A program made the translations under genes and the position numbers. Below, piece by piece: positions 1-60,277 of a stretch of 60,277 nucleotides of DNA (the first letter of the stretch is position 1; the number at the start of each line of letters is the position of its first letter). The notes under the pieces were generated by a model that saw only the letters and a program-made list of their open reading frames with translations, had not been told where the DNA came from and searched no databases. Source of the stretch: a virus (Duplodnaviria > Caudoviricetes); IMG/VR virus record IMGVR_UViG_3300030380_002146, positions 1 to 60,277 of that record. The stretch is one strand, 5' to 3'.

Positions 1-649
1 TAATTCTGCTAACACTTGGGAACGTAAAACTTTAACATTTATAGGTAATACTTCAGATGTTATTAATGATGATACTGGTGTAGGTATGCAATTAAACTGG
101 TTTTTAATGGCTGGAAGTAACTTTACATCAGGGTCAAATAGTGGTTGGGAAACTTTTGCTACTGCTAAACACGCAGTAGGGCATAATGCAAATGCAGTTG
201 CTACAACTGATAATGCAACATGGCAAATAACTGGAGTCCAACTAGAAGTTGGCTCACAAGCCACACCATTTGAGCATAGATCATTTACGGAAGAGCTAAT
301 GTTGTGTCAGAGGTATTATTATCAAGTTAAAGGTCCAGCTAAAGGAAGATTTGCAGCAGGTAACTATTTCTCTACAACTAGAGGAGATATTACTATTCCT
401 TTTGGAGGTGTAAAACAAAGAGGTGCACACGCATTAGAACATTCAGGTGTTAGCACCATTAATGTTACGTCTGCATCTGCTGAAGTAGCTTGTTCTGCTC
501 TTGCATTAGATAGTTCTGGAGGTGACATGGCTGCTTGTGTAAGATTTACTGTAGGTTCTACAGGTTACTCATCTGGTGCAGTTGGTCAGGTTTCTACTAT
601 GATATGTAGTGATGCTAATGCTTTTATAGCCTTTGATGCAGAATTATAG
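1..649 (+). CDS. Tail fibre-type virion protein, 5'-truncated
   Basis: Frame is open from nt 2 (NSANTWERKTLTF...) into the listed ORF at 86. Contains QITGVQLEVGSQATPFEHRS..EELMLCQRYY, typical of marine phage fibre proteins. Confidence 0.75.
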   Translation, partial: NSANTWERKTLTFIGNTSDVINDDTGVGMQLNWFLMAGSNFTSGSNSGWETFATAKHAVGHNANAVATTDNATWQITGVQLEVGSQATPFEHRSFTEELMLCQRYYYQVKGPAKGRFAAGNYFSTTRGDITIPFGGVKQRGAHALEHSGVSTINVTSASAEVACSALALDSSGGDMAACVRFTVGSTGYSSGAVGQVSTMICSDANAFIAFDAEL

Positions 650-658
650 GGAGTAATT

Positions 659-841
659 ATGTCTATAAAAACAGTAAAAAAAATACATAATCCAAAAACA
701 AATGCAGATGATGAAAATTATCTTATGTTATATAGGCATGACAATAAAGAGATTTGTGTTCCTATAAACACAGACCACAGATATTATAGAGAAATCCAAG
801 AATGGGTGGCTAAAGGCAACACAATAGAGGATGCTGATTGA
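659..841 (+). CDS. Small fibre-associated/chaperone-like protein
   Basis: GGAG RBS; motif VP...HRYYREIQEWVAKGNTIEDAD; follows the fibre gene. Confidence 0.55.
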   Translation: MSIKTVKKIHNPKTNADDENYLMLYRHDNKEICVPINTDHRYYREIQEWVAKGNTIEDAD

Positions 842-1320
842 TGTTAGGTCACTCATCCATTGCCGAAGCTTCGATTGCTGATGCAGGTGGTTCAATACAA
901 ATAGGCACAGCAGAAATGAGTGCAATAAGTTCTGCTCTTAGCGTAGGTGTAGGTACATTAGTTGGTGTATCTAGTATGAGTAGTATCTTTACTCAAACCA
1001 CAGAAGTAAATACTAAGGCTTCAGGAGTTATAGATATGTCGTCTATATTTACTGTTACAGCAGAAAATATAAAGTCAGTAAACCTCGCAACTGCAAGTTT
1101 AGATACTAACTTTATACAAACTGCTCAAGGTAATTTTACTACTACTGGAACTTCTTCTCAGCAAATAAGTTTTACAAAAACAACATCAGGAGATATACTG
1201 TTTGAAGAAGTAGTGACAAACGCAACTACAGAAACGTATACTACTATAACACCGTCTGGTACAGAAACTTGGACAACGATAACACCATCTGGTACAGAAA
1301 CTTGGACAGAAATACAGTGA
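838..1320 (+). CDS. Putative virion structural protein (Ser/Thr-rich)
   Basis: Coupled to neighbouring genes in the tail module; C-terminal TETWTTITPSG repeats. Confidence 0.55.
   Translation: MMLGHSSIAEASIADAGGSIQIGTAEMSAISSALSVGVGTLVGVSSMSSIFTQTTEVNTKASGVIDMSSIFTVTAENIKSVNLATASLDTNFIQTAQGNFTTTGTSSQQISFTKTTSGDILFEEVVTNATTETYTTITPSGTETWTTITPSGTETWTEIQ
1228..1317 (+). repeat. In-frame 33-bp tandem repeat (~2.7 copies)
   Basis: acagaaac(g/t)t...ataacacc(g/a)tctggt units encoding TETYTTITPSG / TETWTTITPSG / TETWTEIQ. Confidence 0.85.
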
Positions 1321-1327
1321 GGTAAAC

Positions 1328-1975
1328 ATGGCAAGTACATATACATCAAACACAGGAATAGAAAAAATAGGTGCTGGTGAACAATCTGGTACTTGGGGAA
1401 ATACCACCAATAACAATTTAGAAATAATCGACAGGGCTTTAAATGGAGTTGTTAGTTTAACTATAACTGGAAATAAACTTGTTACTACAAGCGATGGTTC
1501 TTTATCTGATGGGCAGTATAAAATATTACTTTTAACTGGATCTCCAGGATCACAATTTAATTTGCATTTAGATCCTAATGATCAACAAAAATGGTTCTTT
1601 ATAAAAAATAGTACAAACGCAATAGCAAAAGTTCGACAAGGTCCAGCAGATGCAGATGCTTCTGATGGTAGTGGAACAACTGTATCAATAGCATCAGGAA
1701 CATCAGCTATAGTCTTCGCAGATGGAACAGGTTCAAATTCTAATGTTAGTTCAATACCAACAGATTTATTAGGTGATACAACTCCTCAACTTGGTGGGGA
1801 TTTAGATACTAATGGTCAAGCAATTTTATTTGGATCAAGTAAATGGGCGATATCCTTAGATACTGGTGATAATGAATTATTATTTAAATATAATGGCACA
1901 ACTGTATTTAAATTAGGATCTAATGGTGCAGTAACATCAGCTAATAATATAACAGCATTTGGAACAAGTTTATAA
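1328..1975 (+). CDS. Putative tail fibre/structural protein
   Basis: N-terminal MASTY...GEQSGTWGNTTNNNL and the fibre motif DTTPQLGGDLDTNG; GAGG RBS. Confidence 0.65.
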   Translation: MASTYTSNTGIEKIGAGEQSGTWGNTTNNNLEIIDRALNGVVSLTITGNKLVTTSDGSLSDGQYKILLLTGSPGSQFNLHLDPNDQQKWFFIKNSTNAIAKVRQGPADADASDGSGTTVSIASGTSAIVFADGTGSNSNVSSIPTDLLGDTTPQLGGDLDTNGQAILFGSSKWAISLDTGDNELLFKYNGTTVFKLGSNGAVTSANNITAFGTSL

Positions 1976-3348
1976 TGGCAGCACTGCAAGCATCTGGGGC
2001 TATCTCATTTCAAGATATTGAAGAACAGTATACTCCAGGATCGAACTTACCAAGTCGAACTTTAACAGAATTTTATCTTGGTGGTTCATTGGTTCGTGCT
2101 AATGCTGGTAATAATTCTTCTACAAACATGTCTGCTGGTGTGCCTACTTCTGGTACTATTTCTTTTAATGATTTTTATAGTAAAGAAAGAGCTTTTAGGA
2201 AGACGTATACTTCTTCAGCTACTAATCAAAGTGCAGACAATATTTTTGGGGATGATTACGAAGTAGACTATCCAAAACAGTTTGTAATAAATGCCTCTCA
2301 AACTGTTGGTTCAACTAACCCATCTAATGCAGCTTTGACTATAGAAAGTAATGGTGTTGGTTCTATAACTATTACAAATAACGGAAGTATTGAAGGTGCT
2401 GGAGGTACAGCAAATGGTGGTAATGGTGGTAATGCACTTGAAGTGGCTGGAAGTGTTGCCGTAACTTTAGTTAATAATAGCACAATCAAATCTGGTGGTG
2501 GAGGAGGAGGTGCTGGGGGAGCAGGGGGTGCAGGAAGTGCTGGTTCCACGGCTACAATCTCTAGCGTAACAGACAAAACTGGAAACAAGCCTACTTTCGT
2601 TCCATATAGTGTAAACACTCAATTTGGTCCAAGATCATGGTCTGGTATTGGTTCTGGTCAATGGGGTTTAAATACATCAGGTAGTACAGTAATTTCTAAT
2701 ATATCTGCCAGAGGTCCAATGTGGTACTCGTTTCAAGTTAATAAATCTGCTGAATATACTTTATCTGGGTCTATTAGTGATCCTTTTCCAGAAGATGGTC
2801 AAACAGGTCATCGTGGTCAACCAAGAGTAGATATAAGCACAGCAGAAAATACAGCTAGTCAAGGTCAAGGTGGAGATTTATATGGTAGTGGTTTATCATG
2901 GAGTGGAGTAAAAGCACCTTTAGCTGCAAGTACAACATATTATTTTTGCAATTATACTGTTGGTTCAGGTTCAGGGTCGGCTTTTTTCTATAATGATATG
3001 AGTACTAGTTTATCTTTATCGGTTAATGAGCCAACTTCTGGTGGATCGGCTGGAGCAGGTGGTGTAGGTCAAGGTTATGATCAAGCTGCTGGTTCAGCAG
3101 GTAGTGGTGGATCTGGTGGCACTAATGCAGGTAATGGTGGTGATGGAGGTGCAGGTGGGGCTTTTGGTGCAGATGGCTCTGCTGGAAGTAATGGTGCAGA
3201 CGGATCTGGAACAACAATAAGTTACCCATCTTCTGCTCCAAGTAACGGTGCAAGTGCAGGAAGTGCAGGAAGTGCTGGTAAGTCAATACAAGGTTTTAGT
3301 AATGTTACATCAAGTGGTAGTGGTTCTTTAACTGGGAGTACAGCGTAA
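1975..3348 (+). CDS. Glycine-rich adhesin/receptor-binding protein (gp38-like architecture)
   Basis: N-terminal SGAISFQDI...VPTSGTISFNDFY, ITNNGSIEGAGG, and multiple GGxGG polyglycine tracts flanking a non-repetitive central domain. Confidence 0.6.
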   Translation: MAALQASGAISFQDIEEQYTPGSNLPSRTLTEFYLGGSLVRANAGNNSSTNMSAGVPTSGTISFNDFYSKERAFRKTYTSSATNQSADNIFGDDYEVDYPKQFVINASQTVGSTNPSNAALTIESNGVGSITITNNGSIEGAGGTANGGNGGNALEVAGSVAVTLVNNSTIKSGGGGGGAGGAGGAGSAGSTATISSVTDKTGNKPTFVPYSVNTQFGPRSWSGIGSGQWGLNTSGSTVISNISARGPMWYSFQVNKSAEYTLSGSISDPFPEDGQTGHRGQPRVDISTAENTASQGQGGDLYGSGLSWSGVKAPLAASTTYYFCNYTVGSGSGSAFFYNDMSTSLSLSVNEPTSGGSAGAGGVGQGYDQAAGSAGSGGSGGTNAGNGGDGGAGGAFGADGSAGSNGADGSGTTISYPSSAPSNGASAGSAGSAGKSIQGFSNVTSSGSGSLTGSTA

Positions 3349-5564
3349 TGCCTATGAAAGCAATAAAATTCAAACCTGGAGTTGTTTCAGACCTTACATC
3401 ATATAGCAACGAAGGTGGATTTGTTGATGGTGATAAAGTAAGGTTTAGGTTTGGTTTTCCAGAAAAGTTTGGTGGTTGGGAAAAATACAGTTCTAATACT
3501 TATCTTGGAAGTGCAAGACGATTACATAATTGGGTGGCTCTTGATGGTTCTGATTTTATGGGTATTGGAACACACTTAAAATACTATATAGAAGAAGGAC
3601 AAACATTTACTGATATTACACCATTAAGAACTGAAGTTACAAGTGGAGTAACTTTTACAACGAATACTACTACTGGTACAGAATCTCAAGTATTAGTAGA
3701 CTCTACGGCTCATGGTGCAAATCTTAATGATTTTGTTACAATATCTAATGCAGAAACTACTGCTGGTATTAGTGCAGACACTATGAATAAAGAACATCAA
3801 ATAACAGAAATTATTAGTTCAAATGTATTTAAAATCGATGTTGGGGCTAATGCTTCTTCTGTCGTTACAGATGATAATTTTAAAAGTTCAGGAAGTGTTA
3901 CGTTAAACTTTCAAATAAATGTAGGTTTAGATAATACTGTTGGTGGTACAGGTTGGGGTGCTGGTCAATGGAGTGGTACAACAAGTGGAACTTTGGCTAC
4001 AACAATAAATGAAGGAGGAACCTTTTCTAATTCAGATACAACCTTAACTGTTGCTAGTGGAACTGGAATATCAGTTGGTGATACTATATTAATAGAAAAA
4101 GAGTTATTATTTGTATCAGGTGTGTCTACAAACGACTTAACAGTGGCTCGTGGACATACAGGACTTCATGCTAATTCAACACCAACGGCAGGAACGGCAA
4201 GCTCTACTCAAAACGCAAATTCTTTTTCAGCAGCAACAACCCATGTAAATGGAACTTTAGTACGATTAGCTTTTGGTAATACAAGCACTAGTAATGACTT
4301 CGTTGGTTGGGGTAATGCAGCAAGTGTGACAATTCCTGGAGCACAAATTAGATTATGGTCGCATGATAATTTTGGTGAAGACTTAATAATGAACGCAAGA
4401 GACGGTGGAATATATTATTGGGATAAAACAAACGGTTTAGGTAATAGAGCAAAAGAATTAAGTGATACAAGTACATTTAATAATGAAACTAGTGTTCCTC
4501 AAATAGCTAAACAAATTCTTGTTTCTGACCAAGATAGACACGTTATCGTATTTGGATGCGATGGTCTAGGGGCTACTCCTACAACTCAACGAGGAGATGG
4601 TGTTCAAGATCCATTATTAATACGCTTTTCTTCGCAAGAAAATCCAGTAGATTTTTTCCCAACTGCTACAAATACTGCAGGCGATTTAAGGTTAGGTGGA
4701 GGATCTACTTTTATGCAAGCTGTAGAAACAAAGCAACAGATACTTGTTTTTACTAATAAAACATTACACGCTATGAAGTTTATTGGTCCACCGTTTACTT
4801 TTGGTTTACAAGAACTTTCTAAAAATATTACAATTATGAGTCCTTTTTCTGCTATAGCTGTTGAAGATGCAGTTTTTTGGATGGGTGTAGATACATTTTA
4901 TATTTTTGCTGGAGGTCAAACAGCACAATTACCCTGTACTGTAAAAGATAAAGTGTTTTTAGATTTTAACTTAGAAGAACGAGATAAAGTTCATGTAGGT
5001 TTAAATTCTGAATTTAGTGAAATATTATGGTTTTATCCTTCTTCTGCTGGTAGAGAAATAGATAAGTATGTTTGTTATAACTATACAGAAAAAGTTTGGT
5101 ATTTTGGAACACTTGTAAGACAGGCATGGCTCGATAGAGGTATAAGAACATTACCACAAGCAACAGGTGGTCAATTTCTCTATAACCATGAAACAGGGTT
5201 TGATGATGACGGTGCTGCTATGACATCGTTTATTGAATCTTCAGCGATTGATATAGGGGATGGTGATAAGTTTGTGTTTTTAAAACAAGTTATTCCTGAT
5301 GTTACATTTAACGGTTCTACAAGTGTAAACCCAGATGTAGCCTTTACAATGAAAGTAAGAAATAATCCTGGGGCTGATTTTCATGAGTCTACTTCAAGTA
5401 CAACGACAAGAACTGCAACAAGTCCTGTAGAACAGTTTACAGAAAAATTAAATTATCGTTTACGAGGTAGGTCTTTTGCATTAAGAATAGAATCTACATC
5501 ATTAGGAACGAAATATAAATTAGGAACACCAAGAATTGATATACGAGAGGATGGTAGACGCTGA
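3348..5564 (+). CDS. Tail nozzle/stabilisation protein (P22 gp10 / T7 gp12-like position)
   Basis: 738 aa, beta-rich; DGDKVRFRFGFPEKFGGW, IRFSSQE and VFWMG motifs; lies just before the ejection proteins. Confidence 0.65.
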   Translation: MPMKAIKFKPGVVSDLTSYSNEGGFVDGDKVRFRFGFPEKFGGWEKYSSNTYLGSARRLHNWVALDGSDFMGIGTHLKYYIEEGQTFTDITPLRTEVTSGVTFTTNTTTGTESQVLVDSTAHGANLNDFVTISNAETTAGISADTMNKEHQITEIISSNVFKIDVGANASSVVTDDNFKSSGSVTLNFQINVGLDNTVGGTGWGAGQWSGTTSGTLATTINEGGTFSNSDTTLTVASGTGISVGDTILIEKELLFVSGVSTNDLTVARGHTGLHANSTPTAGTASSTQNANSFSAATTHVNGTLVRLAFGNTSTSNDFVGWGNAASVTIPGAQIRLWSHDNFGEDLIMNARDGGIYYWDKTNGLGNRAKELSDTSTFNNETSVPQIAKQILVSDQDRHVIVFGCDGLGATPTTQRGDGVQDPLLIRFSSQENPVDFFPTATNTAGDLRLGGGSTFMQAVETKQQILVFTNKTLHAMKFIGPPFTFGLQELSKNITIMSPFSAIAVEDAVFWMGVDTFYIFAGGQTAQLPCTVKDKVFLDFNLEERDKVHVGLNSEFSEILWFYPSSAGREIDKYVCYNYTEKVWYFGTLVRQAWLDRGIRTLPQATGGQFLYNHETGFDDDGAAMTSFIESSAIDIGDGDKFVFLKQVIPDVTFNGSTSVNPDVAFTMKVRNNPGADFHESTSSTTTRTATSPVEQFTEKLNYRLRGRSFALRIESTSLGTKYKLGTPRIDIREDGRR

Positions 5565-5983
5565 TGTTAATAAACAGTATTCCACAGTATATTCAAGGTA
5601 TTACAAATGCAAAAATAGATTTAACAGCAACTGATCTTGAGACCCTATTTACAGTTCCTAGTGATGCCGATTTTAATGCCGTTGTAGTTAGTTCTATTTT
5701 AGTATCTAATGACGATACATCTAACGCCTCTACTATTACAGTAACTGTCGTTGGAAATGGACTTAATTCAGCAGGAGCAGTAACTGCTCATACTTTTAGT
5801 TTATTTAAGGATTCAGCCATCGCTGCTAAAACAACAGTAGAGCTTTTAACGAAAGATATAATTTTAAAAAGTGGAGAAGTTTTACAGGTACAAGCTGGTC
5901 ATGCAGATAGATTACATGTCTTAGCTAGTATTCAAGAATTATCAAAAACAAGAATTACAACAAGTGCGATAGTGAGTATATAG
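5564..5983 (+). CDS. Small beta-rich virion protein (paralog of 56037..56396)
   Basis: SILVSN...ITV...LFKD..I...TTVELL...IILKSGE pattern is shared with 56037..56396. Confidence 0.55.
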   Translation: MLINSIPQYIQGITNAKIDLTATDLETLFTVPSDADFNAVVVSSILVSNDDTSNASTITVTVVGNGLNSAGAVTAHTFSLFKDSAIAAKTTVELLTKDIILKSGEVLQVQAGHADRLHVLASIQELSKTRITTSAIVSI

Positions 5984-6027
5984 ATAAAAGGATTGTAAAA
6001 TGAATTATTATAAGTTATGGTATCAAC

Positions 6028-7095
6028 ATGATTGCTCCGTATGAAAACCAAGCTAAAGGTTTAGCAAGTTTAGGTAGGTATGAAGATACTTATATTGTTC
6101 ATGCTGCAGAGGGCGAAACAGTTATTCCTAAAGAAGTTTTGGCTAGTAATCCAAAATTAAAAGAAGACATTTTTAAACAAATGCGTGCAGTTGGTATAGA
6201 ACAGCCAGAGAGTTATATTGTTGGTGATGCTTTAAATTCTAGAAACCCTATAACTGGACAGCCAGAGTTTTTCTTTAAGTCTTTAAAAAAGTTCCTTCCA
6301 ACTATTGGTGCTATCGTTGGTAATATACTACTTCCAGGAATTGGTGGTGCTATTGGTTCTGGTTTAGGAAGTCTTGCTGCAGGACAAAGTGTAGAACAAT
6401 CTCTTGTAAATGCTGGTCTTTCTTATGTGGGTGGAAAATATGTGGCTCCACAACTCGATAAAGCAGTAGCAGGGTTTAGTGGAGGAACTGTACCTACAAT
6501 AGGTTCTACTATTGGATCTGGAGCAAAATATGCTGTTACAGGTCCAGCTGCAGCAGGATCGAGTTTACTTTCTGGTGCAGGAGCAACTATACCTCAAGTT
6601 GTTACAGCAGGACTAACCCCTACAGTAGGGAAAGAACTTATGAAACTTGCAGAAGTACCTGAAATAGAGGCTTCTAATAAAAACAGTATTGTAGATGATT
6701 ATTATGCTGCATTAGCAAGAGGAGAAAACCCTCCATTACCTGCAGAGTTAACCCCTCCTCCTGAATCTGCTTTATTTGCACAGGAAAAACAGGGTGCACC
6801 AAGAGATCCTCAAGAATTTCTAGCTAATGTTGATTATGAGGCATTACTAAATAATGTTCTTAACAGACGAATGTTTTTAAATGCTGCCAATGGTGGGTAT
6901 ATTACTGGTCCAGGATCACCAACTAGTGATTCCATTCCTACAAGGTTATCTAATACAGAGTTTGTACAAACAGGAAAAGCCGTAGCTGGGGCAGATCCAA
7001 CAGGTAATAACAACCCTGACCAAGGAGCAAAAGTTATGGCAGGGATTATGAGGGCTTTTGAACAAAAAGCTGATCAAAATGCGAGGAGAGCATAA
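6028..7095 (+). CDS. Putative internal virion (ejection) protein
   Basis: VHAAEGETVIP and RNPITGQPEFFF motifs, Gly/Ala-rich hydrophobic stretch, and C-terminal NGGYITGPGSPTSDSIPTRLSNTEFV resembling tape-measure C-terminal motifs. Confidence 0.6.
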   Translation: MIAPYENQAKGLASLGRYEDTYIVHAAEGETVIPKEVLASNPKLKEDIFKQMRAVGIEQPESYIVGDALNSRNPITGQPEFFFKSLKKFLPTIGAIVGNILLPGIGGAIGSGLGSLAAGQSVEQSLVNAGLSYVGGKYVAPQLDKAVAGFSGGTVPTIGSTIGSGAKYAVTGPAAAGSSLLSGAGATIPQVVTAGLTPTVGKELMKLAEVPEIEASNKNSIVDDYYAALARGENPPLPAELTPPPESALFAQEKQGAPRDPQEFLANVDYEALLNNVLNRRMFLNAANGGYITGPGSPTSDSIPTRLSNTEFVQTGKAVAGADPTGNNNPDQGAKVMAGIMRAFEQKADQNARRA

Positions 7096-8033
7096 TGGCA
7101 ACTACAGAACAAACCACCATTACAAGGCAAGCCCCTTTTTTAGAAGACTATGCTCGTAAGTTATTAGAATCAAGTTATCAAAAATCACAAGATCCTGTAA
7201 ATATACCTGATATAAATATAGCAGGTTTTACCCCAGATCAAAAATCAGCCATAGAAAAAACTAGAGAAGGTATAGGGGCTTTTGAACCTTTTATCTCTTC
7301 TGCAGGTGATACGATTACCGATGCAATAGGTAGACCTTCTGTAGATGAAACATATAGTGCAGAAGGAATAGCTAAATTTTTTAATCCTTATACTCAACAA
7401 GTAGTAGATACAACTTTATCTGATATTGGTAGACAAGGTCAAATTGCACAAAATAGATTGGCTGGACAGGGCGTGGGTCAAGGAGCATTCGGAGGATCGA
7501 GGTCAGCTATTGCTGCTGGAGGATTACAAAGAGACGTACTAGACCAGCAAGCTAAGTCTGCAGGTCAACTAAGAGCAGCAGGATTTGAGTCTGCTTTACA
7601 ACAATCTAGAAATTTAGCTGACGCACAAATACGAGAAAGAAGTTTATTAGGACAGTTAGCTGGACAGCAAGCAGGGTTAGGTGGATTAAAACAACAACTT
7701 CAACAACAAGATGTAGCTAATTTATTAGGTATTGGGTCTTTACAACAAGGTCAAGCTCAAGCGTTACTTGATGCACAAAGACAAACAGAGTTACAACAAG
7801 CCTATGAGCCTTACCAAAGATTAGGGTTCTTTAGTGATATATTAAGGGGTGTTCCGTCTTCTCAGCAAACTACAACTTCTGTTACTGCTCCAACTCCGTC
7901 GTTACTTTCTCAGATAGGTGGTGTTGCTGCAACAGGATTAGGATTAGCAGGACAGTTAGGTTATAGACCTTTTGGTAATGATTCATCAGGACTTGGTAAT
8001 TTTAACTTTGCTAGTTTAGGGGGTAGTAAGTAA
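7095..8033 (+). CDS. Putative internal virion (ejection) protein
   Basis: Gln/Ala/Gly-rich; FFNPYTQQVVD and GAFGGSR motifs seen in podophage DNA-transfer proteins. Confidence 0.6.
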   Translation: MATTEQTTITRQAPFLEDYARKLLESSYQKSQDPVNIPDINIAGFTPDQKSAIEKTREGIGAFEPFISSAGDTITDAIGRPSVDETYSAEGIAKFFNPYTQQVVDTTLSDIGRQGQIAQNRLAGQGVGQGAFGGSRSAIAAGGLQRDVLDQQAKSAGQLRAAGFESALQQSRNLADAQIRERSLLGQLAGQQAGLGGLKQQLQQQDVANLLGIGSLQQGQAQALLDAQRQTELQQAYEPYQRLGFFSDILRGVPSSQQTTTSVTAPTPSLLSQIGGVAATGLGLAGQLGYRPFGNDSSGLGNFNFASLGGSK

Positions 8034-10693
8034 TGGTAATGAACCCCTTTGAGATGTTGTTAAATAACTCTCAGTTTAAAACAGCAGGTCGTTCAAAGTT
8101 TTTAGACCAAGGCACTGGAGGGGCTAATACTAGTGGGCTTAGTGATCAAAGGCTAGTTCCTTTTGCAAATGTACAACAAGAACCACAGATAGATTTAAAA
8201 AGTAGTTTTAATCAAGTTGATAATGCTGATTTAAAAAAAGTAGGTAAAAGTGTTTTTGCTCCAGAAGGAATGAATGTAAACTTTAATGAGTTGGATAATA
8301 AAGATATTAATAGTTTAGCTACAGATAACCCTGAAAAGGTAACAGAAAAAGCAAAATCTTTTTACGATGGTGGTGGGGAAATAACAAAAATATTAGGTGC
8401 ATTAAATAAATTATCAACAGGTGGAAAAGAAGTTGATAAATTATATAAAGGTTTGATTGCAAAAGCTGAGCCTGATCCAGCAAAAGCAAAGAAAATGGTA
8501 AAAGACTTTTTTGGAACTGACCCTGAAAAAGAAACTCCTGCGTGGGCTGATGCTGCACTTGCTATAGGAGAATCTTTATTAAGTGCCGATCCAAATAAAA
8601 CAGGATTACAAACTCTTGGACTTGCTTTAGGCGAGGGAGGAAAAGCAGCAAAAGTATCGAAAGCAAAAACTAAGGCAAAAGATTCAGCTATGATGCAATT
8701 AGCCTTCGGTGTTTATAAAGAGGATAAAAAATCTCAAACTGCTCTTTTAGCAAACTATGAAAAGTTTAAACAAAAGCAAAGCGAAAACACAGCTAAGTTA
8801 GGCAAAAACTTAACAGACCTTTTATATAAAGATAAGAAATTTAATCAAGAAGAACAAAAAGCAATAGAAAGTGCAATTACATCTACAGCAAATTTATTTC
8901 CAAAAGAAGTAAGAGGTGACTTGTTTCAAGCTATAGCTAAGAACAGAAGTATATTTGACGGTGTAAGTATAGATAAAATACCACAAGCTATTTTTGCTTT
9001 AGCTAAAGATAGTGGTATAGAAACGAATGAAACAAACGCAAGTAATTTTGTAAAAGCCGATGTAAAGATAAATGATAAAGTTCAGTTTGATTTTTTTAAA
9101 CAAAAATTTCCAGATCAGTTTAGAGATATAGTTTATGATCCTGCAAAATCTTATACGATAAAAGGTTTTACGGATAAAACGAAAACAGGTTCAATACAAG
9201 ATAATATTTCTCAAGTTAGTGTAAGTTTTAGTAATTTAAATCCTTCAAAATCTGGGTTTCTTGCTTTATTAGAAGCAGAAAAAGAATTAAATAAAGCTGT
9301 CTTTGCTGAAAAAAACCCAAGAAAAAGAGGACTACTACAAGCAGAGTTACAAAGTATAAAAGCTAAAATAACTAAAGAAATAACTCCTACAGACACCAGA
9401 CCAGAAATATTAAAACTTCAAACTAGTCTTGAAGAGTTAAAAAAAGACCCAGGAAAGAATGCATCAAAAATTAAACAAATAGAAGCAAAAATTGCTAAAG
9501 CTACAACCCAGCCTGATAATAGAACGGCACTAAAAAAAGAACAAAACGATTTAGCCTCTTTAGAACAAGAACAAAAGAGTGTCTCGTTTGGTGCTGCTGG
9601 AAGACCATTAGAAGTAATAAATAGAGAAATAGAACAAGTTAAGGCTCGCATAAAAAAGTTAACACAAGAAACAAAAGGTAATATTGTTTACATGGGTCCA
9701 GACGGTTCTTTTTACAGTGGTCCACCAGGAGCAGGAGGAATCGATGAAGTGAAGAATAAGTCCATTATAAACGAAATAGAAAAAAGTCAAGTTGGGTTTG
9801 TTCGTGCTGCTTACATAGGTGACTCTATACTTCAAAATCTTGCAAAAGAAATTGGTGATGAGTCTGTAGGTGCTTTTCAAGCATTAGGAACTTTAATTGA
9901 AGGAGCGAAGCTACAAATAGGAAACTTCGGTTTTGTTATGAGTCCAGAACAAGAAGCGAAATATGACGGTGGTAATATTGATGCCTTAATTTCTGGTAAC
10001 TCAGGAAAGACATCTAATATATTTAAACGATTTAAAGAAGCAGCAGGAAATAATCAAAATTTAATGTCTGCTATTATGGATTATGCTTTTGCATTAGCGT
10101 CTAGTAGAGAAACTGGAAAACTAACAGATAAAGATGTTGCTGCAGCATTACAAACAATAGGTGGTGGTAATATTGCTGATGGTGATTGGTTCGTAAATAA
10201 AGATAAAGTTATTAACGGTGTTAGTAATGCTATAAATTTATCTAGTAATGCTCTTGGTGTAAGGATGAATCAATTTTTTTCTAAAACAAGAAAGATGGAA
10301 GAGAAAAACGGAAACACTGACCTTGACCAGTTTCGATACAATCCTATTAAACTGATAAAAGAATTATCACCTGACACAACTTTATATGAGAGAATGTATG
10401 TAGGAAAAACAAATTTTGCTTTAAATGGTTTATCTTATATGAAATTTAACAAATACCAAAAAGCTATGGGTAACGATCCTAATATAGATCCAAAGCCAGA
10501 AGGAGGAGGAGGAAAGACATCAACACTATCTCCCGAACTTACTGATTTAAAGAATAAAATATCAGGAATAAGTATTTTATTAAATAATTCAAATAAAAGC
10601 GTGGCTGACGCAGCAAAAGAACAAATAAACAAAATTTTATTAGGCTTGAGCAGTGAAGAGTCTAAACTAATACGGGAAGCTCTTAAACAATGA
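8033..10693 (+). CDS. Large putative internal virion protein
   Basis: 886 aa, helical and Lys-rich with internal coiled-coil-like repeats; located in the ejection module. Confidence 0.5.
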   Translation: MVMNPFEMLLNNSQFKTAGRSKFLDQGTGGANTSGLSDQRLVPFANVQQEPQIDLKSSFNQVDNADLKKVGKSVFAPEGMNVNFNELDNKDINSLATDNPEKVTEKAKSFYDGGGEITKILGALNKLSTGGKEVDKLYKGLIAKAEPDPAKAKKMVKDFFGTDPEKETPAWADAALAIGESLLSADPNKTGLQTLGLALGEGGKAAKVSKAKTKAKDSAMMQLAFGVYKEDKKSQTALLANYEKFKQKQSENTAKLGKNLTDLLYKDKKFNQEEQKAIESAITSTANLFPKEVRGDLFQAIAKNRSIFDGVSIDKIPQAIFALAKDSGIETNETNASNFVKADVKINDKVQFDFFKQKFPDQFRDIVYDPAKSYTIKGFTDKTKTGSIQDNISQVSVSFSNLNPSKSGFLALLEAEKELNKAVFAEKNPRKRGLLQAELQSIKAKITKEITPTDTRPEILKLQTSLEELKKDPGKNASKIKQIEAKIAKATTQPDNRTALKKEQNDLASLEQEQKSVSFGAAGRPLEVINREIEQVKARIKKLTQETKGNIVYMGPDGSFYSGPPGAGGIDEVKNKSIINEIEKSQVGFVRAAYIGDSILQNLAKEIGDESVGAFQALGTLIEGAKLQIGNFGFVMSPEQEAKYDGGNIDALISGNSGKTSNIFKRFKEAAGNNQNLMSAIMDYAFALASSRETGKLTDKDVAAALQTIGGGNIADGDWFVNKDKVINGVSNAINLSSNALGVRMNQFFSKTRKMEEKNGNTDLDQFRYNPIKLIKELSPDTTLYERMYVGKTNFALNGLSYMKFNKYQKAMGNDPNIDPKPEGGGGKTSTLSPELTDLKNKISGISILLNNSNKSVADAAKEQINKILLGLSSEESKLIREALKQ

Positions 10694-13629
10694 GTATATT
10701 AGACCAAATTTTTGACGAAGCTGAAAAAGCAAGGTTACAAGCTGCAAGTAATGCTACAAATAAAACAGCACCCTTACCTACTGCAGCACTCGATGCAATT
10801 CAAAACAGACTTATGACATCGTCTTTTGATAACACTCAGTTAGAAAATGATCTTTCTATGACAGCGTTTGACCCTTCGCAAGAACAAATAGATATGAATC
10901 TTGCAGGTGTGTTAAACGAGGGGATTCCTATTGGTTTAAGAGCAAAAATTAGTGCAAGTGGTGTTACGAATCCAGAAGTAAATAAAAAGAATATTCTTTT
11001 TAATTTAAAAAAATATTTTAAAGAAGAAGGACTTATAGACGATAATTACGATTTTGGATTAAGAATTGGTCCACAAAGTAAACGATTAGAATTTTTAGAT
11101 CCTCGTCCAGAATTTAAAGGTAAGTATAATGTTCTTGATCCATTAGGTGCTGCAGATTTGTTTACTGGAGACCTTGCTGATCTAACAGGAGACATACCAA
11201 CTATTATTGCTGAAATTTCAGCAGCTCTTGGTACAACACTTATTCCAGGAGTTGGTCAAAGTGGTGTAGCTAATATTGCTGCTGCAAGTGCTGCTGCTTT
11301 TGCAACAGAACTAGCTAGATTAAAATTAGCACGAGAAACAGGAATATTATCTCCTGAGGTAACAAACGATGATATTTTAAGACAGGCACTTGATACTGCG
11401 AAATGGAGTGCTTTAGGTGGTGCAGGTGGACAATTATTATATAAATTTGGAAGACCTATTTTATCAAAGCTAGGGATAGTATCACCTAAACTTCGTTTTG
11501 ACATGGATGAAGAATCTTTTATAAAAGCCTATGATAGTTGGGTAAAAACACCTGCTGCAAAAGCAAGTGCCGACGCAAAGGTTCAGCCCTCCTCTGCTCA
11601 AGTAATGATAGCAAGTATTGATGAACCAGGAATTTCTGCTGCAGAAAAAGCTAATAGAATACAAATAGCTAGAGAATTAGCAAGGGAAGAAGAACTTTTA
11701 GCTAAATCTTCAAGTTCGTCTGTTGGCTCTGCTGTTGCAACACCTAGTTTAGAAAAACAAATATTAGCAAGTGGTGAAGTAGATAAAGCGATAAAAGGAA
11801 ATGTCACAGACGGTATGCCCCCTAATGTAGAAACAATAGACACTAGTGAGCTTGCATTACAAAAGGTAGGTCAAGGTGTTAGAACAGGTTTAACAGAAAC
11901 GGTAGAGTTGAGTAAATCGGCTGTTGAGAACTTTTATAAAAATGAATTAAAAGAAATAAATTCTATAATAGATGATGCTGCTAATCTTCCTGTTTCAATA
12001 GCAAATTCTTCGCAAGTAGGTGCTTCTGTAAAAGAAGCAGTGGGTAGTGCTTATGAATCAGCAAACCAAAAATTTAGTGCATCATACGAAGCAATTTATA
12101 AAAAGTGGTCAGAAAAAACTGGTATAAATATTGATAGTGTTGTTATTGGTAAAGGTGGTATAAAGCCCACAGAAGCAGCAAATATTGCAGCAAGTTTAAA
12201 GAAGACTTTTTCTGATAGACCTTTTTTAAGTGCAGAAGAATTAAAAGTTGTAAACAAAGTATATGATGCTTTTGTTATTTCAGAAAAAGGTGGAGCGATT
12301 GGTGTAAAGAATATTTCATTAAGAACCTTAAATGAAAACTTACGAGACCTGAGAAGATTAGAGCGTAAGGCTTATTTGAAATCGTTAAAAGGAGAGGATG
12401 CTCCTTATCCTGAAACAATAAGTTCAATGGTAAAAGCATTAGAGACAGCAAGAACTCGTGTTCTTTCGAGAGCAAACGCACCTAAAGGATTAGCCGAGGA
12501 ATTAAAATTATTAGACGAGGGCTTTGCAGAATTCTCAAAAAAGTTTCGTAACAGTCAACTTTCTGCTGTAGCTAAATTAAGAACGGCTAAAAATCCTGAA
12601 GCAGCATTTAACTTAGTAATGACTCCAGATAAAACTGGTAGGACAGCTGTTTTAGAAGTAGCTGACTTGTTAAAAAAGGATCCTAAAAACGGAGATCTTC
12701 TCGTTCAAGTTGGTGATTCTATTCGTGAACATTGGTTAAAAAATGTTGTAAAAAGAAATAGTGATGGTGTAATTACTAAAATAGATACTACTGCTCATAA
12801 TGCTTTTGTAGAAAAGTATGGAACGGTTATGAAAGAATATCTTTCACCAGAAGCTCTTGCAAAGTTAAATAACGCATCAGACTTTGGAGAAATTATTACT
12901 CAGATAAATGCAAAACGAACTGCTTCTTTATCAGAATTAGATGAGACATTAGAACTAGGTGGTGCGTTACTTAGAGAACCAGAAAAACTATTTAGTTTAG
13001 TTTGGCAACCAGAAAATATAACTCGTTTTCAAAAAGTTATTCCTATTTTAAATAGAGAGCCACAGTTAAAGAAAATATTTCAAGCAAGAGTATTTAAAGA
13101 AATGACTGATGAAAATGCAGGTTTAGTACAGAACATAAACGGTGTAATGGTTCCCGATACAGATCTTATGAGTAGTTATATACGAAACAATAAGGATAAG
13201 TTAGGTTTATTATTTAGTCCAGAATATGTTCAAAATTTAAATAAAGTTTTGACTGCAATGAAACCTGCTTTAACAAATGTAAGTGCAAGAGTCGCAAAAG
13301 AAGAAAATAATGTTTTGTTAACTGCTGCAAGAAGTTTTGTTGGCGTATTTACACGTCCTGGAAGGGTTTTAACTTTCGTAAATAAGATAAGAGGAAAAGC
13401 TAGAGAAGACGCTTTAGTTCAAGCCTTAATAGATCCTGTTAAGCTAAGAGCAATGGCTCAAGCATCAAAAATGAGTCCTGCACATTCTGAAGCTGTAAAA
13501 GTTTTAGGAAGAATTTTTATAGGTAACGATGGAGAGTTTAGTGCAACCTCAAGAACTGGTAATCTGGATGATATAAATGTACCCAAGCCAAGTTCTGCGA
13601 AAGCTATACTAGATTCATTACAAAAGTAG
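10690..13629 (+). CDS. Large putative internal virion/DNA-transfer protein
   Basis: 979 aa, helical with Ala/Gly hydrophobic segments; last gene of the ejection module. Confidence 0.5.
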   Translation: MSILDQIFDEAEKARLQAASNATNKTAPLPTAALDAIQNRLMTSSFDNTQLENDLSMTAFDPSQEQIDMNLAGVLNEGIPIGLRAKISASGVTNPEVNKKNILFNLKKYFKEEGLIDDNYDFGLRIGPQSKRLEFLDPRPEFKGKYNVLDPLGAADLFTGDLADLTGDIPTIIAEISAALGTTLIPGVGQSGVANIAAASAAAFATELARLKLARETGILSPEVTNDDILRQALDTAKWSALGGAGGQLLYKFGRPILSKLGIVSPKLRFDMDEESFIKAYDSWVKTPAAKASADAKVQPSSAQVMIASIDEPGISAAEKANRIQIARELAREEELLAKSSSSSVGSAVATPSLEKQILASGEVDKAIKGNVTDGMPPNVETIDTSELALQKVGQGVRTGLTETVELSKSAVENFYKNELKEINSIIDDAANLPVSIANSSQVGASVKEAVGSAYESANQKFSASYEAIYKKWSEKTGINIDSVVIGKGGIKPTEAANIAASLKKTFSDRPFLSAEELKVVNKVYDAFVISEKGGAIGVKNISLRTLNENLRDLRRLERKAYLKSLKGEDAPYPETISSMVKALETARTRVLSRANAPKGLAEELKLLDEGFAEFSKKFRNSQLSAVAKLRTAKNPEAAFNLVMTPDKTGRTAVLEVADLLKKDPKNGDLLVQVGDSIREHWLKNVVKRNSDGVITKIDTTAHNAFVEKYGTVMKEYLSPEALAKLNNASDFGEIITQINAKRTASLSELDETLELGGALLREPEKLFSLVWQPENITRFQKVIPILNREPQLKKIFQARVFKEMTDENAGLVQNINGVMVPDTDLMSSYIRNNKDKLGLLFSPEYVQNLNKVLTAMKPALTNVSARVAKEENNVLLTAARSFVGVFTRPGRVLTFVNKIRGKAREDALVQALIDPVKLRAMAQASKMSPAHSEAVKVLGRIFIGNDGEFSATSRTGNLDDINVPKPSSAKAILDSLQK

Positions 13630-13635
13630 GTAGCT

Positions 13636-14385
13636 ATGGTTGTTGCTGAAATCCTCACTGGCATCGCCCTAGTACAGAAATCTGTAGACTTCATAAAATC
13701 AAATATTTCCACCGTGCAGGATATTTCTGGCATAGCAAAGCAGATAGATGGGTTCTTTGAGGGCGAAGCTCAAATGAATAAAAAGTCTGGTACTGTAGGT
13801 ATAAAAGAACAGTTTGGTATTGAATCTACAGCCACAGATTTTATTGATAGAAAACTATTAGAAGAAAAGCGTCAAGAACTTAAAACAATTATTAATATGA
13901 GATTTGGACCTACAGCATGGGATCAGATTTTAGCAGAACGTGCAAGTCGAATCAATGAAGCAAAAGAAGCTGTACGTTTACGAAAAGTAGAAAAGCGACA
14001 ACAACAAAAAGAAATTATAGATACTTTACAAACCATGGGTATTATATTTTGTGTCTTAGCAGTGCTTATAATATCTATCGTTTTATCAATAAAAGCGTTT
14101 GCAAAAGGTAAACTTTACAATGCACCTAAAGACTATACAAGACAACAAAAGATACAAAGAGGTGAAATAATTGAACCTGTTATGACAACTTGTCGACTTA
14201 AACTACAAAAAGTTTTTAAAGATAAAATGGCTTGTGTTTATGTTGGTGCTCAAAAAACATATGAATTAGAATTTACAGATATTCATATTGGCTGTCCTCG
14301 AAAATATAAATGTAAACTAAATCCGAATGGAAAAGAGCCAAACATCGATCAAGTCATGGAAAGTTTACGGAGTATTGCGAAATGA
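13636..14385 (+). CDS. Membrane-anchored hypothetical protein with Cys-rich C-terminal domain
   Basis: Coiled coil, one hydrophobic helix (MGIIFCVLAVLIISIVLSI), then four conserved-looking Cys. Confidence 0.55.
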   Translation: MVVAEILTGIALVQKSVDFIKSNISTVQDISGIAKQIDGFFEGEAQMNKKSGTVGIKEQFGIESTATDFIDRKLLEEKRQELKTIINMRFGPTAWDQILAERASRINEAKEAVRLRKVEKRQQQKEIIDTLQTMGIIFCVLAVLIISIVLSIKAFAKGKLYNAPKDYTRQQKIQRGEIIEPVMTTCRLKLQKVFKDKMACVYVGAQKTYELEFTDIHIGCPRKYKCKLNPNGKEPNIDQVMESLRSIAK

Positions 14386-14582
14386 CAGCATTTATGCTAT
14401 ACTGTACATTAAATGGGTTTGTTGCAGAAGGAGCAATATATTTTAGGAACGTAAATGATTGTTTAAGTTTCGATAAAAAGCTAAGTAACCAAACTTATAT
14501 GAAAAACGATGAAGAGCAAGTATATGATTGTATTTGTAAACTTATACCAAAAATAGATCCAAAGAGAGTGAGGATATACTAA
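14382..14582 (+). CDS. Small Cys-containing hypothetical protein
   Basis: ATGA overlap with the upstream gene; 66 aa with four Cys. Confidence 0.55.
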   Translation: MTAFMLYCTLNGFVAEGAIYFRNVNDCLSFDKKLSNQTYMKNDEEQVYDCICKLIPKIDPKRVRIY

Positions 14583-14752
14583 TGAAAACACATTATAAAA
14601 AAGACGGAACTGTTTATAAGGGGAAGTCTCATAAAATGAAAGACGGTACTTTACATAGTGGTAATACGCATACTTCTAAAAGTGTAAAATTATTTCATTT
14701 AAAAGAGCTTAGTAAGTCTGTACAAAATAAACTAAAAAAGAAAAGTACATGA
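14582..14752 (+). CDS. Small His/Lys-rich protein (56 aa, not in the ORF track)
   Basis: Translated by hand: MKTHYKKDGTVYKGKSHKMKDGTLHSGNTHTSKSVKLFHLKELSKSVQNKLKKKST. Coupled at both ends (TAATG, ATGA). Confidence 0.7.
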   Translation: MKTHYKKDGTVYKGKSHKMKDGTLHSGNTHTSKSVKLFHLKELSKSVQNKLKKKST

Positions 14753-14958
14753 CAGAAGATAAAAAGAAAATAGTAAATTTAGATATAGGTCAAAATAGTT
14801 TTGAGTTATCTCTAAGAATACTAGGTAATGAGTTTGTTGCTATTAAGATTGGCTCTACTAACTTCAGTGGTAAGCTAATAGCTGGAGGAATCTTGTTATT
14901 ATTTTTTACTTTAGTTCTGTTAGAGGGCTTTGGTCTAAATGAGATTTTAATACAATGA
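14749..14958 (+). CDS. Small membrane protein
   Basis: C-terminal hydrophobic helix; ATGA coupling. Confidence 0.55.
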   Translation: MTEDKKKIVNLDIGQNSFELSLRILGNEFVAIKIGSTNFSGKLIAGGILLLFFTLVLLEGFGLNEILIQ

Positions 14959-15191
14959 ATGTAGATACTTTTTTAAGATGGAAAATACTACCAAGATTAA
15001 TGATGCTTGCTAGTACAGTAATGTCTTGGCGTTGTGCAGAATGGTTTATGGGTTTAGAAGATCCAACTGCTAGTCAATCTGCATTTGTATCTGTCGTTAT
15101 GGGTGTAATGACAGGTGTGTTTGGTATATGGATGGGTCACGAACATAAAGGAGACAATAATGTTAACAGCGTTAATAGGACCAGTAAGTAA
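14955..15191 (+). CDS. Two-TM membrane protein (holin-like)
   Basis: Two hydrophobic segments; RWKILPR motif; adjacent to lysis genes. Confidence 0.5.
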   Translation: MNVDTFLRWKILPRLMMLASTVMSWRCAEWFMGLEDPTASQSAFVSVVMGVMTGVFGIWMGHEHKGDNNVNSVNRTSK

Positions 15192-15555
15192 TCTTCTTGG
15201 TAAGTTTATAGAAGATAAAGATATGAAGAACAAGTTGGCACATGAAGTGGCAACTATGGCTGAAAACCATGCTCAAGAGTTAGCAAAAGGTCAGCTAGAG
15301 ATAAACAAAGCAGAAGCTACGCATAAATCGATATTTGTGGCTGGATGGCGACCATTTATCGGTTGGACTTGTGGAGTAGCTTTATGTTGGCATTTTGTTC
15401 TTGCACCAGTAACCATGTTCCTTTGTGCCTATTTAGGAGTAGTCATACCTGAACTGCCAACATTTGATATGGGTAGCCTTATGACAGTCTTAATGGGAAT
15501 GTTAGGACTTGGTGGTCTTAGGACATATGAGAAACAAAAAGGGTTGACTAAGTAG
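15160..15555 (+). CDS. Holin of the 3TM (GTA-holin-like) family
   Basis: FVAGWRPFIGW and LMGMLGLGGLRTYEK motifs; GGAG RBS favours the ATG at 15160. Confidence 0.8.
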   Translation: MLTALIGPVSNLLGKFIEDKDMKNKLAHEVATMAENHAQELAKGQLEINKAEATHKSIFVAGWRPFIGWTCGVALCWHFVLAPVTMFLCAYLGVVIPELPTFDMGSLMTVLMGMLGLGGLRTYEKQKGLTK

Positions 15556-16012
15556 CAACTTGTTCCTTAATACCTAAGTCTTCCATTCTTTTTATGAGTC
15601 GATTAGCACGATTAGTTACTTGTTTATGCCAACGGCTATCTTCCATTTGAACTGCTGCTTCAAACCAGTCTTCCTCAGCAATAGCTTTATTCATATTCTT
15701 AAATTTAGAAAGACGAGGTCTGCCCATATTAAACATCATGTTACATAAGATCAACTGTGCTTCCTCTGGTATTTGATCAAAGTTATCATATAGTTTTTTA
15801 CACTCTTCTATTGTACCAAAAACATCTGTTTGAAAACAATTATTGACTCTATCTTCGGAAACTTCAGTACCAACAGGTTTTCCATATTCGTCATCCCACT
15901 CTGTTACAAGATGTCCAATACCAAAAGTAGGTAGCCCAAGGTGATCTAAATATACCTCGTACTTACAACCCTCGTCTTTTTCTATTTCTACTCTTAGTCT
16001 ATCAATATTCAT
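15548..16012 (-). CDS. Phage lysozyme (GH24, T4-type endolysin)
   Basis: DEG..YEVYLDHLGLPTFGIGHLV catalytic E-D-T region; NMMFNMG; SRWHKQVTNRANRL. Confidence 0.9.
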   Translation of the reverse strand: MNIDRLRVEIEKDEGCKYEVYLDHLGLPTFGIGHLVTEWDDEYGKPVGTEVSEDRVNNCFQTDVFGTIEECKKLYDNFDQIPEEAQLILCNMMFNMGRPRLSKFKNMNKAIAEEDWFEAAVQMEDSRWHKQVTNRANRLIKRMEDLGIKEQVAT

Positions 16013-16215
16013 TAAACTGCCTCCAATGGTTTTATACTTAATTCATATCCCATTTTATTTAATACTTTATCGAAGTTTTCAAGAGTTGGTTGTCTTTGTC
16101 TTGCTTCCCAAGTATAAACTGTAATGACACTAACACCTGTATCTTCCGATACTTGCTTTTGAGTCAAGTCGTTTTCTTTTCTCAAGTCTTTAAATGTTTT
16201 AATTAAATCAGCCAT
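16012..16215 (-). CDS. XRE/Cro-family helix-turn-helix regulator
   Basis: LRKENDLTQKQVSEDTGVSVITVYTWE...PTLENF. Confidence 0.85.
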   Translation of the reverse strand: MADLIKTFKDLRKENDLTQKQVSEDTGVSVITVYTWEARQRQPTLENFDKVLNKMGYELSIKPLEAV

Positions 16216-17654
16216 TTTTTCCAATCTTCTCCTAGAACTTGTGTAGCTATATTTATCTTTTGTCTTAATGCTTTTACTATAACTTCATCAACCGTTTTTT
16301 CTGAAACAAGATCAATATAAGTAACTTTTTGTTCCTGACCGATTCTGTGTGCACGGTCTTCTGATTGCAACCTTACCTCAAGATCATAACTATTACTATA
16401 ATAAATTACTGTATTAGCAGCAGTTAGGGTAAGACCATAGCCCCCAGTTTTGGGTTGACCAATAAAAAACCTAAGATCGTCGTTGTTTTGAAAAGACTCG
16501 ACAATCTTTTGTCTTTCTTCTCCTGGAGTATCACCAAAGTATGATGCAGTTGATTTATCACCATATTCTTTTTTAAGAGCAGATTGGATAGCTAATATAT
16601 CGTGTCTATAGTTAGCCCATATAATTGCTTTTCCGTTTACTTCTTCTAAAATACCAAGAAGTTCAGTTAACCTATTGTTTTTTAATTCAACACTAGAACC
16701 ACTATCTGTATTTAAAAAGCCACAACTTATTTGATGAAGTCGTAATAGCTGAGTTATAACAGCGTTTGCAGTAACTTGTTCCATATCATCTAATATAGTA
16801 ACTGCATTCTTTTTCATTTCGTCGTATACTTTTTTCTGTTCAGGGGTTAACTCTATAGATCGTCTTGTATATACTTTTTCTGGTAAATCTAAACATTGTT
16901 CTTTCGTAACTCTAAACGAATTAGGTTTAATAAGATCAGTAAGTTCATCTAAGTTTCTAAACCCAAGTATTTGATTATATTGGTGTGTTCCTGCAGACCT
17001 ACGAATCATATCTGCAAAGCGAGAACAAAAAGAGTAATATGATTTAAAGCCTAGTATTGATTCGCCAAGGAAAGCAAACTGAGAATATAAGTCTAAAGGT
17101 GATTTAGTTATTGGTGAACCTGTAAGTATTCTTTTATACTTTGCTTGTTTTGCTAAGTCTATTGCGTTCTTAGTTCTTTTTGCTTTAGGGTTTTTTATTA
17201 CTGTCGATTCGTCTATAGCCAATAACGATCCAAGACCAAGTCCATTCTTATGCCTAAACAAAAACTTCTTTGCTACTTCTAAAGCCTTACCTCCTGATAA
17301 TGCTTCGATATTCATTACAAATATATGTAGATCCCACTCTGGATCCCAAATACTTTTTATCTGATTTTTTATCTTCTGTGTTAAGGGCGAAGCCCAATAA
17401 GCAACTTTATATTCTATGTGCTCAGGTAAGTGGTTTGGTATCTCTTGTCCAACCCAGTTTTTGTAAACACCTTTCGGTGCAAGAATCAAAGCTGAATTAA
17501 TCTCGCCCTTATCGTAAAGATGTGCTATGGTATCTATTAATACTTTTGATTTTCCTGTTCCCATATCCATTAACAATGCGTATTCTTGTTTTTCGCAGGA
17601 AACAGTTAAAGCATCTAATTGATGCTTATACGGTTTAGTTTTAAACTTAAACAA
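16203..17654 (-). CDS. SNF2-family (SF2) helicase
   Basis: MDMGTGKS, IDES, LTGSP, GGYGLTLTAA and QSEDRAHRIGQ motifs; TTG start with an AGGAG RBS. Confidence 0.9.
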   Translation of the reverse strand: MFKFKTKPYKHQLDALTVSCEKQEYALLMDMGTGKSKVLIDTIAHLYDKGEINSALILAPKGVYKNWVGQEIPNHLPEHIEYKVAYWASPLTQKIKNQIKSIWDPEWDLHIFVMNIEALSGGKALEVAKKFLFRHKNGLGLGSLLAIDESTVIKNPKAKRTKNAIDLAKQAKYKRILTGSPITKSPLDLYSQFAFLGESILGFKSYYSFCSRFADMIRRSAGTHQYNQILGFRNLDELTDLIKPNSFRVTKEQCLDLPEKVYTRRSIELTPEQKKVYDEMKKNAVTILDDMEQVTANAVITQLLRLHQISCGFLNTDSGSSVELKNNRLTELLGILEEVNGKAIIWANYRHDILAIQSALKKEYGDKSTASYFGDTPGEERQKIVESFQNNDDLRFFIGQPKTGGYGLTLTAANTVIYYSNSYDLEVRLQSEDRAHRIGQEQKVTYIDLVSEKTVDEVIVKALRQKINIATQVLGEDWKKWLI

Positions 17655-17720
17655 ATTTCTCTCCTTCTTCTTTCTAAAATTACTATACTATAATAATATC
17701 TAGTGAGATATATATACTTT

Positions 17721-17839
17721 ATGAAAAAAGTTGCTTACGACCCTTTATCTATCATATTGTAAAAACAAATCTCATAGAGTACTTGTTCAGTAAAAACAAA
17801 GACTTAGGTATGCTCTTATGATATTATGAGATTATGACG
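17721..17839 (-). repeat. Copy 1 of a dispersed ~120-bp element (inverted relative to 37194..37314)
   Basis: Exact reverse-complement blocks: 17738-17755 with 37280-37297, 17754-17770 with 37253-37269, 17820-17838 with 37195-37213. Confidence 0.9.
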
Positions 17840-17960
17840 AGCTTTTTAAAAAATAAAAAAAGCAAAAACTTTTTAAAATTACATTAGACTACCAGTAAAT
17901 ACCTATTTATATTTATATAATAATATAGTAAGTTAAATTAAATAAAATGGAGAAAGTAGA

Positions 17961-18305
17961 ATGGAACAAAATACTACAGTTTATGTAGTCCAAGACTTCG
18001 GCACTAAAAATATATCAGGTGCTACGAGGTTTGGCAGAATAAGAACACTACTACCTCCTAATAGACAAATCGTATTTAGTTCTGCTCCAACTGTTGCACG
18101 GTTGCGAGAAGGCTTAAATGAGTTCTCTGATGACGACTACTTGTTGCTCATGGGAGATCCTGCTGCTATTGGTATAGCATGCAGTATAGCTTCCCATGTA
18201 AATGATGGGAAGTTTAAAATGCTAAAGTGGGATAGACAAGAAGCACTATATCTACCCATAAATATTAACCTAAAATACTTTGGAGAGTATGATGGAAAAT
18301 CTTGA
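17961..18305 (+). CDS. Conserved phage hypothetical protein (first gene of the replication operon)
   Basis: GGAG RBS; VYVVQD, DYLLLMGDP and LKWDRQ motifs. Confidence 0.65.
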   Translation: MEQNTTVYVVQDFGTKNISGATRFGRIRTLLPPNRQIVFSSAPTVARLREGLNEFSDDDYLLLMGDPAAIGIACSIASHVNDGKFKMLKWDRQEALYLPININLKYFGEYDGKS

Positions 18306-18855
18306 CGATATCCTCAGTGGTGAGGCAATAAACACCTTAAATGTCAAGGCAACAACTGATGAGTTAAATCGGTTGTCGACGTTGGCTAACGAACTTATTC
18401 ATAAACAAAAGGAAGTAAAAGATTACGAAGAATCTATTAAAGACTTTAAGTTTAGAATAAGACAAATAGCAGAACAAGAAATACCTGACCTTTTAGCAGA
18501 GGTTGGTTTATCTAGTTTTGAATTAAAAGACGGAACTAAAGTAAAGGTTGAGCCTTTTGTTACGGCTCATATCTCAAAAGACCGAGCAAACGAAGCACAT
18601 TCTTGGTTAGAGCAAAACGGTTTCGGAGAACTCATAAAGCGTGAAGTTGTTTCGCAGTTTGGCAGAGGTGACAATAAGTATGTAGAAGTCATGTCAGCTT
18701 TAGATAGTATGGGGCAAAGTTATACTACTAAAGAGGGTGTTCACCATGCCACTTTAAAATCATTCGCTAGAGAACAAATGGAAAAGGGAACGGATATTCC
18801 TGTTAACTTATTTGGTCTGTATAGTGGTTTCACAACTAAAATTTCAAAGTCATAG
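18289..18855 (+). CDS. Replication-associated hypothetical protein
   Basis: Coiled coil, then IPDLLAEVGLSSFELKDG, WLEQNGFGELIK and VHHATLKSF; this type of gene commonly precedes phage SSB-like genes. Confidence 0.6.
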   Translation: MMENLDDILSGEAINTLNVKATTDELNRLSTLANELIHKQKEVKDYEESIKDFKFRIRQIAEQEIPDLLAEVGLSSFELKDGTKVKVEPFVTAHISKDRANEAHSWLEQNGFGELIKREVVSQFGRGDNKYVEVMSALDSMGQSYTTKEGVHHATLKSFAREQMEKGTDIPVNLFGLYSGFTTKISKS

Positions 18856-18864
18856 GAGGAAAAA

Positions 18865-19656
18865 ATGGCACAAGCAGTTGTAAAGAAAGAAGAGTCAGCT
18901 ATTATAGTAGTAGATGACGATATATTAAATGTAGGTACAGGGTTAGAAGAAACAACTACTGACGATTATTCTGTTCCTTTTATAAGGATTATCCAATCAG
19001 GTAGTCCTCAACTTAATAAGAACGATGGTAAGTATGTAAAGGGGGCAGAGCAAGGTCACATTTATAATACTGTTACTTCGGAGTGTACTGATGGCGACGA
19101 AGGACTTATTGTTGTTCCTTGTTATTATCAAAAGAAGTACATAGAGTGGAAGTCTCGTGATAATAGTGGGGGTGGTTTAGTTAACCCTGACCATACTAGG
19201 GAGATACTTAGCAAGTGCACAAAGACAGATAAGAATAAATTTGTTTTAGAAAACGGTAATTATATCGAAGAGACAGCCCATTTCTATGTTATGATCACTA
19301 ACCAAGAAGAAACCGAGTGGCAACAAGCCGTTCTTACTATGACATCGACTCAGCTAAGTAAAGCGAGAAAGTGGATTAGTCAGATGAAACAAAGGAAAGT
19401 TCAGAATAGTAAAGGCGATCTAGTTGAAGCCCCAATGTTCATGTTTCGTTATCTAGTAAAAACTATAGGTGAACAGAACGACCAAGGTTCTTGGTATGGT
19501 TGGTCTATTGGTTTAGATAAAGCTGTTAACAGTAAGCCTTTTCTTATTGAAGCAAGTAACTTCTTAAAAGGTATTAGATCAGGAGATGTAAAAGTAAAAC
19601 AACCTGATCAAGAAGGTGCAACAAGCACCGATCTCGACGACTCAGTACCATTCTAG
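18865..19656 (+). CDS. Putative single-stranded DNA-binding protein
   Basis: Acidic C-terminal tail ending DLDDSVPF; AGGAGG RBS; followed by a terminator; replication context. Confidence 0.55.
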   Translation: MAQAVVKKEESAIIVVDDDILNVGTGLEETTTDDYSVPFIRIIQSGSPQLNKNDGKYVKGAEQGHIYNTVTSECTDGDEGLIVVPCYYQKKYIEWKSRDNSGGGLVNPDHTREILSKCTKTDKNKFVLENGNYIEETAHFYVMITNQEETEWQQAVLTMTSTQLSKARKWISQMKQRKVQNSKGDLVEAPMFMFRYLVKTIGEQNDQGSWYGWSIGLDKAVNSKPFLIEASNFLKGIRSGDVKVKQPDQEGATSTDLDDSVPF

Positions 19657-19663
19657 GTATAAG

Positions 19664-19689
19664 GGGGCAGTGAAAACTGCCCCTGTTTT
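19664..19689 (+). terminator. Rho-independent terminator
   Basis: ggggcagt-gaaa-actgcccc followed by tgtttt. Confidence 0.75.
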
Positions 19690-19692
19690 ATT

Positions 19693-21219
19693 ATGATAGC
19701 AAAGGAATTCGCACAGTTATTCGCAGGGTTACGAAAGGCTTATGGCTCTTTCGTTTCAGAAGAGGGTAACGGCATAGGAAAAGAAAAGGGAAGATACCGT
19801 ATCATATCAGAGGATATCGACGATTTACGGTTACAAGAACTTTGGAAAAATCATTTAGAAGGCAAAAGTTCATTAGGTATTATACCTATTACTGAAAACA
19901 ATACGTGTACTTGGGGGGCTATTGATATAGATCAATATCCTCTAAACCATAGTGATTTAGTAACTAAGTTAATACAAACTAATGAACTTCCTTTTGTAGT
20001 GGCACGGTCTAAATCAGGGGGTGCACATGTATATGTGTTTTTATCTGAACCAGTCAGCTGTGCTATTGTTCAACATAAATTAAAAGATATTGCATCGGTG
20101 TTAGGTTATGCAACGGCAGAGATATTCCCCAAACAAACTAAACTTTTGTTAGAAAAAGGTGATAGAGGTAGCACTTTAAATATGCCTTACTTCGGTGGTA
20201 AACGTACAACTAGGTATGCTCACGATGATAAAGGGGTAGCAATAACAGACTTAGAAGAATTTTTAAAATATGCAAAAAGCAAAGTAATCAGTAAGAAGCA
20301 ATTAGAAAGCCTAAAGATTATATCAGCAGATAACGCAGATAAAGATTTGGAGGGTGCACCACCTTGTTTAAAAATACTTTGTAGTATGGGCTTTCCTGAA
20401 GGAACTAGGAATAATGGGTTATTTGATGTCGGTGTGTTTTTAAGAAAGAAGTTTTCAGACGATTGGGAAAAGAAGTTAGAAGAAAAGAACTTTCAATATA
20501 TGAAGCCTCCACTTGGTGCTGCAGATGTATTGACTGTTATTAAGTCGTTAAGTAATAGAGATTATCAATATAAGTGTAACGACCAACCTATCGCATCTCA
20601 TTGTAATGCTGCCGTTTGTCGAACATGTGAATACGGTGTTGGTTCTTCTGGAGGTTTACCACAATTTAGTAATTTACAAAAGCAGGATTCTACTCCTCCT
20701 ATTTGGTTTTTAGATGTAGAGGGTTATCGAATAGAACTTACAACAGACGAGTTACAAAACCAAACTAAATTTCAAAGAAGATGTATGGATGAATTAAACT
20801 TTATGCCGTTAACTATGCGACAAAACAACTGGAGAACGGTAGTCCAACAATTATTAGATAGTGTATCTATTATCGAAGTGCCTGACGATGTTTCCGTTCA
20901 CGGACAGTTCAAAGAACTATTAGAGTCTTTTTGTACAGAGCGTGCACAAGCCCAATCAAGAGACGAGTTATTATTAGGTAAGCCTTGGACAGAAGAAAGT
21001 AAAACTTATTTTAGGTTAAAAGATTTAATTGATTATTTTGGTAGGCAACAGTTTAGGGATTATGGTAGAAACCATATTGCTGCAAGGCTCAGAGAATTAG
21101 GAGGGGGCGATCACTTCTTCCATGTAAAAGGTAAAGGTGTAACTGTTTGGTATATACCTGAGTTTAGTTCTCAAGAAGATAGCTTTGAGTTACCTAGTAT
21201 GGGCGAGGATCCATTTTGA
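19693..21219 (+). CDS. Primase (AEP/primase-polymerase type with PriCT-like region)
   Basis: WGAIDID, RSKSGGAHVY, LNMPYF, PPCL...EGTRNNGLF and a C-terminal Cys/His cluster. Confidence 0.8.
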   Translation: MIAKEFAQLFAGLRKAYGSFVSEEGNGIGKEKGRYRIISEDIDDLRLQELWKNHLEGKSSLGIIPITENNTCTWGAIDIDQYPLNHSDLVTKLIQTNELPFVVARSKSGGAHVYVFLSEPVSCAIVQHKLKDIASVLGYATAEIFPKQTKLLLEKGDRGSTLNMPYFGGKRTTRYAHDDKGVAITDLEEFLKYAKSKVISKKQLESLKIISADNADKDLEGAPPCLKILCSMGFPEGTRNNGLFDVGVFLRKKFSDDWEKKLEEKNFQYMKPPLGAADVLTVIKSLSNRDYQYKCNDQPIASHCNAAVCRTCEYGVGSSGGLPQFSNLQKQDSTPPIWFLDVEGYRIELTTDELQNQTKFQRRCMDELNFMPLTMRQNNWRTVVQQLLDSVSIIEVPDDVSVHGQFKELLESFCTERAQAQSRDELLLGKPWTEESKTYFRLKDLIDYFGRQQFRDYGRNHIAARLRELGGGDHFFHVKGKGVTVWYIPEFSSQEDSFELPSMGEDPF

Positions 21220-22718
21220 GTATAGATCCTTCTACATGGTCGATTATTCTTGGACCTCCAGGAACTGGAAAGACTACAACGATTCTTAACCTAATAGAGA
21301 TGGAGATGCAAAAAGGAACTCCACCTGATAAGATAGGTTATTTTGCTTTTACAAAGAAAGCATCTGACGAGGGCAAGGATAGAACTATGGAACGGTTTGC
21401 TTTAACTGGAAAAGACATACCCAACTTTAGAACGCTACACTCTTTGTGCTATCGTATGCTAGGTCTGTCACGAGACTCGGTCATGGCTCGTTCAAGCTAT
21501 AGAGAGTTTAACGATATTATGGGTTTACGTTTAACAGGAGATATAAGCCTAGAAGAAGGATCTATTTCTTTATTATCTAAAGATGATAAGTTAAAATTTA
21601 TCGAAGGATTAGCAAGGCTCAAGTGCCAAGATCTTAGGTCGGAGTGGCAAGAACACTACGATGAAGATATAGATTGGCATACGTTAGAAAGATTTTCTAA
21701 GGGCTTAAACCAATTTAAACAAGCAAGAGGGCTATATGATTTCACAGATATGCTTGATATGTGTGTAAGGAAAGAACTTGCCCCAACTCTAGACGTTATG
21801 TTTGTTGATGAAGCACAAGACCTTAGTCCTTTACAGTGGCAATTAGTAAAGATTCTCGCACAAAAATCTAAGCGAGTCTATATCGCTGGTGATGATGATC
21901 AAGCTATCTTTCGCTGGGCAGGGGCAGATGTGAACTTCTTGATTGACATATCCAGTGGTGCTAGGGTTTTGGAGAAAAGCTATCGTATTCCCCAAAGTGT
22001 TTTTAGAATAGCTAACAAAGTCATAAGTCGTATTAAGACAAGAACACAAAAAGTTTGGAGTCCTAGAGAAGAGACTGGTAATGTAGTCACCGAAGCAAGT
22101 TTCGAACATGTTGATATATCCTCTGGTCAATGGTTAATATTATCTCGATCTAATTATTTATTAAACGAGGTTGAAGCCCATTGTAGAGGATTAGGTGTAT
22201 ACTTTGAAAGAAAAAACAATCCTTCTATATCTCAAAAGAAAATAGATGCAGTAAAAAACTGGGAGGAACTAAGGAAAGGCAATCTTATTTTTCCTGACCA
22301 AGCTGAAAATATGTTACCGTATATAAAAGAAGCGAAAAGAAAAGCATTAGAAGGAGTAGAATCTTCTCGTAAACTTACATTAAAAGAAATACAAAACTTA
22401 GCAGAACTACCTGAACCAAAAATATGGCATGATATGTTTACTGCTCTTACCCCACACGAAAGAAGTTATATTCTTTCTATGCTTCGTCTTGGCGAAAAGA
22501 TAACTAAAAAACCACGGATAACATTATCTACAATACATTCAGCTAAAGGAGGAGAAGCTGATAATGTAATCTTATTAACCGACTTACCACATAGAACTTG
22601 GAAGTCTTACGAGAAAAACCCAGACGATGATACAAGGGTTTTTTATGTAGGCTTAACTAGGGCTAAACAAAAGCTACATATAGTTCAGCCAATGACCAAT
22701 AAGTTTTTTATGGTATGA
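21216..22718 (+). CDS. UvrD/Rep-like SF1 helicase
   Basis: GPPGTGKTT, VDEAQD, GDDDQAIF, SYRIP, STIHSAKGGEAD and FYVGLTRAK. Confidence 0.92.
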   Translation: MSIDPSTWSIILGPPGTGKTTTILNLIEMEMQKGTPPDKIGYFAFTKKASDEGKDRTMERFALTGKDIPNFRTLHSLCYRMLGLSRDSVMARSSYREFNDIMGLRLTGDISLEEGSISLLSKDDKLKFIEGLARLKCQDLRSEWQEHYDEDIDWHTLERFSKGLNQFKQARGLYDFTDMLDMCVRKELAPTLDVMFVDEAQDLSPLQWQLVKILAQKSKRVYIAGDDDQAIFRWAGADVNFLIDISSGARVLEKSYRIPQSVFRIANKVISRIKTRTQKVWSPREETGNVVTEASFEHVDISSGQWLILSRSNYLLNEVEAHCRGLGVYFERKNNPSISQKKIDAVKNWEELRKGNLIFPDQAENMLPYIKEAKRKALEGVESSRKLTLKEIQNLAELPEPKIWHDMFTALTPHERSYILSMLRLGEKITKKPRITLSTIHSAKGGEADNVILLTDLPHRTWKSYEKNPDDDTRVFYVGLTRAKQKLHIVQPMTNKFFMV

Positions 22719-22795
22719 AAAGTTTATACTTTATTTTTAATAAACTATAGTATAATATCTTAATATAGTAAATTTTATTTAGAAAGGATGAATTT

Positions 22796-23116
22796 ATGAA
22801 AATAGGAAAAAAAGTTCAAGTTACTTCTCTTGGTATTGAATTAGAAGATGATATACCAGTGCCTCCAGGATCTGATCGTAGATCTGCAGAACGAAAATAC
22901 CCTTTAAATGAAATGAAAGTAGGACAGTCTTTCTTTTTACCTTTAGAGGAGGGTGATAACTTAAAGCGTATGGCTAATCGTTTGAGCCAAGCTAGGCAAA
23001 CATACCAGAAAAAATATGAGGGTGTTCGCTTTACTCAAAGGCTATGGGAACAAGATGATCCTGATAATGTTGGGAACAACAGTACTCTTGGTATACGAGT
23101 CTGGCGTGTCCAATAA
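22796..23116 (+). CDS. Conserved phage hypothetical protein (putative DNA-binding)
   Basis: EDDIPVP...KYPLNEMKVGQSFF...GIRVWRV; own promoter and AGAAAGG RBS. Confidence 0.65.
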   Translation: MKIGKKVQVTSLGIELEDDIPVPPGSDRRSAERKYPLNEMKVGQSFFLPLEEGDNLKRMANRLSQARQTYQKKYEGVRFTQRLWEQDDPDNVGNNSTLGIRVWRVQ

Positions 23117-23153
23117 AGATCTTTCTCACCCAGAGGGGTATCGACAAGAGTAT

Positions 23154-23510
23154 ATGTCTGGGTGCACAAGGTTTTGGCACCCAGAAGAATTACAAAAATT
23201 ATTAGATGAATCACCAAAAATTAAAAAGGAGAGAGCCGTGGGCGAAGTTATTGATATTCAAAAAGTAAAGAAGACTAGAATAAAGCACGATGATAATACA
23301 TCTATTACTTATATAAAGCACCCAGAACGAGGGGCAAAACAAATGATGGTAATATTAGATGTTATAAAGCAAAACAATCCTATCATATCAAAAGACTTAA
23401 TGCATGATCTTTCAGGTTGTCTTGATACAACACAACCAGTCCATAAAGTTTTTAAACACTATCTTCGTGAGATGGTCGACAATGGGTATATCTCAATCAT
23501 GTCCTCATAG
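23154..23510 (+). CDS. Hypothetical protein, member of a 3-copy putative winged-helix family
   Basis: C-terminus aligns by eye with 38455..38805 and 39852..40232. Start is uncertain (ORF track extends it to 23016). Confidence 0.55.
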   Translation: MSGCTRFWHPEELQKLLDESPKIKKERAVGEVIDIQKVKKTRIKHDDNTSITYIKHPERGAKQMMVILDVIKQNNPIISKDLMHDLSGCLDTTQPVHKVFKHYLREMVDNGYISIMSS

Positions 23511-23526
23511 CTAGTTTCACGTCGCT

Positions 23527-23581
23527 AGGGAAGTACTCGAGGAAATCTTAACCTTTCTATTTCTTTGATACTTCCCTTTTT
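23527..23581 (+). terminator. Long terminator-like hairpin with a 12-nt anti-RBS loop
   Basis: 19-bp stem (agggaagta-c-tcgaggaaat / atttctttga-tacttccct, two G:U pairs), loop cttaacctttct, T tract. Confidence 0.75.
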
Positions 23582-23604
23582 ATTTTAACAAAAGGAGGAA
23601 GCCG

Positions 23605-24444
23605 ATGGCATCTATACGAAAACGACTTGCAGTAAATGCAAACAATTCTAAAAACACTAGAATGGATATAGCTAGTGCAGGAACACTAGCAAACTGGCGA
23701 CCAGACGAACTAGCCCACATTAGTAGGTTTTGTAAAATGGGTCAACTTATTATGGATAAAGCTAAGACTCTTGGCAGACCAGTGGATATATTAGAAATAG
23801 GTTGTGGTGAAGTTTGGACGCTTCGTTATTTGTATAAAGCGTTTGTTTCAAGAAAAGCAGAAATAGTAAACAGCTATGTAGGTATGGATATTGATCCAGC
23901 TTGTCTCGATGATTGGTGGGTAGACGACGATTTACCATTAACTGAGCATAAATGGTTTCAAACTATGTCAGGTGGTAAAGGTCAGATTATTCTTCAAGAC
24001 TTAACAACTAACCCTGAACCTCCAGTAGAAGATGAGTCTATAGATGTGTTTATGACAACAGAAGTTATTGAACATATGGGAAGAGAGTTTATCGAACCGT
24101 GGATCGAAGCATCAGCTAGAAAACTCCGTTCAGGTGGTATTGCTTATATATCAACTCCTAACCATGACGGTTCGAATGATAAACTTCCAGAAGACCATGT
24201 TTATGAGTGGGGTTATGAAGAACTAAAAGAACTTTTAGAGAAACATTTTATATTAGAACGTCATTACGGTACGTTTACTCAAACTCATAACTTTAATAAA
24301 AACCACCGTGCTAATCTTCGATGGCCACAGCACGTCATAGACGACATAAAGAATAGGTTCGATAAACATTGGCAAAGAGTTCTTTTAGCTACGGCTTATC
24401 CTGAAACATCTAATAATGTAAACTGGCATTTAAGGAAGAAGTAA
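23605..24444 (+). CDS. Class I SAM-dependent methyltransferase (small-molecule type)
   Basis: Motif I ILEIGCGE, GMDID, post-II TEVIEHM, ISTPN; no DPPY/NPPY or PC DNA-methyltransferase motif. Confidence 0.8.
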   Translation: MASIRKRLAVNANNSKNTRMDIASAGTLANWRPDELAHISRFCKMGQLIMDKAKTLGRPVDILEIGCGEVWTLRYLYKAFVSRKAEIVNSYVGMDIDPACLDDWWVDDDLPLTEHKWFQTMSGGKGQIILQDLTTNPEPPVEDESIDVFMTTEVIEHMGREFIEPWIEASARKLRSGGIAYISTPNHDGSNDKLPEDHVYEWGYEELKELLEKHFILERHYGTFTQTHNFNKNHRANLRWPQHVIDDIKNRFDKHWQRVLLATAYPETSNNVNWHLRKK

Positions 24445-25271
24445 TGGAGCCAACAAGACGATTTTTTCGATGGATTGAGGATAGACATGAAATCTACTTA
24501 AAAAAAGAAGCAGGTCTTCCTCGCCCATGGACAACGGATGTCATATTAGATACATATCGATTTACCAATCCGTTTCGTGAAAACGATAAAACAACTGTGT
24601 GGTTTCGTGAGAACATGAGAGATCCACTCAAACATACAAAAGATGTATTATTAGCTACGGTAATTTTTCGTTGGTTTAATTTAATTGAAACTGGAGAAAC
24701 TTTATTAAGACATAATCTTCATAAGTTTTGGAATGCAGAACTAGCAAGAGAAAAAATAAAAGAACAAAAGAAGTTTGTTACTGGAGGATATATAATAAAA
24801 ACTCCAGACGGTATGGATAAAGTTGACGGTGTTATTTGGTGTATAAATAATATTGTAAAAAACCATAACAAAATTCTAAACGACTTTGCAGAGATAAATA
24901 CTTTACAAAAAGCCCACTTACTATTTCAAGAGTACCCATACTTAGGTCATTTTATGTCTTACGAATTAGTTTGTGATCTTCGCTATACTCTTTTCTTAGA
25001 TAAAGCCCTTGATATACATCGTTGGGCTAATGCTGGTCCAGGAGCGATGAGAGGGTTAAATCGTATTCATGGTCGTAGTTTAAATTATACAAGTAAGAAA
25101 CATGATTGGAATGCTGAAATGGTTGAGTTAAAATCAGTTCGTAACCAATACTTACCTTATTCTATAGCCCATAAACTAGAGATGCGAGAAATAGAACATA
25201 GCTTATGTGAGTTTGATAAGTATGAACGAGTCCGTAAAGGAGAAGGAAAGCCAAGGGGGTTATATAGATGA
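24444..25271 (+). CDS. aGPT-Pplase1-like (alpha-glutamyl/putrescinyl-thymine pathway) DNA base-modification protein
   Basis: DRHEIYLKKEAGLPRPWTTDVILDTYRFTNPFRENDKTT, FRWFN, GPGAMRGL and EIEHSLCEFDKY match my recollection of this family. Confidence 0.75.
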   Translation: MEPTRRFFRWIEDRHEIYLKKEAGLPRPWTTDVILDTYRFTNPFRENDKTTVWFRENMRDPLKHTKDVLLATVIFRWFNLIETGETLLRHNLHKFWNAELAREKIKEQKKFVTGGYIIKTPDGMDKVDGVIWCINNIVKNHNKILNDFAEINTLQKAHLLFQEYPYLGHFMSYELVCDLRYTLFLDKALDIHRWANAGPGAMRGLNRIHGRSLNYTSKKHDWNAEMVELKSVRNQYLPYSIAHKLEMREIEHSLCEFDKYERVRKGEGKPRGLYR

Positions 25272-26317
25272 TTACATTTCGTGGAGATAACGTAGAAGAA
25301 GTATTTCAAATAGCTTTACTGTCATTACGAGATCCGTCTAGCACGGTAAAGATACCAACTCGAAATGGCGATGTCTTAATGTTTAGAGACCCTGTTTGTT
25401 CTACTTACAACTTTCCAAGAGAACGAGTAATGTTTATTCCTGAGAGAGATTGTAATCCTTTTTTCCATTTTATAGAGGGCTTATGGATGTTAGCTGGACG
25501 AAGAGACGTAGAACCATTGGCACGATTCGTAAAAAGAATGAGAGAGTTTTCTGACGATGGAAACTTTTTATATGGATCTTACGGCTATCGTTGGAGACAC
25601 CAGTTTGGTTATGATCAGCTTCATAGTGTTATACAAAAACTAAAAGATAATAAATGGGATAGACGAATAGTTTTATCAATGTGGGATCCTGTACATGATC
25701 TTCATTATGTAGGTAAAGATGTTCCATGTAATACTCAAATATATTTTAAAGCCTATCCAACAAAAGAACTAGGGGAAGAGCATAACCAGATTAAATTAGA
25801 TATGACAGTTTGTTGTAGATCTAATGATTTAATTTGGGGTGCTTACGGTGCTAACGCAGTCCACTTTAGTATGCTTCATGAATATATAGCAACAATGTCA
25901 GGATTAAGTGTGGGTTGTTATCATCAAATTAGTAATAATGCTCATGTTTATTTAGATGTTTGGAATGAGTTAGATAAGAAACTTTCTAAAGGTATTTCTC
26001 CCCATGGTTATGAAACAGATCCAGATATGACTTGGCTAGACTTAATACAAGATAAACAAAACTTCGATAAGGATTTAAATTATTTCTTTAACTTGTTTTG
26101 TTCTAGTAAAGATAATGAAGAACTAGGTGGCATGTGGATAACACCAGATCATTTTAGTAATATGAAAACATTTGCTTACACAGCGATACCTATTGTTGAG
26201 GCATGGAACTATTATAAACAAAAAGACTATGACCATGCTATATTACAAGCCTCGACTATCCAAGCACCAGATTGGAGAAAAGCATGTATGGAGTGGTTAG
26301 AAAGGAAAGTAAAATGA
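25268..26317 (+). CDS. Thymidylate synthase-fold protein, probable dUMP hydroxymethylase
   Basis: YGYRWR, DRRIVLSMWDP, catalytic PCN, RSNDLIWG, GANAVHF (Asn at the dUMP-specificity position), NAHVY. Confidence 0.8.
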   Translation: MITFRGDNVEEVFQIALLSLRDPSSTVKIPTRNGDVLMFRDPVCSTYNFPRERVMFIPERDCNPFFHFIEGLWMLAGRRDVEPLARFVKRMREFSDDGNFLYGSYGYRWRHQFGYDQLHSVIQKLKDNKWDRRIVLSMWDPVHDLHYVGKDVPCNTQIYFKAYPTKELGEEHNQIKLDMTVCCRSNDLIWGAYGANAVHFSMLHEYIATMSGLSVGCYHQISNNAHVYLDVWNELDKKLSKGISPHGYETDPDMTWLDLIQDKQNFDKDLNYFFNLFCSSKDNEELGGMWITPDHFSNMKTFAYTAIPIVEAWNYYKQKDYDHAILQASTIQAPDWRKACMEWLERKVK

Positions 26318-26625
26318 GTAATCAAGCAACTAGAAGTAAGATAATTCAAAAAGTAAATAAATTAGCTAACGAAGATGTAACAGGTCTACACGAAGCAGAA
26401 AAGTCTTATGGAGATAGCTGGAAAAAGCGTGGAGGCATAGGGGCTTTTATGATGTTAGCTAGGAAGTGGGATCGTATAGAAAACCAAGCAAACGACTATA
26501 CTTACGATATCTTCTTAGCTTTAGACGAAGATAAGAGACCAGAGGGGCTTATAGACGATATAAGAGACCTTAGACGCTATCTACTACTAGTCGAGGCAGA
26601 AATGGCTTTACAAAAGAATGGGTAA
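26314..26625 (+). CDS. Nucleotide-modification-associated helical protein (Nmad1/DUF1599-like)
   Basis: KSYGDSWKKRG...ARKWDRI...DDIRDLRRYLLL. Confidence 0.65.
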   Translation: MSNQATRSKIIQKVNKLANEDVTGLHEAEKSYGDSWKKRGGIGAFMMLARKWDRIENQANDYTYDIFLALDEDKRPEGLIDDIRDLRRYLLLVEAEMALQKNG

Positions 26626-28618
26626 TACGGTAAAATCTTCCCAACAGAAAGGGAAGAAAGATATGTTTAAACAAAAGAACCCATTACAACAACCGTTGTT
26701 TACTCCTGATAGTTCTTGGACACCCCCAGAGTTTTTACCAGACTTATCTTCAGCTAAAGAAATAGCTATCGACCTTGAAACATGGGATCCAAACCTTAGA
26801 AACAAAGGTGCAGGTTGGGCTAGGAAAGATGGACAGATTGTTGGTATAGCTGTAGCTACTGACGGTTGGCAAGGTTATTTGCCTATTCGACATCGTGCTG
26901 GAGGCAACTTAGACGAAAACGCTGTCATGAGTTGGATGAAAGATGTAGCTAAAACGAAAGCTGATAAAGTTTGTCATAACGCTTCTTATGATATTGGCTG
27001 GTTAAAAGCTGAAGGTATTGAAGTTAAAGGTCGTATTATAGATACTATGATTGGTGCACCTTTGATTGATGAAAATAGATTTAGTTACTCTTTAAATAAC
27101 TTAGGTAAAACATATCTACAAGAAACTAAAAGCGAAGAACTATTATACGATGCTGCCCAAGCATGGGGTGTAGATGCAAAAGCAGGGTTATATCAGATTC
27201 CCCCTATGTATGTTGGTCCATATGCAGAGCAAGATGCTGCGATGACTTTACGACTATGGAACTGGCAAAAGTCAGAAATATCTAGGCAAGACTTATGGTC
27301 TGTATTCGATTTAGAAACGTCTATACTTCCTTTACTTATAGATATGAGAATGAAAGGTGTTAAAGTAGACCTAGAAGCTACAGAAAGACTATCTAAACAG
27401 TTTCAAGCAAAAGAGATGGAGTCTCTTCATCGCATAAAGCAACTCGTAGGCGAAGAAGTAGAAATATGGGCTAATGCTTCCATAGAAAAAGCATTCAAAA
27501 AACTCAACTTATCATTTAACTATACCGAAAAAGGATCACCGTCATTCCAGCAATCGTGGCTTGAAGCCCATGAACATGAGTTCCCACAGCTAATCGTAAA
27601 AGCACGAAAGATGAATAAAGCTAGGACAACTTTTATTGACGGTATGCTTATGAGTAATCAACAAAATGGTCGTATTCATGCAGAACTTCATCCACTACGT
27701 TCTGATGATGGGGGAACGGTTACTGGACGATTTAGTTACAGTAACCCAAACCTCCAACAAGTACCTGCAAGAGATCCTGAGATTGGTGCAGCAATAAGAT
27801 CCCTCTTCATCCCTGAAGACAACTGCGAGTGGGGAGCATTCGATTATTCTCAGCAAGAACCAAGATTAGTTGTTCATTACGCAGAGATGATGCAGTTAAG
27901 AGGTGCAAAAGATGCAGGAGATGCATTTAGAGACGGTGATGCAGACTTCCATCAAGTCGTAGCCGATATGGCAGGCATAAAAAGAAAGCAAGCAAAAAAC
28001 ATCAACCTTGGTTTGTTTTACTCTATGGGTGTAAAAAAGCTGTCTGATAGTCTAGGGCTAACCTTAGACGAAGGAAAAGAATTATTTGGTCGATATCATG
28101 AACGAGTACCTTTTGTAAAAGCGTTAAGTGAGCGTGCAATAAGACGAGCATCTGATCAAGGCAGTATAAGAACATTACTTGGTAGACGTTGTCGGTTCGA
28201 TAAATGGGAACCATCACAGTTTGGTACACGAAAAATTATGGATCATAAGACTGCCTATGCTGAACACGGTAATGCTATTAAAAGAGCCTTTACTCATAAA
28301 GCTATGAACAGACTTATACAAGGTAGTGCTGCAGATATGACAAAGAAAGCTATGCAGTTATTATATGCAGAGGGCATCATCCCCCATATCCAAGTACATG
28401 ACGAATTAGATTTTTCTATAGAATCGCATGAGCAAGCTGTTCGTATAAAAGAAATTATGGAACACTGTGTAGAACTATCTGTTCCTGTAAAAGTAGACGT
28501 TGATCTTGGTCCAAACTGGGGTGAAGCAAAAGACGCAGAAAAAGCAATAAAGCACGCAGAGTCTGTAAGGGGTTGGACGAGGGGTGCAGAGTCAGATTAC
28601 ACAAAGCAGGCAGTATAG
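26618..28618 (+). CDS. polA: DNA polymerase family A with 3'-5' exonuclease domain
   Basis: Exonuclease motifs DLET, HNASYD, YAEQD; TVTGRFS..NPNLQQVP; motif A DYSQQE, motif B RKQAKNINLGLFY, motif C QVHDE. Confidence 0.95.
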   Translation: MGNTVKSSQQKGKKDMFKQKNPLQQPLFTPDSSWTPPEFLPDLSSAKEIAIDLETWDPNLRNKGAGWARKDGQIVGIAVATDGWQGYLPIRHRAGGNLDENAVMSWMKDVAKTKADKVCHNASYDIGWLKAEGIEVKGRIIDTMIGAPLIDENRFSYSLNNLGKTYLQETKSEELLYDAAQAWGVDAKAGLYQIPPMYVGPYAEQDAAMTLRLWNWQKSEISRQDLWSVFDLETSILPLLIDMRMKGVKVDLEATERLSKQFQAKEMESLHRIKQLVGEEVEIWANASIEKAFKKLNLSFNYTEKGSPSFQQSWLEAHEHEFPQLIVKARKMNKARTTFIDGMLMSNQQNGRIHAELHPLRSDDGGTVTGRFSYSNPNLQQVPARDPEIGAAIRSLFIPEDNCEWGAFDYSQQEPRLVVHYAEMMQLRGAKDAGDAFRDGDADFHQVVADMAGIKRKQAKNINLGLFYSMGVKKLSDSLGLTLDEGKELFGRYHERVPFVKALSERAIRRASDQGSIRTLLGRRCRFDKWEPSQFGTRKIMDHKTAYAEHGNAIKRAFTHKAMNRLIQGSAADMTKKAMQLLYAEGIIPHIQVHDELDFSIESHEQAVRIKEIMEHCVELSVPVKVDVDLGPNWGEAKDAEKAIKHAESVRGWTRGAESDYTKQAV

Positions 28619-28690
28619 CGAGTAAAAACAGGCTTTTCGTATTTTATTCCTTATTATTGCGTAATATAATAATATTTTATAGGAGTAAAA

Positions 28691-28915
28691 ATGTCACAAC
28701 CAATACCTAAAAAAGTCGAAATACCTGTAGTTATGGCTGCAGTATTATGGAAAGCCTTACGCAATAGCAACTGTCCTGAGATGGATTTACTAGCATCATG
28801 CATGATAAATCAAGGTCTCGAGATAGAAGGCTCAGCAGAAGAAGTATATGACTACTATAAGGAGTATCTAATCGCAAATGGATTACTTCAAGAGGAGAGT
28901 GATATTACTCAGTAA
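28691..28915 (+). CDS. Hypothetical protein
   Basis: AGGAG RBS downstream of a TATAAT promoter. Confidence 0.6.
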   Translation: MSQPIPKKVEIPVVMAAVLWKALRNSNCPEMDLLASCMINQGLEIEGSAEEVYDYYKEYLIANGLLQEESDITQ

Positions 28916-28933
28916 CCAACTAACTTAGAAAGG

Positions 28934-29284
28934 ATGAATATGTTAGATAGAAATCACGACAGGGAACACTTCAATAATTTGATGAAGATGTTAGTTGCCT
29001 CAGCTAAAAATGCACAAGCTGAGAAAGAGCAAGTGCTAAGATACCGTGAACGAATCCGAGGCTTATCTAAGAAATATGCTTCAATACTAAAAGAGGATCC
29101 ACACCAAAAAAGAGAGATGGTGGCTGTTCTTCTTAGAGGTATGCATATTTCGATAGAGGGATATAAACAGCATATGGATCGTGTTCAGTGGACAAAACAA
29201 AAAATACAGGAAGCTGTTCGTGTAGAAACCTTAACAGAAAGAGTAACAACTTTTAAACAACTGGAGGCAGTAAGCGATGTCTAA
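28934..29284 (+). CDS. Hypothetical protein
   Basis: 116-aa helical ORF coupled to the next gene. Confidence 0.55.
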   Translation: MNMLDRNHDREHFNNLMKMLVASAKNAQAEKEQVLRYRERIRGLSKKYASILKEDPHQKREMVAVLLRGMHISIEGYKQHMDRVQWTKQKIQEAVRVETLTERVTTFKQLEAVSDV

Positions 29285-29549
29285 TATAGAAATGCAAGAA
29301 CGACGTCAGTGGATGGATAAAGATCAGAAGAAGAAACTTGCGATGGAGTTTCTTTCCTCTACTCGAGGACAGTATATACTTAGTCAGGCTTTATGTTTAG
29401 CTATAGAAAAACTAGAGTCGGTTGACGGTGTCCATAAAGAAGTATCGAATATACATGATATGAATTTACTTCTAGATCATGTCTTTCCTATGTATAAAGG
29501 TCTCATGCGAGATAAAGTAGAGCGTGCACAGGAAGAAGACGATGGCTAA
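29277..29549 (+). CDS. Hypothetical protein
   Basis: GGAGG RBS; overlap coupling. Confidence 0.6.
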   Translation: MSNIEMQERRQWMDKDQKKKLAMEFLSSTRGQYILSQALCLAIEKLESVDGVHKEVSNIHDMNLLLDHVFPMYKGLMRDKVERAQEEDDG

Positions 29550-29919
29550 GTTGTTTTATTATATTGGTCAGATACAAGAAAGAACTGGAGAACATAACTT
29601 CGACTGCACTATCATTTGGTCTGCACCTCAACCACACCAACCTAACTTATTTGGCGACGATAAAGAGGAGCGTGACTGTGCTGCTCAAGACTTTATGGAA
29701 AACCAATGTAGATTTTGGTATGGTGGAGAAGAAGATGAGGATGGGGAAACACGTTCTCATGAGTATAATGAAGATAACGGGTGGTACTCAAAAGATGATT
29801 ACCAGTACCAATGGCGAAATGCTGGGTTTAAAGAAATTTCTGAAAAGACTTTTAAAGAAGTCCAGCCTCTTGTTGCAGATATGACAAGTAGTTATAGGTG
29901 GTACAATGGACTGGACTGA
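29542..29919 (+). CDS. Acidic hypothetical protein
   Basis: Start placed at the ATG overlapping the previous stop region; acidic and aromatic. Confidence 0.55.
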   Translation: MAKLFYYIGQIQERTGEHNFDCTIIWSAPQPHQPNLFGDDKEERDCAAQDFMENQCRFWYGGEEDEDGETRSHEYNEDNGWYSKDDYQYQWRNAGFKEISEKTFKEVQPLVADMTSSYRWYNGLD

Positions 29920-31090
29920 TAAACCTTTATTAGCAAGTGAACTAATATCTGCGTTATCAAACCCTACTCGTGGCATAGCAAACTTTGTTTCTGGTAAGTA
30001 TGCTACTGCCATGAGTAAAAACGTACAAATAGATATGGTTCAATCTCAAAAGTTCTTGATTACCGATAACCTTTTAGACCATGCGATAAGAGCAAGTTAT
30101 GTAAAGCCGAAGTATTTACTAGACGGTTTACATAATACAAGACCACCGTTCAATAATATGTGGGTTGAGTGGAACGAAAAGGAACGAGTAAAGAAAAATC
30201 GAAAAGAGTTAGTAAAACTTTGTAAAGAAAAAGGTGCAACGAAAGAAGTTGAACCTTTAATCGATGACGGTATACCAGATCGAATAGGTTATCATATTAA
30301 GAAACTAACTAATGAACGAGAAGATTTAAGAAATTATGCCTATAGAGAGGGAGAAACAATATTATATACTTGTTTCTTTCAAATGGAAGATAAAAGATTT
30401 TATTGTCCTGAAATGGGGTTCAATATGAATTACGAGTGTGATTACGATTATGCGTCTTTTGTAAATACTTGGAATAAACAAAATAATTTTTCACCTGTAA
30501 ACATGACAGAAGAAGTTTTTTACCATAACTGTAATTCGAATGGTGCTATTATGTTAGGAGCGACATATAGCGAAATGTATAAGGGCGATCCTTATATAGA
30601 CCGTATTTTTAGAAATCTCATTCCAGTACAAACATGTTCTACTCACTGGGTTCGATCTGCACAAGATTTCTTAAAACCTGTACAAGAAAAAGAAAGTCTA
30701 CGACATGCTGCAGATTTAAGTAGGTTGGGTGGAGATCCTCGGTTTCTTATCTCGTTACTTAATATGTTAAATTATGACTTAGTTTCTACAGAGACGGTAA
30801 TTCCTCCAAAAAAGATTTCTCATATTTATTTGAGTCGATCTGTTCCAAGAAACGAATATAAAGTTGTACAAATAAATTTACCGAAACCAAGAGGGAAAAG
30901 AGTATACAATAAAATGTTTACTGGTCAAGGGTCACCTAAACGTGAACACTGGAGACGAGGACATTGGAGACGAGTTCATGATAGAAAAGGTAATTTAATA
31001 AAACGTATCTGGATTGGAGAACAAAAGGTTGGCAATGCTGAATTAGGCAAGATCGTACATGATTATGAGTTAGTTCAAAAAAGCCAGTAA
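29906..31090 (+). CDS. Conserved phage hypothetical protein with C-terminal HxRRGHWR motif
   Basis: SPKREHWRRGHWRR...IWI...VGNAELG. Confidence 0.65.
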   Translation: MDWTDKPLLASELISALSNPTRGIANFVSGKYATAMSKNVQIDMVQSQKFLITDNLLDHAIRASYVKPKYLLDGLHNTRPPFNNMWVEWNEKERVKKNRKELVKLCKEKGATKEVEPLIDDGIPDRIGYHIKKLTNEREDLRNYAYREGETILYTCFFQMEDKRFYCPEMGFNMNYECDYDYASFVNTWNKQNNFSPVNMTEEVFYHNCNSNGAIMLGATYSEMYKGDPYIDRIFRNLIPVQTCSTHWVRSAQDFLKPVQEKESLRHAADLSRLGGDPRFLISLLNMLNYDLVSTETVIPPKKISHIYLSRSVPRNEYKVVQINLPKPRGKRVYNKMFTGQGSPKREHWRRGHWRRVHDRKGNLIKRIWIGEQKVGNAELGKIVHDYELVQKSQ

Positions 31091-31239
31091 AAAGATTATT
31101 TTCTAGTTTTATTGTAATTATTATTTTACTATAATATAATTATATTGGGTGCTACTAGGTTGAGTACAACGGATAGCTTAATGAGAGGCAAAACACTTGC
31201 ATACCGACCTCTCGCCCTTCAACTATAGAAAGGAAGAAT

Positions 31240-31494
31240 ATGTCAGATCTTTATGAATTCGAAGCCAAGTACGAAGTCCATTCCTGTTGGGAACTAGACT
31301 TTGATATCAGAGACGTTTACGCATGGTGGGTAAAATACGAAACATTGTATGTTATCCATGAAAAAGACAGTGATACTAGAATGTATTCCCCAGAATATTC
31401 AGGTCGAACGAATGATCTTAAACATGCTGTATGTTATTATCAAAATGCAGCCTCTGTCGAAGAAAAAACTTTATTTTCAACAGTGGAGGGTTAA
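31240..31494 (+). CDS. Hypothetical early protein
   Basis: AGAAAGG RBS; downstream of a promoter near 31130. Confidence 0.6.
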   Translation: MSDLYEFEAKYEVHSCWELDFDIRDVYAWWVKYETLYVIHEKDSDTRMYSPEYSGRTNDLKHAVCYYQNAASVEEKTLFSTVEG

Positions 31495-31839
31495 ATGTCT
31501 TTAGAATTAGTATATAAAAAGTCATTGGGGCGATCTTATCGTATCGTTAGCAATGCTTTAGAACAGTTAGTGTCTTACGACTGGTCAGCTATAGACCAGT
31601 CGGATAAGATGACCTTTTCAGGAATTGAGTCAAATGAGCCAAGAAAGTTAGAGCATGGCTTCCAAACTAGTATTATCGACGGCAACCATTTAGAAGTATA
31701 CCTTGCTGATGGAACCATACATCAGTTTGAGTTAAAGCTAGTTAATACACTCACAGATGGTTCTATTGGACAATTCCAAGAACTATTGGAGCAGGAGGTA
31801 ATACAGGATCCATATTCAAGAGATGGGAGGGAAGGATAA
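31495..31839 (+). CDS. Hypothetical early protein
   Basis: GGAGG RBS; abuts its neighbours. Confidence 0.6.
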   Translation: MSLELVYKKSLGRSYRIVSNALEQLVSYDWSAIDQSDKMTFSGIESNEPRKLEHGFQTSIIDGNHLEVYLADGTIHQFELKLVNTLTDGSIGQFQELLEQEVIQDPYSRDGREG

Positions 31840-32018
31840 TGCCTAAACCTAAAGAAATCACTGGTTACGATATAATAATACATTGGAGTGATGGCACTAA
31901 AGAAGATCTAGATACTTATGGTCCATATCCTTATAATAAAAGTTTAGATTATTATTTAGACGCAATACAAGAAGAAGTAAATGAACAAACAGATGAAACG
32001 GAGGAAAGTGATGCCTAA
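31839..32018 (+). CDS. Small acidic protein (59 aa, not in the ORF track)
   Basis: MPKPKEITGYDIIIHWSDGTKED...DETEESDA; TAATG coupling. Confidence 0.65.
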   Translation: MPKPKEITGYDIIIHWSDGTKEDLDTYGPYPYNKSLDYYLDAIQEEVNEQTDETEESDA

Positions 32019-32175
32019 ATACAAAGTAATCGTAAGCCACCTTGAGTCACAAGAGTGGTCAATAGTGGCTTCAAACGAAAAAGAAGCTAGAGATAATTGG
32101 GGTATAGGAGACTTTGAAGGTGCTTCTTCAATAAGCCATGAAATTGTATCTGTGGAGGAAAGTGATGCCTAAATA
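32000..32175 (+). repeat. 22-bp exact direct repeat at gene junctions
   Basis: ggaggaaagtgatgcctaaata at 32000-32021 and 32154-32175. Confidence 0.9.
32011..32172 (+). CDS. Small hypothetical protein
   Basis: GGAGG RBS; MPKYKVIV...VEESDA. Confidence 0.6.
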   Translation: MPKYKVIVSHLESQEWSIVASNEKEARDNWGIGDFEGASSISHEIVSVEESDA

Positions 32176-32731
32176 TATTGTAAAGACTTATGCAACCTGT
32201 GACTTTGAATATCTTGTAGATGTAGATGAGGGTTGTTCTGAACACAGTGCTGAAGAAGTAGTTTGGGAAGATGGGATTGCCTTAAATGGTGGTGAGACTG
32301 TTAATGTCTACGACGAACAAATAGACCGTGGTGCAACAGTCCTATATCAAGATGGCGATGAAGAAAGTGCTATTCAAGGGTACGGTGGAATTGTAGATGC
32401 TATACAAAAGTGGCATACAGGTCTTAACCTAATCGAAGGCAGTTCAGATAAAGATCAGATTGTAAAGCTAGTTGAAGAGTTTGGCGAACTATCTAGGTCT
32501 ATTATCCGTACCCCAAAAGTAACAGAAAAGTGGCTCAACGAAAACGGCTACCCTGTATCACGAGACAATCTCCGTGATTCGATTGGCGATATGATTGTTG
32601 TCCTTATTAATATAGCTATGCGAAACGATTTATCTTTATACGAATGTATGAAGAAAGCATACGATGAAATCAAAAGTCGTAAAGGTAAAATGGTTGATGG
32701 TTCTTTTATAAAGGAGGAAGTGAATGGATAG
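32165..32731 (+). CDS. MazG-like nucleotide pyrophosphohydrolase with an acidic N-terminal extension
   Basis: QIVKLVEEFGEL...DSIGDMIVVL...AYDEIKSRKGKMVDGSFIKE. Confidence 0.8.
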   Translation: MPKYIVKTYATCDFEYLVDVDEGCSEHSAEEVVWEDGIALNGGETVNVYDEQIDRGATVLYQDGDEESAIQGYGGIVDAIQKWHTGLNLIEGSSDKDQIVKLVEEFGELSRSIIRTPKVTEKWLNENGYPVSRDNLRDSIGDMIVVLINIAMRNDLSLYECMKKAYDEIKSRKGKMVDGSFIKEEVNG

Positions 32732-33086
32732 ATTTTCTCACTGCTCTGAATGTGGAGAAAAACTAAAGAAAGTAAACCATAAAAGAACGAAGCCAGCACT
32801 ATGTGCTTCTTGTCGAGGCAATAAAGTCAGTGGGCACAGTGAGTTACGGCAGATGTTTTTAGAAATGCAAAAGAACCCTCCCCCTGCATCAGCTTACGAA
32901 GGACGATTCGAAGATGACCCAAGGGCTTTAAAAGAAATCGATAATGGTAAGGTTTTAAGAAAGCCAACAATAATTGAAAGTGGAGGAAGTAATCTTTCGG
33001 AAGTAATGATGCCTACGTCTAGCTATAAGCATAAAGTAGGATCAGCACGAGACGGTTTTCGATATAGAAGGAGAGAACTTAAATGA
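32724..33086 (+). CDS. Zinc-ribbon-containing hypothetical protein
   Basis: CSEC...CASC. Confidence 0.6.
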   Translation: MDRFSHCSECGEKLKKVNHKRTKPALCASCRGNKVSGHSELRQMFLEMQKNPPPASAYEGRFEDDPRALKEIDNGKVLRKPTIIESGGSNLSEVMMPTSSYKHKVGSARDGFRYRRRELK

Positions 33087-33565
33087 AATGTTGGCATTGT
33101 GGATCGGATCTAATCTGGGGTGGCGATTGCGACCTAAACGAAGAAGATTATGAAGAGTTTTCTATGGCTACTAATCTTAGCTGTCCAAAATGTGGTTCAC
33201 ATGTAGACGTTTACTTACCAAGAAGAAAGGAAAATGAAATGGAAGAATCTGTAAAAAACGCATGGCTTGTAGAAATATATAGCCCTCAAGATGAGGAATG
33301 GGATTTAGTAAGAGCATACCCATCTACAAAGTTGGTAACTATAAATAGTGCAATGATGCACCCAGACCAACAAGAAGATATAAATGAAGCAAGGGCTTGT
33401 TTATTTTATACGCAGTTAAGTAAGAGAGATACATTCGCAGAGTATCGTTGGCGATTTGGCTATTTCAACGGATATAGTCATGAGATGCCTCAAAAAGAGT
33501 GGACATATAGAATTATCTATGACCCAATAACTAAAACAAAAGAGGAGGATCAAAATGAAACTTGA
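33083..33565 (+). CDS. Hypothetical protein with N-terminal zinc ribbon
   Basis: MKCWHCGSDLIWGGD...NLSCPKCGS. Confidence 0.6.
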   Translation: MKCWHCGSDLIWGGDCDLNEEDYEEFSMATNLSCPKCGSHVDVYLPRRKENEMEESVKNAWLVEIYSPQDEEWDLVRAYPSTKLVTINSAMMHPDQQEDINEARACLFYTQLSKRDTFAEYRWRFGYFNGYSHEMPQKEWTYRIIYDPITKTKEEDQNET

Positions 33566-33758
33566 CCTTTCATCATATTATCGAATCAGGATAACTAACA
33601 GAGGAAATGGTGGTTCATCATACGTTGGTTCATTCAAAACAGAAGAAGAAGCTCAAAAGAGAATAGAGTTTTTACCAGCATATCAGCGAAACGATAACTT
33701 TTATTCAGTTAATGTAGAACACATGGAAGACATGTTATCTTACAGATTTAGCGATTAA
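33555..33758 (+). CDS. Small hypothetical protein
   Basis: GAGGAG RBS; YVGSFKTEEEA motif. Confidence 0.55.
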   Translation: MKLDLSSYYRIRITNRGNGGSSYVGSFKTEEEAQKRIEFLPAYQRNDNFYSVNVEHMEDMLSYRFSD

Positions 33759-33834
33759 AAACAGTAGTTTGTAATTTTATTGCCCCTTTTTGTACCTTAT
33801 ACTTTAGTAAAGTTAAATTAAAGAAAGGTACAGT

Positions 33835-34008
33835 ATGTCGACTTACATAAAGAAACAAAAAGATCGTGAGTTAGTTCAGATTACGAACAAAGAAACGATT
33901 AAAGACTTACGAGATATTCAAGATATCTTAGTTAGTGAAACAGGTTTAGACCTCAGTTTACAAAATGTGGTAAACCACTTAATTAAAGAATACTTAAAAG
34001 AAAGATGA
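33835..34008 (+). CDS. Small putative ribbon-helix-helix-like protein (57 aa, not in the ORF track)
   Basis: AGAAAGGT RBS after a promoter; MSTYIKKQKDRELVQIT...LSLQNVVNHLIKEYLKER. The fold is a guess. Confidence 0.55.
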   Translation: MSTYIKKQKDRELVQITNKETIKDLRDIQDILVSETGLDLSLQNVVNHLIKEYLKER

Positions 34009-34199
34009 GTATTTGTAGGTTATGTAACGAAGCTGAGGTTTCTCTACCTCGGCTTCGTCTAGGTTACAAAGTTTGTCTAAAGTGTGGGGAAAAAGATGCA
34101 CGTCAAGTTGTGCATACAATAGTTCCTTTGCATAAGTCAAATTATGTAGTAATATCAAACTATGACGAGTTAGTCAGCATCAATACAAAGGGAGGGTAG
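34005..34199 (+). CDS. Small zinc-finger protein (TraR/DksA-like spacing)
   Basis: CRLC...RLRLGYKVCLKC; PLHKSNY. Confidence 0.55.
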   Translation: MSICRLCNEAEVSLPRLRLGYKVCLKCGEKDARQVVHTIVPLHKSNYVVISNYDELVSINTKGG

Positions 34200-34201
34200 C
34201 G

Positions 34202-34534
34202 ATGGCTTGGAAACAACTTGAAGAAGGTCATGGGTTCGGATATATGGAATATTGGGATCCTGAAGATTGGGCACACCCTGAACATCCTAAAGAAATTTTT
34301 CCAGACGGTGAAGACATGTCAGAAGAAGCATCTGCTGGACTTATGAACGCTCCAATGTATGGAGGTAATCGTTTTGAGGTTTATCAGTTTTTACATAAAG
34401 AAGAAGCTGATGGATCAAGAGACCTTGGAGATGGTTCTACAGAGTATTGGGAAAAGGGTGATATCTTATATACTTATGTCATTCACCATAAAGATGAAAC
34501 ATGGAACTTTTTCAGATATCGAAGGGAAATATAA
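34202..34534 (+). CDS. Acidic hypothetical protein
   Basis: GGAGG RBS. Confidence 0.6.
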   Translation: MAWKQLEEGHGFGYMEYWDPEDWAHPEHPKEIFPDGEDMSEEASAGLMNAPMYGGNRFEVYQFLHKEEADGSRDLGDGSTEYWEKGDILYTYVIHHKDETWNFFRYRREI

Positions 34535-34723
34535 ATGAAGCATACGTGGAAGATAACATATCCTGATGGAGAAATCGAGTTTTGGCACGATTCCGTCAGC
34601 GATGTTGTGCCAGAACTGGCTCGCCTACAAAAAATTCATAATGGTGGTGTTAGTATCGATCTACACCATACTCAAATAGTAGAGGATTTGGAGGATAATG
34701 ATGGCAAAGTTACGAAACATTAG
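34535..34723 (+). CDS. Hypothetical protein
   Basis: Abuts its neighbours in the operon. Confidence 0.55.
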   Translation: MKHTWKITYPDGEIEFWHDSVSDVVPELARLQKIHNGGVSIDLHHTQIVEDLEDNDGKVTKH

Positions 34724-34949
34724 TGTCTACCATAACCTTACGGTCAATGCACCAAAAGGATCTTATGAGTGGACTAAGAAACTAGGGCAACAACATATTT
34801 GCCTGAATAAGCCGCAGTTGAAACAAACAACTTTATGTGGTAAACCAATGCTGGGTAATAATTATGCAAGTATCATTCCCCAAGCATACAAAACACAATG
34901 TTTAGAGTGTCAAAAACTTCTTTATCATTTCAATAAAGATAGGGCATAA
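34698..34949 (+). CDS. Hypothetical protein (His/Cys, possible zinc binding)
   Basis: GGAGG RBS; HIC...TLCGK...CLEC. Confidence 0.55.
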   Translation: MMAKLRNISVYHNLTVNAPKGSYEWTKKLGQQHICLNKPQLKQTTLCGKPMLGNNYASIIPQAYKTQCLECQKLLYHFNKDRA

Positions 34950-35015
34950 AAAACAAAATATAAGGCAATACTTTGTACTAGTAATGATATTTATTGCCTT
35001 ATATACTATATCTAA
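34947..35015 (+). promoter_or_regulatory. Sigma70-like promoter overlapped by a 13-bp inverted repeat
   Basis: atataaggcaata (34958-34970) and tattgccttatat (34992-35004); TATACT -10-like element. Confidence 0.55.
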
Positions 35016-35050
35016 CTTAAATATTAACCTACAGACAGAAAGGAAGAATT

Positions 35051-36055
35051 ATGTCTCATAACGTAGAAACAATGGCTTGGGCAAATGCAAAGCCTTGGCA
35101 CGGTCTAGGTACAGAAGTATCAGACGATCTAACTCCAATCCAAATGCAAAAAGCTGCACAGCTTGATTGGACAGTAAGTAAGCGACCAGCATACACTATC
35201 AACGAACCAGAGTGGTCTGAACAGTGTGGCTTAATACAAGCCGAAGGTCATCACTTTATCGTAAGAGATAGCGATAACTCAGTTTTATCCCAATGTGGTA
35301 ACACTTACGTTCCTATCCAAAACAAAGACATCTTCGACTTCTTTGTGAAGTTTACCCAAGCAGGTCACATGAAAATGGAGACTGCTGGATCTTTACGAGA
35401 CGGTAAAGAAATCTGGGGTTTAGCCAAACTTGCCGACGACTTCGAGTTAGCAGGTGGCGACGAGGTCAAAGGTTATCTTCTCATCAACCAACCTCATGCT
35501 GCAGGTAAAGCAATGACGATCAAGTTTACACCAATCCGAGTTGTCTGCAACAATACTCTTACTATGGCATTACAAGGCGAAGGCACTGCACTTCGTATGC
35601 CACACGTCAAAGAGTTCGATGCTGATGTTCGTGCAGCAGCAGAAGAAGCACTTGGTCTTAGTAGTCAAGCAATATCCGACTTCAAAGAAAAAGCCGACTT
35701 CCTCGCTTCACGTCAGTTCAAGCAAGAGTCCGTACTCAACTACATCGCAGAACTTTATCAACCACAAATACTCGTGGACAAAGCCAAAGCGATTACCGAC
35801 GAAGAGTTCGTTATGCAGGAGAAGTTCAATGCTACTGCTACTCAAGTTCTTCAAAACATCGACCTAAGTCCAGGAGCAACAATGAAATCTGCCAAAGGTA
35901 CATGGTGGGGTGCATTGAATGGAGTGACGTATCTCGAAGACCACCAGCGAAGAGCAACTGCTGTCGGGAACGCACTTCATTCATCATGGTTCGGTGCAGG
36001 GGCTAACAGGAAAGCCAAAGCATTAGACAAAGCTATCGAGTATGCAAATGCTTAA
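35051..36055 (+). CDS. DUF932-family (phage/plasmid-like) protein
   Basis: PWHGLG, LDWTV, METAGSLRDGK.IW, TPIRVVCNNTL and GTWWGALNGVT motifs. Confidence 0.85.
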   Translation: MSHNVETMAWANAKPWHGLGTEVSDDLTPIQMQKAAQLDWTVSKRPAYTINEPEWSEQCGLIQAEGHHFIVRDSDNSVLSQCGNTYVPIQNKDIFDFFVKFTQAGHMKMETAGSLRDGKEIWGLAKLADDFELAGGDEVKGYLLINQPHAAGKAMTIKFTPIRVVCNNTLTMALQGEGTALRMPHVKEFDADVRAAAEEALGLSSQAISDFKEKADFLASRQFKQESVLNYIAELYQPQILVDKAKAITDEEFVMQEKFNATATQVLQNIDLSPGATMKSAKGTWWGALNGVTYLEDHQRRATAVGNALHSSWFGAGANRKAKALDKAIEYANA

Positions 36056-36151
36056 CGATCATTCGTTTATGGAGTATGTCCAGTTTCTACTGGACATCTT
36101 CATTCTGGTGGCGACCTAAGAGTCCTTCATCATCATATCTTTCTTACTTTC

Positions 36152-36180
36152 ACCCCATGGCTTTTTGCCGTGGGGTTTTT
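36152..36180 (+). terminator. Rho-independent terminator
   Basis: accccatggc-ttttt-gccgtggggt-tttt. Confidence 0.85.
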
Positions 36181-36334
36181 CTTTGCATGGCTGTATTGTT
36201 TGACAGACTCGCTTCGTGTTACAAGAACAATAGAGTCAGTCAACCAAGGCATAAAAAACAGTATTTTGTAGTATAAATCGCCTTTTTCCCTTTATATACT
36301 ATACTTACGTTAAATTTTAGAAAGGTAGAAAGAA

Positions 36335-36565
36335 ATGACAAAATTAACAGTAAAAAGTGTTGAGTTCATAGACCCAGCAACAATAACTAGCGAATACTTC
36401 AAGGTTTGCGTTTTTATTCCAGCAAAGCCAGAAGCTAGAGAAGTAGAGTTTTCTACAATCTTCGATAACTTTAAGAAAGCTGCGATTGCCTGCGATAGAT
36501 GGTCAGAGGCTCTTGCAAAATACGATTCTGCGAAATATACATTTTGTGTGAAGGAGGTCAAGTAA
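36335..36565 (+). CDS. Hypothetical early protein
   Basis: TATACT promoter and AGAAAGG RBS. Confidence 0.6.
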   Translation: MTKLTVKSVEFIDPATITSEYFKVCVFIPAKPEAREVEFSTIFDNFKKAAIACDRWSEALAKYDSAKYTFCVKEVK

Positions 36566-36846
36566 TGAATATTCAAGAACAAGAAGAGCGTGATTTTATT
36601 TACGCATCACGTCAAGATTGGGATCGAGCCGAGGCTAGAGAAATCGGCTCCCAAAATCCTGATAGACCTTACATCAGTACAGGTAACGATGTTTGGCACG
36701 TTAATCCATTTTGGGGTAAATATGATGAGTTTGGTAATCCTTTGCGAAAAGAAGCCCCTCATTCTCGTATTCGTCACCCAGAAGATTGTGATGACGAGGA
36801 TGATGAAGAACTTGTAAAACAACTAATGAGTGAGGAAAATATATAA
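36565..36846 (+). CDS. Acidic hypothetical protein
   Basis: AGGAGG RBS; TAATG coupling; DVWHVNPFWG motif. Confidence 0.6.
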   Translation: MNIQEQEERDFIYASRQDWDRAEAREIGSQNPDRPYISTGNDVWHVNPFWGKYDEFGNPLRKEAPHSRIRHPEDCDDEDDEELVKQLMSEENI

Positions 36847-37112
36847 TGTATGCACTTTATGCACACCGTGAGGGAATGACTAATATCTTTATCAGGACAT
36901 TCCCTCGTCTTGATATGATGGGTTCGTCTACTATCGAAATGGGTTCTGGTTCATATAGCGATGAATTCCATTCCTTCCCTGAAGCCTATGAACCATTCGC
37001 CCTTAATCTTAGAACTGGTGATCTCTTATGGTTTACTGATAATCCTTGGGTTCTTGTAGAAGATGAAGAGATTCGTCAATCCTTCTTTTCTAGCTTTTCC
37101 TGTTTCGACTAA
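36846..37112 (+). CDS. Hypothetical protein
   Basis: TAATG coupling; followed by a terminator. Confidence 0.55.
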   Translation: MYALYAHREGMTNIFIRTFPRLDMMGSSTIEMGSGSYSDEFHSFPEAYEPFALNLRTGDLLWFTDNPWVLVEDEEIRQSFFSSFSCFD

Positions 37113-37122
37113 CTATCTATAT

Positions 37123-37152
37123 ATTGGGGCGAAATGCCCCAATGTTCTTTTT
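37123..37152 (+). terminator. Rho-independent terminator
   Basis: attggggc-gaaat-gccccaat then gttcttttt. Confidence 0.8.
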
Positions 37153-37193
37153 AAACACTTTGCTTGTCTGAATGAAGTAAAGTGCCGTCATAA

Positions 37194-37314
37194 TGTCATA
37201 ATCTCATAATATCTTCTGTAATGCTCTGTAGACCTTGAATCATGGTTATGATATTTGTTTTTACAATATCATATATGTAATGATAGATAAAGGGTCGGGA
37301 GAATCATTTTTCAT
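37194..37314 (+). repeat. Copy 2 of the dispersed ~120-bp element, with tandem TCATAAT units
   Basis: Reverse complement of 17721..17839; cgtcataat-gtcataat-ctcataat at 37186-37210. Confidence 0.9.
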
Positions 37315-37403
37315 TTTTGTAAATAAAACTCACTGTATATTGTTATTGCGTAGGGTTAGATTTGGTGTTATGCTTCATGTGAAAGTAAGAAAAGGAGAAT
37401 TGT

Positions 37404-37982
37404 ATGAAAGATCTTGAGTATACTCCACTTTTGCCTAGTGAGTGTGGCAATTACTGGATTGCTCCCGATGGTAAGAGACATCGTCCACTACTTCCAAAGC
37501 ACAAAAAGTTCTGTAGATTGTATGTTGAAGGAATGTCTGCTGCTGCAGCAGCACGAAAGTCAGGCTTTACGAAAAGCATGATTGGCTCAAAAGTTCAAGG
37601 TTCTGCAATGTTGAGGACAAACCCACTTATAGCAAACTTCATTATAGAACTTTTGGATAAGCAGAGAGAACGAGCAGATGTTTCGGTTGACTCGCATCTA
37701 ACAGAATTATCCCATTTGCGTGACGAAGCCAAGGATACAGGGCAAATTGCTGCAGCCATCTCAGCCGAGGTTAATCGTGGCAAGGTCGCAGGGCTTTATA
37801 TTGATCGCAAAGAGGTCATGGTCTCAAAGGTTGAAACAATGAGTTCCGAAGACCTGATATCCAGGATACAACAATTAGTTGATGGCAGCAACATGAAAGT
37901 AGTGAACCATGTACCAGACAGAGAAGACATTATATCAAGCAATGAAGAAAAACTTACCGAGGGTTCATTGGCAAAGAGTTGA
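37404..37982 (+). CDS. terS: Terminase small subunit
   Basis: KHKKFCRLYVEG.SAAAAARKSGF HTH, L.ELSHLRDEA...AAISAEVNRGKVAGLY. Confidence 0.8.
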   Translation: MKDLEYTPLLPSECGNYWIAPDGKRHRPLLPKHKKFCRLYVEGMSAAAAARKSGFTKSMIGSKVQGSAMLRTNPLIANFIIELLDKQRERADVSVDSHLTELSHLRDEAKDTGQIAAAISAEVNRGKVAGLYIDRKEVMVSKVETMSSEDLISRIQQLVDGSNMKVVNHVPDREDIISSNEEKLTEGSLAKS

Positions 37983-38316
37983 GACTGGAGCATTATCAAC
38001 TGGTGTTCCTGACGTCAATGGCTGTTGGCAAGGGTCAGAGTTTTGGATTGAACTCAAGATAGGAGTCATTCAATCAGCCAAGCTATCCCCACAGCAATGT
38101 GCATGGCACATGAGACGTGCTTCATCAGGGGGAGTAAGTTGGATATTTGCAAGCGACCCATCATCACGCAAACTTTGGATGGTATCAGGCAATCAATCAG
38201 TCAACCTCAGAAACAAGAGCCTGGATTCATCACTCTCTGTTCATCACTATAGCCAACCGTATGATTGGAAAGCGATATTAGAACAGTTTTGCTTGACTGA
38301 CCGACTGACTGTCTGA
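37909..38316 (+). CDS. PD-(D/E)xK nuclease (VRR-NUC / Holliday-junction resolvase-like)
   Basis: RVET...GVPDV...FWIELK...LSPQQCAW. Confidence 0.8.
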   Translation: MYQTEKTLYQAMKKNLPRVHWQRVETGALSTGVPDVNGCWQGSEFWIELKIGVIQSAKLSPQQCAWHMRRASSGGVSWIFASDPSSRKLWMVSGNQSVNLRNKSLDSSLSVHHYSQPYDWKAILEQFCLTDRLTV

Positions 38317-38454
38317 TTGATTGACTCAAGGAAATAGCGATTTTGTATACATAAAAAACATTTAGTTTGTACTTTACTTTCGTAATATTGTACTATACTA
38401 TATAATGATAATCGTAATTAAGCGTTTATACAGAAAGTAGAAAGGTCCAGTAAA

Positions 38455-38805
38455 ATGGCAAAAACTCAAAAGAAGGTCAACGCTTCCAAGTCAGTTGAAA
38501 AAGTAGAAGCTCCAAAGTTAGCAGTAGTATCACCAGTTGGAAACTCTGGTATACCTCGTCCAGCTAAGTCAGGCTTCGATATTCGCAAAGTAACATTATT
38601 AACCAAGACTATTGAAAATCGTAAGATTGCTGGTCAGGCTATGATTATCCTGAATACGCTCGAGGCTCTTGGTGGTTCTGCTACTCAAAAAGATGTAGTT
38701 GATAACCTTATCGCTAATGGTCTTGCGACTGTCCAAACTCCAAAGCGTATCTATGATTTCTATCGTAAGATGCTCGTCGAAGCTGAATATATCAAGCTTG
38801 ACTAA
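38455..38805 (+). CDS. Putative winged-helix-like protein (paralog family)
   Basis: Stand-alone unit with promoter, AGAAAGG RBS and terminator; aligns by eye with 39852..40232. Confidence 0.65.
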   Translation: MAKTQKKVNASKSVEKVEAPKLAVVSPVGNSGIPRPAKSGFDIRKVTLLTKTIENRKIAGQAMIILNTLEALGGSATQKDVVDNLIANGLATVQTPKRIYDFYRKMLVEAEYIKLD

Positions 38806-38814
38806 CCTCTCTTT

Positions 38815-38841
38815 GAAACCAGCTTCGGCTGGTTTCTTTTT
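38815..38841 (+). terminator. Rho-independent terminator
   Basis: gaaaccagc-ttcg-gctggtttc-ttttt. Confidence 0.9.
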
Positions 38842-39071
38842 CATCATCGTATTGCTTGACTGACTCGTCATCATACCTTTCATCATCATAGCCACTCACA
38901 TATACTTTTGAACTTTACTTTTATTTATGAATGACTGAACTGTATGTACTCTGTGATTGACTGACTGACTCGTCAAGTATTGTATACATAACAAACAGTT
39001 TTGACTCAGTATTCTTTTTAAATTTCCTAGGCTATAGTTAGTTATAAATTAACTTAGTAAAGGTAAAGTAA

Positions 39072-39404
39072 ATGGCTTATTTCAATAAATTGGTAAAAAA
39101 TATATTTAATGCGTGGTCTGATTCTAATCTTAATATCGTTTATGAATATACTCCTAGTTATGATACGTGTGGGTCTGGTGTTCCAACTTGCATGTGGGCT
39201 GACGTTGGTCAAAACTGTAATATAACTATAATCCGTTCCCCTTGGCAATCCCTTCCTGGTCACTATGATTGTATGCTTCATATTACTAATATGGATGATG
39301 ATGGTGGTCCTATTACTAAATCTTATTATATAGCTTCTTCCGATGATTACGATGAGGCTGAAAAAGCTCTTCTCATTGAGTTGTTGTTATGGGTGGAGGT
39401 ATGA
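39072..39404 (+). CDS. Hypothetical protein
   Basis: AAAGGT RBS downstream of an AT-rich promoter. Confidence 0.55.
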   Translation: MAYFNKLVKNIFNAWSDSNLNIVYEYTPSYDTCGSGVPTCMWADVGQNCNITIIRSPWQSLPGHYDCMLHITNMDDDGGPITKSYYIASSDDYDEAEKALLIELLLWVEV

Positions 39405-39607
39405 TAAAATTCGTATTAGAACTGCTCGGTATTAGTGGTCTCTTCCTCGTTTGGTGTGGCTTGCACTTTGCAGTTATTCCAATTATTGAACAGGGTTGGA
39501 ATGACCCTGTTACTCATGTGCTGTTCCTCGGAATAGGTTTGATTGGTCTGTTAGTAGTCATCATGGTTCTACTCTTCCCCTTCCTTCATGGTACTTCATC
39601 ATCATAA
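39401..39607 (+). CDS. Two-TM small membrane protein
   Basis: GGAGGT RBS; ATGA coupling; two hydrophobic helices. Confidence 0.6.
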   Translation: MIKFVLELLGISGLFLVWCGLHFAVIPIIEQGWNDPVTHVLFLGIGLIGLLVVIMVLLFPFLHGTSSS

Positions 39608-39617
39608 TAATGTTCCC

Positions 39618-39652
39618 TATAGGTGAGTGTATACACACTCGCCTGTATTTTT
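39618..39652 (+). terminator. Rho-independent terminator
   Basis: tataggtgagtgt-atac-acactcgcctgta-ttttt. Confidence 0.8.
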
Positions 39653-39851
39653 GCTCGGTGTATTGTCTGACTGACTGACTCTACGGCAGGAAATAGCGAA
39701 AATAGATAGTTAACAAGTTAATTAAATAATTTAACTTTTTTTAATTATTTTACTTTTTTTACTTTACTATAGTAAAAAAATGCTTAATATAATTAGTAAG
39801 GGGGCTAGGTGGTCTAGCCCCTATAATTAGAAAGTAAGAAAGGTCAATAAA

Positions 39852-40232
39852 ATGACAAATACTAAATCAAAGGTAGCCGTACCTACTAATAACGGTAAAG
39901 CAGATACACCTACTACTAACCCTAATACGGTTAACCGTATGGGTATACCTGCCCCTAGTAAAGGTAGCTCAGCTAATATAAAAGTTAGCCTAGCCCCTAA
40001 CGTATTAGACGTACTAACTAATAACCCTTTACCCCCACAAGCCCATTGCCTATTACTAGCCCTAGATAATCTAGGGGGTACGGCTAGTAAAGCTGAAATA
40101 CTAAAAGAGCTAGATAATACCCCTTTTAGTAGTACTCAATCTAAAGACCGTATATGGGCTTTCTACCGTCAACGGTTAATGGCTGAAGGTAAAGCATACG
40201 GTGGGGCTAACCCCTACCTAGTTAAGGCTTAA
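39852..40232 (+). CDS. Putative winged-helix-like protein (paralog family) with atypical codon usage
   Basis: GIPAPSKG, QAHCLLLALDNLGGTAS, QSKDRIWAFYR; own promoter and terminator. Confidence 0.65.
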   Translation: MTNTKSKVAVPTNNGKADTPTTNPNTVNRMGIPAPSKGSSANIKVSLAPNVLDVLTNNPLPPQAHCLLLALDNLGGTASKAEILKELDNTPFSSTQSKDRIWAFYRQRLMAEGKAYGGANPYLVKA

Positions 40233-40255
40233 ACGCCTAGCTACCTAGCCCCTAG

Positions 40256-40283
40256 CCCCTAGCCTAACGGCTAGGGGTTTTTT
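40256..40283 (+). terminator. Rho-independent terminator
   Basis: cccctagcc-taac-ggctagggg-tttttt. Confidence 0.85.
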
Positions 40284-40300
40284 ATTACCCTAAAATATTC

Positions 40301-40380
40301 GTGTACTAGTACACTAGTACGCATTAGTTAACATGTTAACTATCCCGCCCTACGGGCTTAACCCTAGCCCTACGGGCTAG
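40301..40380. repeat. Palindrome and hairpin cluster
   Basis: Perfect palindromes gtgtactagtacac (40301-40314) and tagttaacatgttaacta (40325-40342); gccctacgggct twice (40347, 40367). Confidence 0.85.
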
Positions 40381-40630
40381 ACCTTAAAAAGTTTTTAATA
40401 CCCCCTATTTATAACGGCTATAGCTAAACCCCTACCCCTAAAATAGTAAAAGCGACCACCTTTTTTAGCACTAAAGTGCAACTGCCTCGAATAATACGAG
40501 TCATTTTTTAGGATTGACAATTTTTGACCCCCACCCCATACTATAGTAAAAAAAGAGTCAGGAACCTTCTAACCCCCTTTTAATTTTTTTAAAAATAGTA
40601 TATATGTGAAATAACCATGGAGAATGACGC

Positions 40631-41335
40631 ATGAATATTGGTGGATTAGCATCTATTCCGACTAACGCTGCACCAAGGCAGATGTCGATGGGTGGACAGC
40701 CACATATGCTTGCTTATATAAATCCTCAAGAAGCCCAGTTATTAAAAGACCTTGGTGGAACAGGCAGTCCGACTATTGCTGGAATCCCAGCTTTTTACAA
40801 TCCTTCCGAGGATATGGGATTAGAAGATTCTCTTGCAGACCAACAATCTGTTTCAGCAGGAATGGGTGCGACATCTACTTCAGGAGACGAGGGAATTGGT
40901 CCAACAGATTTTGGATTAGATCCTTTTGGTGGAATGGGTCCAAATATGTCTGTAGATATGCAAGGTAATGTTACAGGTATAGCAGGCTATAGTCCGACGA
41001 TAGGAGGAAACCAAGGATATAATCCTGGAGATGTTTCTATGAAAGAACTACCAAGACCAGGACCAAGTTCCAGTTTTACTAGAAGTCCTAGTACGGGTGT
41101 TTCATTTACTCCTACGCAAATAGGCAAAGGAATAACAAGTCTTTTATCTCTTGTTCCTAGTCCTGTACAACCGATAGCTCAAGTAATTAGTAAAGGATTA
41201 GCCCTAAAAGATATCGGAAACGTAATTGGTGGCAATCGAGAAGGTGTACTTGGTAGTATAGTAGGGGCTATAGAAAATTTTTCATTAAATGATATAACAT
41301 CAAGTCTTGCAGCACAAGCTAGAGGTGAAAAGTGA
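40631..41335 (+). CDS. Putative internal virion-type protein
   Basis: GQPHMLAYINPQEAQLLKDLGGTGSP...GIPAF N-terminal motif; Gly/Ser-rich low complexity. Confidence 0.55.
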   Translation: MNIGGLASIPTNAAPRQMSMGGQPHMLAYINPQEAQLLKDLGGTGSPTIAGIPAFYNPSEDMGLEDSLADQQSVSAGMGATSTSGDEGIGPTDFGLDPFGGMGPNMSVDMQGNVTGIAGYSPTIGGNQGYNPGDVSMKELPRPGPSSSFTRSPSTGVSFTPTQIGKGITSLLSLVPSPVQPIAQVISKGLALKDIGNVIGGNREGVLGSIVGAIENFSLNDITSSLAAQARGEK

Positions 41336-42843
41336 ATCTTAATTCGATAGAAGATGTTCAATCCTTTATTGGCAATATAGATTTAACTACGTTAAAACGA
41401 GACGAGTTATTAGAATTAAATTTAATTACTGATGAATTACAACGACGTGAAAAACAAGAAGGCTGTCGAAAAGATTTTTTAACTTTTGTTAGAACGATGT
41501 GGAGTTCCTTTATCGAAGGTGCACATCACAGGATTATGTGCGAACAATTCAATAAGATAGCTAGAGGTGAATTAAGACGAGTTATAATAAACATGGCTCC
41601 TCGACATTCGAAATCAGAAATGTCTAGTTATATGTTACCCTCTTGGTTATTAGGAATTAAACCAGATTTAAAAATAATACAAGCGACACATACTGGCGAA
41701 CTGGCTGTAAGGTTTGGTAGGAAAGTCAGGGATTTAGTTGATACGAGAGAGTATAAAGAAATATTTCCAGATGTTTCTTTACGAGCAGATTCAAAAGCTG
41801 CAGGTCGATGGGAGACAACTGAGGGTGGCGAGTATTTTGCTTCGGGTGTCGGAGGTGCAATTACTGGTAGAGGTGCTGATATTTTAATAATTGACGATCC
41901 CCATTCGGAACAAGACGCATTAAGTGAAACAGCTATGGATATGGCTTATGAATGGTATACTTCTGGTCCACGACAGAGACTTCAACCTGGAGGAACGATC
42001 ATTCTTGTGATGACAAGATGGTCAAAAAAGGATCTAACAGGGCAATTATTGAAAGCCCAGATGTCAGATTTAAAAGCAGATAAGTGGGAACTCATTGAAT
42101 TTCCTGCAATTATGCCTTCTGGTAAGCCAGTTTGGGAAGAATTTTGGAAAATTGAAGAATTAGAAGGAATTAGAGCATCTTTACCTCATGGAAAATGGGC
42201 TGCACAGTGGATGCAAGAGCCTACAGGTGGAGAAGGTGCAATAATTAAGAAAGAATGGATAAATATTTGGGAAAAAAGCGAACCTCCTGTTGCTGAATAT
42301 ATAATTCAGAGTTATGATACTGCTTTTTTGAAGTCAGAACGTGCAGATTATAGTGCGATTACGACTTGGGGAGTATTTTATAAGGATGAGGGGGGCGAAC
42401 CTAACATAATTTTGCTTGATTCTATCAAAGATCGGTACGATTTTCCTGAATTAAAAGAAATTGCGTACGAAAACTATATACATTGGGATCCAGATGTAGT
42501 TATAATAGAAGCCAAAGCGTCAGGATTACCATTAACGCAAGAATTACGGAAGATGGGAATACCTGTACAAAATTATTCTCCAAATAGGGGGCAAGATAAG
42601 ATTGTTAGGGCTAATGCTGTCGCACCCTTATTCGAATCGGGAATGGTGTGGGTGCCAGAAACGAGATGGGCAGAGGAATTGGTGGAAGAACTTACGGAAT
42701 TTCCTAATGGTGAGCATGATGATTTGGTTGATTCTACTACTCAGGCTCTTTTACGATTTAGGCAGGGAGGTTTTTTGAAACATCCAAAAGATTACGAAGA
42801 CGAACCTCTAGGTTACGAAGCAAAAAGTTTTGTTTATTATTAA
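41332..42843 (+). CDS. terL: Terminase large subunit
   Basis: INMAPRHSKS, ITGRGAD.LIIDDP, VMTRW, QSYDTA, IEAKASG and HDDLVDS nuclease motif. Confidence 0.95.
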   Translation: MNLNSIEDVQSFIGNIDLTTLKRDELLELNLITDELQRREKQEGCRKDFLTFVRTMWSSFIEGAHHRIMCEQFNKIARGELRRVIINMAPRHSKSEMSSYMLPSWLLGIKPDLKIIQATHTGELAVRFGRKVRDLVDTREYKEIFPDVSLRADSKAAGRWETTEGGEYFASGVGGAITGRGADILIIDDPHSEQDALSETAMDMAYEWYTSGPRQRLQPGGTIILVMTRWSKKDLTGQLLKAQMSDLKADKWELIEFPAIMPSGKPVWEEFWKIEELEGIRASLPHGKWAAQWMQEPTGGEGAIIKKEWINIWEKSEPPVAEYIIQSYDTAFLKSERADYSAITTWGVFYKDEGGEPNIILLDSIKDRYDFPELKEIAYENYIHWDPDVVIIEAKASGLPLTQELRKMGIPVQNYSPNRGQDKIVRANAVAPLFESGMVWVPETRWAEELVEELTEFPNGEHDDLVDSTTQALLRFRQGGFLKHPKDYEDEPLGYEAKSFVYY

Positions 42844-42852
42844 GGATTTATC

Positions 42853-45201
42853 ATGGCAGTTGAAAAAGTAGTTCCAATTTTAGAAGAAGAAACTGTAGAA
42901 ATAGAAGTGACTCCTGTTGAAGAGGAAGTAACTTTTGACCCATCAAACACCGTTCTACTAGACGATGGTAGTGCTGTTGTTAATTATGAGGAGGAAGAAA
43001 ATGAGTCTGAAGACAATTTTAATGCAAACTTGGCAGAAAATATGGAAGATAGTCAGCTTGGAGAACTTACGAACGAACTGCTCGCTGCTTACAAAGACGA
43101 CCTCGAATCAAGGGCAGAGTGGCTTGAAAGCTACACCGAAGGACTTGACCTCCTTGGAACAAACACTGACGAAAGAAGCGAACCGTTCAGGGGGGCGTCA
43201 GGTGTCTACCACCCCCTCCTCGCAGAAAGTGCGACGCAATTCCAAAGTCAAGCGTACAAAGAACTCCTCCCCCCGAGTGGTCCAGTCCAAACGAGGCTCA
43301 TCGGTGAAACGAGTAAAGAAGTCGAAGCCCAAGCTCAAAGGGTAAAAGATTATATGAACTTTATGGTTCTTGATGTAATGGAAGAATTTGATCCTGAATT
43401 AGATCAGATGTTATACTACCTTCCGTTGTCAGGATCTACTTTTAAAAAGACATATTTCGATGAAACATTAGATAGACCTGTAAGTAAGTTTGTACCTGCA
43501 GATGATTTAGTTGTAGCGTATACCGAAAGTAATTTACAAACTTGTGGTCGTTTTACTCATGTAATAAATATGAGTTATAACGATTTAAGAAAACTTCAAG
43601 TGTCAGGTTTTTATAAAGATATAGAGATAATTGAAGATGAACAGGGGGATGAAAATGACTCTAAAGGCAAGATTCAAGATATAACAGGATTTAAGCGATC
43701 TTCTCAAACAAGCGATATGGTAACCATATTAGAAATGCATGTCGATTTAGATTTAGAAGGTTACGAAGACGAAGATAAAGACGGAGAAGCAACAGGAATA
43801 GCTATTCCTTATATTGTTACTATACACGAAGAAACAATGGATATATTAGCTATACGAAGAAACTATAGAGAGGATGATCCTAAAAAACAGAAGATCAGAT
43901 ATTTTACTCATTATAAGTTCACTCCTGGATTAGGTTTCTACGGTTTCGGATTAATACATATGATTGGAGGATTGACTAAATCAGCAACTTCTATTCTTAG
44001 ACAGCTAATTGACGCAGGCACATTAGCTAATTTACCAGCAGGATTTAAATCACGTGGGCTAAGAGTACGAGACGATGACCAACCTCTCCAACCAGGAGAA
44101 TTCCGAGACGTAGATGCTCCAGGATCATCGATTCGTGAAGCGATTATGCCCCTCCCCTACAAAGAGCCATCAGCTACCCTCCTCCAAATGCTTGGTGTCC
44201 TCATTGAAAGTGGTAGACGCTTTGCATCCGTCTCGGATCTTAATGTTGGCGACGGAAATCAAGCAGCACCAGTTGGAACAACAGTTGCTTTACTAGAACA
44301 AGGTACAAAGATACTTTCTGCAATACATAAACGATTACATTTTGCTCAAAGACAAGAGTTACGAATATTAGCAGAAGTTATAAAGAATTCAACTCCTTCG
44401 GAGTACCCATATCAATCTGCTGGGGCAGAAGCAACAATAAAAGCGTCTGATTTTGATGATAGAGTTGATGTTGTTCCAGTAAGTGACCCAGCTATGTTTA
44501 GTATGAGTCAAAGAATAACTATGGCACAAACACAACTTCAACTAGCACAGGCAGCACCACAAATCCATGACTTATATGAATCGTATCGTAGGATGTATTC
44601 GGCACTTGGGGTTCAGAATATTGATCAGTTATTACCACCTAAAGCTGAACAAGTACCGAAAGACCCTGCAAGTGAAAATATGGATGCACTTATGGCTAAA
44701 CCACTTAAAGCGTTTCAAGGACAAAATCACGACGCTCATGTAGCAACCCATACTGCGTTTTTACAAGATCCAAATATGCAAAAGAATCAAATGGCGATGC
44801 AAGGTCTAATGGCACATATGCAAGAACATTTAGCTTTGAAATATAAAGAACAAATTGAACAAACTCTCGGTCAACCACTTCCTGCTGCTGGTCAAGTATT
44901 ACCACCTGAACAAGAAGCGATGTTGGCTCAAGCAACTGCTCAAGCAACTCAGGAGATTAGTCAGATGGCACAGCAAATCGCAGGAACAGGACAGTTTGAT
45001 CCTATTGTAAAACTAAAAGAACAAGAGATACAAGTAGAACAATCCGAAGTACAAAGAAAAGCAGCAGCAGACCAAGCAAAACAACAACTTGCTATAGCAA
45101 AAATGCAACAAGACGCAACTTTAAAAGAAAAAGAGCTACAATCAGAAGAAGATATTGCAGCATTACGAGCAAATGTAACTTTAGCAACCTCGAAAGGATA
45201 A
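42853..45201 (+). CDS. Portal protein (P22-like podovirus type)
   Basis: Follows terL; 782 aa; GSTFKKTY, GFYGFGL, LRQLIDAGTL; Gln-rich C-terminal barrel-like region. Confidence 0.85.
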   Translation: MAVEKVVPILEEETVEIEVTPVEEEVTFDPSNTVLLDDGSAVVNYEEEENESEDNFNANLAENMEDSQLGELTNELLAAYKDDLESRAEWLESYTEGLDLLGTNTDERSEPFRGASGVYHPLLAESATQFQSQAYKELLPPSGPVQTRLIGETSKEVEAQAQRVKDYMNFMVLDVMEEFDPELDQMLYYLPLSGSTFKKTYFDETLDRPVSKFVPADDLVVAYTESNLQTCGRFTHVINMSYNDLRKLQVSGFYKDIEIIEDEQGDENDSKGKIQDITGFKRSSQTSDMVTILEMHVDLDLEGYEDEDKDGEATGIAIPYIVTIHEETMDILAIRRNYREDDPKKQKIRYFTHYKFTPGLGFYGFGLIHMIGGLTKSATSILRQLIDAGTLANLPAGFKSRGLRVRDDDQPLQPGEFRDVDAPGSSIREAIMPLPYKEPSATLLQMLGVLIESGRRFASVSDLNVGDGNQAAPVGTTVALLEQGTKILSAIHKRLHFAQRQELRILAEVIKNSTPSEYPYQSAGAEATIKASDFDDRVDVVPVSDPAMFSMSQRITMAQTQLQLAQAAPQIHDLYESYRRMYSALGVQNIDQLLPPKAEQVPKDPASENMDALMAKPLKAFQGQNHDAHVATHTAFLQDPNMQKNQMAMQGLMAHMQEHLALKYKEQIEQTLGQPLPAAGQVLPPEQEAMLAQATAQATQEISQMAQQIAGTGQFDPIVKLKEQEIQVEQSEVQRKAAADQAKQQLAIAKMQQDATLKEKELQSEEDIAALRANVTLATSKG
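43001..43345 (+). CDS. Candidate overprinted gene within the portal (+1 frame)
   Basis: GAGGAGG 6 nt before the ATG at 43001; 114 open codons coinciding with a local switch to C-ending portal codons. Confidence 0.45.
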   Translation: MSLKTILMQTWQKIWKIVSLENLRTNCSLLTKTTSNQGQSGLKATPKDLTSLEQTLTKEANRSGGRQVSTTPSSQKVRRNSKVKRTKNSSPRVVQSKRGSSVKRVKKSKPKLKG

Positions 45202-45204
45202 GAT

Positions 45205-45483
45205 ATGCCAAGTCGTATGAAACAAATTATGGATGAGTTAAAAGACGAAACTGATCCAGATAAAATTCAAATATTAGAACTAGACCTACAAACTCTTTTA
45301 GGTACTAAGCCAAAAGGAAAAGGCAAAGGTGTAAAAAGTAAAGCTGGAGGTGGTTCTATGGCTGGGAATATTCAAGGCGATATGGATTTTGCAGGTCTTA
45401 CAGGAGACGAAGTCCTAGCAACGAATATGTCAAGAGGTGGTCGTAAGGCTATAAAAGGATTAAAATTTAAAGGTATATTTTAG
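45205..45483 (+). CDS. Small virion-associated protein (GG-motif type)
   Basis: KAGGGSM and C-terminal SRGGRKAIKGLKFKGIF. Confidence 0.6.
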   Translation: MPSRMKQIMDELKDETDPDKIQILELDLQTLLGTKPKGKGKGVKSKAGGGSMAGNIQGDMDFAGLTGDEVLATNMSRGGRKAIKGLKFKGIF

Positions 45484-45493
45484 GGAGAATAAA

Positions 45494-45880
45494 ATGGCAC
45501 CAAAAGAAAAGAAAATTGTTCGTGCAAGCGATTCTTCACTTCTTAAAAGATTTGCAAAAAGGTTTGGGGCAAAGTTAATAGAAGATATGACAGACAAACA
45601 GATGCAAAAAATGCTAGATGAGCCTGATAGCGTTTTTGGCAAATTCAAAACAATAAGTAAAGTAGAAAATGAAAGACTAAAACGAAAAAGACTTACTTCA
45701 AAAGCATACCAAGATAAAATTTTAAGAGACGATTCAGACATGGTAAAAGATATGAAATTCGAAAAGGCAATGAAGAAAAGGTATAATGAAAGAAGAAACA
45801 AAGTACAATCGAAATCTCTTGGTGGCTATATGGGTGTTGTAATGGCTGGACGAGGTGGATCATTTAAAGGTTCTTCTTAA
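45494..45880 (+). CDS. Basic small protein (GG-motif type)
   Basis: KSLGGYMG...GRGGSFKG; GGAG RBS. Confidence 0.6.
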   Translation: MAPKEKKIVRASDSSLLKRFAKRFGAKLIEDMTDKQMQKMLDEPDSVFGKFKTISKVENERLKRKRLTSKAYQDKILRDDSDMVKDMKFEKAMKKRYNERRNKVQSKSLGGYMGVVMAGRGGSFKGSS

Positions 45881-46071
45881 TGGATATAGTTACTTATTTA
45901 CAAAAAGTAATTCAAGAACGACGAGCAGAGATTAGCGAAACGCTAATGTCGAGTGGTGTTGGCGATATGAGTCAATACCAACATTTCATGGGGCAAGTAT
46001 CTGCTCTTGCATTTATGGAACAAACATTAAGTAAAATAAAAACAAATATGGAGACGCTAGACGATGACTAA
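45880..46071 (+). CDS. Conserved hypothetical protein upstream of GroES
   Basis: TAATG coupling; YQHFMGQVSAL helical motif. Confidence 0.6.
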   Translation: MDIVTYLQKVIQERRAEISETLMSSGVGDMSQYQHFMGQVSALAFMEQTLSKIKTNMETLDDD

Positions 46072-46540
46072 AACACTATTCGTACCTGATCATATAGCTC
46101 AGGCACGCTCGACTGCAGCAAAAAAATCTGCAGTATCGTCAGACTTAAATCCTTTAGACCCATCTAAGTTTGGGTTGCCAGAACAGGACGAAAGTTTATC
46201 TGCTTTGGAAAGATTGCCAAAGCCGACAGGATGGAGAATTTTAATACTTCCTTATGTAATGCCGAGTGAAACTAAGAACGGCATAATTCTTTCAGATGAG
46301 ACAGTTGAGCGTAACAGAGTTGCAACTAATGTTGGCTATGTAGTCAGTGTTGGTCCAGACGCATATAAAGATAAAGATAAATTTCCTGATGGTCCTTGGT
46401 GTAAAAAGGGTGATTGGGTTTTATTTGGTCGATACGCTGGATCTAAATTTAAAATAATCGGTGCTGAACCTCGTTTATTAAATGATGACGAAATACTAGC
46501 AACGATTGGTCACCCATCTGATATATTACATGTAGTATAG
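46064..46540 (+). CDS. groES: Co-chaperonin GroES (cpn10)
   Basis: PTGWRILI, TKNGIIL, VVSVGP, GDWVLFGRYAG and LLNDDEILA. Confidence 0.9.
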   Translation: MTKTLFVPDHIAQARSTAAKKSAVSSDLNPLDPSKFGLPEQDESLSALERLPKPTGWRILILPYVMPSETKNGIILSDETVERNRVATNVGYVVSVGPDAYKDKDKFPDGPWCKKGDWVLFGRYAGSKFKIIGAEPRLLNDDEILATIGHPSDILHVV

Positions 46541-46549
46541 GAGTTTTAA

Positions 46550-47440
46550 ATGAATAATACCCAATTAAAAGAAGAAGAAAAAACAGAACAACTTGAACTC
46601 AATATTGAAATTGAAGAGGATGAAGTTGAAACTGATTCTGGAGTAGAAGTAAAAAAGGAAGAAGAAAAAACATCTAAAGACCAAGAACTTGATTCTTATA
46701 CTGATGATGTAAAGAAAAGAATTAATACTTTAACTTGGAAAATGAGAGAAGCTGAGCGTAGAGAAAAAGCAGCCCTTGATTATGCAAAGAAAGTTAAAGA
46801 AGAAAATGAAAGTCTTTCTACTAAATATAATAAAACTAATGAAGACCTCCAAGAACAATACGGAGGAAAAATTGTTAGTCAATTAGCCGAAGCAAAAAGA
46901 GCATATAAACTAGCTTATGAGGAAGGCGATGCCGATCAAATGGCAGAAGCCCAATCAATTATTGCAAAATTAAGTGTAGAAGAAGAAAATGTTAAAAAGA
47001 AAAAAGAAGAACTCGCTACACAAAAGGAAGACGTAAAAACCGTTGCAGAACAACCACTTGAGCAAAATAAACCTGCTCAAGACCCTGATCCTAAAGCCGT
47101 AGAATGGGCTAGTAGAAACGATTGGTTTGGAAAAAACGACGCAATGACCTTTACAGTTTACTCAATTCATCGTAAACTGACCGAAGAAGAAGGTTTTGAT
47201 CCTACGTCTGATGAATATTATGCAGAGGTAGACAAAAGAATAAGAGACGAATTTCCTCATAAATTTGAGGATAACAAAACAGGAACAACTCGTAAAAACG
47301 TCCAGACGGTTGCACCTGCAAATAGAAATGTAAAAAATGGACGCAATACTATTCGCTTGACCAAAAGTCAAGTGGCTATCGCTAAAAAACTTGGAGTACC
47401 ACTCGAAGAATACGCAAAACATGTGAAGGAGCCAACTTAA
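46550..47440 (+). CDS. Putative capsid scaffolding protein
   Basis: Acidic coiled coil; W..RNDWFG; C-terminal LTKSQVAIAKKLGVPLEEYAK; lies between portal and capsid. Confidence 0.65.
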   Translation: MNNTQLKEEEKTEQLELNIEIEEDEVETDSGVEVKKEEEKTSKDQELDSYTDDVKKRINTLTWKMREAERREKAALDYAKKVKEENESLSTKYNKTNEDLQEQYGGKIVSQLAEAKRAYKLAYEEGDADQMAEAQSIIAKLSVEEENVKKKKEELATQKEDVKTVAEQPLEQNKPAQDPDPKAVEWASRNDWFGKNDAMTFTVYSIHRKLTEEEGFDPTSDEYYAEVDKRIRDEFPHKFEDNKTGTTRKNVQTVAPANRNVKNGRNTIRLTKSQVAIAKKLGVPLEEYAKHVKEPT

Positions 47441-47907
47441 TGTCACAAAATGTTACGAATAGAACCTCACGTGCTGCTGAAACTCGTTCAACGCAAGAAC
47501 GCAAGAGACCTTGGAAACCAGCATCATCTTTAGAAACACCTCAAGCCCCTGAAGGCTATAAATTCAGATGGATAAGAGCCGAAGTACGAGGACAATCCGA
47601 TACTAAAAACGTCGCTTCTAGATTAAGAGAAGGATGGGAATTTGTTCGTGCCGAGGATTATCCAGACTTTCATGCACCGACTATTGAAGACGGAAAGCAT
47701 GCTGGTGTAATTGGAGTTGGTGGGTTATTATTAGCCAAGATCCCAGAAGAGATTGTTGAAAGCCGTGCAGCTTATTTTGCAAGTCAAACTGCAGATCAGA
47801 TGACAGCCGTAGATAATGATCTTATGAAAGAACAGCACCCTTTGATGCCTATAAGCAAAGAAGGGGATAGCCGAGTAACTTTTGGTGGTCCAAGAACGAA
47901 AGTTTAA
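47440..47907 (+). CDS. Conserved head-module hypothetical protein
   Basis: PEGYKFRWIR, REGWEFV, GVGGLLLAKIP. Confidence 0.65.
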   Translation: MSQNVTNRTSRAAETRSTQERKRPWKPASSLETPQAPEGYKFRWIRAEVRGQSDTKNVASRLREGWEFVRAEDYPDFHAPTIEDGKHAGVIGVGGLLLAKIPEEIVESRAAYFASQTADQMTAVDNDLMKEQHPLMPISKEGDSRVTFGGPRTKV

Positions 47908-47943
47908 GGATCTTATTTTAACTTTAATTCGGAGATATGAATT

Positions 47944-48588
47944 ATGGCAAACAGTAACGTAGCCTTCGGTTTAAAACCGATAGGCATTTTGGGTGCAGCA
48001 CCCTATACTTCTGGAGTAACTGAATATCGTATTGCGTCTGATAATAGTAATCCTATTTTTCAGGGCATGGCAGTTATCCCATTGGCAGCAGGAGTTATTG
48101 ACGATCTACAGGCAGCAGCAGGTGGAACCGTCAGTATCGCTGGTGTCTTTAACGGTTGTGAATATGTTTCTTCAACAACTGGAGAAAAAATATTCTCTAA
48201 CTATTGGCCAGGATCAGGGGCAGACAGTAACTTCCCTGTAAAGGCTTTCGTGTACGATAACCCTAATCAGTTATTTACTATATGTACTTCTAACGTAGTA
48301 TCTGCAGCAAATACTGAAGCAGAGGTTCGTGCAGCAGTATTTGCAAATATTGCTTTCGCAACTGGAAACAGTGGTTCTACAACTACTGGTATTTCCTCTG
48401 CAACAGCAGATTTAAATACTATAGCAACCACCAACACTTTAGCATTAAGAATTATGGGTGTCCAAGATGACCCTGAAAATTCTGATTTTACTGCTGCTGG
48501 TATTCCATTAATTGTTCGTATAAACAACCACTTCAATGCACCGACTGGTTCTATTGCTGCTGGTACTGTTTCTACAACTGGCGTATAA
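47944..48588 (+). CDS. Putative head decoration/cement protein
   Basis: MAN...FGLKP, GVFNGCEY; directly precedes the major capsid gene. Confidence 0.6.
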   Translation: MANSNVAFGLKPIGILGAAPYTSGVTEYRIASDNSNPIFQGMAVIPLAAGVIDDLQAAAGGTVSIAGVFNGCEYVSSTTGEKIFSNYWPGSGADSNFPVKAFVYDNPNQLFTICTSNVVSAANTEAEVRAAVFANIAFATGNSGSTTTGISSATADLNTIATTNTLALRIMGVQDDPENSDFTAAGIPLIVRINNHFNAPTGSIAAGTVSTTGV

Positions 48589-48601
48589 GGGAGAATGAAT
48601 A

Positions 48602-49507
48602 ATGGCGATTTCACGTGCACAACTAGCTAAAGAGCTAGAACCAGGATTGAACGCATTGTTCGGTATGGAATATGGTAGGTACGAAAACGAGCATTCAGAA
48701 ATTTTTGATACAGAATCTTCAGATAGAGCATTTGAAGAAGAGGTCATGCTTTCTGGGTTCGGTGCTGCACCAACAAAATCTGAAGGTGGTACGGTCAATT
48801 TTGATACTGCAAACGAAGCATTCACTGCTCGTTTCACTCATGAGACCATAGCTTTAGCTTTCTCTATTACAGAAGAAGCTATCGAAGATAACCTTTATGA
48901 CAGACTTGGTTCAAGGTACACTCGTGCTTTAGCAAGATCTATGGCTCATACAAAACAAGTCAAAGCAGCAGCAATTCTTAATAACGCTTTCACAGGTGGT
49001 GCATCCGCAGGTGGAGACGGAAAAGCATTGTGTGCAGCAGACCACCCACTAACAAGTGGTGGTACGTTGGACAATGTTGCTGCAGCAGATTTGAATGAAA
49101 CATCTTTAGAAGATGCGTTAATTTCAATATCTAGCTTTACTGACGAAAGAGGGCTAAAAATTGCGTTAAGAGGAATGAAGTTAATTATTCCTTCAGGCTT
49201 GCAATTTATTGCTGACAGATTATTACAATCTGCTCTACGTCCAGGAACTGCTGATAATGATGTAAACGCAGTTAAGAACATGGGAATGTTACCACAAGGT
49301 TACGTTGTAAACCATTTCTTAACAGATACAGATGCGTTCTTTATCAAAACTGACGCTCCAAATGGTTTTAAACATTTTGAGCGTGCACCAATTAAAACTC
49401 AGATGGAAGGTGATTTCGATACTGGAAATATGAGATTTAAGGCAAGAGAAAGATACTCTTTCGGTTTTTCAGACCCAAGATGTGTCTTTGGAAGTCCAGG
49501 AGCATAA
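48602..49507 (+). CDS. Major capsid protein (HK97 fold)
   Basis: MAISRAQLAKELEPGLNALFG, HETIALAFSITEEA, KARERYSFGFSDPR; followed by a strong terminator. Confidence 0.9.
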   Translation: MAISRAQLAKELEPGLNALFGMEYGRYENEHSEIFDTESSDRAFEEEVMLSGFGAAPTKSEGGTVNFDTANEAFTARFTHETIALAFSITEEAIEDNLYDRLGSRYTRALARSMAHTKQVKAAAILNNAFTGGASAGGDGKALCAADHPLTSGGTLDNVAAADLNETSLEDALISISSFTDERGLKIALRGMKLIIPSGLQFIADRLLQSALRPGTADNDVNAVKNMGMLPQGYVVNHFLTDTDAFFIKTDAPNGFKHFERAPIKTQMEGDFDTGNMRFKARERYSFGFSDPRCVFGSPGA

Positions 49508-49515
49508 ATAAAAAT

Positions 49516-49545
49516 AAAAGGGTGACTAGTCAGTCACCCTTTTTT
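49516..49545 (+). terminator. Rho-independent terminator (bidirectional-type)
   Basis: aaaagggtgact-agtc-agtcaccctttttt. Confidence 0.9.
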
Positions 49546-49612
49546 ATTATATATTAATTTTAACCCTAACAATCACATCCCGTGATTGACTAAGCCAAGA
49601 TAGGAGATTAAA

Positions 49613-50239
49613 ATGGCTAATACAACTTTTAAAGGAACTTTACGTTCAGAAGGTGGTTACTCATCTATTGCTACTGCAGCAACAACTGGAGTAGAAACAA
49701 CTCAAATGTCAATAACTTCTGCTGGATTTGCATCTATGGATGCTAATACAATGGCAGTAGAAGCAGGAACAGGTATTACAACTGGCACTGGAACTATCTA
49801 CAGAAGTTCCGTTCAAAGAGTTGGTGGTATAATTACAACAAGAATTCTAATTGATTTAACTGGATTAAGATCAACAGGTGGTGCTGACATCATTGGTGTT
49901 AATGGAACTGCTTTAGTTTGTCATATTGGTCAAATAACTGCTGCTAGAAACGGTACAATCTTAACAGGTAGTATGGAATGTTTTGAAGCACCAGCAGGTG
50001 GTGACCCAGACATTAACGTACATTCTGCAACAGAAGGAACTGGAGTAGAAGACGGTGCTATTGCTGATTTAACGGAAACATTGTTAGTTAATGCAGGAGA
50101 TGCAACAACTGGAAGTAAAGTTTATTTTACTGGTGTTCCTGCAGCAGATGAATTTTTATACTTAACAACTGGTGCTGCGACAGACGCAGATTACACAGCA
50201 GGTAAGTTGTTCATCGAATTAATGGGCTACGAAGCATAA
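49613..50239 (+). CDS. Putative virion structural protein (head fibre/decoration)
   Basis: MANTTFKG.LRSEGG N-terminus; Thr/Gly-rich; follows the capsid gene. Confidence 0.55.
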   Translation: MANTTFKGTLRSEGGYSSIATAATTGVETTQMSITSAGFASMDANTMAVEAGTGITTGTGTIYRSSVQRVGGIITTRILIDLTGLRSTGGADIIGVNGTALVCHIGQITAARNGTILTGSMECFEAPAGGDPDINVHSATEGTGVEDGAIADLTETLLVNAGDATTGSKVYFTGVPAADEFLYLTTGAATDADYTAGKLFIELMGYEA

Positions 50240-50242
50240 TTA

Positions 50243-50267
50243 AGGGGGTTTCATACCCCCCTCTTTT
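50243..50267 (+). terminator. Probable terminator
   Basis: gggggt-ttcat-accccc followed by ctctttt. Confidence 0.6.
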
Positions 50268-50281
50268 ATAAGGAGATAAGT

Positions 50282-50566
50282 ATGGCAGGTCGTTCAGACA
50301 CCAAGGCATTTAACATTAATCAGGGTGATAGTGCTGCTGTTTTAGGCTCAGCACGTTCTAGAATAAGACAAGTTGTTATATTTGGTAATTCTGCTGGTGT
50401 GTTAACAATTAAAGATGGCTCAGGTGGAGCAACATTATTGCTTCAAAGTTTTCCTACTGGATTACATACTTTGAATATTCCAGATCAAGGAATATTAGCA
50501 GAGAATGGGGCTTACATTCATGGCTTTACAGGTACAGGAAATAAGTTAACTTTATTTTTATCCTAA
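50282..50566 (+). CDS. Small structural-type protein
   Basis: AGGAG RBS; beta-rich; IPDQGIL motif. Confidence 0.6.
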   Translation: MAGRSDTKAFNINQGDSAAVLGSARSRIRQVVIFGNSAGVLTIKDGSGGATLLLQSFPTGLHTLNIPDQGILAENGAYIHGFTGTGNKLTLFLS

Positions 50567-50865
50567 TGGCTGAAAAGAAGAAAAGAAAAGAAAAACCGAT
50601 AAAGACTTCAGTTAAGTCTGGTAATTTCCGTTCTACTAAGTCTGGAGCAGGAATGACGACTAAAGGGGTTAAAGCCTATAGACGAGCCAATCCTGGAAGT
50701 AAATTAAAGACGGCTGTTACTGGAAAAGTAAAAAAAGGCAGTAAAGCATCGAAGAGAAGAAAGTCTTTTTGTGCAAGAAGTGCTGGTCAGATGAAGAAGT
50801 TTCCTAAAGCAGCAAAGAACCCTAATAGTCGTTTACGACAAGCTAGAAGAAGGTGGAAGTGTTAA
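50566..50865 (+). CDS. Highly basic conserved phage protein (DUF6321-like)
   Basis: GMTTKGVKAYRRANPGSKLK...RRKSFCARS...ARRRWKC. Confidence 0.7.
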   Translation: MAEKKKRKEKPIKTSVKSGNFRSTKSGAGMTTKGVKAYRRANPGSKLKTAVTGKVKKGSKASKRRKSFCARSAGQMKKFPKAAKNPNSRLRQARRRWKC

Positions 50866-51023
50866 TGAAAGCAGCAGACGTTTTAAAACTCTTAGAAAAA
50901 CATGAAGCTCAATGTGATAAAAGATACGCAGAGATTCAAGATAAACTTAAATCTTTAGATGGTAGAGTTTGGGGTTTATATGGCGTTATTATTGGCGTGG
51001 CAGTATTAGAGAAAATATTCTAA
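50865..51023 (+). CDS. Small coiled-coil plus TM protein (52 aa, not in the ORF track)
   Basis: MKAADVLKLLEKHEAQCDKRYAEIQDKLKSLDGRVWGLYGVIIGVAVLEKIF; TAATG coupling at both ends. Confidence 0.7.
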   Translation: MKAADVLKLLEKHEAQCDKRYAEIQDKLKSLDGRVWGLYGVIIGVAVLEKIF

Positions 51024-51217
51024 TGGTTATGGCAAGATCTTCCATGCGACAGCAGATAACTAAACCACCTCAGAAAAGGAAAAAGAAAATGCCATTAAAT
51101 AAATATTCTTCGAAACAAAAGAAGCTAGCCAGAATAGCATCACCTAGAGATAAGATTACAGGTGCAGATTTTAAAAAACTTAAAAAGAAGAAAAAGGTAA
51201 AGAAAGGAAAAGCATAA
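51023..51217 (+). CDS. Small highly basic protein
   Basis: MVMARSSMRQQITKPP...DKITGADFKKL; start placed at the TAATG junction. Confidence 0.6.
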   Translation: MVMARSSMRQQITKPPQKRKKKMPLNKYSSKQKKLARIASPRDKITGADFKKLKKKKKVKKGKA

Positions 51218-51462
51218 TGCCTAAAGACGCTTGTTATAGAAAAGTAAAAGCACGGTATAAAGTATTTCCTTCTGCTTATGCTAGTGGTTCGATAGCTAAG
51301 TGTAGAAAAGTTGGTGCTGCAAATTATGGTAATAAATCTAAGGTAAAGAAGAAAGTTCTTGGTGGCTATATGGGAGCAAAAAGACCATCTAGCAATCCAA
51401 ATATAGCGAGAGGTTGTGGGGCTATTATGAATAAAAAAAGAAAAGAAACGAAACGTGCATAA
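51217..51462 (+). CDS. Small basic conserved phage protein
   Basis: DACYRKVKARYKVFPSAYASG..AKCRK; KVLGGYMG. Confidence 0.65.
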   Translation: MPKDACYRKVKARYKVFPSAYASGSIAKCRKVGAANYGNKSKVKKKVLGGYMGAKRPSSNPNIARGCGAIMNKKRKETKRA

Positions 51463-51746
51463 TGGCTGTAAGAAAAACAAAAGCAGGGTTAGCACTAAAA
51501 AGATGGTTTAAAGAAGACTGGAAAGATGTTCGTTCAGGCAAAAAATGTGGAAGAAAAAAGGGCGAAAAAAGAGGAACACCGTATTGTAGACCAAGTAAAA
51601 GAATTAGTTCTAAGACACCTAAAACAACAAAAGAATTAACATCTGCAGAAAAACGTAGTAGGGTTAGACAGAAAGTTGCTTTAGGACAACCAAGTAAGGG
51701 TAAACCAAGAAACGTAAAACCACTAAAAAGAAAAAGGAGAGCTTAA
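51462..51746 (+). CDS. Small basic conserved phage protein
   Basis: LKRWFKEDWKDV..GKKCGR...PYCRP...KTPKT. Confidence 0.65.
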   Translation: MAVRKTKAGLALKRWFKEDWKDVRSGKKCGRKKGEKRGTPYCRPSKRISSKTPKTTKELTSAEKRSRVRQKVALGQPSKGKPRNVKPLKRKRRA

Positions 51747-51747
51747 A

Positions 51748-51996
51748 ATGCCAGGAATGAATAAAAACCCACTAAATATGGCAATACAAAAAGTAAAAGG
51801 TAGAAAAATGGGTGGCAGTATGATGCCTACGGCTGAAGAACTAAATCCAGGAAAATCTGTAGATGTTACTGAAATGGCTATGGGTGGCTATATGGACGGT
51901 GAGATCGAAAAGAAAATGATGGGTGGCTACATGGGTGGTGGCTACATGGGAAAAATGGCTATGGGTGGCTACATGGATAAAAAGGGTAAGAAGTAA
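51748..51996 (+). CDS. Met/Gly-rich small protein with MGGYM repeats
   Basis: MAMGGYM / MMGGYMGGGYM / MAMGGYM. Confidence 0.6.
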   Translation: MPGMNKNPLNMAIQKVKGRKMGGSMMPTAEELNPGKSVDVTEMAMGGYMDGEIEKKMMGGYMGGGYMGKMAMGGYMDKKGKK

Positions 51997-52667
51997 TGGC
52001 AACTTCTGGTTCATCTGATTTTGAACTTGCTGTAGATGATTATATCGAAGAGGCTTTTGAGCGATGTGGTTTAGAAGTTAGAACAGGATATGATTTAAGA
52101 ACAGCAAAAAGATCTTTGAACCTTATGTTTGCAGATTGGGCGAATCGTGGCTTAAATCGGTGGACTATTACTCAAACAACTACAACTATTACAGACGGCA
52201 CTACAGAATATACTTTAGCAGCAGATACAATAGACGTATTATCTGCTGTAATAAGAGAAAATGCAGGAACTGCCTCTCAAACAGATACAGCGATTACAAG
52301 AATAGGTAGAGATACTTATTTAAATATTTCTAGCAAGTTAACTGAGTCAAGACCAACTCAGTTTTATATTGATAGACAAGTCGTACCGAAAATTAGATTA
52401 TATCCAACACCAAATGCAACATATAGTTTAGTCTACGATAGACTAACAAGAATAGAAGATGCTGATGCTATTACCAATACAGTAGATATACCTTTTAGAT
52501 TTTATCCTTGTCTTGCTGCAGGATTAGCGTATTATTTATCTATAAAGAAAGCTCCTGATAGGGTGCAAATATTAAAAACTATATATGATGAAGAGTTTGA
52601 TAGAGCTGCGACTGAGGATAGAGATAGAACAAGTTTAAAACTATTACCATACGAAAGATATATTTAA
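51996..52667 (+). CDS. Head-tail adaptor / tail tubular protein A-like
   Basis: IEEAFERCG, AKRSLNL..ADWANRG, RPTQFY, LYPTP, LAAGLAYYL. Confidence 0.7.
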   Translation: MATSGSSDFELAVDDYIEEAFERCGLEVRTGYDLRTAKRSLNLMFADWANRGLNRWTITQTTTTITDGTTEYTLAADTIDVLSAVIRENAGTASQTDTAITRIGRDTYLNISSKLTESRPTQFYIDRQVVPKIRLYPTPNATYSLVYDRLTRIEDADAITNTVDIPFRFYPCLAAGLAYYLSIKKAPDRVQILKTIYDEEFDRAATEDRDRTSLKLLPYERYI

Positions 52668-53171
52668 ATGGCTTTTGCAAGAGGAAAACATGCCTTCTTT
52701 TTATCGGATAGGAGTGGTATGCGTTTTCCATACAAAGAAAGAATAAAAGAGTGGAATGGTTCTGTTGTGCATATTTCTGAATACGAAGAAAAGCATGAAC
52801 AACTTGACCCACATAGAACAGTTATAGATCCACAGTCTTTACGAGAAAATAGACCTGATGTAAAAACAGAAAGCAGTGTTGAAATTTTATTAGGATTGAA
52901 TCCTTTTTTATCTAGTAGTTCAGGTAGTGCTGTAATTACAGTAGTAGAAAAGAACCATGGAAGGGCTAGTAGCGATACTGTTCGATTTAGAAACATAGTT
53001 GGTTTTGATGGATTTACAAGAACTGTTTTAGAAAAAGCAGAGGGGTATAGTATAACGAAAGTTGACGATAATACCTATACTTTTACTGCAAGTAGTGGTA
53101 CATCATTAATAGGAAGTGTAAATGGTGGTGGGCGTAATGCAACTGCTGGTCCAGTTACGTTGGGGGCATAA
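52668..53171 (+). CDS. Conserved virion-module protein
   Basis: SDRSGMRFPY...EWNG...E.KH.Q N-terminus plus a beta-rich NHG...DTVRF domain. Confidence 0.55.
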   Translation: MAFARGKHAFFLSDRSGMRFPYKERIKEWNGSVVHISEYEEKHEQLDPHRTVIDPQSLRENRPDVKTESSVEILLGLNPFLSSSSGSAVITVVEKNHGRASSDTVRFRNIVGFDGFTRTVLEKAEGYSITKVDDNTYTFTASSGTSLIGSVNGGGRNATAGPVTLGA

Positions 53172-53816
53172 ATGAGTTTTACATTAGCTACATTAACGAC
53201 AGCTATACAAGATTATACAGATAATAATGAAACTGTTTTCGTTTCTCAAATAAATAACTTTATAAAAGCAGCAGAAGAAAAAATATTAAAAAGTGTTGAT
53301 CTCGATTATTTTAGAAAAAATGTTACAAGTGCTTTAACAGCTTCAGATGCCTTTCTTACAGTGCCTTCAGATTATTTAGCATCGTTTTCTTTACAAATAA
53401 CAACTTCTGGATCAGAAAGTTTTTTATTACAAAAAGATGTTAATTACATAAGAGAGTATGTAGTTTCAGCCTCAACTACAGGTGTACCAAAATATTTTGC
53501 AAGGTTTGATGAAAATAATTTTATTTTAGGTCCAACTCCAAATAGTAATTATGCAATAGAACTTCACTATTTTTATAGACCTACTAGTTTAGTAGATTCT
53601 GGATCTAATACAACTTGGGTTAGTACAAATGCGTCTTTTGCTTTATTATATGGAGCACTTGTGGAGGCTTATACTTTTATGAAAGGTGAGCCTGATATAA
53701 TACAAAACTATAATGGGTTATATGCACAATATTTAGATAGACTAAAAGATCTTGGAGAAGCAAGAGAAAACACAGATGGTTATAGAGTTGGTCTGCCATC
53801 GAGACCAAGAACATAG
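53172..53816 (+). CDS. Second adaptor-like neck protein
   Basis: L...IQDY, FIKAAE, GVPKYF, GPTPNSNY, LLYGALVEAY. Confidence 0.65.
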   Translation: MSFTLATLTTAIQDYTDNNETVFVSQINNFIKAAEEKILKSVDLDYFRKNVTSALTASDAFLTVPSDYLASFSLQITTSGSESFLLQKDVNYIREYVVSASTTGVPKYFARFDENNFILGPTPNSNYAIELHYFYRPTSLVDSGSNTTWVSTNASFALLYGALVEAYTFMKGEPDIIQNYNGLYAQYLDRLKDLGEARENTDGYRVGLPSRPRT

Positions 53817-53825
53817 GAGTAGAAA

Positions 53826-54308
53826 ATGGCAACAGCAAACGCAGCAACTTCCTTTTTAGAAAATAGACTATTAAGTTTAATTTTTAAAAACAATGCAGCA
53901 TCGTTTAGCACCCCTGGAAACAGTATTTATGTTGGACTAGCCACAGCAGTATCTGATTTCAGTAGTTCAACAGGTGAGTCTTCTGCCTCAACTGCGATAA
54001 CGGAAGCAACGTATTCTGGCTACGCAAGAAAAAATGTTCCTCATGCTGATTGGACATTAACAGCAGATACGGCAGATACTCAATCAATTAAAAACACTAA
54101 TAATATAGAATATGATCCATCTACAGACGGTACTCCTGATGTAATAACACATGTTTTTATATCAACAGTTGCTTCAGGAACATCTTTAGATTTAATAGGG
54201 TCAGGTGGTAACGTATTGTTTGTAGGAGCATTAGATACTTCAAAAACGATAGCAGAGGGAGATATATTTAGAATCAATGCACTCAACTTAACAATAGAGT
54301 TAAAATAA
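53826..54308 (+). CDS. Tail-associated structural protein
   Basis: FLENRLL, IYVGLAT, YSGYARK, GALDTSKTI..GDIFRI. Confidence 0.6.
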   Translation: MATANAATSFLENRLLSLIFKNNAASFSTPGNSIYVGLATAVSDFSSSTGESSASTAITEATYSGYARKNVPHADWTLTADTADTQSIKNTNNIEYDPSTDGTPDVITHVFISTVASGTSLDLIGSGGNVLFVGALDTSKTIAEGDIFRINALNLTIELK

Positions 54309-56032
54309 TGGCGTTTGTAATAAATGACAGAGTAAAAGAAACCTCTACATCTACTGGCACTGGTACATTTAATTTAGCTGGTGCAGTTACAGGTTTTGAA
54401 ACATTTGTTGCAGGAATAGGTAATTCTAATACGACTTATTATGCTATTACCCTTCCTGGAGTAGCAGAGTTTGAAGTTGGTATAGGCACTGTAACAGACG
54501 CAAGTCCAGACACATTATCTAGAGACACTATATTATCTTCTTCTAACTCAGATAGTGCAGTTAACTTTAGTGCTGGTACAAAAAATATTTTTTGTACAAT
54601 ACCAGCATCTAAATCAGTTCTTTTAAGTGACGTTGGAGCTTCTACTTTAGATTTAAGTTCTGCTAAGACACACACAGGTTTATATGGAAGTTCATCAGCA
54701 CCAATAGAATTTACAGTTACAGTAGGAACTAAAACAGCATCACATCCTTACTATGGAGATGGAAGTAGCAGTGCCTATTTTATAAACGGTATCGAATCAC
54801 CTGCTTTGACATTACATGGTGTTGACAATGTAACATCTAATTCAGAATATTATTATAGGTTTACTCTTAGTTCAGGTAATATGTCAAGCCATCCATTTAG
54901 ACTTTACTTAGACGCAGATAAGACTACAGCGTATACGACAGGTGTAACAACAACTAGCACATATTTACAAATAGCAGTAAATGAAGACACCCCTAATATA
55001 CTTTATTATCAATGTTCCTCTCATGCTTATATGGGTAATTATGCGATTACGTTAGGATCTAATAAAATAAATCATACTGAAGCTCTAATAAGTTTTCCAA
55101 CTACAACTGGAACACTTGTAGGAACAGGTGATACAGGTTCAGTAACTAATACTATGTTAGCTGGATCTATCGCAGATAGTAAGCTAAATCAGATAACTAC
55201 GGCAGGAAAAGTTGCTCTTGGTGCTTTAGAAATAGATGGTGCAACTGATATTGGAGCAGATTTAGTAGACGCAGATCTAATTATTGTTGATGATGGTGCA
55301 GGTGGAACAGAAGTTAAATCTACTTTAACACGAGTTAAAAAATATATTTACTCTGCTATGTCAGGTGACGCAACTGCAAGTGATGCTGGTGCGTTGACAA
55401 TAGCAAACACTTCTGTGGAAACAGGTATGATTGCAAACGATGCAATAACAGCTACACAAATAGCTGATGATGCCGTTGGGGCAGATCAATTAGCATCAAG
55501 TGCAGTTGTTACAGCTTCTATTGTAGATGCTAATGTTACTTTAGCAAAAATAGCAAACCAAGCTGGAAATACTGTATTAGTAAGAGATGCTAATAGTTCT
55601 GGTGTTGTTTCTGCGAAAGCAGTTACAGACACACAAATACTAATAGGTGACGGAACTGGATTTACAGCAGCAGCATTGTCTGGCGATGTAACAATGGCAA
55701 ATGATGGAGCAGTTACGATAGCTAACGGTGCAGTAGAAAATGCAATGTTAGCAGACGATGCAGTAGGAGCAGATGAACTAGCTGCAAATGCCGTGGTTAA
55801 TGCAAGTGTTGCGTCTGGTGCTGCAATAGCATTTAGTAAGATGGCAGACTTAACAGCATCAAGAGCATTAGTATCTGATGGCAGTGGAGATGTATCCGTA
55901 AGTGCCGTTACTTCTACAGAGATTGGATATTTAGATGGAGTAAGCTCTGCAATACAAACACAATTAGATGCAAAAACAACAGCAACAGCAGCAGCAGATG
56001 AGGCGACAGCATTAGCAATAGCGTTAGGATAA
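54308..56032 (+). CDS. Tail fibre protein with an internal cupredoxin-like domain
   Basis: N-terminal DRVKETSTSTGTG anchor; SHPF...YYQCSSHAYMG; IADDAV repeats; EIGYLDGVSSAIQTQLD; ends ALAIALG. Confidence 0.7.
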   Translation: MAFVINDRVKETSTSTGTGTFNLAGAVTGFETFVAGIGNSNTTYYAITLPGVAEFEVGIGTVTDASPDTLSRDTILSSSNSDSAVNFSAGTKNIFCTIPASKSVLLSDVGASTLDLSSAKTHTGLYGSSSAPIEFTVTVGTKTASHPYYGDGSSSAYFINGIESPALTLHGVDNVTSNSEYYYRFTLSSGNMSSHPFRLYLDADKTTAYTTGVTTTSTYLQIAVNEDTPNILYYQCSSHAYMGNYAITLGSNKINHTEALISFPTTTGTLVGTGDTGSVTNTMLAGSIADSKLNQITTAGKVALGALEIDGATDIGADLVDADLIIVDDGAGGTEVKSTLTRVKKYIYSAMSGDATASDAGALTIANTSVETGMIANDAITATQIADDAVGADQLASSAVVTASIVDANVTLAKIANQAGNTVLVRDANSSGVVSAKAVTDTQILIGDGTGFTAAALSGDVTMANDGAVTIANGAVENAMLADDAVGADELAANAVVNASVASGAAIAFSKMADLTASRALVSDGSGDVSVSAVTSTEIGYLDGVSSAIQTQLDAKTTATAAADEATALAIALG

Positions 56033-56036
56033 TAAT

Positions 56037-56396
56037 ATGGCAAATACATTTAAAACTGTTACAGCAGCAGGGATAACAAGTGAAGAACAAATATATGTTG
56101 CAGGTGGTTCGATTGTTGCAACAATAGTTTTAGGAATTATGGTAGCCAACACAACAACAAGTCAAGTTACAGTATCAGTTCAATTAGTATCAAACACAGC
56201 TAGTAGAACACATGCTTCAACTAATAGTGGTAATAATGCTACAGTCCATTTGATTAAAAATGCACCAGTGCCTGTAGGTTCATCTCTTGAATTATTAGCT
56301 GGTAATAAGGTTGTATTAGAAGATACTGACGAAATTTTACTAACTGCATCAGGTGCATCAGATATAACTATATCAATAATGGAGATAACAGCCTAA
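56037..56396 (+). CDS. Small beta-rich virion protein (paralog of 5564..5983)
   Basis: MANTFK...HLIKNAPVPVGSSLELL.GNKVVLE. Confidence 0.6.
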   Translation: MANTFKTVTAAGITSEEQIYVAGGSIVATIVLGIMVANTTTSQVTVSVQLVSNTASRTHASTNSGNNATVHLIKNAPVPVGSSLELLAGNKVVLEDTDEILLTASGASDITISIMEITA

Positions 56397-57364
56397 TGCC
56401 ATATATAGGAAACACAGCAGGAAATAGATTTGTAGCTAGTAAAACGGCAACACAGTTTTCTGGTAATGGTTCTGCCGTTGATTTTACACTAGATCACTCA
56501 GTAAGTTCTCCTGAAGATATACTTGTATCTGTAGATGGTGTTATACAAGAACCAACTGTTGCTTATGGAATAGTTAGTGGAACTACATTAAGATTTACTG
56601 CTGCACCATCAAATAACTCTGGTAATAATATATTTGTTTATTATTTGTTTAGAACAGTGGCTACAGTAGATCATCCTGCAACAAGTGCTTTGAGTGCAAC
56701 CACAGGAACTTTTACAAGTAATGCTACTGTAGGTGGAACTCTTGGAGTAACAGGTGTACCTACGTTTACAGGCAGAAGTGTCCATAGTGGTGGCATAACA
56801 ATCGCTAATGATGGACAGATAGGTTCTGTAGGTGATGCAGATGCTATGTCGATATCAAGTAGTGGAGTTGTAACATTTAGTCAAACTCCTGTTGGTGTTG
56901 GGGGTATTACACTACTTAATAGTGGTGGGGTTTCTATGAGTGGACAAGATGAAGCTGATTTTTTAAGTTTGCCATCAGGAATAAAAAGAATACAAATAAA
57001 TTTTAATGGACTTAGTGCATCTGCTTCTGATGCGAGTGCTTTAATACGACTTGGAAAAAGTGATGGATTAGTAACATCAGGTTATGTTTCTACAAGTTCT
57101 TGGGGTAGTAGTCAGGTTCAAGACACAAGTGGTATTATTGTTTATGGAACTGGTGGCTCTAATACTATTTCAGGTATTGCAACAATAAACCATATGGGGT
57201 CAAATAATTTCGTTACATCTCATGCTGTTAGATATAATTCATCTAATAGTGTTTTTGGTGGTGGTCATGTTGCATTAGGTGGAACTTTAGACAGATTAAG
57301 AGTGCAAGGTGTTTCTGGTGGTACTTTTGATGCTGGTACTGTTAACATTACATATGAGTTATAG
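56396..57364 (+). CDS. Tail fibre protein
   Basis: MPYIGN start, FSGNGS..DFTL, VSVDGVIQEP, C-terminal LGGTLDRLRV...FDAG. Confidence 0.7.
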   Translation: MPYIGNTAGNRFVASKTATQFSGNGSAVDFTLDHSVSSPEDILVSVDGVIQEPTVAYGIVSGTTLRFTAAPSNNSGNNIFVYYLFRTVATVDHPATSALSATTGTFTSNATVGGTLGVTGVPTFTGRSVHSGGITIANDGQIGSVGDADAMSISSSGVVTFSQTPVGVGGITLLNSGGVSMSGQDEADFLSLPSGIKRIQINFNGLSASASDASALIRLGKSDGLVTSGYVSTSSWGSSQVQDTSGIIVYGTGGSNTISGIATINHMGSNNFVTSHAVRYNSSNSVFGGGHVALGGTLDRLRVQGVSGGTFDAGTVNITYEL

Positions 57365-57373
57365 GGTAATATT

Positions 57374-57661
57374 ATGGCAAAAAAGACAATATATGACTTT
57401 GCAACAAATAAATTAGAAGTCAGAGATTTAACAAGCGAAGAACAAAAAGCTCGTGATGCCGTAGTACCTGATGCAGAGATAGAATTAGCTAATTTAAGAG
57501 CAGAAAGAAATAAATTATTATTTGAAACAGATTGGTGGGGAGCATCAGATTTAACAATAACAGATGCACAAAAAACGTATCGTCAAGATTTGCGAGATAT
57601 CACTAAGACATTTAAAAGTTTGTCGGACAAAGATTTTAAGTTTCCAACAAAGCCAAGTTAA
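57374..57661 (+). CDS. Tail fibre assembly chaperone
   Basis: LRAERNKLLFETDW...YRQDLRDIT...FPTKP. Confidence 0.8.
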   Translation: MAKKTIYDFATNKLEVRDLTSEEQKARDAVVPDAEIELANLRAERNKLLFETDWWGASDLTITDAQKTYRQDLRDITKTFKSLSDKDFKFPTKPS

Positions 57662-57671
57662 GGAGTAACGG

Positions 57672-58343
57672 ATGGCATTAACAAAAGTAATAGGAGATGG
57701 CACAGGAACATTAAATAGTGCAACTGTAAGTGGTAATGCTACTGTAGGTGGTACGTTAGGTATTACTGGTGTTACTGATTCATCTGTTGGACAAAGTTTT
57801 ATACCTGAGTTTATAGGTAATTTATATTTAGCAGGTAACACTACAGATTCTTGTGAGTTAACTGGTTGTTTTACAAACACTCATCAAGTTTACAGATTGA
57901 TTGGCGAGGTTGGTGCATCTCATGCAGGAGAATCTTTTACTGTATTTTTCTTTTTAAGTGGCACAGATACAAAATTAGCATCAGGCTATTATGGTAGAGG
58001 AATATCATATGATGATGCTTCTTCATCTGCAAATTCTGCTGAAGCAAATGGCTCAAATGCAAAAATAAATATTAATCAATCATCAACTGGTTCTAGCATT
58101 ATTGATATGACTTTTTATAGAAAACAACACGCATATCAAATACTCGGAATGGCAGGGTATCACGACCAAAGTGGTGATAGAGGTTTTCAACATTTTGGTT
58201 ACAAAAACAATAGTGCCTTAGAATTAACTGGTTTTAGATTAGAAAATAGTTCAGGTAATAATATGAGTGCAGTAAACTTTTCTGTCTATGGGTATAGGTT
58301 AAGACAAAATGCAACTGGAGAAATGTTAGGAGCATATCAATAA
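57672..58343 (+). CDS. Short tail fibre/receptor-binding protein
   Basis: MALTKV start; shared ATVGGTLG linker; ends with the SVYG-type motif; followed by a chaperone. Confidence 0.6.
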   Translation: MALTKVIGDGTGTLNSATVSGNATVGGTLGITGVTDSSVGQSFIPEFIGNLYLAGNTTDSCELTGCFTNTHQVYRLIGEVGASHAGESFTVFFFLSGTDTKLASGYYGRGISYDDASSSANSAEANGSNAKININQSSTGSSIIDMTFYRKQHAYQILGMAGYHDQSGDRGFQHFGYKNNSALELTGFRLENSSGNNMSAVNFSVYGYRLRQNATGEMLGAYQ

Positions 58344-58690
58344 TGGCTTATTCGGTAAATGAAGATACAAAAGTTGCAACTTACAATGGTGATACCTTTC
58401 CACCAACTCAAAGAACTAATGCACAAACAGGAAAAACAACTTTAATTTCTAAGTCTGAAGCAGAATGTATTGAGGTAAAAAAGTTAAGAGATAATGCACC
58501 TAATGAAATGTTAAACGCATTAAGATTAAAAAGAAATGGTCTATTAGCTCAAACAGATTGGATGGGCAGTTCAGATGTTACAATGAGTGATGCTTGGAAA
58601 AAGTACCGACAAGAATTAAGAGATATAACAAAGACATTTAAGTCAATGAGTGATAAAGATTTTAAGTTTCCTGAGAAACCAACGGAGTAA
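58343..58690 (+). CDS. Tail fibre assembly chaperone
   Basis: LRLKRNGLLAQTDW...YRQELRDIT...FPEKP. Confidence 0.8.
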   Translation: MAYSVNEDTKVATYNGDTFPPTQRTNAQTGKTTLISKSEAECIEVKKLRDNAPNEMLNALRLKRNGLLAQTDWMGSSDVTMSDAWKKYRQELRDITKTFKSMSDKDFKFPEKPTE

Positions 58691-58693
58691 CGA

Positions 58694-60199
58694 ATGCCAT
58701 ATATAGGAGTCAGTCCACAATTTGGAGTTAGAAGAAAGCATACTTATACTGCTACGGCAGGACAGACTAGTTTTAGTGGTGCAGGATCAGAAGGTGCAAC
58801 ATTAAGTTATAAAGACAGCACTTTTGTTGATGTATATCAAAATGGTATAAAGTTAGGTGATGCCGATTACACATCTACAAGTGGTACAGCTATTGTTTTA
58901 GTTCAAGGAGCTTCAGTTGATGACCTTGTAGAAATAATTGTTTTTGATGTTTTTAGTGCAGCAGACACTGTAAGTAAAGCAGATGGTGGTACGTTTGATG
59001 GTAATATCGCTATGGGTGGTACTCTTAATGTTTCAGGTGTTCTTACAGCAAATGCTGGTATAAAAGTTGATGACATAACTATTGATGGAACAGAAGTAGA
59101 TTTATCTAGTGGAAGTTTTACAATAGATAGTGCTGCAAATATTACTCTTGATTGTGGTACTGGTGAATTTTTATTTAATAATGCAGGTAATGGAAACCTT
59201 TTAAAAATTCAAGGCGATAGCAGTAATGTAAATTTTATTTCTATGGTTCAAGACAAAGACATAAGATTTAAAGGTGATGATGGTGGTTCAGCTATAACTG
59301 CCCTTACACTTGATATGTCTGCTTCAGGTGATGCACTATTTAACAGAAATATTGATATACCAAATGATTCTGGTAGAGTAAGACTTGGTACAGGCACAGA
59401 CTTACAAATATACCATGATGGTAGTAATAATTATTTTAGTGGTAGTGGTGACCATAATTTTTTATTTCTTACAAATGGTGGCGAAAAATTAAGAATTAGA
59501 AATACTGGTTGTTTAAGAGCATCTAACAACCTTAATGTTTCTAGTCATTCACGATTAAGTTCTACTAATGCTCATGTGTTTCATTCTCATTCATCAGGTA
59601 ACATAATGTTCTTTTTAGAAAATACATCAGATGACCCTAGAGGAATGATGTTTGATTATTCACAAGCTGCTCCTGATAATAATACAAATTTCTTTATAAA
59701 GTGTGAAGATAGTTCAGCAGAAAGAGCTCATATATATTCAGATGGTGATATGAGAAACCATGATGGTACTTTTTCACAAGCATCTGATGAAAGAATAAAA
59801 CAAAATGTTACAGATGCAAATAGTCAATGGGATGATATTAAAGCAATTAGATTTATAAATTATAAAGCTAAAGATGATGTTAGACAATATGGTGAAGATA
59901 AAGCTAAAACCCAATTAGGTGTATTAGCACAAGAAATGGAAAAGATAAGTCCTAAATTAATTAAACAATATCCACCTAGTAAAGCAGATGTAGCAAGTTC
60001 ATCTGAATTTGGAACTCTTTATGAAAAGGGCGATACTATTCCAGATGATAAAGTTATAGGAGATGTAAAAGAAGTAAAAGAAAATGTAAAAGGTATAGCT
60101 TACTCAGTTCTTTATATGAAAGCAGTCAAAGCACTACAAGAGGCTATGACAAGAATAGAAATATTAGAAGCAGAAGTGAAAGCATTAAAAGGTGAATAG
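58694..60199 (+). CDS. Tail fibre with C-terminal intramolecular chaperone (peptidase S74-like)
   Basis: MPYIG start, YTATAGQTSF, VYQNGIKL; SDERIKQN autocleavage motif, GVLAQE, VKALQE coiled coil. Confidence 0.85.
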   Translation: MPYIGVSPQFGVRRKHTYTATAGQTSFSGAGSEGATLSYKDSTFVDVYQNGIKLGDADYTSTSGTAIVLVQGASVDDLVEIIVFDVFSAADTVSKADGGTFDGNIAMGGTLNVSGVLTANAGIKVDDITIDGTEVDLSSGSFTIDSAANITLDCGTGEFLFNNAGNGNLLKIQGDSSNVNFISMVQDKDIRFKGDDGGSAITALTLDMSASGDALFNRNIDIPNDSGRVRLGTGTDLQIYHDGSNNYFSGSGDHNFLFLTNGGEKLRIRNTGCLRASNNLNVSSHSRLSSTNAHVFHSHSSGNIMFFLENTSDDPRGMMFDYSQAAPDNNTNFFIKCEDSSAERAHIYSDGDMRNHDGTFSQASDERIKQNVTDANSQWDDIKAIRFINYKAKDDVRQYGEDKAKTQLGVLAQEMEKISPKLIKQYPPSKADVASSSEFGTLYEKGDTIPDDKVIGDVKEVKENVKGIAYSVLYMKAVKALQEAMTRIEILEAEVKALKGE

Positions 60200-60277
60200 A
60201 TGACCAAAGCAGCAGAATTAGCAAAGATGGGTGAAGTCCTAACCAATAGTCAGATTGGTGGGCGAAGGAATATTATT
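60200..60277 (+). CDS. 5' fragment of a tail fibre-type gene (probably continues at the window start)
   Basis: MTKAAELAKMGEVLTNSQIGGRRNII runs off the end of the window. Confidence 0.65.
   Translation, partial: MTKAAELAKMGEVLTNSQIGGRRNII

Follow-up and report, generated by a model that had tools for sequence, protein, structure and literature searches.

T4-type glucosylation of 5-hydroxymethylcytosine proceeds from a nucleotide-level hydroxymethylase of the thymidylate-synthase fold to a transferase that decorates the hydroxymethyl group so formed. The viral operon described here would follow the same logic of hydroxymethylase then transferase, but the base differs, the donor would be SAM rather than UDP-glucose, and an extra enzyme of the helix-hairpin-helix (HhH) fold is encoded. 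The closest described thymidine hypermodification clusters belong to two Pseudomonas phages, M6 and PaMx11 (Lee et al. 2018, 2021; in the portions of PMC5889632 and PMC8989533 considered here). Our locus shares with them a dUMP-hydroxymethylase-type enzyme of the thymidylate-synthase fold (TS; 38-42% identity), an aGPT-Pplase1/HMUDK_hel paralogue (HEL; 34-44% identity) lying just upstream of a DNA polymerase (PolA; 39% identity), and the gene order modifier-HEL-(x)-TS-...-PolA. In contrast to PaMx11 and M6, it lacks a 5-hmdU DNA kinase, ADDT (aGPT-Pplase2), HD dNMPase and dCMP deaminase, and no tailoring enzyme of the PLP, radical SAM, FAD or acetyltransferase kind is encoded; the kinase position is taken by a class I SAM methyltransferase (MT), and a small gene, g4, replaces the HD/DUF3310 genes. 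The window, by which we mean the whole viral record analysed (60,277 bp, CheckV 100%), contains the following coupled genes:

23605..24444, plus strand, 279 aa: MT, class I SAM-dependent methyltransferase of the small-molecule/O-methyltransferase type (Pfam Methyltransf_23, Methyltransf_11)
24444..25271, plus strand, 275 aa: HEL, aGPT-Pplase1 / HMUDK_hel, with a helix-hairpin-helix DNA-glycosylase-like fold (PF18723)
25268..26317, plus strand, 349 aa: TS, thymidylate-synthase-fold enzyme, predicted dUMP 5-hydroxymethylase (PF00303, phrog_5131)
26314..26625, plus strand, 103 aa from the ATG: g4, helical protein of an unmodelled family, recurring downstream of TS
26618..28618, plus strand: PolA, family A DNA polymerase with a 3'-5' exonuclease domain (PF00476, PF01612)

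A ribosome-binding site, AAAGGAGG, lies upstream of MT, and the four genes that follow it are translationally coupled through the junctions TAATG (MT/HEL), ATGA (HEL/TS) and ATGA (TS/g4), with an 8-nt overlap leading from g4 into PolA, the final gene of the run, whose product presumably inserts the modified nucleotide into DNA. The original observation of four tightly coupled genes running into the DNA polymerase is borne out by these overlapping ORFs across 23605-26625. Conservation of the operon was likewise confirmed, as the order MT-HEL-TS-g4-PolA is kept, as far as the DNA reaches, in 80/80 IMG/VR loci retrieved by MT at identities down to ~50%, and MT lies directly upstream of HEL in every close HEL relative (at least 63% identity) with upstream DNA; the arrangement is far beyond chance. 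With a PolA that is 54.6% identical to the 023Pt_psg01 enzyme and 51% to that of Pelagibacter phage HTVC023P, the source phage is a relative of the HTVC023P-type pelagiphages, marine podoviruses whose group has a wide reported distribution in surface ocean waters (PMC9599517, in part). The nearest PolA relative, 023Pt_psg01, carries a helicase, two small ORFs and PolA with the cassette absent, thus the four genes constitute an accessory module.

A pair of TS and aG/PT-PPlase1 genes has been published as 'partner AMGs' of uncultivated HTVC023P-type pelagiphages (PMC9599517), which belong to the same lineage by PolA (51-55% identity) and carry the same two genes near PolA, and the pair found here is almost certainly that feature. 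The proposal of a new pathway therefore stands in one part and falls in another: the pair was already on record in this lineage, whereas MT as the partner of HEL and TS, in the position of the kinase, is the novelty. In the main text of PMC9599517 the word 'methyltransferase' has 0 occurrences and both of the 2 occurrences of 'kinase' concern the T8SS histidine kinase, the missing 5-hmdU kinase being undiscussed there; g4 is not described in the portion of the text considered either, and the supplementary tables and figures may list these genes. We consider the chances about even that these genes form a small thymidine-modification module which works independently of a kinase and yields a 5-hmdU-derived, SAM-dependent modification of T, possibly 5-methoxymethyl-dU.

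The hydroxymethylase is the starting point of this reading. TS matches PF00303 at 80.7 bits (cut-off 24.3) and phrog_5131 at E 1e-97, and carries the motifs of the superfamily, namely the catalytic Cys (Cys154 in VPCNTQ), Arg-Ser-x-Asp (R184-S185-N186-D187) and the Asn of GANAVHF. Among PDB entries it comes closest to the CMP hydroxymethylase MilA (E 3.8e-14; best thymidylate synthase, E 5.5e-9), and its identity to the M6, PaMx11 and PhiJL001 enzymes is 38-42%, with 42% to the M6-group enzyme. The GANAVHF Asn falls opposite Asn in thymidylate synthase (FNIASY) and Asp in MilA, in agreement with the earlier placement of this residue at the position that selects dUMP over dCMP, and marks the synthase as uracil-type; a hydroxymethylase-like trait is that the IWDEWAD region of thymidylate synthase reads REFSDDG in TS and AAYSADG in MilA. 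Assignment to a canonical ThyA equivalog was rejected, with a best score of 70 bits against a cut-off of 174.55 and scores below all 7 NCBIfam cut-offs. TS is predicted to be a dUMP 5-hydroxymethylase making 5-hmdUMP.

These features bear on a very unlikely explanation in which the locus serves ordinary nucleotide metabolism: TS would make dTMP as an auxiliary metabolic gene, MT and HEL would have unrelated roles such as RNA or small-molecule methylation and anti-defence DNA binding, and no new base would enter DNA. In favour of such a role are that thymidylate synthases are frequent in marine phages, that MT has a generic fold and that no pool-clearing enzyme is encoded. However, TS reaches none of the ThyA equivalog cut-offs, is closest to a hydroxymethylase and groups with the M6 and PaMx11 enzymes, the HEL family is found almost only beside such TS enzymes (TS within reach in 71/80 loci), and the four genes are inherited together as a unit.

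MT matches PF13489 at 36.7 bits (cut-off 27) and PF08241 at 29 bits (cut-off 21.2). Its LEIGCGE sequence is conserved, and 34 homologues show no variation at E64, G66 and G68 of motif I or in DIDP, TEVIEHM and STPN. The AlphaFold model (pLDDT 86.7) has a Rossmann-like fold, for which Foldseek returned at least 500 class I methyltransferase matches at E <=0.001, including the generic enzymes RebM, AtmM, MitM and PMT at TM ~0.5. Pfam, motif I and fold together identify a class I SAM-dependent methyltransferase and sustain the earlier description of it as small-molecule-type. A Pfam scan at E 0.01 gave only Methyltransf_23, _11, _25 and _12, with no DNA methyltransferase family (N6/N4 or C5); since the fold matches generic small-molecule methyltransferases alone, it points to neither DNA nor a nucleotide as the substrate. 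All of its 240 relatives are viral or metagenomic. In Stenotrophomonas phage AXL3 and in ctUtU524 a homologous methyltransferase adjoins a TS-fold hydroxymethylase, as here (MT against AXL3 gp31: profile E 9e-21, 29% identity over 78% of the protein). The AXL3 module comprises MT, an NTP-PPase, a kinase-like gene, the hydroxymethylase and a dCMP deaminase, and that of ctUtU524 is the same except for an unannotated gap where AXL3 has the kinase-like gene. Unlike our locus, both lack HEL and have a complete set of pool-shaping enzymes, and at the specificity site the AXL3 hydroxymethylase carries a cytosine-type Asp in place of the Asn of TS. AXL3 DNA resisted 35/37 restriction enzymes, as reported in the portion of PMC7504290 considered.

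The canonical pathway, with 5-HMUDK and ADDT both encoded, is not represented in the record. HMM searches of the whole 60,277 bp for a 5-hmdU DNA kinase (PF18748, PF13671), for ADDT/aGPT-Pplase2 (PF18724) and with PF08543 and PF02223 gave 0 matches each, and three kinases and two ADDTs used as phmmer queries found nothing in the window or in 80 related loci. Walker A motifs among ORFs of at least 100 aa were confined to a UvrD-like helicase (21252), an SNF2-like helicase (17561, minus strand) and one tail protein, the last a chance match; no other P-loop kinase or small P-loop protein was found in the record. The absence of a kinase that had been proposed from the sequence thus holds, and extends to Pplase2. 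Its description as unusual does not, as 27 of 56 sampled HEL loci with at least 3 kb on both sides are also without a kinase, and a missing kinase was likewise noted for phage RP13 in 2026 (PMC13697223, in the part considered). A linked 5-hmdU DNA kinase, one criterion of the HEL family, is missing at our locus, and because of the same 27/56 loci we conclude that kinase linkage does not define PF18723.

The survey further showed a constant HEL and TS core (TS present in 52/56 loci) whose partners are swapped: kinase/ADDT, glycosyltransferase (GT), FkbM plus GT1, radical SAM, or MT. The kinase occurs in 29/56 loci, in 20 of them directly upstream of HEL, as in PaMx11 (gp49 kinase, then gp50 HEL) and M6 (gp54, then gp55), and in Nachito it lies two genes upstream of the HEL gene; a glycosyltransferase occurs in 17/56 loci, and never together with a kinase. 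PhiJL001, a phage of Alphaproteobacteria, and clade II pelagiphages also have HEL and TS without a kinase and with a hydroxyl-modifying transferase adjoining HEL, but there the partner is a T6-type glucosyltransferase with Nmad5 and an HD nucleotidase, whereas here it is the methyltransferase alone. In sister clusters an FkbM-type methyltransferase is accompanied by a GT1 glycosyltransferase and may use a sugar as its substrate, so these clusters are not clean support for base methylation. A core so constant could also mean that HEL is generic housekeeping in all 5-hmdU phages, for example returning leftover 5-hmdU to thymine or proofreading U/T, with MT alone modifying and the neighbours sharing no reaction. 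In known phages unmodified 5-hmdU does become thymine, with no responsible enzyme named in the considered portion of PMC8989533, and thymidine was formed by ADDT plus borohydride (same source). Yet the stop codon of MT overlaps the start codon of HEL and their linkage is strict, which suggests a closer tie between the two, and we hold the housekeeping role to be quite unlikely.

HEL matches PF18723 over its full length (162.1 bits, cut-off 25, E 2e-47; residues 5-267 cover positions 5-278 of the 281 in the profile), the aGPT-Pplase1-like label given earlier corresponding to Pfam HMUDK_hel, and it has a helix-hairpin-helix DNA-glycosylase-like fold that is nearest to PaMx11 gp46. C255 and E256 are invariant in HEL homologues. 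By eye, the motif around them, EIEHSLCEFDKY, resembles the region of Cys247 in PaMx11 gp46, EVETILCKWKSH, a residue reported to be catalytic (PMC11472151, in part), and a Glu-x3-Cys motif is common to HEL and the amino-acid:DNA transferases. Classification of HEL as an ADDT (PF18724) was rejected, as PF18724 is unmatched and hhalign against two ADDT sequences gave a probability of 1%, below significance, the likeness being that of the Cys motif and the fold alone. No activity is assigned to the aGPT-Pplase1 clade in the considered portions of PMC8989533 and PMC13458397. Since the invariant Cys-Glu lies in a motif resembling the catalytic one of ADDT, HEL is probably an enzyme, and one acting on a 5-substituted uracil in DNA.

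The same motif and fold are consistent with HEL being a group transferase that swaps the hydroxyl of 5-hmdU, either unactivated or phosphorylated by the host, for a cellular nucleophile (amine, amino acid or thiol), after which MT would methylate the appended group at N, O or carboxyl, much as M6 and PaMx11 use decarboxylase, lyase and acetyltransferase steps. Carboxyl and N-methyltransferases occur among enzymes of the Methyltransf_11/23 type. In 16/56 loci a kinase and HEL occur with no ADDT within reach, suggesting that HEL may itself be the transferase there, and for SP10 the HEL-type domain is the only one listed and is fused to the kinase (PMC5889632 Table 3, as far as considered). On the other hand, M6 lysates carried out the transfer without need of the paralogue gp55 (PMC8989533, in part), the activating kinase is absent from the record by profile search, and MT homologues lie beside hydroxymethylases without HEL, which links MT with the hydroxymethyl base itself and not with what HEL produces. 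We regard such a transferase role as unlikely.

In the kinase-independent module that we favour, TS would convert dUMP to 5-hydroxymethyl-dUMP, as its homology and active-site residues suggest, host kinases would raise this to the triphosphate, and PolA would place 5-hmdU in DNA alongside T. MT, which lies directly upstream of HEL in the slot held by the 5-hmdU DNA kinase in PaMx11 and M6 and by the kinase or a glycosyltransferase in sister modules, would then methylate the 5-hydroxymethyl group on DNA or on the nucleotide, and gene position and locus comparison point to 5-methoxymethyl-dU as the simplest product. HEL would flip out and process the 5-(substituted-methyl)uracil in DNA via covalent attack at C6. 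O-methylation as such gives HEL no obvious job, yet HEL is conserved as much as MT. Replacement of thymine by a methylated 5-hmdU derivative is thus plausible, and its extent could be small or partial given the absence of pool-shaping enzymes: dCMP deaminase, dTTPase/MazG, HD dTMPase and dNMP kinase, all present in M6, PaMx11 or AXL3, are absent here, searches of the 60,277-bp record for a ThiD-type kinase, Tmk, dCMP deaminase, MazG and a YfbR-type HD protein found none, and nothing encoded by the phage would clear the dTTP pool.

The small gene g4 is a recurrent accessory of HEL and TS modules, with homologues (E 1e-17 to 1e-40) in 25/80 diverse HEL loci and a core, SYGDSWK-RGG-GAFMMLARK-DR-E ... 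DD-RDLRRYL, that is invariant in 23 homologues. It has no Pfam, NCBIfam or PDB sequence match, and its longest ORF begins with TTG at 26272. In the Atlas it has a 0.96 match to a viral cluster with DUF1599 in 25% of the members. Nmad1 is, we assume, DUF1599 (PF07659), and this profile at E <=10 gave 0 matches in the genome and in 0/23 and 0/10 g4 homologues; the Nmad1-like label previously attached to g4 has a protein-language-model lead for support and is at most tentative.

It is conceivable, though doubtful, that abundant ocean podoviruses swap part of their thymine for 5-methoxymethyl-uracil or another SAM-derived ether of 5-hmdU, for which as a DNA base our literature search found no report. 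Equally tentative are the route this would take, a dUMP hydroxymethylase followed by an O-methyltransferase without ATP activation, and the role of aGPT-Pplase1 as a second DNA-base enzyme using Cys attack at C6; with no greater confidence, HEL and TS might be seen as a plug-in scaffold for kinase, glycosyltransferase, radical SAM and methyltransferase partners. The survey makes a long-standing gap, what the aGPT-Pplase1 paralogue does, open to testing: this protein is the most constant partner of the hydroxymethylase in the sampled loci and has a catalytic-looking Cys-Glu pair, though it was reported as dispensable in M6 lysates. If true, the methylated 5-hmdU derivative would add a natural base to those known in DNA, made by a very small and easily cloned gene set; it would matter for restriction evasion, for sequencing and polymerase bias in marine viromes, and for enzymatic tools for 5-hmU labelling.

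The record carrying the four-gene feature is complete (CheckV completeness 100%; record length 60,277 bp), and the feature itself, noted from the sequence as four tightly coupled genes running into the DNA polymerase, was borne out with coordinates and overlapping junctions as first described. The cassette and its flanks are as follows.

21216-22718, UvrD-type helicase, upstream flank of the cassette
23605-24444, plus strand, MT, class I SAM methyltransferase
24444-25271, plus strand, HEL, HMUDK_hel (aGPT-Pplase1) protein
25268-26317, plus strand, TS, thymidylate-synthase-fold enzyme (PF00303)
26314-26625, plus strand, g4, 103-aa protein of no family
26618-28618, PolA, family A DNA polymerase, downstream flank of the cassette

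From MT to PolA the junctions are, in order, TAATG, ATGA, ATGA and an 8-nt overlap. MT itself is preceded by a strong AAAGGAGG site. Just before MT (22796-23510) come a DUF7303 protein and a 164-aa ORF that is unassigned and recurs in 30/80 related loci at 31-93% identity. The primase (19693-21219) matches the AEP-TOTE Pfam family. Apart from one sizeable minus-strand block (15548-17654) the genome is coded on the plus strand; that block includes an SNF2-type helicase whose Walker A motif lies at 17561. The PolA of the window shares 54.6%, 51.0% and 48.6% identity with those of phage 023Pt_psg01, Pelagibacter phage HTVC023P and HTVC027P, respectively. In 023Pt_psg01 the order is helicase, two small ORFs and PolA, with MT, HEL, TS and g4 all missing, so the cassette is an accessory element inserted into a single branch of the lineage. 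At the DNA level, blastn with the 3-kb region as query gave zero matches in the phage collection.

Querying IMG/VR with MT returned 122 relatives, and in all of the best 80 of these 122 the order MT-HEL-TS-g4-PolA is kept over all the DNA available at each locus, with identities of 50-99%. Reciprocally, with HEL as query, all loci with at least 63% identity and upstream DNA have a window-type MT directly upstream, so the linkage holds both ways. TS shares just 66% identity between the window and loci L003-L005, in which the flanking genes are 95-100% identical, a pattern that points to mosaic exchange of TS inside the operon.

The absence of a visible kinase, part of the original observation, was confirmed. 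The 5-hmdU DNA kinase (PF18748), AAA_33 (PF13671), ThiD-type kinase (PF08543) and thymidylate kinase (PF02223) families have no match in the whole genome, nor have the amino acid:DNA transferase (ADDT; aGPT-Pplase2, PF18724), dCMP deaminase (PF00383), MazG (PF03819) and YfbR-type HD (PF12917) families; these direct family searches back a Pfam scan of 40 early-region ORFs covering the first 25 of 40 families. Phmmer searches of the window and 80 related loci gave zero matches at E <= 1 with three known kinases and two ADDTs, with MazG, the DUF3310 protein (PaMx11 gp53) and dCMP deaminase, and with a glucosyltransferase and the kinase-like protein of Stenotrophomonas phage AXL3. The same screen left only an HD protein about 5-6 kb upstream of MT in 8/80 related loci and a weak Nmad5 match (E 0.56). 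Among ORFs of 100 aa or more, Walker A motifs were found in the two helicases only, apart from a chance match in a tail protein. Since the phage has no enzyme to deplete dTTP or raise dUMP, substitution of T may be partial.

The TS matches PF00303 and shares 42% identity with the M6-group enzyme, and its scores for the seven NCBIfam thymidylate synthase models are all under the cut-offs. Among solved structures the CMP hydroxymethylase MilA is its best match (E 3.8e-14, versus 5.5e-9 for the top thymidylate synthase), and the IWDEWAD of thymidylate synthases is replaced by REFSDDG in the window and AAYSADG in MilA. The catalytic Cys (VPCNTQ) is kept, and the uracil-reading Asn (GANAVHF) is in place at the specificity site, as had been noted. 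Across 87 HEL representatives C255 and E256 never vary, and E251, H252 and L254 hardly do. The HEL motif EIEHSLCEFDKY is similar to EVETILCKWKSH, which surrounds Cys247 of PaMx11 gp46; Cys247 is the residue proposed for attack on C6, and in M6 gp51 and ViI gp247 the cysteine and its proximal glutamate are reported as essential (PMC11472151 and PMC8989533). Judged by these conserved residues HEL is probably catalytic; a comparison by hhalign of the HEL profile with an alignment of two ADDT sequences did not reach significance. In ten long HEL-containing proteins (388-506 aa), searched for fused domains, PF18723 alone was reported.

That MT is a SAM methyltransferase of small-molecule type, as first proposed, is supported by its Pfam matches (Methyltransf_23 and Methyltransf_11) and by its predicted structure (pLDDT 86.7), which resembles only generic enzymes such as RebM, AtmM, MitM and phosphoethanolamine N-methyltransferases at TM ~0.5; the Pfam scan reported none of the DNA-methyltransferase families. 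Motif I and the TEVIEHM...STPN pattern are conserved across 34 homologues, and all 240 relatives are viral or metagenomic. The modelled fold itself gives no pointer to the substrate, and a predicted HEL-MT complex scored 0.00 in both runs, with controls not folded, which speaks on binding in neither direction. For g4 no match was found in Pfam (E up to 1), NCBIfam or, by profile search, the PDB. As to the proposed Nmad1-like identity, PF07659 (DUF1599) has zero matches to g4, and a protein-language-model search placed g4 at 0.96 with a viral cluster whose members carry DUF1599 in 25% of cases, so the label is a lead only. The g4 profile found no homologues in the PaMx11, M6, PhiJL001 and AXL3 loci; g4-like proteins occur in 25/80 diverse HEL loci (E 1e-17 to 1e-40).

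The HEL family comprises 3,827 representatives (50% clustering) at E <= 0.001, from which 80 diverse loci were surveyed, 56 of them with at least 3 kb on either side (L088-L167 series). TS is within reach of HEL in 71/80. A PaMx11-type kinase is present in 29/56 loci, directly upstream of HEL in 20 of the 29, and an ADDT in 13/56; kinase and HEL occur with ADDT not within reach in 16 of the 56. Among the 27/56 kinase-less loci, 17 have a PhiJL001-type glucosyltransferase, 7 an FkbM-type methyltransferase and 5 neither, two loci holding both enzymes, and kinase and glucosyltransferase were found together near HEL in 0/56. In four loci (L092, L093, L097 and L111) HEL is followed within 0-0.8 kb by a homologue of myo-inositol-1-phosphate synthase (PF01658, E 1e-33), and L132 has only a weak match (E 2.8e-5). 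Loci L224, L237 and L243 have two HEL-family ORFs in tandem or one gene apart.

Among the nearest HEL relatives without a window-type MT, two groups have other partners. The first (L197-L201, L204, L206-L208; e.g. L198 3989-8328) consists of HEL, FkbM methyltransferase (PF05050), g4, GT1 glycosyltransferase (PF00534) and TS, a gene content that suggests glycosylated, perhaps sugar-methylated, 5-hmdU. The idea that FkbM enzymes beside HEL are non-orthologous replacements supporting base methylation is weakened by the GT1 glycosyltransferase co-occurring in the nearest such clusters, and the FkbM enzymes of these sister clusters may methylate sugars. The second group (L196, L202, L203, L205, L209, L226; e.g. 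L203 3989-8758), in which no kinase was detected, runs from HEL through a sugar-nucleotide enzyme (a mannose-6-P isomerase/cytidylyltransferase-like protein), an unknown gene and a radical SAM/SPASM enzyme to TS. In a quick tree of 99 representatives, reduced from 222 by removing ORFs outside 240-360 aa and rows at least 80% identical to a kept row, MT-linked HEL proteins form two supported clades, both nested in one strongly supported group together with the two types just described. The survey, in which partner enzymes vary, and the tree thus indicate that HEL and TS are the constant core and that the partners are exchanged.

In PaMx11 and M6 the kinase lies directly upstream of HEL, the position held by MT in the window, whereas in Nachito it lies two genes upstream. 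Distant MT homologues (27-30% identity) adjoin TS-fold hydroxymethylases in phages without HEL. The siphovirus AXL3 (L083 5851-9885) has an MT homologue (gp31, MT profile E 9e-21), an NTP-PPase, a kinase-like gene, a TS-fold hydroxymethylase with Asp (cytosine type) at the specificity site and a dCMP deaminase, and the siphovirus contig ctUtU524 (L087 4854-8749) repeats this order except that the kinase position is an unannotated gap. AXL3 DNA was reported to resist 35/37 restriction enzymes, the two cutters both having all-A/T sites (PMC7504290), and this module may be a methylated 5-hydroxymethyl-cytosine pathway. The HEL motif, MT in the kinase slot and MT homologues beside hydroxymethylases together link the MT family to the 5-hydroxymethyl pyrimidine as such. 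On the model of phosphorylation and glycosylation at this hydroxyl, the simplest reading would be that MT O-methylates the 5-hydroxymethyl group. However, such O-methylation leaves no defined role for HEL. Lysates with the M6 kinase and clade 2 Pplase only were sufficient for transfer, thus the clade 1 paralogue gp55 was dispensable there, and gp247 was necessary in ViI (both PMC8989533).

PMC13697223 describes phage RP13 as having aGPT-Pplase1 without a detectable kinase and reports an aGPT-Pplase1 gene in EP_H11 and EcoM_IME92. For the HTVC023P-type lineage, the general idea and two of the four genes are already in print; in the main text of PMC9599517 the word "methyltransferase" is absent and "kinase" occurs twice, both about another system. 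Our literature search found no paper linking a methyltransferase to these clusters and no report of 5-methoxymethyl pyrimidine in phage DNA. The four-gene feature holds up as real, is conserved and makes functional sense, and what is new is a putative variety of the known 5-hmdU hypermodification systems that is linked to a methyltransferase, without kinase and without ADDT. The window has the simplest version of the HEL and TS module, with a lone methyltransferase as partner.
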